DNA of 64,000 bases from Squalus acanthias (Eukaryota): NCBI GenBank assembly GCA_030390025.1, contig CM059432.1:97466001-97530000 (forward strand), read 5' to 3'. Position numbers and translations under genes: made by a program. The notes beneath the pieces are model-generated. The model was not told where the DNA came from, did not search any database, and worked only from the letters and a program-made list of their open reading frames with translations. Below are positions 1 through 64,000 of this stretch, piece after piece. Positions within the stretch are counted from its first letter, which is position 1; every line of letters starts with the position of its first letter.

Positions 1-107
1 CACTTCCGGGGCAGACTAAGTACGTACCTGTCATGTACCATATTCGGCTCTGCAGTGCCCTTTTTTCAGCCAAAAAGGTGGGTGTTGCACTGTTGAATTT
101 CTAGCCC
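1..107. mobile_element. Right end of a PIF/Harbinger-type element cut by the window edge
   Basis: Ends GAATTTCTAGCCC followed by TAA, the same terminus as at 9114-9126. Confidence 0.5.
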
Positions 108-1402
108 TAAAAGTTTTGGTTTAATCTTCTCTGTAATATTACCCCTGTTGTTAAATTAGACAATAGTACTTTCATTTTTTTTCACTTTGTTATGTTTATA
201 ATAAGTCAAAAGATCAAAACTAAATACAAAATGTGCATAGTAAAGGAAATAAAATGCCTTAAAACAATTGACTTATGAATTGAAGGGTTTATAGCTATGA
301 ACAGTAAAAGTGCTTCTCCATAGTATCTTGCTTTAACCAACAAGAGAAATACAAGCTATACGTACCACAAACTAGATTTACTGATGTCCCACAGTACCGT
401 TTATCCTTTGGGTCATTATTAACAAGCATAATATTATAGACAAAACAAAACTGGATTAACAAGTCCTGCATTATTAAATAGTAGTAAATACTATTCCAGT
501 TAATTGTGTCAAATTAGAATCATAGGGGGAAAAATTCGGTACCTTAGCACCTCCCGTTAGCGGCAGCAGATGGTGCTAACGGGGTGCGAGAGCATTATCG
601 CTGGGGCAAGGCGAATCCAACGGCACATGCCAAATCCCGCACCCCACGCAGCGCCGCTGCTAATAGTTATTGCCGGGAGCCTAAACACGAGGTGGATCAT
701 GATGTCAGTGAGTGTGCAATGCTCACTGACCGCCCGATCTGCAAAATTGATTTTCGCCTCCTACCTTAGCGCCTGGAGTAAACAGCGACAGGGAGAGTTG
801 GCATGAAGCACCAGGAAGCCAGCTCCAGGGACGTTATTTAAAGGGATCATCAGTAATGAGTCACAGCTGTAGGTTAGTGGAATTTAAGGGGGAAAAATTC
901 AGTTGGTTGCGCCTCCCGTTAGCGCCTTAAGAGGGCGCTAATGGGGCGCAAAGCCGCAAGCGCCCGGGTGCAGCGATGTTTGCGCCGCTCGGGAACTTAA
1001 CTAGACATTGTGCGGCGGCGCTAAACTTTACCGCTGCGACCACCTGCGCGCGCAAATTGTGACGTCATTCCATGGTGCAACGCCCTTGTGGCGCCCCGGA
1101 GCGGAAATTGAGTGGCGCCCCCTGCCTTACCGCCTGGCGCATCCAACGACCGGAAGACTGGAACGCTATCAATCGCTGTGGGGCTGGGGGGGGGGGGCGC
1201 TATTTAAAGGGGGCCTCTTCCTGTCTTTTTCTGTGGTTGACATTTTTGCACCACTCGTTCTGAGAGAGAGAGAGAGATTCGGACAGAGAGAAAGAGAGAC
1301 TTCTGCATTGAGTCAACGCTTTGTGAGGTAGTTTTGCCTACTGATCCTAACTTCGCTGCTACTTTGGTTGCTGTCCTTCATAACTTTGCTTGCAAAGAGA
1401 CT

Positions 1403-2563
1403 ATGGGGGCTGCACTGATTGGGGGCGTCGTCCTGCTCCAGCTGAATCGGAGGACACAGAGACGCAGAGAGAGAGTGGCAATGATGGCCAGACGGAGGAG
1501 GGCCAACAGGCGTATGTACAGGAGAGCTTACCCTCCCAGGGTATATCGTGAACAGCTCTCCTACATTCATTTGTCTGAGGAGCTGTGTTTGCGAAGGCTG
1601 CGATTCAGCAAGGAGGTGGTCACTGAGCTCTGCCACCTGCTGCAGCCAGATCTGCAGCCTCAACTGAGGTCCAGGACGTCTCTGTCGGTGGCAGTGAAGG
1701 TCACACTGGCTCTCAACTTCTATGCTACTGGCTCATTTCAAGCTGCTGCTGGGGACCTCGCCAATATCTCCCAGTTCGCGGTGCATTGCTGCATCCGGCA
1801 GGTCACAATTGCCCTCTTTAAAAGGAGACGAGAGTTCATCTCTTTCCCCATGACCCCAGACAAGCAGCGTGACCGCGCTCTGGGCTTTGCGAGGATAGCG
1901 GGCTTCCCCATGGTGCAGGGCGCCATTGACTGCACGCATGTGGCTTTGCGTGCTCCACATGAGAATGCCAAGGATTTCCAGAACAGAAAGGGGTTCCATT
2001 CCTTGAATGTTCAGTTGGTCTGTGACCACAGACAGCTGATACTCGCTGTCAATGCCCACTATCCTGGCAGCTGCCACGATGCTTTCATCCTGCGCCAGAC
2101 TACTGTGGCAGAACTTTTCAAGGCACCGCATCAGCCAGTTGGTTGGCTTCTCGGGGACAAGGGGTATCCATTGAGCACCTGGCTGATGACACCGCTCCGT
2201 ACGCCCAACACCCCTGCTGAGCTGCGGTACAACGAGAGCCATCAAGCTACCAGGAACATCATTGAGCGCACAATCGGCGTGCTGAAGCAACGGTTCCGCT
2301 GTCTCGACCATTCTGGAGGAGCCCTGCAGTACTCGCCTGAGTAAGTATCCAACTTCGTAGTTGTGTGCTGCATGTTGCATAACATGGCAATCGTCAGGAC
2401 CCAGCCAATGCCACCAGGCCTTGGAGCACCACCAGAGGAGGAGGAGGAAGAGGAGGAAGAGGACGAGGAGGATGATCATCAGCAGCACCAAGGCGGGAGG
2501 GCAGCCCACAATGGTGAAACTGCAAGGGCCGTCCGTCAACGGCTGATAGCAAGCCGCTTCTAG
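1403..2563 (+). pseudogene. Harbinger (HARBI1-like) DDE transposase, intact except one in-frame TAA at 2342-2344
   Basis: Motifs GAIDCTH, GSCHDAFIL, LLGDKGY, IERTIGVLKQRFRCL; same frame continues after the stop as VVVCCMLHN, acidic tract, RQRLIASRF. Confidence 0.93.
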
Positions 2564-5500
2564 GGCCCCTGCTGTGGAAATGGCTTCTGCCATTGCTAAC
2601 AACATCAATGAACCCAGCACGCAACCCCTAAGCCGGCCAAGGCACCAATAATTCCAAACACCAAACATGTATATTTTGAATACAAAAACTTATTTATTTT
2701 ACAAACTCTGTGTGTGTCATTTCCTCATGACAAACTCATAGAAATAAACACAAAAAAACAGTCATTAACATAACTGGTTCTCACAACCTGGAGATAATGT
2801 CCAAAACACTAGACAAAAGTTGGACCACGAACCTCGGCCTTTAATAAAAAAATGACCAGCATTTTGTCACACCTCCTACTTTTTTCCCTTCGAGGGTGAT
2901 CTCCTTCCCTTGCGCACTTCCCCCCTTCTAACCCTACTGCTCCTCCGTAATGGGACCTCAGTGGCTGCAGCAAGGCTGGTGGAAGGCTGCTGCTTGTCAG
3001 ACCCTGACACTGCAGATGCCCCTGAAGGACGGCCTCGACCAGTTCTGGGCCTGGAGGTCCCGGCTGCAGACTGCACCAACTCTGCATGGGCGGCAGCAGT
3101 CTGTCCTACAGGCGGTGGCAAGTGCAGTGGAGAAGTGACAGTGTTGGCAGCAGGAATGCTGTCATCATGAGAGAGGACAGCAACTCCCTGCTCGACCGAC
3201 ACACTGGCACTCCCAAGGGGCAGCACTTCAGCATACGGAGCAATCTGCTGGAGCACAGATTGCTGGCCTGCTGCGGCGCGGTGAGAGCCCCGGGGACATG
3301 TGAACGAACCATCGAGGTTGGCAGCAGTCAGTGCTCGCGTGGCCTCAATCTGAGTCTGCATGAGAGCAGTCAGAGATGGGATCACGGCAGTCAGTGACTG
3401 AATTGCAGCACTAAGCTTTAGTGTGGCATCCGCCTGTGCTACAGCGAAGTGCTCCACACTCCTTGCCAGTGACTCAATGCATTCGGGCACCCTTCCCACT
3501 GCACCCATGAGCTCAGTGTGCATGCCCACCGCCTGGGTGTTCATTTCTGCGATCAGCCGCTCCTCCTCTGCGTCCATTGCAGTAGGAGTCGCTGGCATAC
3601 TCTCCCTCTGGGGAGAAGGCCCCCGTTCTTCCCTACCCCCATGGCGTTGCTGCAGCCCGCTGGGTCCTGGAGCTTCACCCTCATCAGACCCTTCCCCCCT
3701 GCTCCCCTCCAGGGAAGGCGTGTTCCCAGTGTGGGCATGGGCTTCCTCGGGAGAGGGTGGCACTGATGCTCCGGCTTCCTCTTCCTCCTCGGCTGCAGCT
3801 TCACTCCCACTGGCAGCTTCAGGGCCCGTCTCCTCAGCTGGTGAATCACCATCTGAAAGCAGGGAGGTACAAGAGTGGCTTTAGCGTGAGGACAGGTTGG
3901 CAGTAAGGGAGGAATAAGTGCAGCGAGTTAGCAAGTTGGATTGAAAGTGTCAAAGGCTGGTGTTGTGAGGGACAAGTGGAAGGACAGAGGACAAAAAGGT
4001 GATGACCTTACCATTGCTGTCCAGAACGGGGTCGACTCACCCTGTGCAGATCCCACTACTATACTAGCCTCTAAAGAACGCGTAGTGCCAGTATCTGAGC
4101 TGGTTCCTGCGGGTGAGACATGCAGTGACGCGGTGTGTTCTTCCTCCTCCTCGTCTCCTGCCTCGCTCTCTACAGTGCCCTCAGGGATAGGCTGCTCAGG
4201 TGCTTGCTCATTATCGGAAAGCATAAAGGCACAAGAGTCGGGTTAAGGTGAGGTGAGTGGAGGAGGGCAGGAAGGGAGAAAGGCATGCATACAGCATGAT
4301 TAGCTGGAAAGTGTGAAATGCTTGTGGGGTGAGGGGGAAGTGGGATGTGAGAAGAAGGAGTAGGGATGAACATACCACTGTTGTCCCCAAGGGGTTTAAC
4401 GTCACCGGTGGCCATGGCGCCCACCACCTGGCGCCCAATAATCTGCAGCACTCGATTCACCAGCACAGAGAGTGGTTGAGTGTCGGCTTGTCCCCCACCT
4501 GTTCATTCCTGCTCCCTCCTGTTGTGAGCCACCTTGGCCTGCAAGAGAAAGGAAAGTGTGTGAGTGAGTGTAGAGCAATGTGATTAGGTGATGTGCCTGC
4601 CATAGTTGAATAGCTGTCATTGTGTGCAAGGTGTGAGATGTGGGTGTGAGTGTTGGTAGAGATTTTGGGTGGGTGAGTGCTGAGGATGTGGTGTATTGGG
4701 CAGTGTGCGAAGACTGTGGTTCGTGCTAAATGGGATAGATTCAGAACAGATCTCGCAGCTCAAAACTGGGCATCTATGAGGCACTGTAGGCCATCAGCAG
4801 CAGCACAATTGTATTCCAGCACAATCTGTAACCCCATGGCACGGCATATCCTTCACTCTACCATTACCACCAAGCCAGGGGACCAAACCTGGTTCAATAA
4901 GGAGTGTAGAAGAGCATGCCAGGAGCAGCACCAGGCGTACCTAAAAATGAGGTGCCAACCTGGGGAAGCTGCAACACAGGACTACATGCATGCTAAAAAG
5001 TGGAAGCAGCATGCTATAGACAGGGCTAAGCAATCCCACAATTAACGGATCAGATCAAAACTCTGCAGTCCTGCCACATCCAGTCGTGAATGGTGGTGGA
5101 CCATTAAACAACTAACGGGAGGAGGAGGCTCCATCAATATCCCCATCCTCAATGATAGTGGAGCCCAATACGCGAGTGCAAAAGACAAGGCTGAAGCGTT
5201 AGCAGCTATCTTCAGCCAGAAGGGCCGAGTGGATGATCCATATCGGCTTACTCCTGAGGTCCCCACCATCACAGAAGCCAGTCTTCAGCCAATTCGATTC
5301 ACTCCATGTGATATCAAGAAACGGCTGAGCACACTGGATACAGCAAAGGCTATGGGCCCCGACAACATCCCAGTTATCGTGCTGAAGACTTGTGCTCCAG
5401 AACTAGCCGCGCCTCTAGCCAAGCTGTTCCAGTACAGCTACAACACTGGCATCTATCCGACAATGTGGAAAACTGCCCAGGTATGTCCTGTCCACAAAAA

Positions 5501-6043
5501 GCAGAACAAATCTAATCTGGCCAATTACCGCCCCATCACTCTACTCTCAATCATCAGCAAAGAGATGGAAGGTGTCATCGACAGTGCTATCAAGCGGCAC
5601 TTACTCACCAAGACCACTCGGCTCCCGACCTCATTACAGCCTTGGTCCAAACATGAACAAAGGAGCTGAATTCCAGAGGTGAGGTGAGAGTGACTGCCCT
5701 TGACATCAAGGCAGCATTTGACCGAGTATGCCATCAAGGAGCCTTAGTAAAACTGAAGTCAATGGTAATCAGGGGGAAAACTCTCCACTAGCAGGAGTCA
5801 TACCTATCACATAGGAAGATGGTTGTGGTGGTTGAAGGTCAATCATCACTGCCCCAGGACATCGCTGCAGGAGTTCCTCAGGGCAGTGTCCTAGCCCCAA
5901 ACATCTTCAGCTGCTTCATCAATGACCTTCTGAAAGGATTCGCAAAATTTCATGTGTTCCCCCCCTGAAGATTTTTTTTGTTGGACTTATTAATAAGGAA
6001 CCCTGGTCTGACTGACTGAGGACATTCAGCCTCGGATCTGCGG

Positions 6044-6605
6044 GTAAGCGTTCTCCAAGGCAACCTTAGAAACACACGACAACGCAAAATCATCGAGCAG
6101 AAACTGATAGCCAAGTTCCGCACTCATGAGGACGGTCTCAGTCGGGATCTTGGGTTTATGTCACGATACATGACGTGATCCGGACTCGAGTCGTCGTTAG
6201 CTTGTTCACAGATGTGATTCCCAGTAAAAAAGTAAACATTTTCCCAGTAAAAAAGTAAATTTTTTTTAAAGCTTTTCGTTTTACATACAGACGGCAGCTT
6301 TTGACACGTTAGAACCCCTGCGACTACACCTCATTGTCTCAGTTGTATCTTGCTATGTCTTTGATGTGGTACCTTCCTGGCTGACTTAATTAACTTTATC
6401 ACACCTCGGCAGATAGTCAGGATGATTTAATTTATTGGTCTGCAATTGTAAAGTACACATGCTTTGTTTTCTATCTATATATGCTTTGGCGATTCTGTAT
6501 CTAATTTACTTCACCTGAGGAAGGAGCAATCGATAGCTCCGAAAGCTTGTGATTTCAAATAAAACTGTTGGACTATAACCTGGTGTTGTGCGACCTCTCA
6601 ATTTT
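6044..6605 (+). mobile_element. Penelope-like element 3' fragment (GIY-YIG C-terminus plus pLTR) inside the solo LTR
   Basis: Translates VLQGNLRNTRQRKIIEQKLIAKFRTHEDGLSRDLGFM; pLTR with hammerhead core and AATAAA...GTTGGACTATAACCTGGTGTTGTG. Confidence 0.8.
6511..6552 (+). ncRNA. Minimal type I hammerhead ribozyme motif (Penelope pLTR)
   Basis: TCAC-CTGAGGA-AGGAGC(aatcgata)GCTCC-GAAA-GC-TT-GTGA: CUGANGA and GAAA core, stems I and II, palindromic AAGCTT in place of stem III. Confidence 0.75.
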
Positions 6606-9600
6606 GAGTTTTAAAATCCAGGGCATAAAATGGCCACGGCCAGACCTTGTGACCAAGAGCTTTTCAGATGCTGGGAAGCTATCAGCTTGTGTATTCCGAT
6701 GTCTGCAACAGGAAGTTCATGAAACCAGACGGGACCTTCCCTTATGCATTACAATCAGGTCTATGCATAAGGCTTTCAAGGTGTTTGCTCAAATAATCAG
6801 CGGGGACATTGAGACGGGGCTGGCTCCATCAACGAAACTGTTCTGGACAATCATCCAACCTGTCGAACAATAGGGGAGCAGTTGAAGAACTGGTATACTG
6901 GCCATCTAACATGATGGGCCGAGACCAGTACCTTTTGTTAAAATTCATTATGCCCAGATCAGACAATAGAAATGAACTGATCGGAAGGGAGATTAGGGCG
7001 ACCGGGAGGGGTATAACTGGGAAGACCCAGCCATTCTCTCGCTCTCTCTGCCTGGACCCCGGTTCGCTCTGTCTGCTGGCCAGCAGCCCAGAAAGAAGAC
7101 TGCCAGAAACTTCGCAGCCACATGTTGACGGCAGAAACAGAGCACAGGGCCAGGTTTTTCCATCCATTTCAACGGTGAGCATTATCTTCTTCTGGCTGTC
7201 GCAAGACAATTCTAGTTAGGCATAAGGGTGGGAAATAATGGGGATATTGCTATAATTGTAATTTTAGGATTTTCCATCGATGTGTCCGTTCTCTTCCCAT
7301 GCTAAGTGTAAAACCGTCTTCATATGATACTGTTTCTCTGTAGTTTTACTTCTGTAAATAAACATTGGTTTTCCTCGCACCAATCCACGGGTCTGTTCGT
7401 TTGTCTTTATCGCCGCTCGATAAGTCCTGGGCTCAGAACTAATAAGGGGATAGCGATTCGTAACCGCACAGCGGGCAGGACAGTCCAGGAGAACATAACT
7501 GGCTGACCTACAAATAAGCCCGAGACAAAAACCCCTTACACTTCCCTCCAACATAAGATCAGAAATGGGGATGTTCGCTGATGACTGCACAGTGCTCAGT
7601 GCAATTCACAACTCCTCAGATAATGAAACAGTCCATACCCGCATGTAACAAGACCTGGACGACGTTCAGGCTTGGGCTGATAAGTGGCAGGTAACATTCG
7701 CACCACAGAAGTGCCAGGCAATGACTATCTCCAACAAGCGAGAGTCTAACCACCGCCCCTTGACATTCAATGGCATTGCCATTGCCGAATCCCCCACCAT
7801 CAACATCCTGGGGGTCACTATTGACCAGAAACTTAACTGGACCAACCACATAAATACTGTGGCAACAAGAGCAGGTCGGAGGCTAGGTATTCTGCGGCGA
7901 GTGTCTCACCTCTTGACTCCCCAAAGCCTTTCCACCATCTACAAGGCACAAGTAAGGAGTGTGATGGAGTACTCTCCACTTGCCTGGATCAATGCAGCTC
8001 CAACAACACTCAAGAAGTTTGACACCATCCAGGACAAAGCAGCCCACTTGATTGGCACCCCATCCACCACCTTAAACATTCACTCCCTCCACCACCAGCG
8101 TAGCATGGCTACAGTGTGTTCCATCTACAAGATGCACTGCAGCAACTCGCCAAGGCTTCTTCGGCAGCACCTCCCAAACCCGCGACCTCTTCCACCTAGA
8201 AGGACAACGGCAGCAGGCGCATGGGAACACCACCACCTCCAAGTTCCCCTCCAAGTCACACAACATCCTGACTTAGAAGTATATTGCCGATCCTTCATCG
8301 TCGCTGGGTCAAAATCCTGGAACTCCCTACCTAACAGCACTGTGGGAGTACCTTCACCACACAGACTGCAGCAGTTCAAGAAGGCAGCTCACCACCACCT
8401 TCTCAAGGGCAATTAGGGATGGGCAATAAATGCTGTCTTTGCCAGCGATGCCCACATCCCATAAACTAATTAAAAAAATAAAAAAGATGGTGCTATGTAG
8501 CATTTGTTGACGTATTCACTCACACTGACCACTCAAGTGAGGTCATTAAATTTCTTCCTGCACTTTCTGTGGGTCCTGGGGACCACAGTGCTACCCGAGA
8601 TGTGCTGCGCTACCTCCTTCCACATGGTGCGGAAGACTTGTGGTGAGGACCTGCTGCCACTTGATGGGTAGAGCATCACCCACAGAGTCTCTGCACAGCG
8701 AACACAAATGCCTCCAATGCTTGATTGCAGAATCTGCAGGCTCTCTCCCTGGGGCATGGATCTGCCATGATTGCAACTGTTTCAGTCCGTCGGCTGCTTC
8801 TCCTTGTCCTGCTGCTGCTTGCTGAGGCAGCTGCACAGCCAGCAATGCTGAGAATGAGGTTCTGCAGCATCAATGAACCTCCCCATTAAGTACTGAAGAA
8901 AGCCTGTGGCAATCATGACTTGCGATTAGACTGCACTTGATATTGGTCCACCCTTTGAGTATAACGCCAAGAGCTTAGGCTTTAAGACTTGATTTAGGAC
9001 TTCAATCATTTTTTTGAGCAGTGAGCAGTAATTTCGCGTGCAGTCTAAAGCATTAGTGCCTGGCGCTAATTCTCCAACTTTTCTAATGACACCACCCATT
9101 CCTGGGCTATAATGAATTTCTAGCCCTAGCCTTTTTTGCTAGAGTACTGCAATCAGTGACAGGCAGAAGTATCTACAGCTGTAGAAATATCAGGCCAGCC
9201 TTAGGTAAATCTACAGTGAGGTGTTTGGGGAATCATGATTCTTTGGGCAGATTGTCCCCTTTTTTCTTTTGTGCTTGGGCATAAATAATTGCCTGGGCAG
9301 CACACAGATGGAAATCAGGCAGTGAGGATTACCCATAATAGAGATTGCCTGATTTTACACTATGCTCCAAGCAATGTGGTTTCATCCCTCTTCCCAAAGT
9401 GCACACTGATTTCTAAATCCCCCTCCTCCTCCATACTCCATACACCTCCTCACTCTCCTCCAATAAAAGATCGCCCATGAATTTTGGGACCCGTTTCTTC
9501 ATTTTCCTCTCCTCATTTGAGTTTGACCAATTTCTTTATTGCCTGCTTCTGAAAGAGTTCTTTGTAAATGTGATAAATAGTTTTTGGCATAGTGGAAAAC

Positions 9601-9849
9601 AAATGATGCAATGTGTATCCTCGAGTGCAGCAGACCATGAACAAAGCACTGCTACTGGAGGAAATCCTTAATCATATCTCTTTCCTTATGGGGTCAATCT
9701 TACCAGTTTGTGTTGTCAGCGGGGAACCTCTCCCATTGTCTGTATTATAGAAATTTGGGCACTTGCCCGAACAGTAAGGCTCCCAACTGACAAAGTAAAA
9801 TGTAAAATTGTCCATGTAAATTAACTTTGATCTTCTTTCATCGCTTCCA

Positions 9850-11099
9850 GTTTTGTTTTTATTGGTAATATTCTTAAATAAAGAATCTCAAAGATGAGGA
9901 ACAACGTGAACATATTTTGCAATTTTCCACCATTTTTAGACTAGCAAACTCTTGCCAGTGTCAGTAATTTACTGCGTGTGTGAAGAATTCATAGCTCATT
10001 AGTGTGTGAGCATGAGTTGATGATGGTAATGTTTCACAGAAGTGAGAGGATGCCTCTCCTTAAATGTCACACATAAATTATTCAGCAAGTGCTTCTTTGA
10101 GATTTATAAACACACAAAATAGAAACAATCATTTCCATTGTTTCCATGCCAGTATATTCTAATTATCCACAGTTTTCAGTTGTTTTCTTCCTTTTCTTTT
10201 TTTGCATCAGTCATTCAATTTACCCCCATTAAATTAACGGCATTATATCTAAGCACAAGGGAAATCATTTACAGTCATCCATTTATCACAATGTAAGTTT
10301 AAAGAAAAATACAAGTTCTAAACAAATTCACAATAAAATGGCGACTTGAACTAAATGGATAACTCTATATTATGTGAAAGCAAATGCAAACAGGTGTAAA
10401 TGAGTAACTGTAAATACATCACATTCAATTACAGAAAATCAGGTCGAAAATCTTTATGCCAATTTCCGTGTGCATAACTGACGGCGCACATCTAGCATAT
10501 GACTGAACTGGGAGGCCCAAGGTTCGACAGAAGTTGGACATCGGGCCTCAATTTAATAATAGCGGCAAGCTGGCAGTGCCTGTTATACTTCCAGAGGCAA
10601 CCTGCCGCATCGGCGGGATCCAATTTGGGTCAGCTGTCTCCCTAGCAACGGCCTGCAGGTAAGTCCGGGGGTGGAGTCAAATGGCAGTGGGACGAGTCGG
10701 CAACAAGGTGCTCCTCTTAGCTATACACCACTGAGTTAAGTATAAAAGACTTACCTGACGGTTTCTTCAGCAGCCTCTTTAAGGACCTCTGGTTAGGTTA
10801 TTGTAGATTCTGAAGGAATTTAACAAATGGGGTCCAAAACAGGTGCAGGGCCCTTATTTCAATATTATAATGAGCCTGTTTTGTTTTTATTGGTGATATT
10901 CTTAAATAAAGAGTCTCAAATATGAGGAACAATGTGAACATATTTTGCAATTTTCCACCATTTTTAGACTAGCAAACTCTTCCCAGTGTCAGTAATTTAC
11001 TGCATGTGTGAAGAAGTCATAGCTCATTAGTGTGTGAGCATGAGTTGATGATGGTAATGTTTCACAGAAGTGAGAGGATGCATCTCCTTAAATGTCACA
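9850..11099 (+). repeat. Direct duplication of ~222 bp (9850-10071 and 10878-11099)
   Basis: Near-identical blocks GTTTTGTTTTTATTGG...CCTTAAATGTCACA. Confidence 0.9.
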
Positions 11100-11442
11100 A
11101 TGCTCTGTGAAGCTGTCAAAAACTGACATTCTCTGTAGTTTGATGAGTTCTTGAATTCAAGACTCATCAAACCTCTTTCTTTAGCAGAAATTAGATGGTT
11201 GTTGCATTGGAGAATGCAGCAGCCATCTGTCATCTCTGCCGGTGAGTTGTGAGAGTCTCTGCATCCCCAACTCTTGAAGCCTGCAGGAAGAGACAAATGC
11301 AAGTAAACTTTTACTAACACTTTCCACTTACCTCACATACTCACCTCTCCACACTTGCACCCATCACTTACCTTCACAGTGCACTTTTGCACCCCGCAGA
11401 CACACTGCTCGCCTCGGTGACCCTGGCGGGGTTCGCAGCCTT

Positions 11443-11705
11443 TGGGAAGCCCGCACTTGTGTGGGTAAAATGGGGATAATCCTCTTATCTGCCTGTTAAC
11501 TACCTGTTAACAGGAAGTTAAGTGGCTGTAATCCCCTTCCCGCCTCCAAGGAGACGGGACCCAGCGCGGGTCGGCTATCCACCTCCTGGCAAGATGGCAC
11601 GGAGGCGGGTTGGGGGCGGGATGGGCACCCGTCCCCAGATTCTGCTATTTTCCCAGCAGTCCCGCCTCTATACCCGCCTCCCCAGGGCTGGCAAGATCGC
11701 GCCCA
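11443..11705. mobile_element. Harbinger-type MITE end related to ~20975-21223
   Basis: Shared GGGAAGCCCGCA and GTTAACTACCTGTTAACA blocks; ends GGCAAGATCGCGCCC. Confidence 0.5.
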
Positions 11706-12709
11706 ATGTCTTTTCACTTTTCCTTGCCCATGTAAAACAAGCATCTCACCAAAATCTGAAGTTTGAGAGAAATATTTGGTTGATTGGGGAAAATAAAAAG
11801 AAAGACTAAAACCAGAAAAATAAAGTTTAGGTCACTGCAGTTTTGCATACAAATATAAACAGTTCAATAAAAATGAATGCAATTTGACGCTGATGATTTA
11901 ATGTTAATGGGCCAGAATTTACAATTAAAATCTGAAGGAATGAGACACCATACTGGTAAAAGTTAATTTTCAGTGCCAGAGAGGTTGTTTGGTAACAATT
12001 AAGACTTATAAAAAGCTGTTAAAAAGGTTAATTAGACTGAAATGGAGAAGCCCTAACTTTCTGTGGCGAGTTTAGTCTGTATCTGCCATGCAAGGACAGA
12101 AACTTCACATCGTTCAATACATTTGAAAGGGAAGCCAGACAGCGAGATGTCGTTTTTGCAGTTTACGGAGGAGCGATGAATCTCAGGCAGCAACTTCCAG
12201 ATTTTCATAGACATTCTATTCGAACAAAATGTTTAAATTTAGAATTCCCGAATGCTGCACAGAACTACTAAGTAATAATTTACATGTCTGCAATGTCACT
12301 TTAATTCTTCCCTTGAATGAAATGTCACTCCAGTTGGCCACTGCTTCAGTCCCACAGAATTGCATTTGATAATTATAAATTTTATGCGATTTACCATCAA
12401 GTCATAAATGGTAGTCCAAGCATTAAAGCTTCTTTTGAAGGTATTAATGCCAGCTCATATATTTAACACAGCAGCTAATGTTTTACATCAATTGATAAAA
12501 GAATAAAGAATAGAACCAAATATTGGAAGGGTCTGGTTGCAGATTCAATTAGTACAAGTCTTTCTATACATTTAATATTGTAAAATGGTGCGCTCTACTA
12601 GCATTTCTTGGACTAGATATTTTTACAGATACAATTTACTATTCTTGAAAAAAAACTGACAATATTTGCAATATAAAATCTGTCTGAACTTTATTCTGAA
12701 ATATGCAGA

Positions 12710-14180
12710 CTCTCCCAATCAGCCCCTCCCTTTCCTGATTATTCCTCCCTCTCCCAATCGCCCCACCCTCTCCCAATCACATCCTCCCTCTCCCAATCAC
12801 CCCCTCCCTCTCCCAATCACCCCGTCCCTCTCCCAATCACATCCTCCCTCTCCCAATCACCCCCTCCCTCTCCCAATCACCTCCTCCCTCTCCAAAAAAA
12901 ACCCTCCCTCTCCCAATCACCTCCGCTCACTCCCAATCACCCCCTCCCTCTCCCAATCATCCCCTCTCACTCCCAATCACCCCCTCCCTCTCCCAATCAC
13001 CTCCTCCCTCTCCCAATCACTCCCTCCCTCTCCCAATCTCTCCCTCCCTCTCCCAATCACTCCCTCCCTCTCCCAATCACCTCCTCCCTCTCACAATCGC
13101 CCCCTCCCTCTCCCAATCACTCCCTCCCTCTCCCAATCACCTCCTCCCTCTCCCAATCAACCCCACCCTCTCCCAATCATCCCCTCCCTCTTCCGATTAC
13201 CTCCTCCCTCTCCCGATCACCCCATCCCTCTCCCAATCACCCCCTCCCTGTCCCAATCACCTCCTCCCTCTCCCAATCACTCCCTCCCTCTCCCAATCAC
13301 ATCCTCCCTCTCCCAATCACCGCCTCCCTCTCCCGATCACCCCCTCCCTCACCCAATCACATCTTCCCTCTCCCAATCGCCGCCTCCATCTCCCGATCAC
13401 CCCCTCCCTCTCCCGATCACCATCTCCCTCTCCCAATCACTCCCTCCCTCTCCCAATCACATCCTCCCTCTCCCAATCGCCGCCTCCCTCTCCCGATCAC
13501 CATCTCCCTCTCCCAATCACCTCCTCCCTCTCCCAATCACCCCCACCCTCTCCCAATCACATCTTTCCTCTCCCAATCACATCCTCCCTCTCCCAATCAC
13601 CTCCTCCCTCTTGAAATCACCTCTTCCCTCTCCCAATCACCCCCGCCCTCTCCCAATCACATCCTCCCTCTCCCAATCACCCCCACCCTCTCCCAATCAC
13701 CTCTTCCCTCTCCCAATCACTCCCTCCCTCTCCCAATCACTCCCTCCCTCTCCCAATCACATCCTCCCTCTTGAAATCACCTCTTCCCTCTCCCAATCAC
13801 CCCCTCCCTCTCCCAATCACCTCCTCCCTCTCCCAATCACCGCCACCCTCTCCCAATCACCTCTTCCCTCTCCCAATCACATCTTCCCTCTCCCAATCAC
13901 CCCCACCCTCTCCCAATCAGCTCCTCCCTCTCCCAATCACCCCCACCCTCTCCCAATCACCTCCTCCCTCTCCCAATCACCCCCTCCCTCTCCCAATCAT
14001 CCCCTCCCTCTCCCAATCACCCCATCATTCTCCCAATCACCATCTCCCTCTCCCAATCACCCCCTCCCTCTCCCAGTCACCCCCTCCCTCTCCCAGTCAC
14101 CCCCTCCCTCTCCCAATCACCTCCTCCCTCTCCTAGTCACCCCCTCACTCTCCCAATCGCTCCCTCCCTCTCCCAATCAC
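12710..14180. repeat. 20-bp minisatellite, about 73 units, consensus CTCTCCCAATCACCCCCTCC
   Basis: Exact 20-nt periodicity with a variable pentamer after CCAATCAC. Confidence 0.97.
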
Positions 14181-14320
14181 ACAGGTGCGCATATACCTTC
14201 ATCTGCAATGCTTTCCATTTTCAATGCAACTCACATATCTGTCATACATACCACCTGATGAAATCTTTCCCCAAACAGTGGCAAGAACACTTTCTGCACA
14301 AACAATTGTAGTGAAACCAT

Positions 14321-15175
14321 GGGGGGAAAATTCAGTTGGTTGTGCCTCCCATTAGCGCCTTAAGAGGGCGCTAATGGGGCGCAAAGCAACTAGCGCCCGG
14401 GCGCGGTGATGTTTGCGCCACTCACAAAATTAACTAGACATTTTGCGGCGGCAGATCGTGACGTCAGTCGAGTGCGCAACGCCCCGGTAGCGCCCCAGAG
14501 CGGATATTGAGTGGCGTCCCCTGCCTTACCGCCTGCCACTAGCAACAACAGGTTGAGGGGATCGTTTTGCAGTCAGGAAGGGACTGGGGGAGTGCTATTT
14601 AAAGGCGACTGCTTCCTGCCTTTTTTTGTTGGTGACATTTTTGAACCACGCATTCTGAGAGAGAGAGAGACTTCTGGAGAGATTCAACGCTGTGTGAAGG
14701 AGTTTTGGGTACTGAGTAGCACTTTGCAGGTTCATTTTGATTTGCCCTTCCTTGTATCGATTTAGAAGAGACTGTGGGGGCTGCACTCTGAGCTCTTACC
14801 CTGGGACTCTCCATTGTTCTTTCCAGCAGATTTGATGTACAGGTCTCTCCAGGCTGAGATTCAAGGCTGCAATGAGCAGGATGTGGATGGAAAGCAAGAT
14901 CAACCCTCCCCTTTAAGAACTGGCCAGCGCCATTGTGTCTGTGTTCCATTGCTGACTGACATCACATGAGCTTCGCCAGCAGTCTGAGTTAGAGCCTCGC
15001 TCCTCGGCCTTTGCGCCTTAAGACAGATGTGTAGCGCCTGATTTAGCGCTCCAATCACCTCCAGGGGCGATAAAAGTTAAGTTTACAGTCGGAGGCGATA
15101 ATTAGTACCAGGCGCTAATCTTTGCGCCCAGCCGATAATTGCGCCCCAAATCGGGCGATACTGAATTTCTCCCCC
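14321..15175 (+). mobile_element. Harbinger MITE family A (diverged copy)
   Basis: TIRs GGGGGGAAAATTCAG / CTGAATTTCTCCCCC, CAT TSD; homologous to 26505-27397, 45754-46646 and the left end at 888. Confidence 0.9.
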
Positions 15176-15789
15176 CATGTTTTTACTATCCAAATATTAT
15201 GTGTATGTGTACATAGCTTGCAACTAGGCTGTTTATGAATTGTTGGACAGTGCAGCTTCAGAAAAGCAGTGGCATTTTTGTGAAGTTAATTTGGCTTCCA
15301 ATTTCCATCTTTTAACGACAGAATGACACAATGCAACATGCATTGATTGGTCAAGTACCTCATCCCTACTGTATTAGGATAACAAATATGAATCTAACTG
15401 TGCATCTCTGGTAAGTTAGGCATTGGCCGCCGACATTGAAAGAAAGTCCGCACTAACCTTGTGCGAGTCCCAGGGCAAGAAGTTCCCCAAAAAGCCTGCA
15501 GAGTTCCGCGCAGCGTAGTCTCCCACGGAGCCCAGGAGTGCACTGTAGTGTGAGTGGGAACCAAGATCACATGGGGCATAAGCGAAGACACACCTACAAA
15601 ATCTGTTAAAACAGACAGAATGATAAGCCATGCCACAGAAGCTTGTTTCAGTTTGCAGTGGTGAGTACCATTGTAATTACCTTTGTCACTTAAATGTAAG
15701 TTCGGTGTAAATTTTATAAAAACATTTAAAGACTTTTAAAAAGCTGAGCAAAGTAAAACTAAAGGTGTGCACTTACTTACAGAAAGAAT

Positions 15790-17714
15790 ATGGCAGTGGC
15801 AAAGATAGATGACAGGAAGCGGGCTCACAACTTCAGTGAAGATGACCTCAACACACTCCTCAATGAGGAGGAAGTGAAGCGTCAGCGCCTCATCGGGACT
15901 GACAAGTCCAGAGTGGCACATAAAGGAAGCATGTCAGCATGAAAGGACAAAAGTGAGAAGTCGCACAACATCATGTTATAGTCCAACAGCTTTATTTGAA
16001 ATCACAAGCTTTCGGAGCGGCTGCTCCTTCGTCAGGTGAAGTGCAACACCGGCATCTCCGCATCATGAGCATGAAAGGAGGTTGCACAGGCTGTGAGTGC
16101 TAACTCCACCGTGCCATGTTGTGTTGAACAGTGCCACCAAAAACTCAACGATTTAACACGATCTGCTAAGGTTTGTACAATTAGAAATTTTAAATGTAAG
16201 GTTTCCTAAAATGTTACTAATGCAAAAATAGAAGAGAGCTTGTTTACGTATGGGGTAGTCTGAGTTCATTGTGCAGTCAACTAGTCGTAAAATATAATTG
16301 CTTTGGAGACGGTCTGAATGACTGGGTGCTTGTAAAGATCTTTGCTCTGTATTCCACAGATTTGAGGTGTTAAATTGCAATTAGTGAACAATACCCTGTC
16401 TCCAAAGCAGTCAACTTGTCTCTTTTAACCAACAATGAAGCAAAAACAGAAATGTAATTTTCATCTCTGTGCAGAGTAAAATGACACATAACGCCAGAGA
16501 GTGTACCATGACAGGCAGTGGTGTGGCCGTTCTAAAGGAGTTGACTGAGCAGGAAGAAAGGCTTACTCAGCTGCTGGGCATCTGTAGCAGTTCAGTGCCT
16601 GTGCCCAATCAGACATTGGAGTCAGGAAAGATGAGTGTTGCATTGCTGCTTTGTCCAGCTGTATGTTTAAAACATGTTGGTTGGCTGTAAGGTCTGAAGA
16701 AATAGAAGATGAAATGATGAATGTGCATGCACAGCATATGAGCTGCCGCGATGTGCCAGATGAATGTGCTTCACCATTGAAAATGTTTATTGTTTCCTTC
16801 CCACAGGTGGCCAGCTGTCTTTGTACACAGGCTCAAGAGTGTGGCGAGTCTGCAGTTGCAGGGAATGTTCACACGGGATCTGGAGAGGGTACTGGGGAAG
16901 GTGGTTGCAGATCAAGTGCAAATGGTAAGTGAGGCGGAGGAGGAGGAAGTTGAGGAGTCGCCTTTAATGGAAGGGGAATGTGTGGAGCCTGGGTGGAAGG
17001 CTATGCAAAGTAGCATCGTCACTCCTGCCCCCACGGAGGGTGCTGATGTGTGGGTGGGGGAACCTTGACCACGTGACCCAGATCACACCTTTCTATCTCC
17101 TGGCCCCTTTGGCTCTGTGAGAGGTACAGATGAGTGCTTCCACAGTCAGCCAACAAGCTGATACTGCGGGGCAAGTGGGAGAAGCAGTAACACGGGAAAC
17201 ACATCAGGCTGATTTTGACAGTGAGGTGGAAGAGATTGGAGGCTTGAGGCAAATAATGTTCGCTCAGCATGACAAGAAACTTGACTCTCCTGCCTCCATG
17301 AGGCAGGAGATAAAGGATCATGGAAACAGTCTGTGTAATCAGTTGGCCATAAGTACACAGACCATTACTAATCAGTACGCCATTTGTACACAGAGCATTT
17401 CTGATCAGTTGGCCCTTATGCATCAGGCAAATAGTCAGCTTAACCAGTCTCTCCTTCAACTATTTCAGTTGCAGACAGCAGGTTCGGCTATCGTACATTT
17501 GACGCCCATAGAACCCCCCTTGCCTGCTCCCAGCCAAGACACAGTTCAGGCCCACGAGGCTGTGCCGATAATGTATGAACCTAATGTTGCCTTTCAGCAG
17601 CACCGACCCAGCCACGAGTCAACAGCTGAAGGGCAAGAGATAGCAAACAGAGATCATACCCTTGGCATGAGAGGGGTCCGGTCATGGGGAAGGGCAAGGC
17701 GCAGGAGACTGTAG
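15790..17714 (+). pseudogene. Degenerate Harbinger Myb/SANT gene (3 exons)
   Basis: MAVAKIDDRKRAHNFSEDDLNTLL...KEVAQAVSANSTVPCCVEQCHQKLNDLTRSAK then GT; exon 2 SKMTHNARECTMTGSG; long last exon. Confidence 0.75.
15948..16067 (-). mobile_element. ~120-bp Penelope pLTR-only insertion carrying a hammerhead motif (16002-16039)
   Basis: Minus strand TCAC-CTGACGA-AGGAGC(agcc)GCTCC-GAAA-GCTT-GTGA; flanked by direct repeat AGCATGAAAGGA (15936-15947, 16068-16079). Confidence 0.85.
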
Positions 17715-17893
17715 GATGCCACCTCTTCCAAAGTCCACCTCCTTTGACTCACACCTTTTATCACAGCGATACTCAGGCACGGATGCAAAGGGGCATATCT
17801 GTTATTTTTTTGATGTTTGCTATTCTTGAAATGTTGGTGTTGTGTTACTTACTGAAATTTATATTTGTGACTGATTGTATAATTACTGATTTT

Positions 17894-20340
17894 GGGGGCG
17901 ATTTTCTCACTGGAGGCGGGTTGCAGGCAGGTTTCGGTTTGGGTGAGTTCGAAACCTGCCTCCACTGACAGTTTTGAAGAAATTGCGATTTTCCCCTGAT
18001 TGGCCACTTGATTTCAGAGGTGTGGGTTGCTCTTGGTCAATTAGTGTTTTGGGACTGAAACTCGCCTCTGCTGACATCACTTTTCCAGCCTCATTTAAGG
18101 GCTGCTTGCTGCCTTGGATCATTCCACTGGATTTCTGCCAATGCTGCACCACTTGCAACATATTTTGAGAAACCACTATGTCAAATTCCAAGGCAAGGGC
18201 CTCCCCATGGTTCTCGGATGAAGCGCTGCAAATGTTAGTTGAAGGGGTGAGAGCTAGCAGGGAGGTGCTCTTCCACTCATCTGGGAGGAAGAGGCCTCCC
18301 AAAGAAACCAAGGCTGTGTGGGTCCAGCTGGCAAGAGATATAACCTCCAGATCTGTGTGCAGATTGGGTGAATGTTTATGTGTATTGATGAAATGCCATC
18401 CCTGTTGGAAAGCATTAAAATGATTTGATGGCAATATGTTGGCATCATGGCATCTGTTCTTTTGCCTTAGGCAGCTCCACATTGCGGGCTCTGCGACACT
18501 TGCGTTGTCAGGTTGGTGGCCAGTGTGAAAGGAGGCCAGAGAGTCATGTCCATTGTCTATGATGTCTTAAGATGGAGCCAAGGACATGTGCCAACTTGGG
18601 CAACCTATGCAAATCTGGCCAGGATAAGTTGAACCCTTGCATCACGGGCAGCCATGATAGACTGGCGCTCTGTCCTCCTCCTGCTCCTCCTCCTCCTGCT
18701 CCTCCTCCTCCTCCAGCTCCTCCTGCTCCTCCTCCTCCTCCTCCTCTCCTCATCTGAGGAGGCCTGGAACTGAGCCACTTGCTCATCATGAAGCTGCAAG
18801 CCACGACGCTGTGCGATGTTCCGCAGTGCACAGCAGACCACGGTCATTCTGGAGACCCTGGCTGCTGAATACTGCAGGGCTCCACCTGATCGGTCAAGGC
18901 ATTAGAAGCGCATCTTCAACAACCCAATGGTTTGCTCGATGATGGACCTGGTCAAAGTGTGGCTGGCGTTGTAGCGCTCTTCAGCCTCGTTAGCTGGCCT
19001 CCTGATCGGCGTCATTAGCCACTTCTTCAGGGGGTAGCCTTTGTCACCAAGGAGCCATCCGTTAAGTTGGTTTGGCGGATTGAAAAGCGGAGGAACACTA
19101 GAGTGCCGCAGGATGAAAGAGTCATGGCAACTACCACAGAACTTGGCGCAAACATGCAAAAACTCCTTCTTGTGGTTACACACCAGCTGTACGTTGAGGG
19201 AGTGGAAGCCCTTTCGGTTGACAAAGATAGCTGGGTTGTGATGGGGTGCCCTAAGGGCCACATGTGTGCAGTCTATGACGCCCTGCACCATTGGCATGCC
19301 TGCCATATTTGCAAAGCCAACCGGTTATACTTGCTTGATTCCTTGAGAAGTGGATGTTATTGTGTGCCTTTGCGAAAAGGGCATCAGTAACCTACGTGAT
19401 GCAACTGTGGACGGCCGACTGGGAGATGCCGCTGATGTCTGCTGATGATCCCTGGAAGGAACCTGAGGCAAAGAAGTTGAGTGCGGTGGTGACTTTGACA
19501 GCCACTGGTAAGTGGTGTCCACCCGTTCCTCTGGGCACCAGGTCTTGCTGTAGCAGTCCGCAGATCTCTCGGACAACCTCTCGCGAAAGTCTCAGCCTCC
19601 TTTGGCACTGCTGCTCACTCATGTTGAGGTAGCTCATCCTCTGTCTGTAAACCCTCTGTTGGGGGTACCTCCTGCGGCGAGGTGCCTCGATGCGCTGGCG
19701 CCTTCTGCCCTGTGCAGCATCAGATGGCTGAGCAGGAGGTTGGGGCTCCGACTGCTGTTGCTGCTGAGCTGCCTGGTTCTGCTGCTGCAGTGAATGCTCC
19801 CCATCCGAATCTGAGGTCCATGTTGAAAGGAAATGAATGGTTCCCATGCTGCTTGCAGATGCCTCCGTTGGGGAAGCGCTCATTCCAAGCGGGGAGAGGG
19901 TCTTCCAAGGAGGTCCCACAGTTGACTTCGGAAGGCCTGCTAAAAGTGCTGAAAGACCTTCTAAATCAAAGTTCTGCCACCTGCAACTAATCCCTGATGA
20001 AATCTCCGATTTAATGTTTGAGCTGCAGCTGTGAGGAGACCACCCACTTGTCAACCCGCCAGGTTTAGCTGGCGTGGTTTAGGAGGGTCGTGGAACATGC
20101 TGAAATTGTCGAAAAATAACGAGGGCCTCTCAAAATAAGATTAGAGAGGCCCCTAATGACCATTTAAGGCTCTTAAGAACCTCTCTGGCCAGCTGGAGGC
20201 GGGACCGTTTCCCACCCTGCAAAACTGGCACCGGCAAAATTGCGCGGAGGCGGGTTGGAGGCGGGTTCCGAACCCACACTCATTTTTTCTGATTTTCCCG
20301 CCTCCAAACCCGCCTCCTCGGGGCTGAGAAAATTGCCCCC
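17894..20340. mobile_element. Internally deleted PIF/Harbinger transposon
   Basis: 16-bp TIR GGGGGCRATTTTCTCA, TTT TSD; truncated Myb exon on + (18178-18350), transposase on -. Confidence 0.9.
18605..19847 (-). pseudogene. Harbinger transposase with stops and frameshifts
   Basis: [46 protein letters not shown]. Confidence 0.9.
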
Positions 20341-20357
20341 TTTGTTTTGGATATATA

Positions 20358-21223
20358 GGCTGTGATCTTACCTGAAGAGGTGAGTTGGGAGCGGGTCATC
20401 TGACTTGCGGGTTCTGATCCCGCCCCCAACGACGCCCGATGCACAGACGCTATTTTGCGTCAATTGGCCTTGTTAAGCCCGCTCTGTGGGCTTGCCGGCC
20501 AATTAACAGAAAGCTGGTGTCAGATGACGTCAGTTGATGACGCGTCATCTGCCGGTTTTCTTAAGGGGGACATGCTCATTTTTGTTTGACAGATGATTTT
20601 TCAGTATTTGACAGCATTGAGGTGCTGCAAACACTGACAATCACTGTATAAAGGTGAGCCCTGGCACCGAGGATCTCCAGACACTCACTACTTAGGATAA
20701 AACAGATGGCAGCTGCAGGTGAGGTTACAGAAGTGACCTATCACTGGTGAGAGAGATTCTCCCAATGAGCTGGGACTACACAAACACTTCAAACCTTATC
20801 ACCTACAGAAAAGTCTAAATACATTAAAAATGATTTTCCCAGCATTTCCTTACCTCTGAAACTCACCAGTATACCATTGGATCCTTCACACCAGTTCTGC
20901 AGCTGTCATCAATGAAGAAACATTACAGCAGACTCACAACACGCCACACTTACCTGGCGTGGAGTCCGGACATTGGGAAGCCCGCAGTCGACCTGGCAAA
21001 ATTGGAAAAAGCCTCTTAACTGCCTGTTAACTACCTGTTAACAATTTGATAAGTGGCTATAATCCTCTTCCCGCCGCTAGGAGTCAGGTCCCAGCGCAAA
21101 TCGGGGACCCGATTCCCGGGAAGATTCATTGGAAGCGGGTTCGGGACCCGCTGTCAATCTTTTTGATTTTGCCAGCTGTCCCGCTTCCAAACCTGACCCC
21201 TGAGCGCTGGCAAAATCAAACCC
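20358..21223. mobile_element. Older Harbinger-type MITE
   Basis: Imperfect TIRs GGCTGTGATCTTACC / GGCAAAATCAAACCC with ATA on both sides. Confidence 0.6.
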
Positions 21224-21226
21224 ATA

Positions 21227-21870
21227 GGGCTGGATTTTGATACTGGGGCGGGTTGAGGTCGTGTTATCCACTTTTTGTGTTATCCACCCGACTGCAATTG
21301 GATGTGGGAGATTGATGCAATTTTCACCTAATTGGGCAATTGAGTTCCAGCATGTAGGAACCCATGAACCAATTAGTGTTTTCAGTCTGAAAGTCGCCTT
21401 TGATGATGTCATCATTGCTGCTGCATTGAAGGTCTTCAAAGACTGCCTGGCCTTTGCTGTGAGAGGACCTGCAAAATAAGCAGCAGCCCTAAGTCTGCTC
21501 CAAGATATTTTTACACCACCACTCCCAGATATGTCTCCTCTCCATCCATCCATATATGCATCCCCATAGCCAGCCAGCCGTGCTCCCGCCAGGTTTCACA
21601 ATCGTGGTTCAGAACAGGCGTGCTTCACGTAGAACAAGGGTTAAAATCACAAAGGCCTTTCAAAATGGCATTATAGAGCCAATTTAGTGCTTGTTAAGGG
21701 CCATAACAGCCTCTTAAAGGCGGGACGGAGTCGGGACCAGCAGACACGTTTTAATGAAAATTGCGTGGAGGCAGGATGGAGGCGGACTTGTGCCCGCCCG
21801 CCAGTTTTCACAATTTTAACCCCCCACACGCCTCCAAACCCGCCTCCACGGGTCAATGAAAATCCAGCCC
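21227..21870 (+). mobile_element. Harbinger MITE family C
   Basis: TIR GGGCTGGATTTT / AAAATCCAGCCC, ATA TSD; homologous to 57807-58706. Confidence 0.9.
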
Positions 21871-22129
21871 ATAGTCTTTAGCCACTTTAAAGTGGATAAA
21901 TGTTTTTATTATCAACCAATGTAACATTACAACTGTTTAAAAAGTAGCAAATAGCTAGTTAACAATTTGTATTTAAAGCCTTGCACTAAGAACCTTATAT
22001 AACTACCTCAAAACTCTTGCAAAGAGTATTTGCTGCTGCAATAAAATTTCAGTGTTCGGCTTTAAATCTTGTCTGTTCTTTTGTGTGCCTTCCTGGGGGA
22101 GGGGGAGGGAAGAGGCATCTTGACACTCT

Positions 22130-22385
22130 CATCATTGTCGAAATGTATTAGCCACCAGCTGCTCTCTAGCCGCCCTGCCTTCTGCAGGAGTTGCTTCCTC
22201 AGGTGTCCCATAAAGCCTGGGCAGAGCGGCATCCAAGTTGGGATCCTCCAGGTCATCCATTTCCACAGGGATCTCGACTGTCGGGTTAAGGATCAGTCCT
22301 TCTCACAGGGCAAAGTTGTGCAAAGTGCAACAGGCCATCACAATCCTCGATGCTTTCATCGGTGAGTACTGCAAAGTCCCCCCGA
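22130..22385 (-). pseudogene. Harbinger transposase C-terminal remnant
   Basis: Minus strand LQYSPMKASRIVMACCTLHNFAL. Confidence 0.7.
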
Positions 22386-22431
22386 TTGTCCTCATCATGT
22401 GCATGGTTATATATCTCCTGTGCCTCATTAT

Positions 22432-24075
22432 TGGTCAAAGAGGTAGGTTTTAAGGAGTATCTTAAAGGACTAGAGAGAGGTAGCGAGGCGGAGAGTTTTA
22501 GGAGGAAATTCCAGAGCTTAGGGCCAAGGGAGCTGAAAGCACAGCTGTCAATGGTGGACCAATTAAAATTGGGGACACGCAAGAGGCCAGAATTGGAGGA
22601 GTGCAGGGATCGCGAAGGCTTACAGGGCTGGAGGAGGTTACAGAGATAGGGAGGGGTGAGGCCATGGAGAGATTTGAAAACAAGGATGAGGATTTTAAAA
22701 TTGAGGCGTTGTCGGACCGGGAGCCAGTGTAGGTCAGCAAGCACAGGGGTGATGCGTGAATGAGACTTGGAGTGAATAAAGATATGGGCAGCAGAGTTTT
22801 GGATGAGCACAAGTTTATTTAGGGTGGAAGATGGGAGGCCAGCCAGGAGAGCATTGGAATAGTCCAGAGGTAATGAAGGCATGGATGAGGGTTTCAGCAG
22901 TAGATGAGCTGAGGCCGGGTTGGAGTCGAGCGATGTTATGGAAGTGGAAGTAGGCAGTCTTATGATGGAACGGTTGTGTGGTCAGAAGCTCATCTCAGGG
23001 TCAAACACAATACCAAGGTTGCAAACTGTCTGGCTCAGCTTCAGACAGTTGCCAGGGATGGAAATGGTGGCCAGGGAATGGAGGTTATGGCGGGGACAGT
23101 GGAGGGATCCAGAGAAATGGTGGTGAGATGGAGCTGGTTGTCTTCAATGTGGAATCTGATGTGTTTCGGATGATGTCGCCGAGGGGCAGCATGTAGATGA
23201 GAATTAGAAGGGGGCCAAGGATAGATCCTTGGGGGACACCAGAGGTAATGATGCAGGAGTGGGAAGAGAAACCATTGCAGGTGATTCTCTGGCTATGATT
23301 AGATAGATAAGAATGGAACCAAGCAAAGGCAGTTCCACCCAGCTGGACAGTGGAGGAGAGGCATGGAGGAGGATGGTGCGGCCAACTGTGTCGAAGACTG
23401 CAGATAGGTCGAGAAGGATGAGGAGAGATAGACTATCATGGTCACAGTGACAAAGAAAGTCATTTGTGATTGATGAGAGCAGTTTCGGTACTGTGGCGGG
23501 GCCAGAAACCTAATTGGAGAGATTCAAACATGGAATTGTAGGAAGGGTGGGCACGGATTTGGGAGGCAACAACATATTCAAGCACTTTGGAGAAGAAAGG
23601 GAGGTTGGAGATGGACCGGTAGTTTCCAAGGACAAGGGTGGTTTTTTTGAGGAGAGGGGTGATGAAGGCAGATTTGAAGGGGGTGGGAAAGACAATACCT
23701 GAGGAGAGGGAACCTATAACAATGTCAGCTAACATGGGGCCCAGGAAGGGAAGTTGGGTGGCCAACAGTTTGGTCGGAATAGGATTGAGGGAGCAGGAGG
23801 TGGCTCTCATGGACAAGATGAGCTCGGAGAGAGCAAGAATCTGGAGAAAGACACGAGTTCAGAGCTAGGGCAGTGGGGAAGATTAGGGGAAGTTTGGCCT
23901 GGTGGGCTAGGGGAAGGGACGGAACAGGTAGAGGCAGCTGAACAGATGGTCTCGATCTCTGTGAAAAAAATGTCCATGAGTTCTTTGCACTTGTTGTTGG
24001 AGGTGAGGTTGGATAAGGCAGGGGAGAGGGGTTTAAGAAGATGGGTTGTGGTGGAGAAGAGAAACCGGGGGTTCT
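22432..24075 (-). mobile_element. L2 LINE ORF2 fragment
   Basis: LDYSNALLAGLP, QNSAA, ITPVLADLHWLPVRQR, NYRSISNLPFFSKVLE, HSTETAL. Confidence 0.9.
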
Positions 24076-25116
24076 AATGCAAGGAAGGATGATACAACTA
24101 ATAATTTGATGTTCCATTTACCATGTGGACTATTATTTAATTATATTATAAAATATTTTATGTTGATTTGTTTTCCCTGAAGTTTATCAGATTCATGGAC
24201 AGTAAAATTGGCCTAAAAATTGGATAAGGCCTGAAAACAGGCAGTGTCAAGGGCCAGTGCTATTTGCCTGTGCCCGTTGAAAGTGGTCCAGGCAGCTGCC
24301 AAAATTCGTGCTGCCTGCTCATTATAATGATTGGGGCGCTGATCTCAGCACTAAACCCGCTGCTGATTGGCTTAGCGCTGAACAGGTGGGCCAATATCGG
24401 GTGAAGTCTAATGGCCAGTAATGTTTGGCCAGGCGCTCTGCACTACTTAAAGCGGAGGTTCTTTGTTGCAGAAGTAAACTCATTGTCAATCAGGCTGAAG
24501 CCATGGCACAACAACCCAGAGAGAGAGAAAGAAGGATTTCGGGTGCTGCACTCGAGGCCTCGGTAGTGGCAGTTGAAACAAGGCGGCATGTACAGTTCCC
24601 GAAGGATGGCAGGGAGCCATCCAAGACTACTAGTAGAAGGCCCTGGCAAGAGATAGCTACCAGTGTCGTTCCAAGGCCATAGATCCAATGCCAAAAGAAG
24701 TTTAATAACCTCATACGGCAGGTCAAGGTGAGTGAAGGCTTCAGCAAATGCCATTTCCCACGATCTTCACCACAAGCCTCACACACTGCTCAATGCACCA
24801 CACTCCCATCACTCACCTACCAACAATCTCTACCTATCACCACTCAGAACTCACAATCATGGCTTCAAATGACCCTCACAAAGCGGGATTACATGGAGTG
24901 TACTTAAATAGAGTGTTTTATTGGGAATTTGGAAAGAGTGGGAATTTGCTTTTTGCCTACACTACTTGTAGTGCTTTGTGTTACAGGTAGATATTTAATT
25001 TCAGTACCCAGAACTTAATCTAGATCAAGTAAGTAGTCAAGAAACTATACTGTAAATTAAGTTACCTAATTATAAATTTATTTAAATTTAATTAAATAAA
25101 ACAAGGTCATATAGGG

Positions 25117-26077
25117 ATGGCAGTGCAGGCGGAGTGCCGTAACTGCAGCATGTGGGAGTTTGTGGAGAGTATTGTGATCCCGGACAACCACATTTGCAGT
25201 AAGTGCCTGCATCTTGAGGAACTTCAGCTCAGAGTTTTTGAGCTGGAGTCTGAGGTGCAAACATTGCGGGGCATCAGGGATGGGGAGAGTTACCTGGACA
25301 ATTTGATCCAGGAGGCAGTCACACCCCTTAGGTTAGGTAGTGGTACAGGTCTGGTTAGTGGTCAGGGACAGGAGGGTGTGACTGCAACTCAGGCAGGCAA
25401 GGGGACCCCAGGTGCAGTGCTGGAGGAGCCTCAGCCTTTGCCCTTGTCCAACAAGTATGAGGTTCTTGCTGCCTGTGTGGATGAAGGAAAACCCTGCAGG
25501 ATGGATGAGCAAGCTGACCATGGCACCATGGTGCAGGAGGCCATTCAAGTGGGGGGAGTTAAAGGGAATGTAGTTGTGGTAGGGGATAGTATAGTCAGGG
25601 GGATAGATACTGTTTTCTGCAGCCGCAACCGAGAGTTCCGAGGATTGTGTTGCCTGTCCGGTGCCAGGGTTAAAGTCATCTCCTCGTGGCTGGAGGAGAA
25701 CTTGGAGTGGGAGGGGGAGGATCTAGTTGTCATGGTCCATGTAGGAACCAACGACATAGGTAGAACTAGGAATTAAGTTCTGCTGAGGGCGTTTGTGGAG
25801 CTAGGATATAAAATTAAAAAGCAGAACCTCAAAGGTAATAATCTCTGGATTGTTACCTGAGCCACGTGCAAATTGGCATAGGGACAAACAGAGTAGAGGT
25901 TTAAATGCGTGGTTCAAAGAATGGTGTGGGAGGAAGGGGTTTCAGTTCATGGGGTGCTGGCAGCAGTACTGGGGAAAGAGGGAGCTATTCCGTTGGGACG
26001 GGCTCCATTTAAACCAGGCTGGGACCAGTGTCCTGATGAACTGAATAACTAGGGCAGTCGATAGGGCTTTAAACTAA
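25117..26077 (+). pseudogene. CR1 ORF1: Cys-rich zinc finger, coiled coil and SGNH esterase-like domain
   Basis: CRNC...CSKC, VVGDSIVRG, VHVGTND, WDGLHLN; broken by stops and frameshifts after 25776. Confidence 0.85.
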
Positions 26078-26504
26078 TGAAAGGGGGATGGGAGGATTCA
26101 GGAAAGAATAAATTTAACAGCAGCAAGAGAAATGTCAAGGCTCTAGAGCAGAGTAAATTTCCAGGTAAAAATAAGCAGAGTGGGTCAGGAAGGGAGAGAG
26201 AGAGTAACAAAGGTAATAAGGCATCAGTGACTAAGGTGACATCAGGGAAAAATAGAAGTAAGTCAAAGCTAAAGGCGCTCTATCTGAATGCACAAAGCAT
26301 TCGCAACAAAATAGATGAATTAATAGTGCACATAGAAATTAATAGGTTTGATCGAATAGCCATTATGGAGACGTGGTTGCAATGTGGCCAAGGTTGAGAA
26401 CTAAATATTCCAGGATACTTAACTTTTAGAAGAGATAGGCAAAATGTAAAAGGAGGAGGGGTAGCCCTGATAATAAAGGATGGGATAAAGACAGCAGAGA
26501 GAAA

Positions 26505-27397
26505 GGGGTAAAAATTCACTTGGTTGCGCCTCCCGTTAGCGCCTTAAGAGGGCGCTAATGGGGCGCGAAGCCGCTAACGCCCGGACGCAGCGATGTTTGC
26601 GCCGCTCGAGAACTTAACTTGAGATTGTGCGGCGGCGCTAAAACTTACCGCTGCGACCACCTGCGCGCGCAGATTGTGACGTAATTCCATGGTGCAACGC
26701 CCTTGTGGCGCCCCGTAGCGGAAATTGAGTGGCGCCCCCTGCCTTACCGCCTGGCGCTTCCAACGACCAGAAGACTGGAACGCTATCAATCGCTGTGGGG
26801 CTGGGGGGGGCGCTATTTAAAGGGGGCCTCTTCCTGTCTTTTATTGTTGGTGGCATTTTTGAACTACGCATTCTGAGAGAGAGAGGGAGAGACTTCTGGA
26901 GAGATTCAACGTTGTGTGAAGGAGTTTTGGGTACTGAGCAGCACTTTGCAGGTTCATTTTGATTTGCCATTCCTTGTATCGATTTAGCAGAGACTGTGGG
27001 AGCTGCACTCTGAGTTCTTTGCCTGGTACTCTCCATTGTTCTTTCCAGCACATTTGATGTGCAAGTCTCTCCAGGCCGAGATTCAAGGCTGCAATCAACA
27101 GGATGTGGATGGAAAGCAAGATTAACCATCCCCTTTAAGAACTGGCCCGTGCCATTGTGTGTGTGTTCCATTGCTGACTGACATTACATGAGCTTCGCCA
27201 GCACTCTGAGGTAGCGCCTCACTGCTCGGCCTTTGCGCCTTAAGAGAGGTGTGCAGCGCCTGCTTTAGCGCTCCACTCACCTCCCGGGGCGGTAAAAGTG
27301 AAGTTTCCTGTCAGTGCCGATAATTAGCGCCAGGCGCTAATATTTGCGTCCGGACGATATTTGCGCCCCAAATGGGGCGCGACCTAATTTCTACCCC
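26505..27397 (+). mobile_element. Harbinger MITE family A (893 bp)
   Basis: GGGGTAAAAATT / AATTTCTACCCC, AAA TSD; nearly identical to 45754-46646. Confidence 0.93.
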
Positions 27398-29844
27398 AAA
27401 GGATCTTAGCTCCTAAAATCAAGAAGTAGAATCCATTTGGGTGGAGCTAATAAACACCAAGGGGCAGAAAACATTGGTGGGAGTTGTTTATAGGCCCCAA
27501 ACAGTAGTTGTAATGTAGGGCAGAGTATAAATCAGGAAATTAGAGGTGTATGTAAGAAGGGTAATACAGTAATCATGTGGGACTTTAATCTACATATAGA
27601 CTGGGCAAACCAAATTTGCAGTAATAGTGTGTAGGACAAATTCATGGAATGTATGCAAGATAGTTTTCTAGATCAGTAAGTTGAGGAACCAACTAGGTAA
27701 CAGGCTATTTTAGATCCGATATTGTGCAACGAGAAAGGGTTAATTAATAACCTTGTAGTAAAGGGCCTTTAGGGAAAAGTGACCATAATATGATAGAATT
27801 TTACATTGAGTTTGAAAGTGATTCAGTTAAGAAAGGAGGGAGAGAGAAAACGGGGAACTGCAGACCAATTAGCCTGACATCAGTAGTAAGGAAAATGCTA
27901 CAATCTATTATTAAGGACGTGGTAACAGGGCACTTAGAAAATAAAAATAGGATTGGACAGAGTCAACACGGATTTATTAAAGAGAAATCGTGTTTGACGA
28001 ATCTGGGGTCACAGTCTCAGAATAAGGGGTCGGCCATTTAGGACTGAGATGAGGAGAAATTTCTTCACTCAGAGGGTGGTGAATCTTTGGAATTCTCTAC
28101 CCAAGAGGGCTGTGGAGGCTCAGTCGTTGAGTATATTCAAGACAGAGATCGATAGATTGTTGGATATTAAGGGAATCAAGGGATATGGGGATAGTGCAGG
28201 AAAGTGGAGTTGAGGTAGAAGATCACCCATGATCTTATTGAATGGTGGAGCAGGCTCGAGGGGCCAAATGGCCTATTCCTGCTCCTATTTCTTATGTTCT
28301 TATGCTCTCACAACCATACCTCTGCTGCAACACTCACACGCACATCTCACACCTTGCGCACACTGACAGCTATTCAACTATGGCAGGCACATCACCCTAA
28401 AACATTACACTACACTCACTGACACCTTTCTCTTGCATACCAAGCTGGCTCATAACTGCCAGGAACCACAGCAGATGGGAGGTGGATATTCAGACCCTCA
28501 GCCACCTAGAGAAGTCAGTGCTCAACATCATTGGAGGGACAGTGACCGAGGTTGTGGCAACAGGAGAAGTTGAAGCCCTTGCTGATAGTGATGGTTTGGT
28601 CATTCATAATCCTTCTTCTCACATCCCACTTCCCCCTCATCCCACAATCTCTTCTCACTTACAAGCTGCGAATGGTGTATCTTGCTCTCCCCTCTCCCCT
28701 CACCACAACCCAACTCTTGTGCATTTCTGGTTTCGGATACCCAAAAACTGCCAGCAGGCCAGCCTGTCCCTCATGCTGTGGAGGAGAGTGAAGGAGGAGA
28801 AGAAGACACACAGTCGCTGTATCTGGCACTCACAGATACCAGGTCAGAAACTGGCACTGTGCAGAATGTAGAGGGGAGTATGGAGGCGGGATCTGCACAT
28901 GGTGAGGCACCGGGCATGAGTGGGCTGCAGCAAGGCCAGGGGGAAAGGGTAGCTCGAGGGCCAGCTCCCCGGAGGGTGAGTTAGCGCATGAGTTCTGCTG
29001 CACAGGATTCAGATGATGACCTCGATGGGGTGGCCTTCAGAAGAAGAGTGATGAGCATGCACACAGAAATGCTTGGTGCAATGGCAAGCCTGCCAGAGAG
29101 CCTCTTGTCAATGTCAAGGAGCATGGAGGAGTCCGGCTCCAACATTGGACGGGGCTTTGTGCAGAGCTTGGAGCCCATGATTTCCAGGATGGAAATGATG
29201 GACAACTCCAGGATAGACCTTGTGGAACCAGCCACGATGCAACGTGTGATGGGCGATGTCGCGGCTTCCATTGCAGCACAGGCTGAAGCGTCCCAACGTC
29301 TCAGTGCTGCAGCGGAAGCAGGCTCAGCTTTTGCCACCCAAGCTCAGACTGCTGCCATCATGGCTGAGTTTACGAGTGTCGAAAGAGGCTTACAGGGTGT
29401 CGCAGCAGTCCAACAATCTGTCCTCCAACAGATTGCTAGGGTTGCTGAGGTGCTGGCCCGGGGGAGTGGCAGTGGGTCAATGGAGCAGGAACCTGCTGTC
29501 CTCTCTCAGGATGACAGCATTCCTGTTCCCGCCACTGCCACTCCGCCATTGCCCTTGCCACTGCCTGTCATCCACCCAGCCCAGACTGCTGCCGCCCATG
29601 TCGAGGTGGTGCAGTTTACAGCCGGGGTTTTTGGGTCCATAGCTGGTCGAGGTCATCCTGCAAGGTCATCTGTAGTCTGCCCCACGGAAACTCACAGCCT
29701 TCCACCAGCCATACTGCAGCCACTGGGGGAGCACTGCGCAGGAGCACTAGAGTAGGAAAAGACACACGAATGACAAGCACTAAGGGATTGCACAAGGGTG
29801 ATTAGTTCATATTGTAATGTTGATTGAATTGTGAAAAATGTATT

Positions 29845-30587
29845 GGGCCAGAAATTCGGGTCGGAGGATTCCCGCGGGTGCAAGCCCCCAACCTGCACTT
29901 ACATAGCGCGCCTGCCGTTGTGCTGTGGGCCCGCGTGGGATTCCGATCCTGGGCCTCCTCCAGCTGCCGGTGTGCAGTGCTTGCGTATCCTAGGGGCGCA
30001 GTTAGTTCGAAGCGTCCCTGGGATCACGTGGGCCATGGGGAGCCAATCGGAGCAGGGAATCTCCATTCATAGATTTGACAGGAAGACCTGTCAAATCTAT
30101 GAATAGAGATCGGCCCCAAAACCTCACTAAAACTTCAAATAAATAAAAAAAAAATCACATTTTTAAAATAACTATAAATTACATAAATTAACTATTTTAA
30201 ACAAAAATTTACATTTTTGAAAAAATTACTTACAGTTTTTAACGGGGCTAAAAATAAACTTACCTTTCTTTAAAGTATTTAAAAAAGATAAACCTGTGGA
30301 AAAAATGTTTAAATTTTATTTAATTCACCACTTACCTTGTTAAAAGCAGGCCTTGTGCCTGCTTTTTCAACGCGCAGCTGCTAGGGACTTACCCTCACGG
30401 AGAAACCTGAAAAGAAAACGGAAGTTCCAGGCGTACGCGCTGCTTCTCCGGCGCACGCGTTTGACCTCCGAACCCCTTCCTTCAAGGGAACGGAAGTTCC
30501 GGTTTCCACGTGAAACCGGCACTTTCGTTGGGTCTACGGGTGAGTACACTGCGCGTACTCACCCGTGGAGACCCGGATTTCTGGCCC
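29845..30587 (-). mobile_element. Harbinger MITE family B
   Basis: TIR GGGCCAGAAAT / ATTTCTGGCCC, ATT TSD; opposite orientation to the copies at 33249 and 54996. Confidence 0.92.
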
Positions 30588-30728
30588 ATTAATTTTGTTT
30601 GGCATGCTTCTTTTGTGGTGGCTCTCATTTCAGCTTTGTGCCCAGGAGGAACCTGTGATATTCCATGACAGAGGAATCATATGATGGGGATGTGGTGAGC
30701 AACAGAGATCGGGGTTTCATTCAGTGGA

Positions 30729-31854
30729 ATCAGAATCCGATGAGGCCTTTATCGACTGCCCATCTGGAACGGCGATCTGCTGCCTGCCTCCTCCCTCCCT
30801 CCTGTTCCTCCTCATCCTCATCCTCATCCTCTTCCTCTTCCTCCTCCTCTTCTTCCTCCTACTCCTGAGGTGATCCCACAATCCCTGGTGGCAAGGGCTG
30901 TGCCCTCATGTTGGCCAAGTTGTGAAGCATGCAGCAGACCACCACGAAATGGGACACCCGCTCTGGTGAGTACTGGAGGGCTCCTCCTGAGCAGTCAAGG
31001 CAACGGAATCATTGCTTCAGCAGCCCTATGGTCTGCTCGATTATGTTCCTGGTGGCATCATGGCTGTCATTATATGAGTGTTGGGCAGGATTGGTGGAGT
31101 TGCGCAGGGGAGTCATCAGCCAGGTGTAGAGCTGATAGCACTTGTCTTCGAGCAAGCACCCTCGGGTTTGGTTTGGTAGCTGGAAGAGTGCTGGCACACC
31201 AGGTTGACGCAGGATGAAGGCATCATGACTGTTGCCAGGATAGCAGGCATTGACCATCATGATGTGCTGGGTGTGGTCGCACAACAACTACACATTAAGT
31301 TAATGGTAGCCTTTGCTCAGGATTGGTATGCGGTGCCTGCAAAGCCACGTGGGTGCAGTTGATGGCGCCCTGCACCATGGGGAAACCTGCTATGCTGGCA
31401 AAGCCACATGTGTGGTCCTTCAGCTTCTCTCTGTTCCGACAGAACACAATGTAGTCCCATCTCCTGGTGTAGAGAGTCTGTGACCTCCCGGATGCAGGGA
31501 TGGACGGCGAACTGGAAGATGTTTGCTATGTCTCCTGCTGCAGTCTAGATGGATCCCTGGCAAAGAAATTGGAGGCCACGGTGACCTTGAGGGCTACTGG
31601 GAGAGCCGTGTTTGCCGTGCTCTGAGGCTGCAGGTCTGGTTGGAGGAGGTGACAGAGTTATATGACCACCTCCTTGGTGAAGCGGCTCCTGGCTCCTGGC
31701 TTAAGTGGAGGTAGGAGAAGTGCTCTCGGAAGACCCTTGGTGGGAAAGGCTTCCTGCTTCTCCTTCTGTGCTCATCTTCTCCTCTTCTTCGCTGCCTCCG
31801 CTCCCTCTCCCGAAGATACTCGAGCGTGAGGGGGACTGACAGTCGAGCCCCCAT
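30729..31854 (-). pseudogene. Degenerate Harbinger transposase
   Basis: [38 protein letters not shown], acidic tail. Confidence 0.85.
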
Positions 31855-32393
31855 GACTGTGAGCAAGTGGTTTGAGCAGAAGCCTTTAAATGAGAATGAA
31901 GCCGTTCTCCATTTGCATCAACACTCCCTGTTACCTCAGGTACTTGAAACAAGTTTAGAAATCTGCAAGATTTGGAGAAAGTTACACAGAGCCAGCCAAA
32001 CTGAAAAGTCATGTCAGCTACAAGGTGTGGATGATGCTGGAGGCTCCTTCCTGCTACTGAACACTTGGTCAGCTGGCCGTGATTAACACTGGCCGGTAAG
32101 TGGACCAGCAATAGCGAAAATGGCAGATCAGGCATCCAGTGAGCGTTGCACACTCACTGACATCACGATCTGTCTAAGCTAAATATCTGCAACGAGTGCA
32201 GGTATTAGCAATGCTGCCGACCTGCCCAAAATGGCAGCCGCCACAGCCCCCACCGGAAGCAGGTGGAAGTGAGGTGGCTGCCATTTTTCCTTCAAAACAG
32301 GCCTTAATGGCCAGCGCTAAACCCCCGAATTTCTAGGCCATTGTCTTTTGTATTCGTCTGCAGTATGATTCAGAGTCTGCACTCTGAAGACCA

Positions 32394-35300
32394 TTTTTTT
32401 TATTCGTTATGGGATGTGGGCGTCGCTGGCAAGGCCAGCATTTATTTCCCATTCCTAATTGCCCTTGAGAAGGTGTTGGTGAGCCGCCTTCTTGAACCGC
32501 TGCAGTCCGTGTGGTGAAGGTACTCCCACAGTGCTGTTAGGTAGGGAGTTCCAGTATTTTGACCCAGCGACGATGAAGATTCGATGATATACTTCTAAGT
32601 CAGGATGGTGTGTGACTTGGAGGGGAACTTGGAGGTGGTGGTGTTCCCATGCGCCTGCTGCCCTTCTCCTTCTAGGTGGAAGAGGTTGCGAGTTTGGGAG
32701 GTGCTGTCAAAGAAGCCTTGGTGAGTTGCTGCAGTGCATCTTGTAGATGGTACACACTGCAGCCACGGTACATCAGTGGTGGAGGGAGTGAATGTTTAAG
32801 GTGGTGGATGGGGTGCCAATCAAGCAGGCTGCTTTGTCCTGGATGGTGTCAAGCTTCTTGAGTGTTGTTGGAGCTGCACTCATCCAGGCAAGTGGAGAGT
32901 ATTCCATCACACTCCTTACTTGTGCCTTGTAGATCGTGGAAAGGCTTTGGGGAGTTAGGAGGTGAGACACTCGCCGCAGAATACCCAGCCTCTGACCTGC
33001 TCTTGTTGCTACAGTACTTATGTGGCTGGTCCAGTTAAGTTTCTTGTCAATGGTGACCCCCAGGATGATGATGGTGGGGAATTCGGTGATGGTAATACTG
33101 TTGAATGTCAATGGGAGGTGGTTAGACTCTCATTTGTTGGAGATAGTCATTGCCTGGCACTTCTGTGGCGCGAATGTTACCTGCCACTTATCAGCCAAAG
33201 CCTGAACGTCGTCCAGGTCTTGTTGCAGCGGGCATGGACTGCTTCATTGGGCCAGAAATTCAGCACTTGCCGGGTGAGTACGCGCTGTGTACTCACCCGT
33301 AAGGCCTCCTGAAGTGCCGGTTTCCTGCATGCACTGCGCATGTGCGGGAAGCCGGAACTTCCGTTCCCCTGAAGGGAGGGGTTCAGAGGTGAACCGCGTG
33401 CGCGGGAGAGGCTGCGCGCACGCAGCGAACTTCGTTTTTTTTTCAGGTTTCTCCGGGAAGGTAAGTATGGAGAAGCTGCGCTTTTAAAAAGGAGGCGCAA
33501 GACCCGTTTTTAACAAGGTAAGTGGTAAATTAATTACAATTTAAATTTTTTTTCAACAGGTTTAGCTTTTTTAGATACTTTAAAGAAAGGTAAGTTTATT
33601 TTTGGCACTGTTAAAAAGTATTTTAATTTTTTCAAAAATTTTAATTTTTGTTTAAAGTAGTTAATTTATTTAACTTATAGTTATTTTAAAAATGTGATGT
33701 TTTTTTTAAATTTATTTGAAGTTTAGGTGTTGTTTTGGGGCCGATTTCAGTTCATAGATTTGACAGGTCTTCCTGTCAAATCTATGAATGAAAATGCCCT
33801 GCTAGGATTGGCTCTCCATGGCCCACGTGATCCCAGGGGACGCTTCGAACTAACTGCGCCCCTGGGATACGCAAGCACTGCGCGCCGGCAGCTGCAGGAG
33901 GCCCAGGACCCGAAGTTCTCGTGGGTCCAAAACACGTCGGCAGGCGCGGTAGGTAAGTACGCGCGTGATGCTTGCATCCGCAGGAAGCTGGAAAACCGAA
34001 TTTCTGGCCCATTATCTGAGGAGTTGTGAATGGCGCTGAACACTGTGCAGTCATCAGCGAACATCCCCATTTCTGACCTTATGTTGGAGGGAAGGTCATA
34101 GATTAAGCAGCTGAAGATGGTTGGGCCTAAGACACTGCCCTGAGGAACTCCTGCAGCGATGTCCTGGGGCTGTGATGATTGACCTTCAACCACCACAACC
34201 ATTTTCATTTGTGCTAGCTATGACTCCAGCTAGTGGAGCGTTTTCCCCCCCCGATTCCCATCGACTTCAGTTTTGCTAGGGCTCCTTGATTCCACACTCG
34301 GTTAAATGCTGCCTTGATGTCTAGGGCAGTCACTCTCACCTCACCTCTGGAATTCAGCTCCTTTGTCCATGTTTGGACCAAGGCTGTAATGAGGTCAGGA
34401 GCCGAGTGGTCTTGGCGGAACCCAAACTGGGCATCAGTGAAAGGGTTATTGGTGAGTAAGTGCCGCTTGATAGCACTGTTGATGACACTTTCCATCATTT
34501 TGCTGATAATTGAGAGTAGACTGATGTTGGGCAGTAATTAGCCGGGTTGAATTTGTCCTGCTTTTTGTGGACAGGACATACCTGGGTAGTTTTCCACATT
34601 GTCGGATAGATGCCAGTGTTGTAGCTGTACTGGAACAGCTTGGCTAGAGGCGCGGCTAGTTCTGGAGCACAAATCTTCAGCACGATTGCCGGAATGTTGT
34701 CGGGGCCCATAGGCCTTTGCTGTATCCAGTGTGCTCAGCCGTTTCTTGATATCACGTGGAGTGAATCGAATTGGCTGTAGACTGGCTTCTGTGTTGTTAG
34801 GGACCTCAGGAGGAGGCTGATATGGATCATCCACTCGCCACTTCTGGCTGAAGATGGTTGCAAACGCTTCAGCCTTGTCTTTTGCACTCACATGCTGGGC
34901 TCCACCATCATTGCGGATGGGGATATTCATGGAGCTTCCTCTTCCCATTAATTGTTTAATGGCCCACCACCATTCACGACTGGATGTGGCAGGACTGCAG
35001 AGCTTTGATCTGATCCGTTGATTGTGGGATCGCCTAGCCCTGTCTATAGCATGCTGCTTCTGCTTTTTAGCATGCATGTCGTCCTGTGTTGCAGCTTCCC
35101 CAAGTTGGCACCTCATTTTTAGGTATGCCTGGTGCTGTTCCTGGCATGCTCTTCTACACTCCTTATTGAACCAGGGTTGGTCCCCTGGCTTGATGGTAAT
35201 GGTAGAGTGAGGGATACGCCAGGCCATGAGGTTACAGATTGTGGTGGAATGCAATTCTGCTGCTGCTGATGGCCCACAGCACCTCATGGATGCCTAGTTT

Positions 35301-36062
35301 TGAGCTGCTAGATCTGTTCTGAATCTATCCCATTTAGCCGGTGGTAGTGCCACACAACACGTTGGAGGGTGTCCTCAGTGTGAAGACGGGACTTCGTCTC
35401 CACAATGATTGTGCGGTGGTCACTGCTACCAATACTGTCATGGACAGATGCATCTGCAACAGGTAGATTGGTGAGGACAAGGTCAAGTAGATTTTTCCCT
35501 CGTGTTGGTTCTCTCACCACCTGTCGCAGGCCCAAACTGGCAGTCATGTCCTTCAGGACTCGGCCAGCTCGGTCAGTAGTGGTGCTACTGAGCCACTCTT
35601 GATGATGGACATTGAAGTCCCCCACCCAGACTACATTTTGTGCCCTTGCTACTTTTAGTGCTTCTTTCAAGTGGTGTTCAACATGGAGGACTTCTGATTC
35701 ATCAGCTGAGAGAGGGCGTTGGTGGTAATCAGCTGGAGGTTTCCTTGCCCATGCTTGACCTGAAGCCATGAGACTTCATGGGGTCCAGAGTCAATGTTGA
35801 GAACTCCCAGGGCCACTCCCTCCCGACTGTATACCACTGTGCCGCCACCCCTGGTGGGTCTGTCCTGCCGGTGGGTCAGGACATACTCAGGGATGGTGAT
35901 GGAGGAGTTTGGGACATTGGCTGAAAGGTATGATTCTGTGAATATGACTATGTCAGGCTGTTGCTTGACTAGTCTGTGGGACAGCTCTCCCAATTTTGGC
36001 ACAAGTCCCCAGATGTTGGTGAGGAGGATCTTGCAGGGTCGATTGGGCTGGGTGTGCCATTG
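32394..36062 (-). mobile_element. Second copy of the LINE family at 4722-8485, including the APE endonuclease
   Basis: PDIVIFTES, VGDFNVHH, LLDLVLTN, SSDH; GVPQGSVLGP, MFADDCT; poly-T tail at 32394. Confidence 0.92.
33249..34010 (+). mobile_element. Harbinger MITE family B inside the LINE
   Basis: GGGCCAGAAATTC / GAATTTCTGGCCC, ATT TSD. Confidence 0.92.
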
Positions 36063-36869
36063 CCTGCCAATCTTTAGCTCATGACAATTCTCTTCTTCCT
36101 GCTATTAATAAAGATGATATGATAAGAAAAATATTGCAGTTGCTTAGCACTTGAGCATCAACAGTTGCAAAGAATGTAATCGTTGTTTATAAAAAACAAA
36201 ATGATTTTCACCATCTAAAATCATGTTTTGTCTTATGTTGAATGTATTCTGTTCCAAAGGACCAGAAAGTTTTAATAATTTTATTTTGCTTGTAGTATTA
36301 ATTAAAATAATCCTTTGATAAATATGAGCAAACAGGCCTGAATTATTTCAGACTTTGATAATCCAGATTGGCCCTTTTATCTTCTTTGAATTTATATGTT
36401 GTGACTGAAGCAGGAAGACCTCTCAACTGGAATCTCAGGACAGAAGAGATAGAAAAATAAAATAGACCTCAGCACAGAATGTAGACATATCAAAATGTCT
36501 TAGGAGTAGGAATTACAGGCTTCCAGTTGTAAGCAGAATAAGTTGAACGAAATGGAAATCATGTATAATGATATTCTTGAAATATATGGCAAGTCATATT
36601 ACCAGTGTAGGTATTAGTTGGGCATTTAAATGATTTTATACAAAATTATGCCATATATAAAGCCATTTATCGCATAATGACATTTAAAACTGAATTTGAA
36701 ATGTTTTACTCTCCATTGAAATGTATGTGGATGGGGTGAAACTTTTGAATTAAAGAACAGCATTATTATACTGAGGTTACTGGAGGCGGGGAATGCTGCT
36801 GATACTGCAATAACTGTTCAAAACTAATTCCAAGAGAAGTATCAATGTACTATATAGTAATGAATCTAT

Positions 36870-37420
36870 GGCCGGAATTTTACATTTTTGACCCGCACGA
36901 AGCGGGGGGGGGGGGGGGCGGGGGCAGGGAGCGGAAGGTGGTACGGGAGAGTGTAGGGAACCCGCACACCATGGGACGGACAGATTCCCCGCCTGGAAGT
37001 CAGCCGATTGACAGGCTGGCTTCCAGTCTGGCGGTGAAAGCTGGACAGGAGGCCACAATCTCAGGTAGGTGCGAGCCCCGACCCTGGAGGGGTGGGGGGG
37101 CGGATCAATCCCAGGGGGTGGTGGTGGGGGGGATTCCAATCCCCAACCGTGGGGTGGGACGGGGGGTTCCGATCCCTGACCCGGGGCGGGGGAGGTGGTG
37201 CTGATGGTGAGAACTCCTGCTCCTCCCAGCCCACAAGGATTGCTCCCCGAGGCTGTCCTCACCTCGCTGCAGCTGCCGGGGACCCTGAGGCCCGGGATCC
37301 CTGGCCACAGTTAAACCTGCACAGCACATTAAAGCAGAGGCTTCCAGCCTCATTATAATATTTAAAGTGCCAATCTACCTCCTGCGGGTTGGCTGCCCGC
37401 CCCACGTCCCGCCTCCGTTA
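36870..37420. mobile_element. GC-rich MITE-like fragment
   Basis: Starts GGCCGGAATTTT; abrupt GC/CpG-rich block in AT-rich DNA; no right TIR seen. Confidence 0.4.
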
Positions 37421-37814
37421 AACACATTTTTTATTCTTTGCCGATCCATCATATTAACTTTGGTGATCAGGAATACTCCCCTGCAGTAATGACTGATAAC
37501 TCCTGTTTGGCATTTGCACTCAGAGGAGGAATAAGGCACCTGATTAACTTAACAATTATTATCACCCTGGTGTCTACAAATATTCTATGGTGAGAATACT
37601 TTCAGTTGCAGACTATGCAGCAATATCTTCTCTTTTCAGCGTAACACCATTACATTTGGTCTCAGGGGCTTGGGCACAGTGGAATTTGGGAAAGGAATGT
37701 AGTTGTGGTGTGTCTATGGCACCTTGTAAATGGTCAACCATCTCTTAATTTACTCTGTGAGGGCATGGTAGGTATGGAGGTGAGTCCAGAATGCACAGGG
37801 CAATTGAGACCTGA

Positions 37815-38323
37815 CTTACCTTCACCAGCTTTGTGAGGTCATTAACTTGTTTTAGGCCCTGTGGGGTGCTCGAGATTACATTAATGTCTGAGGCACCTCC
37901 CTCCACACTGCTTGCACCACCCTGTTTTGTGGCTTCCTGTCATGTGTGCCGAGGAGCCAATGTCTCCTTGCTGTTATCTCCACCAACAGAATCTCCAGGG
38001 AAGCTTCTGAAAATCTGGGGGGGGTTTGTTCCAACAGACTCCTGCAATGTTGTTCCTCATTCTGCCATTTCAGACCTCGCACTCGTGTTCCTCAATTTTA
38101 AGTTTGTCTGACTCTTTAAGTAACTGCAGCCTTTTAGTGCTGCAGCAAAACTGCATTTCCCTCCCAGTTTGGGTAAAGCATTTAGGAACAGAAAAACCAC
38201 TGAAAATCGGTGATGCATACCAAATAGTTCCCTCCAGGAAAATGCTGTGGGTTTCCAGCGAAGTCATGTAGTGACGGAAGTCCTGCCATGCCACGTTTCC
38301 AGTGGGTGGAGGGGAATCTAGCC
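37815..38323 (-). mobile_element. Harbinger remnant with Myb exon 1
   Basis: PRFSEASLEILLVEITARRHWL...AVWREV...VNDLTKLVK then GTAAGT; terminus GAATCTAGCCC. Confidence 0.65.
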
Positions 38324-38334
38324 CTAGATGTCAG

Positions 38335-38710
38335 CTTGGCTCAGTTCATAGCATTCCCATCTGTGCAGCACAAGGTTGTGGGTTTACGCCCCACCATGAA
38401 CTGAAGCATATAATTCAGACTGGCACTTATGTGCAGCACTGAAGGAATACTACAGTGTTGGAGGTGATCTCCTTTTGATGAGATGTTGAACTGATGTACA
38501 TCTCCCTGCCCACATAGACATAAAAGATCCCATGACATTATTCAAAGAGAAACAGGGACTATATCCTGGCCAATATACTTCTCTCAACCAACTCCACCAA
38601 AAACAGACTACCTGACCATTCCTTTATCTTATATTTGTGGGACCTTGCTGTGCACAAGTTGGCCGTCATGTTTGCCAACATTACAACAGTGAGCTCACTT
38701 CAAAAATGTG
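38335..38710 (+). mobile_element. Diverged Deu-domain SINE
   Basis: tRNA-like head GGCTCAGT...GGTTGTGGGTTT; core TAAAAGATCCCATG...TGTGGGACCTTGCTGTGCACAA; homologous to 45190-45280 plus 59567-59932. Confidence 0.7.
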
Positions 38711-39299
38711 CCAAGTTCCTTGATCCATCCGTAGAACCAATAATCAGTACAGGCAGGAGTCTGCAGACTAGAGACCAAACAGCCTAGCACCCAACCTGTT
38801 TGATGGCTGCTGAAGTCAAAGTGGTGCTGCATGAGATGGTTTGAGGAGGGCAGCCCTCTGTGCCACTCTATGGTGCCATTGCCCTACATCAGCATTGCAG
38901 CATGCCTGCAGGGAGATGGATTCGAGTTCAGGCTATAGCTGACTACTACTGTCAATGCATACAACACAGCCTTATGCTATGTGGTATTGTAGTTGTAAGG
39001 GCTCTGAAAACAGATAGCACAGGTTTGCTTCTGCCTCTTTGCTGACACTGACCTTGAGAGGACAGTTCACCACGGTTGTTGCCAGGTGGATGTGCCAGGC
39101 CATGTAGAAATGGTTGGTGGCAACTTGGCAGGTGCATAACAGGTTATATCAGGTTATGTCAGCTTTTGATCACCTTGGCTTGCCACTGAAAGCACACCAT
39201 GCTGTAATTAGGATGCTCCAAATTCAAATGGGCTTCATTTATATTGGATTTCCTGCATACCAGAACAGCGAGAAAGGCCCTCAAATACATGCCTAACCG

Positions 39300-39717
39300 A
39301 AGGATCAATGTGCTGGAGGCAAGCACTTCCACTGCCACTGGTGCTGCCAAGTGGGTAATCTGGCCCTTAAAGCCCCCAACAGCACATCCAGGAAGGCGTC
39401 GTTGAAGCGGGACGCTGCCTTTTCCCATCCTGACTCCATACCAGCAGGTCTGTGGCTCTCCATCTTAACTTCAAACTCCTTCAACTTGGATGTTTGGAGT
39501 GTCCCTGGAGTGGAAATTGTGTCATGCATATCGTCATCACGCCCGCTGACGTTAATTGGACACAAATCGGACACAAAACCCGGAAGTAAAATGATAATGA
39601 GGTGGCTTAGTTGAAAAGCCACTGACAGACGCGGCTGCACTTACTTCCGGGTTTCCCACGCGCTATTGCCCCCTCGCCCCTTGCTCCCAGCGTGTCTGCG
39701 CATTAAAATCCAGCCCC
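39300..39717 (-). mobile_element. Harbinger remnant with start of Myb exon
   Basis: MESGWEKAASRFNDAFLDVLL; end TAAAATCCAGCCC. Confidence 0.5.
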
Positions 39718-41104
39718 TAGACTCATCAGTTTCTTTCCAACCAGCTTCCTTTGTTCATAGCCTAATTTCAGAGGAGCCAAGACAAGATATTGACTTCTGT
39801 TTGATGTGTGAGTCAATTTATTTAAACAAACAATTTTGTTCAACATTCTAAATTTGTCATGTCTATAATAGTGCTTTTGCAGCTCAAATAATATCAGGTA
39901 CTCGTCATATCTTAATCTAGATCAATAATAACTGGAAGTTCTGACAACATTACCTTCTTAGTGTAAAGGCAAAATTGAAAAAGAAGTTGTGTGCTTATAT
40001 CATTTGATGCAATGTAAATATTGCCTGTAATTTTCAATGAATATCCATTGACCTGCATCAGTACTCTCGATTAACCAGCATGATCTGTATATCATACTGA
40101 CAGGACAGAATGATGTGCTGGTCTTTAAAATGTTATTCTTCTGTAAGTTTCTGTTGGAGTAAAAAATATAGTTGTGGACTGTTTTTGGTGTTGTTATCAC
40201 CTTTGTATTGAATCAGTACCATCAGCATCCCTACAAACCTAATGCAGATTGATGTACAATACTGTGAATTCTACAAGACTGCCTCATTCACACGAATTAT
40301 ATGACATTACTTTGTCACAAATCAGAGACTGGTGTGAAAATGGCTTCAGACTCATAACATTTTAGAGCAATTATGAATGAGTAAATAGCATGACAATTGA
40401 AAGAATGGTGAGATTTGTCAAGTACTTTTATCAATTGGAGTTTTGGAGGACTTGGTGCATTGAGTTAGAATGCTTTCCTTTTACCTTTGATGTCAGTGTT
40501 AGAATAAAGCACAGACTTCAGTCTCCTCACTGAAGTGAATTTGGACAATCTTCATCCAGTTCCCAATGGAAGTGTATCCATGTGAAAAAATGCTTATAAT
40601 TCAGCATTCATTGGTGCTGAACCAGCAATCTCATTCACAGGGACCACACGGCTGAAGGTTTGGAATGAGAATGTAACACTGTGGGTATTATGAAACCTTG
40701 GTGAACACCCATTGTTAGAGAAAGAGGGAACTTTATCATAAATGCAATCTTCTCCTAGGAATGCTTAACATATAAACATACAAAAACAAAGGGCAGGAAA
40801 AGACCAGCTGATCCACCGAACCTATCGCATATGGTCTTCATGCAATTTATGCACTCCATGACCCTTTTCCGCTCCTCTCCCATCAGCCAGCTACACAATT
40901 TCTTGGGTGAGGCGCTAAATTCGGATTCTTAGTGCCTGGTATTTTGGGCAGGATAGTTGCTGATTGATTTCTACTCGCTGTTGCTATGATTGTACAAGTG
41001 TTTGTTGCTTTCTAGTGTCCTTTAAAGTTGCTAAAGTCTACAGGGAGTGGAGTGGCAGGTGCTGAAGGACTTTGTCCTGACTTCAAGGCTTCTGCACAAA
41101 CCAA

Positions 41105-42255
41105 TTGCTCCCAGACATAGATGCAGTAGTAAGAATTCCAATTGGAATACAGCATGATTTGGAGAATGAACAGAGGTCACGCAGAACAGGACAAGCTGCT
41201 GGAAGAGGGAGGAGGTGGAGGGGGAGAAGGGCTCTCAGCAGGAGGCTATATCCGCCCAGGGTGTTCAGGGAGCAATTTTCCTACCTGAACCTCAGCGAGG
41301 AACAATGAGTGAGATGTCTGTGCTTCAGTAAGGATGTCCTCACTCAAATCTGCCACCTGCTGCAGCCACAACTCCAACCTCAGAGCAGGGTGTGGACCAC
41401 ATTGCCAATGGCTGTGAAGGTAACTGTGACTATGAACTTTAATGCATCAGGCTCCTTCCAGACTGGGGCTGGAGATATTTTCAACAGCTTGCAGTTTGCA
41501 TTGTTGCATAAGGGAAGTTACTAAGGATCTGTATTCAAAGAGCGCTGACTACATTAATTTTCTCTTGCTAGAAAGCAGCAGGCAGAGTGAGCACACGGCT
41601 TTGCAAGTATTGCAGGCTTCCCCATGGTGCAGGGTGCCATTAACCACAAGCACATCGCTTTGTGAGTGCTGCATGTCAATGCTGTGATGTACTGCAACCA
41701 AAACAAATTCCATTCCCTCAGCATCCAGCTGGTGTCCAACTGCGCATCATGCAGGTGAATGCCTAGTATCCTGGCAGCAGTCATGATGCCTTCATTCTAT
41801 GGCAGTCCGCTATGCCAGCTGTATTTGAGCCACCACGACAAGCCAAAGGGTGGCTATTGGATGACAAGGGCTATCAGCTGATGACATGGCTCATGACTCT
41901 GGTGCGTAACCCACGCACACGTGGGTAGCGTGCATAAAATGAAAGCGATGCCACCACACAAAATGAGCAGACAATTGGCACGCTGAAGCAACGCTTTAGT
42001 TGCCTGGAGGGGTCCTGCAGGACTCGGCAGAATGAATGTCAAGATTCGTGGTGGTCTGCTGCATGCTGCACAACCGCGCCATCATGAGGGCACAGCCCAT
42101 GCCACCAGCTATACGGTGAGCAGCTGAGGAGCAGTACGAGGAGCAGGAGGAGGAGGAACAGGAGGAGGAGGAGGAAGAGCAAGGGAGGAAGCAACCTGGA
42201 CAGCCCGTTTCTGGCCAAGGCTGTCCATGAAGAACTCAACTGACTGCAATACTAG
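41105..42255 (+). pseudogene. Degenerate Harbinger transposase
   Basis: YPPRVFREQFSYLNLSEEQ, AVKVTV, AGFPMVQGAI, LLDDKGY, VVVCCMLHN, acidic tail. Confidence 0.85.
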
Positions 42256-42410
42256 TGAACACAACCCAAATTCCCCATTCACCAGCAGTCCCACAGCTTA
42301 CCTTCCCTCTGTCACTGACTATCACAATGCAAAAATAAAAGCTAACACAAAATAAACATTCCAAAGCAAATTTACAAATCAAAGCATGCCATATTGCACA
42401 CAAACGGAAA

Positions 42411-43734
42411 CTAATCACCCTTGTGCATTCCCTTAGTACCTGTCTTCGATGTGCCTTTGCCTGTCCTAGTGCTCCTACGTATTGCTATTCCATTGGCTGC
42501 AGCATGGCTGGTGGAAGGCTGCTGACTTTCAGTGGAGAGGACTGCAGATGGCCTTGGTGGATGACATCGAGCCGCTCTGGGCCTAGAAGGCCCGGCTGCG
42601 GACTGCACCACCTCGGCATATGCAGTAGCAGTCTGGGCTGGCTGGCTGACAGGCAACAGCAAGGGCTCTGGCGGAGTGGCAGTGGTGGGAGGACAAATGC
42701 TGTCATCCTGAGGGAGGACAGCAGGTTCTTGCTCCAATAGCTGGCACCTGCGCTACCCTTTCCCCCTGCCCTGGCTGCAGGGCACTCATGCCCGGTGTCT
42801 CACTACATGCAGATCCCACCTCTAACCTATCCTCTAAACTACGTGGAATGTCAGTATCTGAGCTGGTGCCTGGCCAGGTTGCAGTTCTTGGGAATCTGAA
42901 GTAAGAAAGGCACAAGGATAAGGTTGTGGTGAGGGGAGGGGTCGAAAGCAAGAGGTGCATGCTTACACCATCTGCAGCTTGTAAATCAGAAGAGATTGTG
43001 GGACAAGGGGGAAGTGGGATGTGAGAAGGAGGATTAGGTTTGAGGATACCAGCATCTTCTATCATTTCAGGCCCGCTGATGGCCATGGCCACAGCAATGG
43101 CCACTCCAATGATGGTGAGCACCGTCTCCTCCATGGGGGTTAGGACATGCAGGCGCGCCTGTCCTCCTGCCGGTTAGTTCCTGCTGCCTCCAGTTGTGCA
43201 CCACCTTGTCCTGTAAGAGAGAGGGAAGTGTGTCAGTGAGTGTCATGCAATCTGTTTGGGTGATGTGGCTGTCATGGTTGAATAGCTGGCAGTGTGTGCA
43301 AGCTGTGAGATGTGGGTGTGAGGCTTGCAGCAGTGCTGAGTGTGTGAGAGTGTGGTGAAGCTATGAATGTTAGATATGAGTCCTGATTGTTAGAGATTAT
43401 TGGTAGGTGAGTGATGGGAGTGTGGCGCATTGAGCAGTGGCTGAGGCTGGAGGTGCAGTTGGTGGGATATAGCATTTGAAGATGAATTCACTGACCTTGA
43501 TCATCGTATGAGGTCATTGAACTTTTTGCGACACTGTATCCAGGTCCTCGGGGCTTGATTCCTGGCAGTGACCGTCACTGCTATCTGCTCCCACTGCCTT
43601 CTGAGTGTTTGTCTGGAGGGCCTCCTGGCTCTCTGTGGATAGAGGACCTCACTCCTCCTTTCCACCTCCTCCACCAAGGCCTCCAGTGCAGCATCCGTGA
43701 GCCTTGGAGCATGCTCTCTCCCATGTTGTGCCAT
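42411..43734 (-). pseudogene. Harbinger Myb/SANT gene, 3 exons, internal deletion in last exon
   Basis: MAQHGREHAPRLTDAALEALVEEVERR...WEQIA...QCRKKFNDLIR. Confidence 0.85.
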
Positions 43735-44505
43735 TATTCAATCTTTTTCCACGTCAGAGTGACTTGTACAATGACTTCCACCACCTGCTCCAGCCACAAT
43801 GCAACTCTCCTTTAAGAGGCACAAGCTGGTTTTAAGTAGAATAGGCTAGCTTTAACTCGTGCTAGCCTCTCACAATTTTGGGTGCCCTGCTGAGGTGTGC
43901 AGCCACTCAACAGCGCGGTTAGCACTGGTTACATGCTACAATCATGGTAATTAGCAGGCAGCACGAAGTTGGCATGCTCCCTGCATCACATTGAATGGGC
44001 ACGGGATAATTGTGCATCGCGATCCCCGTGCATGTTTTCAATGGCTATCCAATTTAGCCCCCAATTAAACAGTGACAAATCCCTCGCCAATTTAGAAAAG
44101 AAATATCAGAGAAATTCCTCTCTGGCTCCTGATGTTGATCAAACAAGTTGTAGCAGAGCATGGTGACTGGGAAACATCCCCAGTATCCACCTACTTTCTA
44201 TACATAGTTGTGTTGTCCGCACTCAGCTCCCTTTTGATTACCTGCAAAAAAATCCCCACTCACTGTACAAGCTAGCAGCTTGTTCGATGACTCTCTGTGA
44301 AAAGAAGCACCTCCTGTCATTGAACCTCACTCTATGCTTAAGTAACCTATACTCATGTCCCTGGTCCTTCTTAACCTATCTAACTCAAATAGCCTATCTA
44401 TATGGACTGTATCTAATTCTTTCATTATGCTATAGACTTCAATCAAATCGCCTTGAAGTTTAAGCTCTTTTACAGTAATAAATATCAGCTCTCTAAGCCT
44501 ATCAA

Positions 44506-44815
44506 GGGCAACACGGTGGCATAGTGGTTAGCACCGTTGCCTCATAGCGCCAGGGACCCGGGTTCGAATCCGGCCTCGGGTGACTGTCTGTGTGGAGTTT
44601 GCACATTCTCCCCGTGTCTGCGTGGGTTTCCTCCGGGTGCTTCAGTTTCCTCCCACAATCCAAAGATGTGCGGGTTAGGTTGATTTGGCTATGATAAATT
44701 GACCCTTAGTGTTAGGGGGATTAAATACGTGGGGTTACGGGGATAGGGTGGGATATGTGTCGGTGCAGGCTCGATGGGCCGAAATGGCCTCTATCTGCAC
44801 TGTGGGGATTCTGTG
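44506..44815 (+). mobile_element. V-SINE (HE1-like) tRNA-derived SINE
   Basis: A box TGGCATAGTGG, B box GGTTCGAATCC, V core TGTGTGGAGTTTGCACATTCTCCCCGTGTCTGCGTGGGTTTCCTCCGGGTGC, CR1-like tail; TATCA on both flanks. Confidence 0.9.
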
Positions 44816-45189
44816 GTATCATAGTAAGAGCCTTCAAACTAAGTTATTAATCTAATAGCTCTTCTCTGAATCTTTTCCAGGGTCTTTATATTACCTACCA
44901 AGAGAATGGACCAAAACTGGACACAGTATTACAAGTGAGGCCTAACCAAGATCTTATACAAAGACAGTAGAATATATATTTGTTGAAATTATTATTTTTT
45001 TAAATGTAATCATCCTGGGAATACTTCTGAAAACTATTTGCTTTTGCTATAGCCTCACAGGACTGGTCATGAAATCTCAGAGATTCATGTACTGTAACAT
45101 CTAGGTCTATTTCAAGCTCACCAGCCATGTGCATGTAACCCTGCATGAAGTACTTATCCATATTAAATGACATCTGCCAGGCACGGGCC

Positions 45190-45280
45190 CATTCGCTCAG
45201 TGATAGAACTCTCGCCTCTGAGTCAGAAGGTTTAGGTTCAAGTTCCACTCCACAGACTTGAGCACAAAATCTAGGCTGAC
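45190..45280 (+). mobile_element. Deu-domain SINE, 5' part (continues at 59567)
   Basis: GCTCAGTGATAG...GAGTCAGAAGG...GGTTCAAG...CTAGGCTGAC; TGAC repeated at the resumption point. Confidence 0.75.
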
Positions 45281-45551
45281 TTTTTAAGGTAATTGGCAAA
45301 ATCTAAAGTAAGAACCAGAGGCAACAAGAATATTTTTTTTTTACACAGCAAGTTGTTATGATCTGGAATGCATTGGCTGAAAGGATCGTGGAAGTAGATT
45401 CAATAATAACTTTCAAAAGGGAATTGGATAAATATTTGAAGGGGAAAATTTTACAGGGCTATGGGGAAGAGCAGGGGAGTGGGACTAATTGGATAGCTCT
45501 TTCAAAGAACCGGCATAGGCATGAAGGGCCGAATGGTCTCCTTCTATGCTG
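45281..45551 (+). mobile_element. CR1 3' fragment (tail resumes at 59538-59566), the target of the provirus
   Basis: GGGCCGAATGGTCTCCTTCTATGCTG continues after the provirus as GCTGTATGATTCTATGATTC. Confidence 0.85.
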
Positions 45552-45753
45552 TGTAGATTTTTTTAAAAACCCTGTACAATGCTGGAAGCCTGTTTGGCCC
45601 AGTGGTAAGGGCATGATACAGTTAAACCTAGAAGCACAGATACACCTGTGAGTTTTAATTTAACTTTGAAAAAGACATTTACTTTGGACAATGAGCGTCT
45701 CAATAGGTGATTTAACGGTGAATAGGTGATTTAACTTTGGACAATGAGACTTC

Positions 45754-46646
45754 GGGGTAAAAATTCACTTGGTTGCGCCTCCCGTTAGCGCCTTAAGAGG
45801 GCGCTAATGGGGCGCAAAGCCGCTAACGCCCGGGCGCAGCGATGTTTGCGCCGCTCGAGAACTTAACTTGAGATTGTGCGGCGGCGCTAAAACTTACCGC
45901 TGCGACCACCTGCGCGCGCAGATTGTGACGTCATTCCATGGTGCAACGCCCTTGTGGCGCCCCGTAGCAGAAATTGAGTGGCGCCCCCTGCCTTACCGCC
46001 TGGCGCTTCCAACGACCAGAAGACTGGAACGCTATCAATCGCTGTGGGGCTGGGGGGGGCGCTATTTAAAGGGGGCCTCTTCCTGTCTTTTATTGTTGGT
46101 GGCATTTTTGAACTACGCATTCTGAGAGAGAGAGGGAGAGACTTCTGGAGAGATTCAACGTTGTGTGAAGGAGTTTTGGGTACTGAGCAGCACTTTGCAG
46201 GTTCATTTTGATTTGCCATTCCTTGTATCGATTTAGCAGAGACTGTGGGAGCTGCACTCTGAGCTCTTTGCCTGGTACTCTCCATTGTACTTTCCAGCAC
46301 ATTTGATGTGCAAGTCTCTCCAGGCCGAGATTCAAGGCTGCAATGAACAGGATGTGGATGGAAAGCAAGATTAACCATCCCCTTTAAGAACTGGCCCGTG
46401 CCATTGTGTGTGTGTTCCATTGCTGACTGACATTACATGAGCTTCGCCAGCGCTCCGAGTTAGCGCCTCACTGCTCGCCCTTTGTGCCTTAAGAGAGGTG
46501 TGCAGCGCCTGCTTTAGCGCTCCACTCACCTCCCGGGGCGGTAAAAGTGAAGTTTCCTGTCAGTGCCGATAATTAGCGCCAGGCGCTAATATTTGCGTCC
46601 GGACGATATTTGCGCCCCAAATGGGGCGCGACCTAATTTCTACCCC
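45754..46646 (+). mobile_element. Harbinger MITE family A in the 5' LTR
   Basis: TTC TSD; empty site GAGACTTCGTG present in the 3' LTR. Confidence 0.95.
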
Positions 46647-47109
46647 TTCGTGTTTTAATGGGTTTCGATGGATCTTCAATGGATAAGACAATGATACCAG
46701 TTTTGCTGGAACAATGGACTTCCTGGCCTCAATGGAAAACACTTTAACCTTGGGCAAAACACATCAACAGTAAGACTAAATCACATTAAATATGCACCAC
46801 AGGGGGGTGAGGGGGGGGGGGAGGGGGCGGGGAGACAAGATAAGGAATTATCTTCCATCCCTCAGCCCTGTACATATCCTGTGGTTTTGATTACTAGGTG
46901 TGAATTGGAAAACAAGAGTTGGGGGAAGGCCCAGACTCGAAAAGGCGTGACGGAAGAGCTATAAAAAGGAACCACACCACAGCTCTCTCTCTCTCTCTCG
47001 GAAGCTAGCTCTGACTACAGCAACTGCCAGGTGTAAGAAGGAAGGGAAGACGGTCATCTCCAGATCCCAGCCTGCAATTGACGTCGGCCACGACCAGCCA
47101 GATGGGTGA

Positions 47110-48455
47110 TGTAAAATTCGCAATTATCGCGATTCGAAATAACGAGATAAAGCAGATTCGTTTCATCAGTTTTATTTCAACGAAATGCTGTCATGATTAA
47201 ACAGGACACAGAAGCCTGTAAAATGGCCGCCGAGCATCGTGGCAGAAGCTTCCAGAATACAGTGGGCAGACAAGATGGCGTTCGAATAAACATTTCAGTA
47301 TAAGATTGGTTAATACGCAGCAAACACTGATAAAGACAGGATGCAACCTGTCTGCATTCGACACAATAGCAAAGATATAAGTGCTGGAATCATTTTCCAT
47401 GCACAAGTAAGGACCATTGTACTGGGCAATCGAAGGCCCATCCAGACACAGCAATACACATATCAGTATTCGAGAAGGCCCCAAACCCAGTCAGGGAGAC
47501 TCCTAGCCGGCTCGACAATGGGGAAAACATTCACGGATAGTTGGCCAGTTTAAGGTGCTACTGAAACCCATTAAAGGAAAGAATCGCCCCATGCTGGGAG
47601 TTTTGTGCACCAGTATTACACAAAGGACAAACATCAAGATTTGAGCGGGAGATAAGGGAACACAGCACTATAACTATAGTGAACAAATGTCCATCAAGGG
47701 CTTATTCTCTTGATTCGACTCTTGACTCGGGCTGAACTCTTGCTTATTATTCTCTTATCTGGCTGAGGACTGCTGAACTCTTATTCGCTTGCCGCTTCAT
47801 GGACTCGCTTGACTGGTGAGCTTTTGATTGTCTCTCTGGACTTCTACAACCGTGTCCGAGCACTGTCGAGTTCTTCATGACAACAGGGAGCCCAGCCTGC
47901 TTGCCGGAGCAGCGAAGATAAACAAGTGGGGTACAGAGACCCCTTCCAACACGTGACAGTCAGGTGTCGCAGCGAAACAAGCCGAGAGCACCGTTTTAAA
48001 ATTCTCCGAAGTATCACGAGTGGTGAGCATGTTTCCTTGATCCTACAAATCTAGATTAGTGTAGGTATTAATAGGGGAGGGTGGTTTTATTAAGGATAAA
48101 TATAATGCGTTCCCCTTTTTACAATGTGCCGTGCGATCCTCATTACCCTAGACCAAGTTTTATGAATGTATGTATACTTGTACTGTCATTAATTTGTACC
48201 TATGACATGTACTTCATGATTTTGGATGTTATGCAATAAAGATTTCCATTTCGTACTATTCAACCGGGTCTATTTGAGTTTTCTCTGCATTACTGCTCTC
48301 GCACCTAAGTCCAGTGTTAGAACCGTAAGGGCGAGTGGGTCGAACCACTCACAGGTGCTTATTGCAACAAGGCTGGCCGGAGACCAGAGCAAGCAATAGT
48401 ATTAGGCAACGAAGGCCTAACCCCGCACAAGCACCACGAACCGTAACCCCTTACA
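47110..48455 (+). mobile_element. Solo LTR of another family inserted in the 5' LTR
   Basis: TGTAAAA...CCCCTTACA, GTGA TSD, AATAAA at 48235-48240; empty site GGGTGATTGTAAG in the 3' LTR. Confidence 0.92.
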
Positions 48456-48764
48456 GTGATTGTAAGTATCAGTTGACTCGACAAGATGTTTGCGCTGTGT
48501 AGGCTGCTGCAGTCAGATAAAGGAGGACAGGGACAGGTCATCTCCGATCCAGGCCTACAATCTACAATGGTAACGACTGGCCGTATGGGTGATTGTAAGT
48601 TTCAGCCAAATCTCAACAGGGTTTTGTCTGTGTTTTGTTGGTTTTAATAAACGAACAGTTTTGGGTTGAACCTAAACCTTTGTGTCATCTACCATTTTGT
48701 TCCTGTAAAACCCAGAGTCAAAGAACCCTTGTAAGGATGAGGAAACCAAACACCTTACATATCT

Positions 48765-48785
48765 TGGTGACCGGCGGCAGGATTC
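48765..48785 (+). promoter_or_regulatory. Primer-binding-site-like sequence, tRNA identity unresolved
   Basis: TGGTGACCGGCGGCAGGATTC after a 5-nt spacer from the LTR end. Confidence 0.65.
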
Positions 48786-48832
48786 TTGAGGTGTGGAACA
48801 AAATAAGGCACAAAGTAAGGGCAACAAACCCT

Positions 48833-48908
48833 AGGGAGGCTAAGGTAGTCTCAGGGAGGCTAAGGTAGTCTGAGGGAGGCTAAGGTAGTCTCAGGGAGGC
48901 TAAGGTAG
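48833..48908 (+). repeat. 20-bp tandem repeat (3.8 copies) in the leader
   Basis: Unit AGGGAGGCTAAGGTAGTCTC. Confidence 0.95.
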
Positions 48909-48943
48909 CCAAAGTAAACATTTCTGAGCCACGGGCAAAAGAA

Positions 48944-50488
48944 ATGATGTACTCTCCGCAGGAAAAAGCAGAAGAGTGGGCGGTTAGTAGTAACCATAAA
49001 AGAATGAGAGAAAAGGCGATTTGGCCACTGTGTCTACAGAAGAAAACCTCGATTCTCAGGGAATAGGTGAAACAGCTGGAAGATGAGAAAAGGGATCTAG
49101 AAACCAAGGCAAGCGATAAGGACGCCGTCATAGAGTGACTGACGAAAGATTTAAGTGAGGAAAGGCAGGAGAGAAAGATTAAGGAGGAGAGGGCGCAGAA
49201 TAATCTAGAATACTTACAGTGTCAGGTGACAGAGGGTAAGAGGCAGTGTCAGACTCACTGCGAACAAAGTGAAAGGAATCTAGAAAGAGCCGAAGAGGCG
49301 AAGGAACGATTGAAATATATCAAGGTAACGTATAGAGTAGCCCGAACTCAGGGTTATGAGGGGGCAGATCACGGGCCTTGTAATGAAAAGATCCGTAAGT
49401 TGACCTTAAAACTATCCGGGGCCAGAGGGATGGTTTGTCTCATGGCGCCTGGAGAAGTTGGGGAAGACTGGGATATGGAGGGTAAAGAATCAGATGATGG
49501 GCCCCCGTATAGCGAGCACCAGGACCACCGAGACCGATGTGTCCCCTACGACAGCAGAAGTTGGGTCCGCCACCAGTGGGTGGTGCCCGGCGCTGTTGCA
49601 GAGCTATTATGTGCTCCCATTTACACCACTTCAGCTACAGGAAATGCTGACGAGTGTGGCTAAATTAAAGCAGGGAGGGGACGCCTCCGTTTATTTCGCC
49701 AATGTAGAGCAGTTAGGGGGCATTAATAACTGCAACAAGGAGGAGATGAGGAAGTTGATACTGTTCTCCCTAGATGGGAAGCTATATCAGAGTTTGTCAG
49801 CAGCCACCAAGTTAGGGGGAGGAACCATGCACGACTTAAAGTTGAGATCTTGGTAGCACGAGGGCACAGCCCAGGTAGTCCGTTCTTGCAGGTGGAGCAG
49901 ACTAGGCAGCAGGCAGGCGAGTCACCAGATACGTTTGCAGATAGATTGTGGCCGACTTACGTGAGGGCCACTGGAGGAGATCTAGTATGCACAGACTTAA
50001 GAGGGGCTCCCAGGAATCATTGGCTGAGGACCGTAGTGTCCAACAGTTTGCCGCGAATCACGGCAAAGGCCGAGTCATGGTTTGACCCAGAGGACCTCCA
50101 CAATACGGAGGTGGGGGTGCTGAGGAAGCTGACGCCAGCTTTCAAGTCAGGACAAGGGGAAGAGGAGAAACACAGGGGGAAGGTGCACAAAGTGAAAGGG
50201 AATGTGAGGAGTAAAAGGGAATGGAGACAGGAGGGAAGTAATGCGGGTAGATCCCAGGCGTGTTTTAACTGTGGGAAGTTGGGACACTGGAGTAAGGAGT
50301 GTAAGCTCCCAAAAGGGGGGAAACCAGGGCACGAGGGTCCCGACATAGAGACGAACCGAGGGAAGGTAGAAGACGACCCAGTAAAAATCCTAGTGGCCGC
50401 ATTACAGCAGGTTATGGGCAAGGATAAAGGGAAACTGGATGCTGCTGTGGGTGACAGAGGACCCAGCGCGTCTGCACCCTCACTGTGA
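48944..50488 (+). pseudogene. gag: gag: N-terminal coiled coil, capsid-like region, single CCHC knuckle; stops and frameshifts
   Basis: E/K/R-rich heptads ~49060-49320; QQAGESPDTFADRL; CFNCGKLGHWSKEC at 50261-50302; start codon uncertain. Confidence 0.85.
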
Positions 50489-53400
50489 CGGGGCCGTGCC
50501 CAGCCCGAGTACCTGTGTCCGCTCATCTACGATGAGTGGGGCAGACCATGTGTAGATGTGAAAGTGGAGACCGTTAGGGGAAGGTATTTGGGAGATACAG
50601 GAGCCTCTAGCACGGTGGTCCACTCACCGAATCCGACCACTTCCCCATGGTCGAGCGGGGTCCCATTTACACTAGCAGGTTTCACAGGTAATGAACAGGC
50701 TGGGGCGGTATTGAAACCCTTAACGATAGAATTAGGACCCAATGTAACGAAATGGGAATGCATTTTGATGAAGTGGGAACAGCCCAGTTCGGGGGTTCTT
50801 GGGGCCGACTACATGTTGGCACACCATGCCATAGTAGACATGAAAAACAATTGTCTATGGGGGGCAGTCGATGCAGATAGTATAGGCGAAGTTGTAGTGA
50901 TTCCCAGGGACAGTAAGGAAATAGGCAGCACCTGTACGATGAAGCCGAAAGGGAGCTATGACCTGGAACAATTGGTCGATAGCATCCCGGCCAGGTATCA
51001 AAGGCATGTACGGGAGAATATAGACGTGTTTGCCACGCACAGACATGATTGCGGGAGAGTGATGGGGGTAGAGGTGAAGGTAGATGGGGACCCAATGTCG
51101 CGGCCCCAGAAACAGTATAACTTTCCCCGGGAAGCAGAAAAGGACTTGGAAACTGCTATAAATTTCCTGGTGGAACAAGGTGTATTAAGAACGATAGCCA
51201 CCCATGTAAATTCACCCCTTTGGCCGGTAAAGAAGTCCGATAAATCATGGAGGACCACGGTAGATTACTGGGTCCTGAATAAGAATATTCCAGCCTGTGC
51301 GTCCACGGTAGCGGCAGTAGCAGACTTAATAGGGAGTATCCCCACGGCGGCAACAACTTTTACAGTATTGGATATTTCAAACGGGTTCTGGTCCATTCCC
51401 ATGAGGTGGGAGGATCAGTATAAATTTGCCTTTACATTTAAAGGACAGCAGTATACGTGGACGTGTCTTCCACAAGGGTTTCACAATAGTCCCTCAATTT
51501 TCCACCAAAGCATGGCCGAGGCACTAAAGGGTTTTAGTCAGCCTGACTGGTTGATCCAATATGTGGATGATCTGTTATTATTCTCCGAAGGTACGGAGGA
51601 TCACGGGCCATTACTGAGTGAATTATTGGAGCTGTTAAAGGAAGCAGGTTTTAAAGTAAATCCAAAGAAAGCCCAAGTTGGACAAGGGCAGGTGCAATTT
51701 TTAGGATTGACCATGAAAGCAGGAGAAAGAGCTATAGATGGAGCGAAGAGAAAGGCAGTCCAGTAACTACCCATTCCAAAGGACGTGTCTGGGGTAAGGT
51801 CTTTCCTGGGAATAACAGGTTAGGCAGGGAGTTTATCGAAGGATATGCAGCCATGGCAGCACCTTTGCTGAGGCTTCTTAGGAAGGGAGTAGAATGGGAG
51901 TGGGATGAAAGTTGCCAGGAAACATTTACGTGCTTAAAAGAGGACTTACAAACGGCACCCGCGTTAGGAGTGATAAATGGGGACCAGGACTTTTACCTGG
52001 AGGTAGCGGCTACTGGGGACAGTTTAAGCGCAGTGTTACTCCAAGAGCGGCACGGCAGGTTGAGACCAGTGGCCTACGCCTCCCGAGTTCTTACAGAGCT
52101 TTTCTAATTGCGAGCAGCATCTTTTGGCGACCTTTTGGGCCGTCAAACACTTTCGGTCATTCACAGGGTCAGCTACAGTGACCCTATTGACCTGTCACAC
52201 CCCGACACAAATGTTACTGGACGATAGGATGAAGGATGGGACAGTGAGTAGCAGTAGGATTGCCCGTTGGACGTTGCTACTTTCTCAGTTGGACCTGAAA
52301 GTGGAAAGACTAGGGGAGCCAAAGCTAGCCCCGAATCTGGTTTATCCGGGGACGGCTCACGTGTGCTCAGTAGAAGGAGTGTGGGATGTAGATGTGGGAT
52401 TCCGGGCCGGGGAACACCCGACAGGTAGAGATATTTACGTGGCTGGGTCTAGTTCGGTGACAAACGGAGAAAGAAGGACAGGGTGGGGGATTTATGATCC
52501 AGAGGCAGGGATAGAGAAGGCCATAAAACTCCCCAACACTTTGAGTGCACAGCAGGCCGAATTGGCGGCCGTAACATATGTAGTCACACCCCCCAGTGAA
52601 CTCCCAACCCCCTATACAATATGCTCGGACTCGATGTTTACTTGCAACTCCTGCACGGGGTATCTAGCAATATTGGCTAGGCGAGGGTTCAAGTCCTCAG
52701 ATGGGAAGCCGTTGGTGACAGCCCCTCTGTTAGAAGTCATTCTGAACCTCACGGGTACTAACCAGCAGGATTACTACATCCAAAAGGCTAAAGCGCATTC
52801 CAAGACAGAGCCTAAGTGGAAATGGAATCAGAACGCTGATGTACTGGCCAAAATGGGGGCAGGGGAAGGGATACCTTGGGACCCATACTGATCCGGACTG
52901 TAAAGGGTAAAGAGGGACACAAGGAGGTACAATTGCCACTCAATTTGAAACAGGCTCAGCTGCAAGATGCAGTCCTTAAAACGGTAATTAAGGATAAGGA
53001 ATGTGGGAAGCCGGTCGAGGGAACTTTTGGAGCAGCAGACGTAGCAGTGAAACAGGGGATGTTATTCAAGGGGATTAGGTGGGTCGTGCCCGTGCAGTAC
53101 AGGGAAGAATTTTTGCAGCTAGCTCACGGAGGTCCGGAGGCCGGACATCCAGGGCCAGAAACGACTTGGAATAAAGTGGAGGCTGTGGGATGGTGGGCCC
53201 AGCTCAGGGAAGATGTAAGGGATTATTGCGAGAACTGTTTAGTGTGCGCGGCGAATATCCAGACTCCCACCGAAGGAAGGTTCCGTTGGGACACACGAGG
53301 AGGGTAGAGGGACCATGGCAGTCTATACAGGTAGATTTCATTGGGCCACTGCCCAACACAAGTAGGGGCAATAAATATTGTCTGGTATTAGTGGATACTT

Positions 53401-54261
53401 TCTTGAAATGGGTGGAAGCTTTTCCTTGTAGGGCAGCGACAGCGTTAAACATGGCTAATGATTCTAGTGAAGGAAGTGTTTTCCCGGTGGGGACTGCCCC
53501 GGATAGTAGAGTCAGATCAGGGAACTCATTTCACCGGACTAGTAATGCAGGCCACCCTGAAGCTGCTCGGAATACAGGGAAAGTGGCACGTGGCGCATAA
53601 CCCCCAATCATCGGGTATAGTAGAGAGGATGAACCGGACCTTAAAAGAGAGGCTTAGGAAAGAGATCGGAGAGGTCCCGAAGAGATGGGATGAAGTCCTA
53701 CCCCTGGACCTAATGAGCATCAGAGCCAGTCTCTCTAAAAGTACGGGACACTCCCCACATGAGTTGATGACAGGGAGGTCGATGAGGACCCCGACTCATG
53801 TGTTGGTACCGGTCCTGACCGAAGCACAGGTTAAGGAGGTCACACGGCACAGGTTTGTTAGAGATCTGTACAATACACTAAGGGGGCTGCATTGGGAGGC
53901 AGCTAACAATATGGGAAGGCAGCACCAACAGAATAAAATGCTGTTGGAACCACAGGTAACACAGGAGTGGCAGGTAGGGGACCAGGTAATGGTCAGGAAT
54001 TATGCCAGAGTAGGGGCATTCAAGCCATTATTTAAAGGACCCTATAATATCGTGGATAAGGTAAGTCCTATGGTCTATGCGATCCAGCTGCCGAGGCGAC
54101 CAAAATGGTTTCACATCAACCAGTGCAAACTGTACAACTCCGGAGAGAGAAGCACAAAAGGGGCCAAGGCCCAAGGAACCGTAATGAGTTTGATCAATGT
54201 GAGCCTTTCTCCCGTGCTGTGGGATGATGAGGATGACTCAGAGGGCGGAGCGGTGAGATGA
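50489..54261 (+). pseudogene. pol: pol: protease, RT, degenerate RNase H (tether), RNase H, integrase; several lesions
   Basis: GRPCVDV...DTGAS; LDISNGFW, LPQGFHNSP, YVDD (51560-51571); RPVAYASR; YVAGSS...SAQQAEL...SDS...NADVLAK; H-x6-H...CxxC, QVDFIGP, SDQG, GIVERMN, GPY. Confidence 0.95.
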
Positions 54262-54439
54262 AGTAGTCGGGTGCCGAGACCCAGGGTGCTCTGGACGCCT
54301 CCTCCTACTCCACCCCTGGGCCTCAAGAAGCCCAAACATCGGGACAAGAAAAAACGAAAGCAGTGATTGAACCAAAGTGTAAATATGTGTATCATTTAAG
54401 TGTGACCTGTGAAGGGGAGACCCCCTCACAGAGCAGTGT

Positions 54440-54463
54440 TATTCTTTTGTTTTGTTTTTATAG
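54440..54463 (+). promoter_or_regulatory. Candidate env splice acceptor
   Basis: TATTCTTTTGTTTTGTTTTTATAG ending 25 nt before the env ATG at 54489. Confidence 0.7.
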
Positions 54464-54488
54464 AAGCGAATCGAATCAAGGACGCGAG

Positions 54489-57400
54489 ATGAGGTGGACG
54501 CTATGGATGAGCGTGTGGATGATCCTGATTAAAGCAGGGTGGGGAGATCGGGGAGACACCGAGACATTCTTTACATATGGGTGTATGGGAGGAACTGGCC
54601 CCACCGTAACTCAGCGGGGGGGGGGGACACGGGGTAATTATGGTACAATGACATACTCCCACGATGGGAATTGGCCGGGTTGGCTAGGGTCGAACTCGAC
54701 CAAGTATTCAAGGCGAACCGAGGACAAGATTGGGGAAGTGTCGGTGTCCTGCCCAAAGGTAAACATCACGACTAAGAGGGAACGGGTGAAAGAGGGTAGA
54801 CAGGTTTGTCTGGAATGTAAGGGGAGCACCCCCATGGGATGGTGGTGGTGGTTGCGGAAAACAGACAAAGGTAAAAATAACGCATCCACGGAATGGGGAA
54901 AGTTGGGTAATAATTCAAACAGGCGGACCATGGGAACTAAGAAAGGGGTAAAATTGTGCTGGGATAAATGATGGAAGAAGGAGCAAGGAGTTAATGGCCC
55001 AGAAATTCGGGTCCCCTCCCGTAAGGCCACCGGAAGTGCCGGTTTCGCGCATGCACTGCGCATGCATGGGAAACCGGAACTTCCGGTCTCTTGAAGGAAG
55101 GGGTTCGTGGGTCAACCGCGTGTGCGGGAGAGGCAGCGTGTACACATCGAACTTCTGCTTTTTTTACAGGTTTCTCCGTGCGGGTAAGTCCCTGCAGCTG
55201 CGCGTGGAAAAAACAGGCGCAAGGCCTGTTTTTAACAAGGTAAGAGGTGAATTAAGTAAAATTGAAACATTTTTTCCACAGGTTTATCATTTTTAAATAC
55301 TTTAAAGAAAGGTAAGTTTATTTTTAGCCCGTTAAAAACTTTAATAAATTTTTTCAAAAATTTAAATTTTTGGTTAAAATTTAGTAAATTTATGTAATTT
55401 ATAGTTATTTTAAAAATGTGATGGTTTTTTAAAAATTTATTTGAAGTTTTACTTAGGTTTTGGGGCCGATCTCTATTCATAGATTTGACAGGTCTTCCTG
55501 TCAAATCTATGAATGGAGATTCCCTGCTTCGATTGGCTCCCCATGGACCACGTGATCCCAGGGGATACTGCGAACTAACTTCACCCCTGGGATACACAAG
55601 CACTGCACACCGGCAGCTGGAGGAGGCCCAGGATCGGAATCGCACGTGGGCCCACAGCACAACGGCAGGCGCGCTATGTAAGTGCACCCGCTATGCTTGC
55701 ACCCGCGGGAAGCCTCCGACCCGAATTTCTGGGCCTATGTGTGCGTGGTCGGGTCGGGGCACAACTGCAAAGGGGGGGTTGCCATTACTTTCAAACGGCA
55801 GTGGCAGGACTCCGGGTCAGGAGTGAATTGGACTCAGAGTTTTGACTCTTGCGTGACCCTGGATCCTCCAAAAGCAGTCAATGCGACCGAACTGGTCGCG
55901 AGCAAGATGAAGCCTCTACCGAAAGCACCAGAGACTCAGGGTACAGAGGTCAAATGTCCCGTAATGGCACCTGGGCCTAAAAATGGGCTGGTGTTGATCC
56001 CAACAAAAAAATGATGTATCATACTGTATATTACGGAGTAGCGTCGGTTATTCTTAATTTAACAGAGTTACAGTTGCCCCGGTGGTGCCCGCCAGAGACG
56101 GAAAAGTTGTATGAAAAGTTGTTAAAAGAAATGTTCAGACAATTCTACGAGAGGAATTATGGGGACGAAAGTCGGGGGGGAGTGTACAAACTGGTACATA
56201 ACAGCCACACGGGCTGGGGGAGACGAAAAAGGGGACTGATTAATGATGCGGCCATGGTGTTTAATACAGGGACGTCACTGATCAACAGTATGGACAACGC
56301 GCAGTTGCAATTACAAGTAAATACCCTAAGGGACCCGCTAAGGAAAATACTGGGGGAGGATAATGACATTGAGGGTCACGAATTGCAGGAAGACCAGGTG
56401 ATGACGATTCATCTAAAGGAAATGGTAGCTGAGCTGGAGACTCACGCTCAGACCATCAATGTATTAATAAAGGAGGGCCAAAATGCATCGGATCGGGCTG
56501 CCCAAAATGATGTGTGTGTCATGTACGGGGCCTGGTTGTTAAACGAGGGGCGCAGTAATTTAGAGGATTTAAAACAAGGCCACGTACCATCATGGATCAG
56601 TAACCTAAAGGCTTTAAGCGCTTATAACAACCTCATGAATCCGTGTCAGCTACAGTCGGCCTCCGAAGCGTACCCGGTCCCTGTCAACTGTGGTCAGAAT
56701 AAACAAACGGTAATGGGGATAGTTCTGAGGATGCCGGTGATGGATCAGGCGCAACGACCGGGTAGAAAACATTGGTGTAATTCGAAACGGGGTACATATG
56801 AAGCATCATAAAACCCCTCAGTATGTGGTGAAGTTGGGGAACTCGATAACCGGCACTAGTCTGGAGCGATGTCAGGGAGGAGGTACACATGTGGTATTGT
56901 GTCCCTACCATTTGAATCTTTTCGATCGGCCGGTATGTGGGTTTGAATACGGAGACGGGCAGCCTATCAGCTGTATCATGGAAGTGATGGCTCACAGCCA
57001 TGTCTCGCCCCAGGTTGCGTACAAGGGTAATAGAACCTACTGTGTAACCACTAGCGAAAGTCGGTACAGAATACACAGGGACACCTGGTGTCCAGTTCAA
57101 GATTCCACCTTTTGCTTCAAGCCCCAGGTAGAGACACAAGTAGCACAAGAAAGGATAATCCCCATCTCAGACCACAAACACATCGGTATCACAGTTAACG
57201 GTACTTTACTGAACCTCCAAGAATACATATCGCGTTTTGGATACGATATCCCACCGTTACCCGAACATTTGGTTAAGCTATTAAAGAACCTAGAGTTGTC
57301 CCAAAAACATTATTTCGCGTTACAGCAAAAGAATGAGAAAGAAAGGGAGGAAATCGAAGAGACGATTACCCCTCCGTGGTGGGATGTGGGACTTAACATT

Positions 57401-57553
57401 GAGATCCCTCCTTGGATTCGAATCGCGTCGCATGTGTTGGTAATTGTACAATTGTGTATTATGTTGTATCTATTAATCTTGTCGTGTAAATTAAAAAGGA
57501 AGAGAAGAAGGGGGAAACTTAAAAGATTGAAGCGGGAGGTTCCGAGTGTTTGA
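54489..57553 (+). pseudogene. env: env: signal peptide, Ig-like domain, furin site, F-type fusion subunit, TM anchor; one stop, MITE insertion, two frameshifts
   Basis: MRWTLWMSVWMILIKAGWG; RRKR (56221-56232) then GLINDAAMVFNTGTSLIN and heptads; Cys-rich block; IASHVLVIVQLCIMLYLLILSC then basic tail. Confidence 0.9.
54996..55735 (+). mobile_element. Harbinger MITE family B inserted in env
   Basis: Perfect 18-bp TIR GGCCCAGAAATTCGGGTC; flanks AAT/TAT (TSD with one mismatch). Confidence 0.93.
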
Positions 57554-57668
57554 ACCGAATGTAATAAAAGTGAAATGTAAAGATTTGGTTGAGACCGGCA
57601 ATGCACCCAAAGGCAAAGAAGAAGTCGAATTGGTCAAGAGTAATGCTTCTAGTTTATAAAGAGACATT

Positions 57669-57679
57669 AAAGGGGGGAA
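57669..57679 (+). promoter_or_regulatory. Polypurine tract
   Basis: AAAGGGGGGAA immediately before the 3' LTR TG. Confidence 0.9.
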
Positions 57680-57806
57680 TGTAGATTTTTTTTTAAACCT
57701 GTACAATGCTGGAAGCCTGTTTGGCCCGGTGGTAAGGGCATGATACAGTTAAACCTAGAAGTACAGACACACCTGTGAGTTTTAATTTAACTTTGGAAAA
57801 GACATT

Positions 57807-58706
57807 GGGCTGGATTTTGTCTTGGGGTCGGGTTGTGATCGTGTCATCCGCATTTCATGTTCCCCCGCCCCCGACTCCAGATTAATGTGGATGAATGATG
57901 CAATTTTCACTTAATTGGGCAATTGAGTTCCAGCATGTGGGAACCCATGAATCAATTAGTGGTTTCCTGCTGCATTGCAGGTCAAAGACTGACTGCCTGG
58001 TCTCAGAGACAGCCTGGCTGTTGGTGAGAGAGGACCTGCCTGGCATTTGCTGTGAGGAGAGATAGAGAGATAGAGATAGAGAGAGATAGCGATAGAGATA
58101 GCGATAGTGATAGAGATAGCGATAGAGATAGCGATGGAGATAGAGATGGAGATAGAGATAGAGATGGAGATGGAGATGGAGATGGAGATAGAGATAGAGA
58201 TAGAGATAGAGATAGAGATAGAGATAGAGATAGAGATAGAGATAGAGATAGAGATAGAGATAGAGATAGAGATAGAGATAGAGATAGAGAGAGAGAAAAG
58301 GCCAGGCAGTCTCTTCAATGCAGCAGCATCAGAGGTGACTTTCAGACCTAATACTACTACCTTCATCACATCTCCATTGTAATAGTGGACCTGCAGCTGA
58401 CTATCAGCTATCCACTTGTGCTCCCGCCAGGTTTCACTGGCGTGTTTCACATCAGGCGTACTTCACGTCGGAAAAGGGTTAAACTAGCTAAAACGTTTCA
58501 AAATGGCATTACAGAGCCAATTTAGGGCTTGTTAAGGGCTTTAATGGCCTCTCCCACCTCTTGGAGGCGGGACGGAGTCGGGAACCCCGCGACTGATTTT
58601 GTCAAAATTGCGTGGAGGCGGGATGGGGTCGGGACCCCCGACCCCGGAACTTTAACCCCCCACACGCCTCCAAACCCGACTCCACGGGTCATTCAAAATC
58701 CAGCCC
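57807..58706 (+). mobile_element. Harbinger MITE family C in the 3' LTR
   Basis: GGGCTGGATTTTG / CAAAATCCAGCCC, ATT TSD, empty site in the 5' LTR. Confidence 0.95.
58057..58296. repeat. (GAGATA)n hexamer microsatellite with GCGATA and GAGATG variants
   Basis: Direct reading. Confidence 0.97.
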
Positions 58707-59566
58707 ATTTATTTTGGACAATGAGCGTCTTGATAGGTGATTTAACGGTGAATAGGTGATTTAACTTTGGACAATGAGACTTCGTGTTTTGATGGGTTTC
58801 GATGGATCTTCAATGGATAAGACAATGATACCAGTTTTGTTGGAACAATGGACTTCCTGGCCTCAATGGAAAACACTTTAACCTTGGGCAAAACACATCA
58901 ACAGTAAGACTAAATCACATTAAATATGCACCACAGTGGGGTGGGGGGGGGGGGGGAGACAAGATAAGGAATTATCTTCCATCCCTCAGCCCTGTACATA
59001 TCCTGTGGTTTGGATTACTAGGTGTGTATTGGAAAACAAGAGTTGGGGGAAGGCCCAGACTCGAAAAGGCGTGACGGAAGAGCTGTAAAAAGGAACCACA
59101 TCACAGCTCTCTCTCTCTCTCTCGCTGGGAAGCTAGCTCTGACTACAGCAACTGCCAGGTGTAAGAAGGAAGGGAAGACGGTCATCTCCAGATCCCAGCC
59201 TGCAATCGACGTCGGCCACGACCAGCCGGACGGGTGATTGTAAGTATCAGTTGACTCGACAAGATGTTTGCGCTGTGTAGGCTGCTGCAGTCAGATAAAG
59301 GAGGACAGGGACAGGTCATCTCCGATCCAGGCCTACAATCTACAATGGTAACGACTGGCCGTATGGGTGATTGTAAGTTTCAGCCAAATCTCAACAGGTT
59401 TTTGTCCGTGTTTTGTTGGTTTTAATAAACTAACAGTTTTGGGTTGAACCTAAACCTTTGTGTCGTCCACCATTTTGTTCCTGTAAAACCCAGAGTCAAA
59501 GAACCCTTGTAAGGACGAGGAAACCAAACACCTTACAGCTGTATGATTCTATGATTCGATAATTCT

Positions 59567-59932
59567 ATGACACTTAGTACGATACTGAGGGAGAGCTGCA
59601 CTGTTGGAGGTGCCATCTTTCAGATGAGATGTTAAACCGAGGTCCCATCTGCCCTCTCAGGTGGGCGTAAAAGATCCCATGGCACTATTTTGAAGAGCAG
59701 GGGAGTTCTCCCCAGTGTCCTGGCCAATATTTATCACTCAACCAACATAATTGAAAAACGGATTATCTGGTCGTTATCACATTGCTGTTTGTGGGACCTT
59801 CCTGTGCACAAATTCACTGCTACTTTGCCTACATTACAACAGTGACTATACTTCAAAAGTACTTCATTGGCTGTAAAGCACTTTGGGACATCTCGCGGTC
59901 AAGAAAGGCCCTATATAAATGCAAATCTTTTA
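59567..59932 (+). mobile_element. Deu-domain SINE, 3' part (SacSINE1-like)
   Basis: TACTGAGGGAGAGCTGCACTGTTGGAGGTGCC...GTTAAACCGAGG...TAAAAGATCCCATGGCACTATTT...TATATAAATGCAAATCTTTT. Confidence 0.85.
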
Positions 59933-61213
59933 TTGCATCTAAATCTGCTTGTGATCAATTTTTTACATCTAAGGCCCTAACTCCTGCACATATTTTTGTA
60001 TCATCTGCGAATTTGCAGACACTTCCTCTGATGCTTTTATCCAGATCATTGATGAAGATGGTGTAGAGCAACAGCTCTAACACTGATTCCTGTGGGACTC
60101 CACTAGTAACTGGTCCCCATGTAGAACCTCTGCCGTTATTAACAACTATGAAAATTCAACTAATTCCTTATCCAACCCAAAATCTGCTTGTTAATCCCAC
60201 AGGGCTCAGTCATATTAAATAGCCTTTGTGTGGCACCTTGTAAAAGGCCTTTTGAAAATCAAGGTAAACAATGTCAACAGGGCTACCTGTAACCACCAAC
60301 TGAGTGACTTCCTCAAAAAATCCAATCAGATTGGTGAGACATAACCTTCTGGCAACTGGCCTAAAATTGAAGTCAAGCTAACAGGCCTGTAATTTCCTGG
60401 TTCTGACTTATTGCTCTTTTTAAATATTTGCATTACATGACCCTGTCGCTAGTCCATGGGAACAATCCCAGATCCCAATAAGCTGTTAAATATATGACCA
60501 ACGAGCTTGCAAAGCACAGGCCCCATTTCTTTGAGCACCCTTGAGTGATTGACATAAGGACAAGCAGTCTGATCTGTTTGAGATCTCTTATTCTAGGTTG
60601 AACTATATTGCATTCACTTTGACACTTTCAACTAGCATCCACCCTACAATATACTATTAGAAACTCAGCATCGTCTTCTGTAGTGAACACTGACGCAAAG
60701 TAATAATTTAAAACATCTGCGCTATCATGGGAGCCCACCTGAATCTGCTCTGAGGAATTCTTCAATGGCCCTGTACAGTCCTTAATGGCCATCTAACTCC
60801 TAACATGACTGAAAATTAATACTACCACAGCCAGCTACTGTTTTCTTCTCCCATGTACTTTTGGCTGCTGATAGCAGTTTTCTTTGCCTTTTGCTGAGAT
60901 CAATACCTATCACTGTTCTCCTGAGAGCTACTTTCTTTAAGCCTGTAAAAATATTTCTGCTTACATCTGATTTGTCTTTGAATATGACCTATTAGCTAAT
61001 TTGGCTTTATTTTACCTCTTTTAACTCAGGGCAGATAACTGGCTTTCTTTTGCAGAAGGATGTTTTTTCTTGCATGTTACTAATGTCCCCGCCTAGTAGG
61101 ATTGTTCAATCAATCTGATTCAAGTCATTTGCTATCATTGGAAATCTAGCCGTCTTAACATCTGGAACTGGGACTAAAGTTTCAGCAGCTTTGGTTTGGT
61201 TACAAAGTAAAGG

Positions 61214-62237
61214 TCTATGCCAGTATTTATGCTCCACACAAGCATACTCCCACCCTTCTTCATCTAACTCCATCAACATATCCTTCTATTCCTTTCTCCC
61301 TCATGTGCTCATTCCCCTTAAATGCATCTATGCTAGTCACCTCAACCACTCCTTATGGTAGCGAGTTCCACATTCTAACCACTCTCTGGGTAAAGAAGTT
61401 TCTCCTGAATTTCCTGTTGAATTTATTAGTGACTATCTTATATTTATGGCCCCTAGTTCTGGCCTCGCCCACAAATGGAAACATTTTCTCTATGTCTACC
61501 ATATCAAGCCCTTTCATAAAGGCCTCTATCTGGTCAGCCCCTCAGTCTTCTCTTTTCTACAGAAAAGAGCCCCTGCCTTTTTAATATTTCCTGATGGGTA
61601 TAACCTCTCAGTTCTCGTATCATTCTAGTAAATCTTTTTTGCACCTTCACCAGTGCATCTATGTCCTTTTATAATATGGAGACCAGAACTGGGTGATCAC
61701 ATTAAATCTAATAATGTTGTGGTTACAGTTGCCCGAGTGTTACTGAACTTTTGAAGTCTGACACTGCATCAGGGTCACTAATATATCTAAATCCTGTACC
61801 CGATTACTCCCAGTTTCCTCACAAACATGTTGTGTAAGGATATAATCATTTATTATACCTACAAATCTTTCCGCTGTCCTACTCTCAATGGCCAGTAAAG
61901 TGAAATAATGTATATTAACTGAAGGGATGGGAAACATAATTCAACAATTAGGTAGACATAGAGAACATGTTTCCACTTGTAGGTGAGGCCAGAAATAGGG
62001 GCCATAAATATAAGATAGTCACTCATAAATTCAACAGGAAATTCAGGAGAAACGTCTTTACCCAGAGAGTGGTTAGAATGTGGAACTCGCTACAACAAGG
62101 AGCCGTTGAGGTGACTAGCAGAGATGCATATAAGGGGAATGTGCACATGAGGGAGAAAGGAATAGAAGGATATGTTGATGGAGTTAGAAGAAGAAGGGTT
62201 GGAGTATGCTTGTGTGGAGCATAAATACTGGCATGGA
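61214..62237. repeat. Inverted pair of CR1 3' fragments (61214-61500 and 61951-62237; the minus copy extends to ~61690)
   Basis: 287-bp arms are near reverse complements. Confidence 0.85.
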
Positions 62238-62239
62238 AC

Positions 62240-63188
62240 TGTTGGATATTGGAATACAGAGTAGAATTTCTAAATTTGCTGATGACACCAAACTTGGGCG
62301 TGTGGCAAACAGTGAGGATGATACCAATCGACTGCAACAGGACATAGAAAGGCTAGCAGAATGGGCAGAAAAATGGCAGATGGAATTTAATACAGAGAAG
62401 TGTGAGGTGATGCATTTTGGCAGAAGGAACAGGGAGAGGCAATATACACTTAATGGCACAGTTTTAAAGAGTGTGCAGGGACAGACGGACCTGGGAGTTA
62501 ATGTGCATAGGTCCCTGAAGGTGGCGGGACATATTGAGAGAGTGGTTAGCAAAGCATATGGGATCTTGGGTTTCATAAATAGAGGTATTGAGTACAAAAG
62601 TAGAGAAGTTATGCTGAATCTTTATAAAGCGCTGGTTAGGCCACAACTGGAGTATTGCATTCAGTTCTGGTCACCACACTTTAGGAAGGATGTGAAGGCC
62701 CTTGAGAGGCTGCAGAGGAGATTTACCAGAATGGTTCCGGGGATGGGGGATCTTAGCTACAAGGACAGGTTGGAGAAGCTGGAATTGTTTTCATTAGAGC
62801 AAAGGAGGCTGAGGGGTGATTTGATCGAGGTGTACAAGATTATGACGGGTTTGGATAGGCTAGACGGGGAAAGGCTGTTCCCACTAGTTGATAGTACAAG
62901 GACTAGGGGACACAGATTTAAGGTTTAGGGCAAGAGATACAGGGGGGATGTGAGGAAAAACTTTTTTACACAGCGAGTGGTGAGTACCTGGAACTCGCTG
63001 CCGATTGAAGTGGTGGAAGCGGACACACTCAATGTTTTCAAGGGGAGACTGGATAGGCACTTGAGGGAAATAAACTTGCAGGGCTATGGGGATAGAGTGG
63101 GGGAATGGGACTGACTGGATTGCTCTGCAGAGAGCCGACATGGACTCAATGGCCCGAATGGCCTCCTTCTGTGCTGTTATGACTCTAT
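62240..63188 (+). mobile_element. Young 5'-truncated CR1 LINE (RT C-terminal part and 3' tail)
   Basis: ISKFADDTKLG, WQMEFNTEKC, LVRPQLEYC, RRLRGDLIEVYK; tail GGCCCGAATGGCCTCCTTCTGTGCTG. Confidence 0.93.
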
Positions 63189-63946
63189 GGGGAAAAATTG
63201 AGTCGCGCCCCCTTTGGGGCGCTAACTTCGCTGGGGCGTTACTTTTAGCGCCCCATAAAAATTAGCGCCCCCGCGCCGGAAATTGAGTGGTTGCGCCCCA
63301 TGAGGGAAGCGGGGCACTACAGGAAGCGCCCCGCATCGCTCTTGGGGCACTGCGAGTCAATATCATGGCGCTATGTGCTGCACGTCGCACCGCGGTATTG
63401 CAGGCCTTCCTCCCCTTCTTAAAGGGGAGGGGCCTTGCGCAGCGTGAACTGGGGCCCAGCTGGGCCCCCGGGGATCGGGTGTGCCGGCAAAAGAGCCCGG
63501 CACTCAAGAGAAGTGCCGGGCTCTTGGAGCGCAGCCGGCACTTCGCGGGGGGGGGGGGGCTTCACGGGGGCCGGGGACAGCAATGGGGGCAGGTGCTGGC
63601 AGGCGGCCAGCAACAAAAATGGCCACCCGACACCTCCCCTTTAATTAGCACCGCCCCGGCCACAGGTAGGCCCCCCTGACCCCGTCGGGCATAGCGTCCG
63701 GCGGTAAGTCAAGAGGCACTACCGAAGATCGCGGCTGGAGCGCTAGTGGGGCGCTGCGCACGGCTATGATGTCATCACCGGCGGCGCAGCGCCACAGGAT
63801 GCTACCGGTTAGCGCCGCCGCTAACCTCCCGCTGAATTTCGCGGGAGGCGTGGGCGGCGCCGCACCCGGGCGCAAGTTGCTTTGCGCCCCATTAGCGCCC
63901 TCTTAAGGCGCTAACAGGAGGCATAAACCAACTGAATTTTTCCCCC
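63189..63946 (-). mobile_element. Harbinger MITE sharing the family A end, with a different interior
   Basis: GGGGAAAAATT / AATTTTTCCCCC, TAT TSD; right end is the reverse complement of 888-960. Confidence 0.88.
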
Positions 63947-64000
63947 TATATCTCTAATCTTTTGTATTTTATTGGTTATATCAGCATAGCTTACAGAGTG

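Follow-up and report, generated by a model that had tools for sequence, protein, structure and literature searches.

Introduction

The F-type fusogens of paramyxoviruses depend on a separate attachment protein. Envs of the F type are already known among retroviruses too, in the loki- and foamy viruses, and the foamy virus Env, for want of an attachment partner, has its own receptor-binding domain inserted (PMC11468914, sections covered). Capture of an immunoglobulin (Ig) domain into a retroviral Env is likewise already known, the SIRP-like domain RBD-C having been read as a host-captured receptor-binding domain (Hotzel, bioRxiv 10.1101/2024.03.17.585361, part of the preprint). SnRV-like endogenous retroviruses (ERVs) have been reported from elephant shark, coelacanth and amphibians (PMC4422223, PMC4977317, portions covered). 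Here we have analyzed a stretch of 64,000 nucleotides of the genome of Squalus acanthias (contig CM059432.1, positions 97,466,001 to 97,530,000; hereafter the window, whose own numbering is used below) that contains a class III provirus, probably SnRV-like. Its Env carries, in front of what appears to be an F-type core, a domain that very probably has an Ig fold.

Results

Organization of the provirus

The window includes a decayed provirus (45552 to 59537) with two interrupted LTRs, gag, pol and env, bounded by a 4-bp target duplication, GCTG. This copy is dead. Its parts are the following:

45552 to 48759, plus strand: 5' LTR (TG...CA), broken up by other insertions
49139 to 50488, plus strand: gag with a CCHC zinc knuckle, in more than one frame
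50489 to 54261, plus strand: pol with protease, RT (LIQYVDD), tether and second RNase H, and integrase, broken by frame changes
54489 to 57553, plus strand: env, whole gene span
54489 to 54545, plus strand: env start codon, then a probable signal peptide whose cleavage site was placed by eye
54549 to 54557, plus strand: RGD near the predicted mature N-terminus
54558 to 54749, plus strand: N-terminal arm of about 65 residues with the motifs Y-G-C and W-P-G-W-L-G-S-N-S-T, under purifying selection
54750 to 54992, plus strand: Ig-like domain, strand A to the start of strand F (B-strand Cys at 54816, C-strand Trp at 54849)
54996 to 55735, no strand assigned: MITE of 740 bp, with 18-bp perfect terminal inverted repeats, a 3-bp target duplication and high copy number
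55736 to 55810, plus strand: Ig-like domain, remainder of strand F (Cys at 55742) and probable strand G
55850 to 55969, plus strand: Pro/Thr-rich linker, under the weakest constraint within env
55970 to 56220, plus strand: F2-like segment, opening with the motif P-G-P-x-x-G-L-V-L, frame change near 56010
56221 to 56232, plus strand: furin-type site RRKR, followed by fusion peptide and heptad repeat
56233 to 57553, plus strand: F1-like subunit with a basic tail, frame change near 56760 to 56810
57680 to 59537, plus strand: 3' LTR, broken up by a different insertion

The transmembrane helix of the F1-like subunit is located at about 57422 to 57487. Over four aligned blocks (985 bases) the two LTRs show 26 differences, which corresponds to some 60 million years, a very rough figure at the shark rate assumed in PMC4422223 (portion covered). 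The later insertions differ between the two LTRs and include a (GAGATA)n tract (58023 to 58338). A 20-bp repeat occurs in tandem in the leader that separates the 5' LTR from gag (48813 to 48928), and the 5' gag frame (49139 to 49660) is rich in Glu, Lys, Gln and Arg and coiled-coil-like, with no Pfam match, resembling the smc-like region described for some lokiretroviruses. Elsewhere in the window, on the minus strand (61950 to 62930), is a fragment resembling a LINE reverse transcriptase end, presumably of the CR1/L2 type.

An Ig-like domain split by a MITE

The initial annotation had proposed that an Ig-like domain is hidden in env because the MITE at 54996 to 55735 splits it. Sister loci in the same genome have borne this out: most of them carry the domain unbroken and in frame, therefore the domain is real and no reconstruction is needed. 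Upstream of the MITE are found the motifs V-x-E-G-x-x-V-x-L-x-C (Cys at 54816 to 54818) and W-x-R-K (Trp at 54849 to 54851), and downstream of it Y-x-C (Cys at 55742 to 55744), the insertion point splitting the predicted F strand after its G-x and before its Y-x-C. The upstream piece alone gives a weak Pfam Ig_3 match (E 0.012). The window's domain also contains an in-frame stop (54969 to 54971), located before the MITE, and extra Cys codons at 54807 and 54957.

The insert is short, has terminal repeats and a target duplication, is present in high copy number and contains no long frame, i.e., it is a MITE, which we take to be of the PIF/Harbinger type. Of 5,738 genome candidates 40 were scored, and all 40 (its own copy included) matched it at length with 91–100% identity. 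The 3-bp target duplication has one mismatch in the window and is perfect in three of the six other copies in which both ends were found. The MITE is a later insertion, unrelated to the Ig-like domain. Two more members of the same family are found in the window, at 29845 to 30507 (90% identity) and 33296 to 34010 (83%), and a 24-bp internal hairpin (55469 to 55520) is present in other copies as well.

Conservation and selection in sister copies

The N-terminal piece of env has at least 150 matches, with 47–100% identity, in the 3.7 Gb genome searched (150 of 5,357 candidates were scored, and all of them matched). In 17 of 19 sister loci (L002 to L020) an E-Q-G-V-Y-x-C strand shared its reading frame with the B and C strands, and the MITE end was absent from all 18 sister loci where the left flank was found. 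The Ig hallmarks first described from the rejoined halves, with two Cys 61 residues apart, are thus present in natural copies (positions 27 and 88); this spacing is within the range of about 55–75 that is typical of Ig V/I-type domains. Over 21 natural rows, W38, Y86 and C88 were kept in every one and C27 and G84 in 20, while Glu replaced the canonical Asp before G-x-Y in 19. Extra Cys at domain positions 5, 24, 74 and 96 appeared in 20–21 of the 21 rows; judging from the register, Cys24 (strand B) and Cys74 (strand E) may form a second bond. The domain is unusually rich in Trp, much of it conserved, and includes N-glycosylation sequons. When the Cys/Trp/YxC pattern was checked in other family members it had been kept, not lost: the hallmark residues persist across six subfamilies (natural stop-free copies grouped by eye) and also in the relatives from skate and sawshark. 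The species to which relatives of the env head could be assigned are a skate, a sawshark and the whale shark.

Purifying selection on the domain in other copies, raised in the initial annotation as something to look for, is apparent between subfamilies, where the mean dN/dS was 0.06–0.36 (11 of 15 comparisons, unsaturated; the means exclude saturated pairs, dS above about 1.5 being unreliable). Within subfamilies the values were 0.46–0.87, a range biased by the selection of stop-free copies. Constraint on the arm, on F2 and on the beginning of F1 was similar to that on the Ig-like domain, and the Pro/Thr-rich linker was looser than the other parts of env (0.16–0.64); in this region-wise analysis three frames were skipped when they came first in a pair, no regions being obtained for them.

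The RGD was kept in 29 of 32 anchored copies of this genome, with Arg and Gly codons that vary synonymously (33 anchored rows minus the false anchor L049; seven further loci lacked an anchor). The initial suggestion that the motif may be there by chance can accordingly be rejected for the families of this genome. At the same position the relatives in other species read R-G-R, R-G-A or G-G-N, and no RGD was found at the N-terminal position in the skate, sawshark and whale-shark relatives and one further relative.

Two groups of copies (L003, L012, L017 and L018, and L040, L041, L042, L047 and L048) have shared large internal deletions in env. In both, much of the F1 core is gone, and the Ig head and the membrane-proximal end remain; these may be defective lineages spread in trans. 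In a related subfamily, which gave thousands of first-look candidates, many pol frames with identical scores are open over about 1,500 codons and env-region frames over about 800, therefore the family has been active recently. In a gene model of Pristiophorus japonicus (P0031) an array of C2H2 zinc fingers is joined to the signal peptide, arm and Ig domain of env, with an RGD directly before the Ig domain and not at the N-terminus. Either the annotation is chimeric or the env head has been exonised.

Evidence for an Ig fold

We consider an Ig fold of the V/I type highly likely, on lines of evidence that are weak individually but converge. The Pfam Ig_3 profile was matched over positions 2–77 of its 78, with E<=0.1 in 13 of 18 copies (best 1.4e-4), and the best score was 22.8 bits, under the 30-bit cut-off. 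In the profile search against PDB, CD8-alpha came first (E 0.005) and 11 of the 13 rows were Ig-superfamily chains; the CD8-alpha alignment places the B-strand Cys, the C-strand Trp, the E strand and G-x-Y-x-C in canonical register. CRTAM is also among the nearest sequence and structure neighbours. The language-model features of the ESM Atlas gave scores of 0.92–0.94, and the ten best family-assigned matches all belonged to the Ig clan (V-set clusters). Searching 1.84 billion representatives with the profile returned six members of the family, followed by two multi-Ig proteins (E about 1e-4), which scored 38–45 bits versus at most 7.4 for 20 shuffles of each.

Two AlphaFold2 runs produced models that are all-beta, their strands placed where expected, with pLDDT of 67 and 56 for the best of five models (the remaining four in each run scored 39–53), and strand G was modelled poorly. 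At E<=0.001 neither model had a Foldseek match in PDB, nor did the first one among viral models. With VIA-align, the best matches of the first model were bacterial adhesin sandwiches (Z 7.5, below the Z 8 caution level), aligned over the whole 123 residues. The Ig-superfamily matches of this model cover residues 5–96 only, and we have for this reason read the adhesin matches as a probable effect of the extra C-terminal strands. For the second model FlgD was first (Z 5.8) and TREM-1 tied with it (Z 5.6, rmsd 2.8 A, 84 residues), again below Z 8, followed by TREM2, NKp44 and pIgR; about 40 of the 50 neighbours listed were Ig-superfamily or antibody chains. Over both models the Ig-superfamily structural matches had Z values of 4.5–5.6 and rmsd of 2.6–3.3 A. 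Of the checks proposed at the outset, Pfam gave an Ig signal below its cut-off, structure prediction gave models of low pLDDT, and Foldseek was blank.

The fusion core and the affiliation of the element

Behind the linker, the Env continues with P-G-P-x-x-G-L-V-L, RRKR and a stretch resembling a fusion peptide, and ends with a heptad repeat followed by an anchor. A natural sister frame of 491 residues matched Gypsy-env, Baculo_F and Fusion_gly clusters of the Atlas (families PF00523, PF12259 and PF07253) at 0.94, with a low recognition value (1797). Neither the env pieces of the window nor five long natural frames had a Pfam match to Fusion_gly or to TLV_coat (gamma-type Env), and the F-like part had no PDB sequence match. 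The core is best described as a putative F-type class I fusogen: the fusion glycoprotein originally suggested finds support in the layout and in the Atlas feature matches, short of proof. The order of the parts was also as first described, with the Ig-like domain between signal peptide and F2, except that it does not follow the signal peptide directly, the arm of about 65 residues intervening.

In an RT tree of 30 rows, the window RT fell in a clade of 15 (100/99) together with frog, coelacanth, turtle and caecilian Pol and with P0009, which we take to be SnRV. The other 15-row clade is presumably gamma/epsilon-like. A motif check on the identity of P0009 and of this other clade found nothing. 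Among PDB entries, the prototype foamy virus RT matched the window RT best. A dual RNase H (RT_RNaseH and RNase_H matches) was detected in the frame 52064 to 52888; it is common to all retroviruses and so not diagnostic.

Membership in the lokiretroviruses was considered and set aside. The Loki RT has IYVDD and PFGY-x-NSPA-x-FN, versus LIQYVDD and LPQGFHNSP in the window (compared by eye at 10 of the 21 listed YVDD places), QYVDD has no occurrence in the portion of the PMC7947760 supplement searched, and according to the part of the same paper covered, Loki was found in none of six chondrichthyan genomes. From the RT clade, the missing Loki signatures and the reported hosts of SnRV-like ERVs, we therefore read the element as class III and probably SnRV-like, on a tree that included no labelled SnRV and no Loki reference sequence.

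Discussion

Origin of the domain

The domain was most likely taken long ago from a host gene of the Ig superfamily, a source favoured because it is the simplest one for a canonical Ig domain; the route could have led via another virus. Nothing close to a donor was found among 58 frames from the 60 best-scoring host Ig loci, which are a small part of the host Ig repertoire. The best of these frames, a TCR-V-like segment by our reading, scored 6.4 bits, and 4 of the 58 exceeded 5 bits versus 0 of 348 controls, an excess that is generic Ig likeness. Among the 1.84 billion representatives only the generic multi-Ig proteins (E about 1e-4) came up. Of the initial proposal of a captured host Ig domain, the Ig-like domain is supported and its capture plausible, and the searches for its donor were blank.

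A Pol gene model of the frog Pyxicephalus (P0005), 54% identical to the window RT, continues after the integrase (about residues 1187–1300) into what looks like a signal peptide and then a V-type Ig domain that lacks the B–F cysteines (Ig_3 E 0.012; best PDB matches SLAMF5 and CEACAM8). No homology was detected between this domain and that of the shark (hhalign probability 0.1), and no relatives of it were found among shorter proteins. The tail of P0005 may be the start of the element's env or a fused host exon. A tentative generalization would be that the Envs of SnRV-like class III elements are F-type with an exchangeable N-terminal slot, filled repeatedly by host Ig domains (V/I-type in sharks, an unrelated CD2/SLAM/CEACAM-like V domain in the frog, as in the P0005 tail), entry borrowing one half of a host Ig–Ig adhesion pair, aided in sharks by the RGD.

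A proposed receptor-binding head and the alternatives

Going beyond the layout, the conservation, the selection and the MITE insertion, which are direct observations, our best reading, held with moderate confidence, is that the Ig domain would be a receptor-binding head on an F-type Env. The putative F-type class I fusogen would bear this extra head at its N-terminus, in the predicted order signal peptide, RGD, 65-residue arm, Ig V/I domain, Pro/Thr-rich linker, F2, furin site, fusion peptide, F1 and anchor. After cleavage the head would remain on the F2/SU subunit. The Ig domain would grip a cell-surface protein, probably another Ig-superfamily member, the RGD may add an integrin contact, and receptor binding would then trigger the F core. 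Once captured, the domain would have been maintained by selection on the virus. We favour this function because an F-type Env has no partner attachment protein, and foamy and gamma-type Envs carry binding domains of their own.

The domain might instead be displayed by virions or infected cells to deceive the immune system, as a decoy or a mimic engaging a host immune receptor or ligand (in pairs like those of CD8, TREM, CD300 or pIgR), with entry proceeding via another part of the Env. We regard this as improbable. Its nearest neighbours are indeed immune receptors (CD8-alpha, CRTAM, TREM-1/2, NKp44, pIgR), but these are generic V-type matches with weak scores, and the lost likeness to the donor speaks against close mimicry of one host protein. 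Several copies retain the head after losing much of the fusion core; on the other hand the domain is as constrained as that core, and no other candidate attachment module was seen in the Env. The position of the domain and the layout are the reasons why receptor binding is favoured over mimicry.

A structural job is similarly unlikely: the Ig fold would cap, shield or stabilise the pre-fusion trimer, or aid its folding, and attachment would be left to the RGD and arm or to the F core. The conserved Trp and extra Cys are what would be expected of a packed interface, and the sequons in the domain and the conservation of the RGD within the genome fit too. However, the variable Pro/Thr-rich linker suggests a tethered, separate domain, and Loki Envs, as far as the portions of PMC7947760 covered go, work headless. 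Least probable of all is a viral beta-sandwich that is Ig-like by convergence and no descendant of the Ig superfamily: the sub-threshold Pfam score, the low-confidence models with bacterial sandwiches as top structural matches and the blank donor search would agree with it, but the canonical register of Cys, Trp, E strand and G-x-Y-x-C with CD8-alpha, the Ig clan in every Atlas family match and the host Ig frames that outscored all controls speak against it.

If the domain is a receptor-binding head, an Ig domain in front would be a third probable solution to the attachment problem, after the separate protein and the foamy insertion. It would also add another retroviral Env to those that have gained an Ig-superfamily binding domain from the host, on a scaffold and in a host group that are new in the literature searched. 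The data suggest that F-type Envs reach beyond the loki- and foamy viruses into SnRV-like elements. Being small and expressible, the domain could serve to look for the receptor of an ancient lineage of class III retroviruses.

Comparison with known Env systems

In MLV the SU has a proline-rich hinge behind its binding domain. Gammaretroviral SU (MLV/FeLV RBD-C, HERV-Pb1) has an N-terminal IgV-like domain that binds the receptor, ahead of the rest of SU, where the shark Env has its Ig-like domain, but RBD-C lacks the B–F disulfide and belongs to a gamma-type Env, whereas the shark domain has the B and F Cys and its Env no TLV_coat match (Hotzel preprint, part covered). The SIRP-like RBD-C of Env-Dbi and Env-Per is an N-terminal IgV with the B–F disulfide and an extra one (same preprint, part covered). 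There the Env is gamma-type, alpharetrovirus-like and found in mammals, in contrast to the F-type scaffold and elasmobranch host described here, and the donor SIRP is recognisable by BLAST, whereas for the shark domain no donor is recognisable.

The foamy virus Env, from a class III-related virus, is an F-like class I fusogen that has its receptor-binding domain built in, a layout like the one proposed here for the shark Env. The foamy binding domain has a fold of its own and is located inside SU, upstream of a furin site, whereas the shark head is N-terminal; the Ig fold named for the foamy Env belongs to the F core, as its domain II, and is no N-terminal addition (PMC11468914, sections covered).

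Like the SnRV-like class III ERVs, among them the elephant shark CmiERV lineage I, the element has a cartilaginous-fish host, and its RT groups with coelacanth and amphibian elements, from hosts named for the SnRV-like clade; the portions of PMC4422223 and PMC4977317 covered do not describe the domain layout of Env for these ERVs. In the literature searched, which included few subscription papers, neither an F-type Env nor the Env of a shark ERV is reported to carry an Ig domain. The word immunoglobulin is absent from the main text and the portion searched of the supplement of PMC7947760, and from the main texts, where covered, of PMC9040795, PMC12440569, PMC10699275 and the preprints 2021.11.23.469661 and 2023.10.26.564294.

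The Loki Env (Wang and Han, PMC7947760, portions covered) shares with that of the shark the signal peptide, R-x-K-R, fusion peptide, coiled coil, anchor and likeness to F0. The ectodomain core of Loki opens with a motif of the type P-G-P-x-x-G-[IL]-V-L, as F2 does in the shark element, and both viruses have the dual RNase H. In the Loki Envs examined in the supplement of that paper (part covered), the motif comes right after the signal peptide and there is no head. With the core motif matching and the Loki Envs headless, the head of about 225 residues therefore appears as an addition to a shared F-type core.
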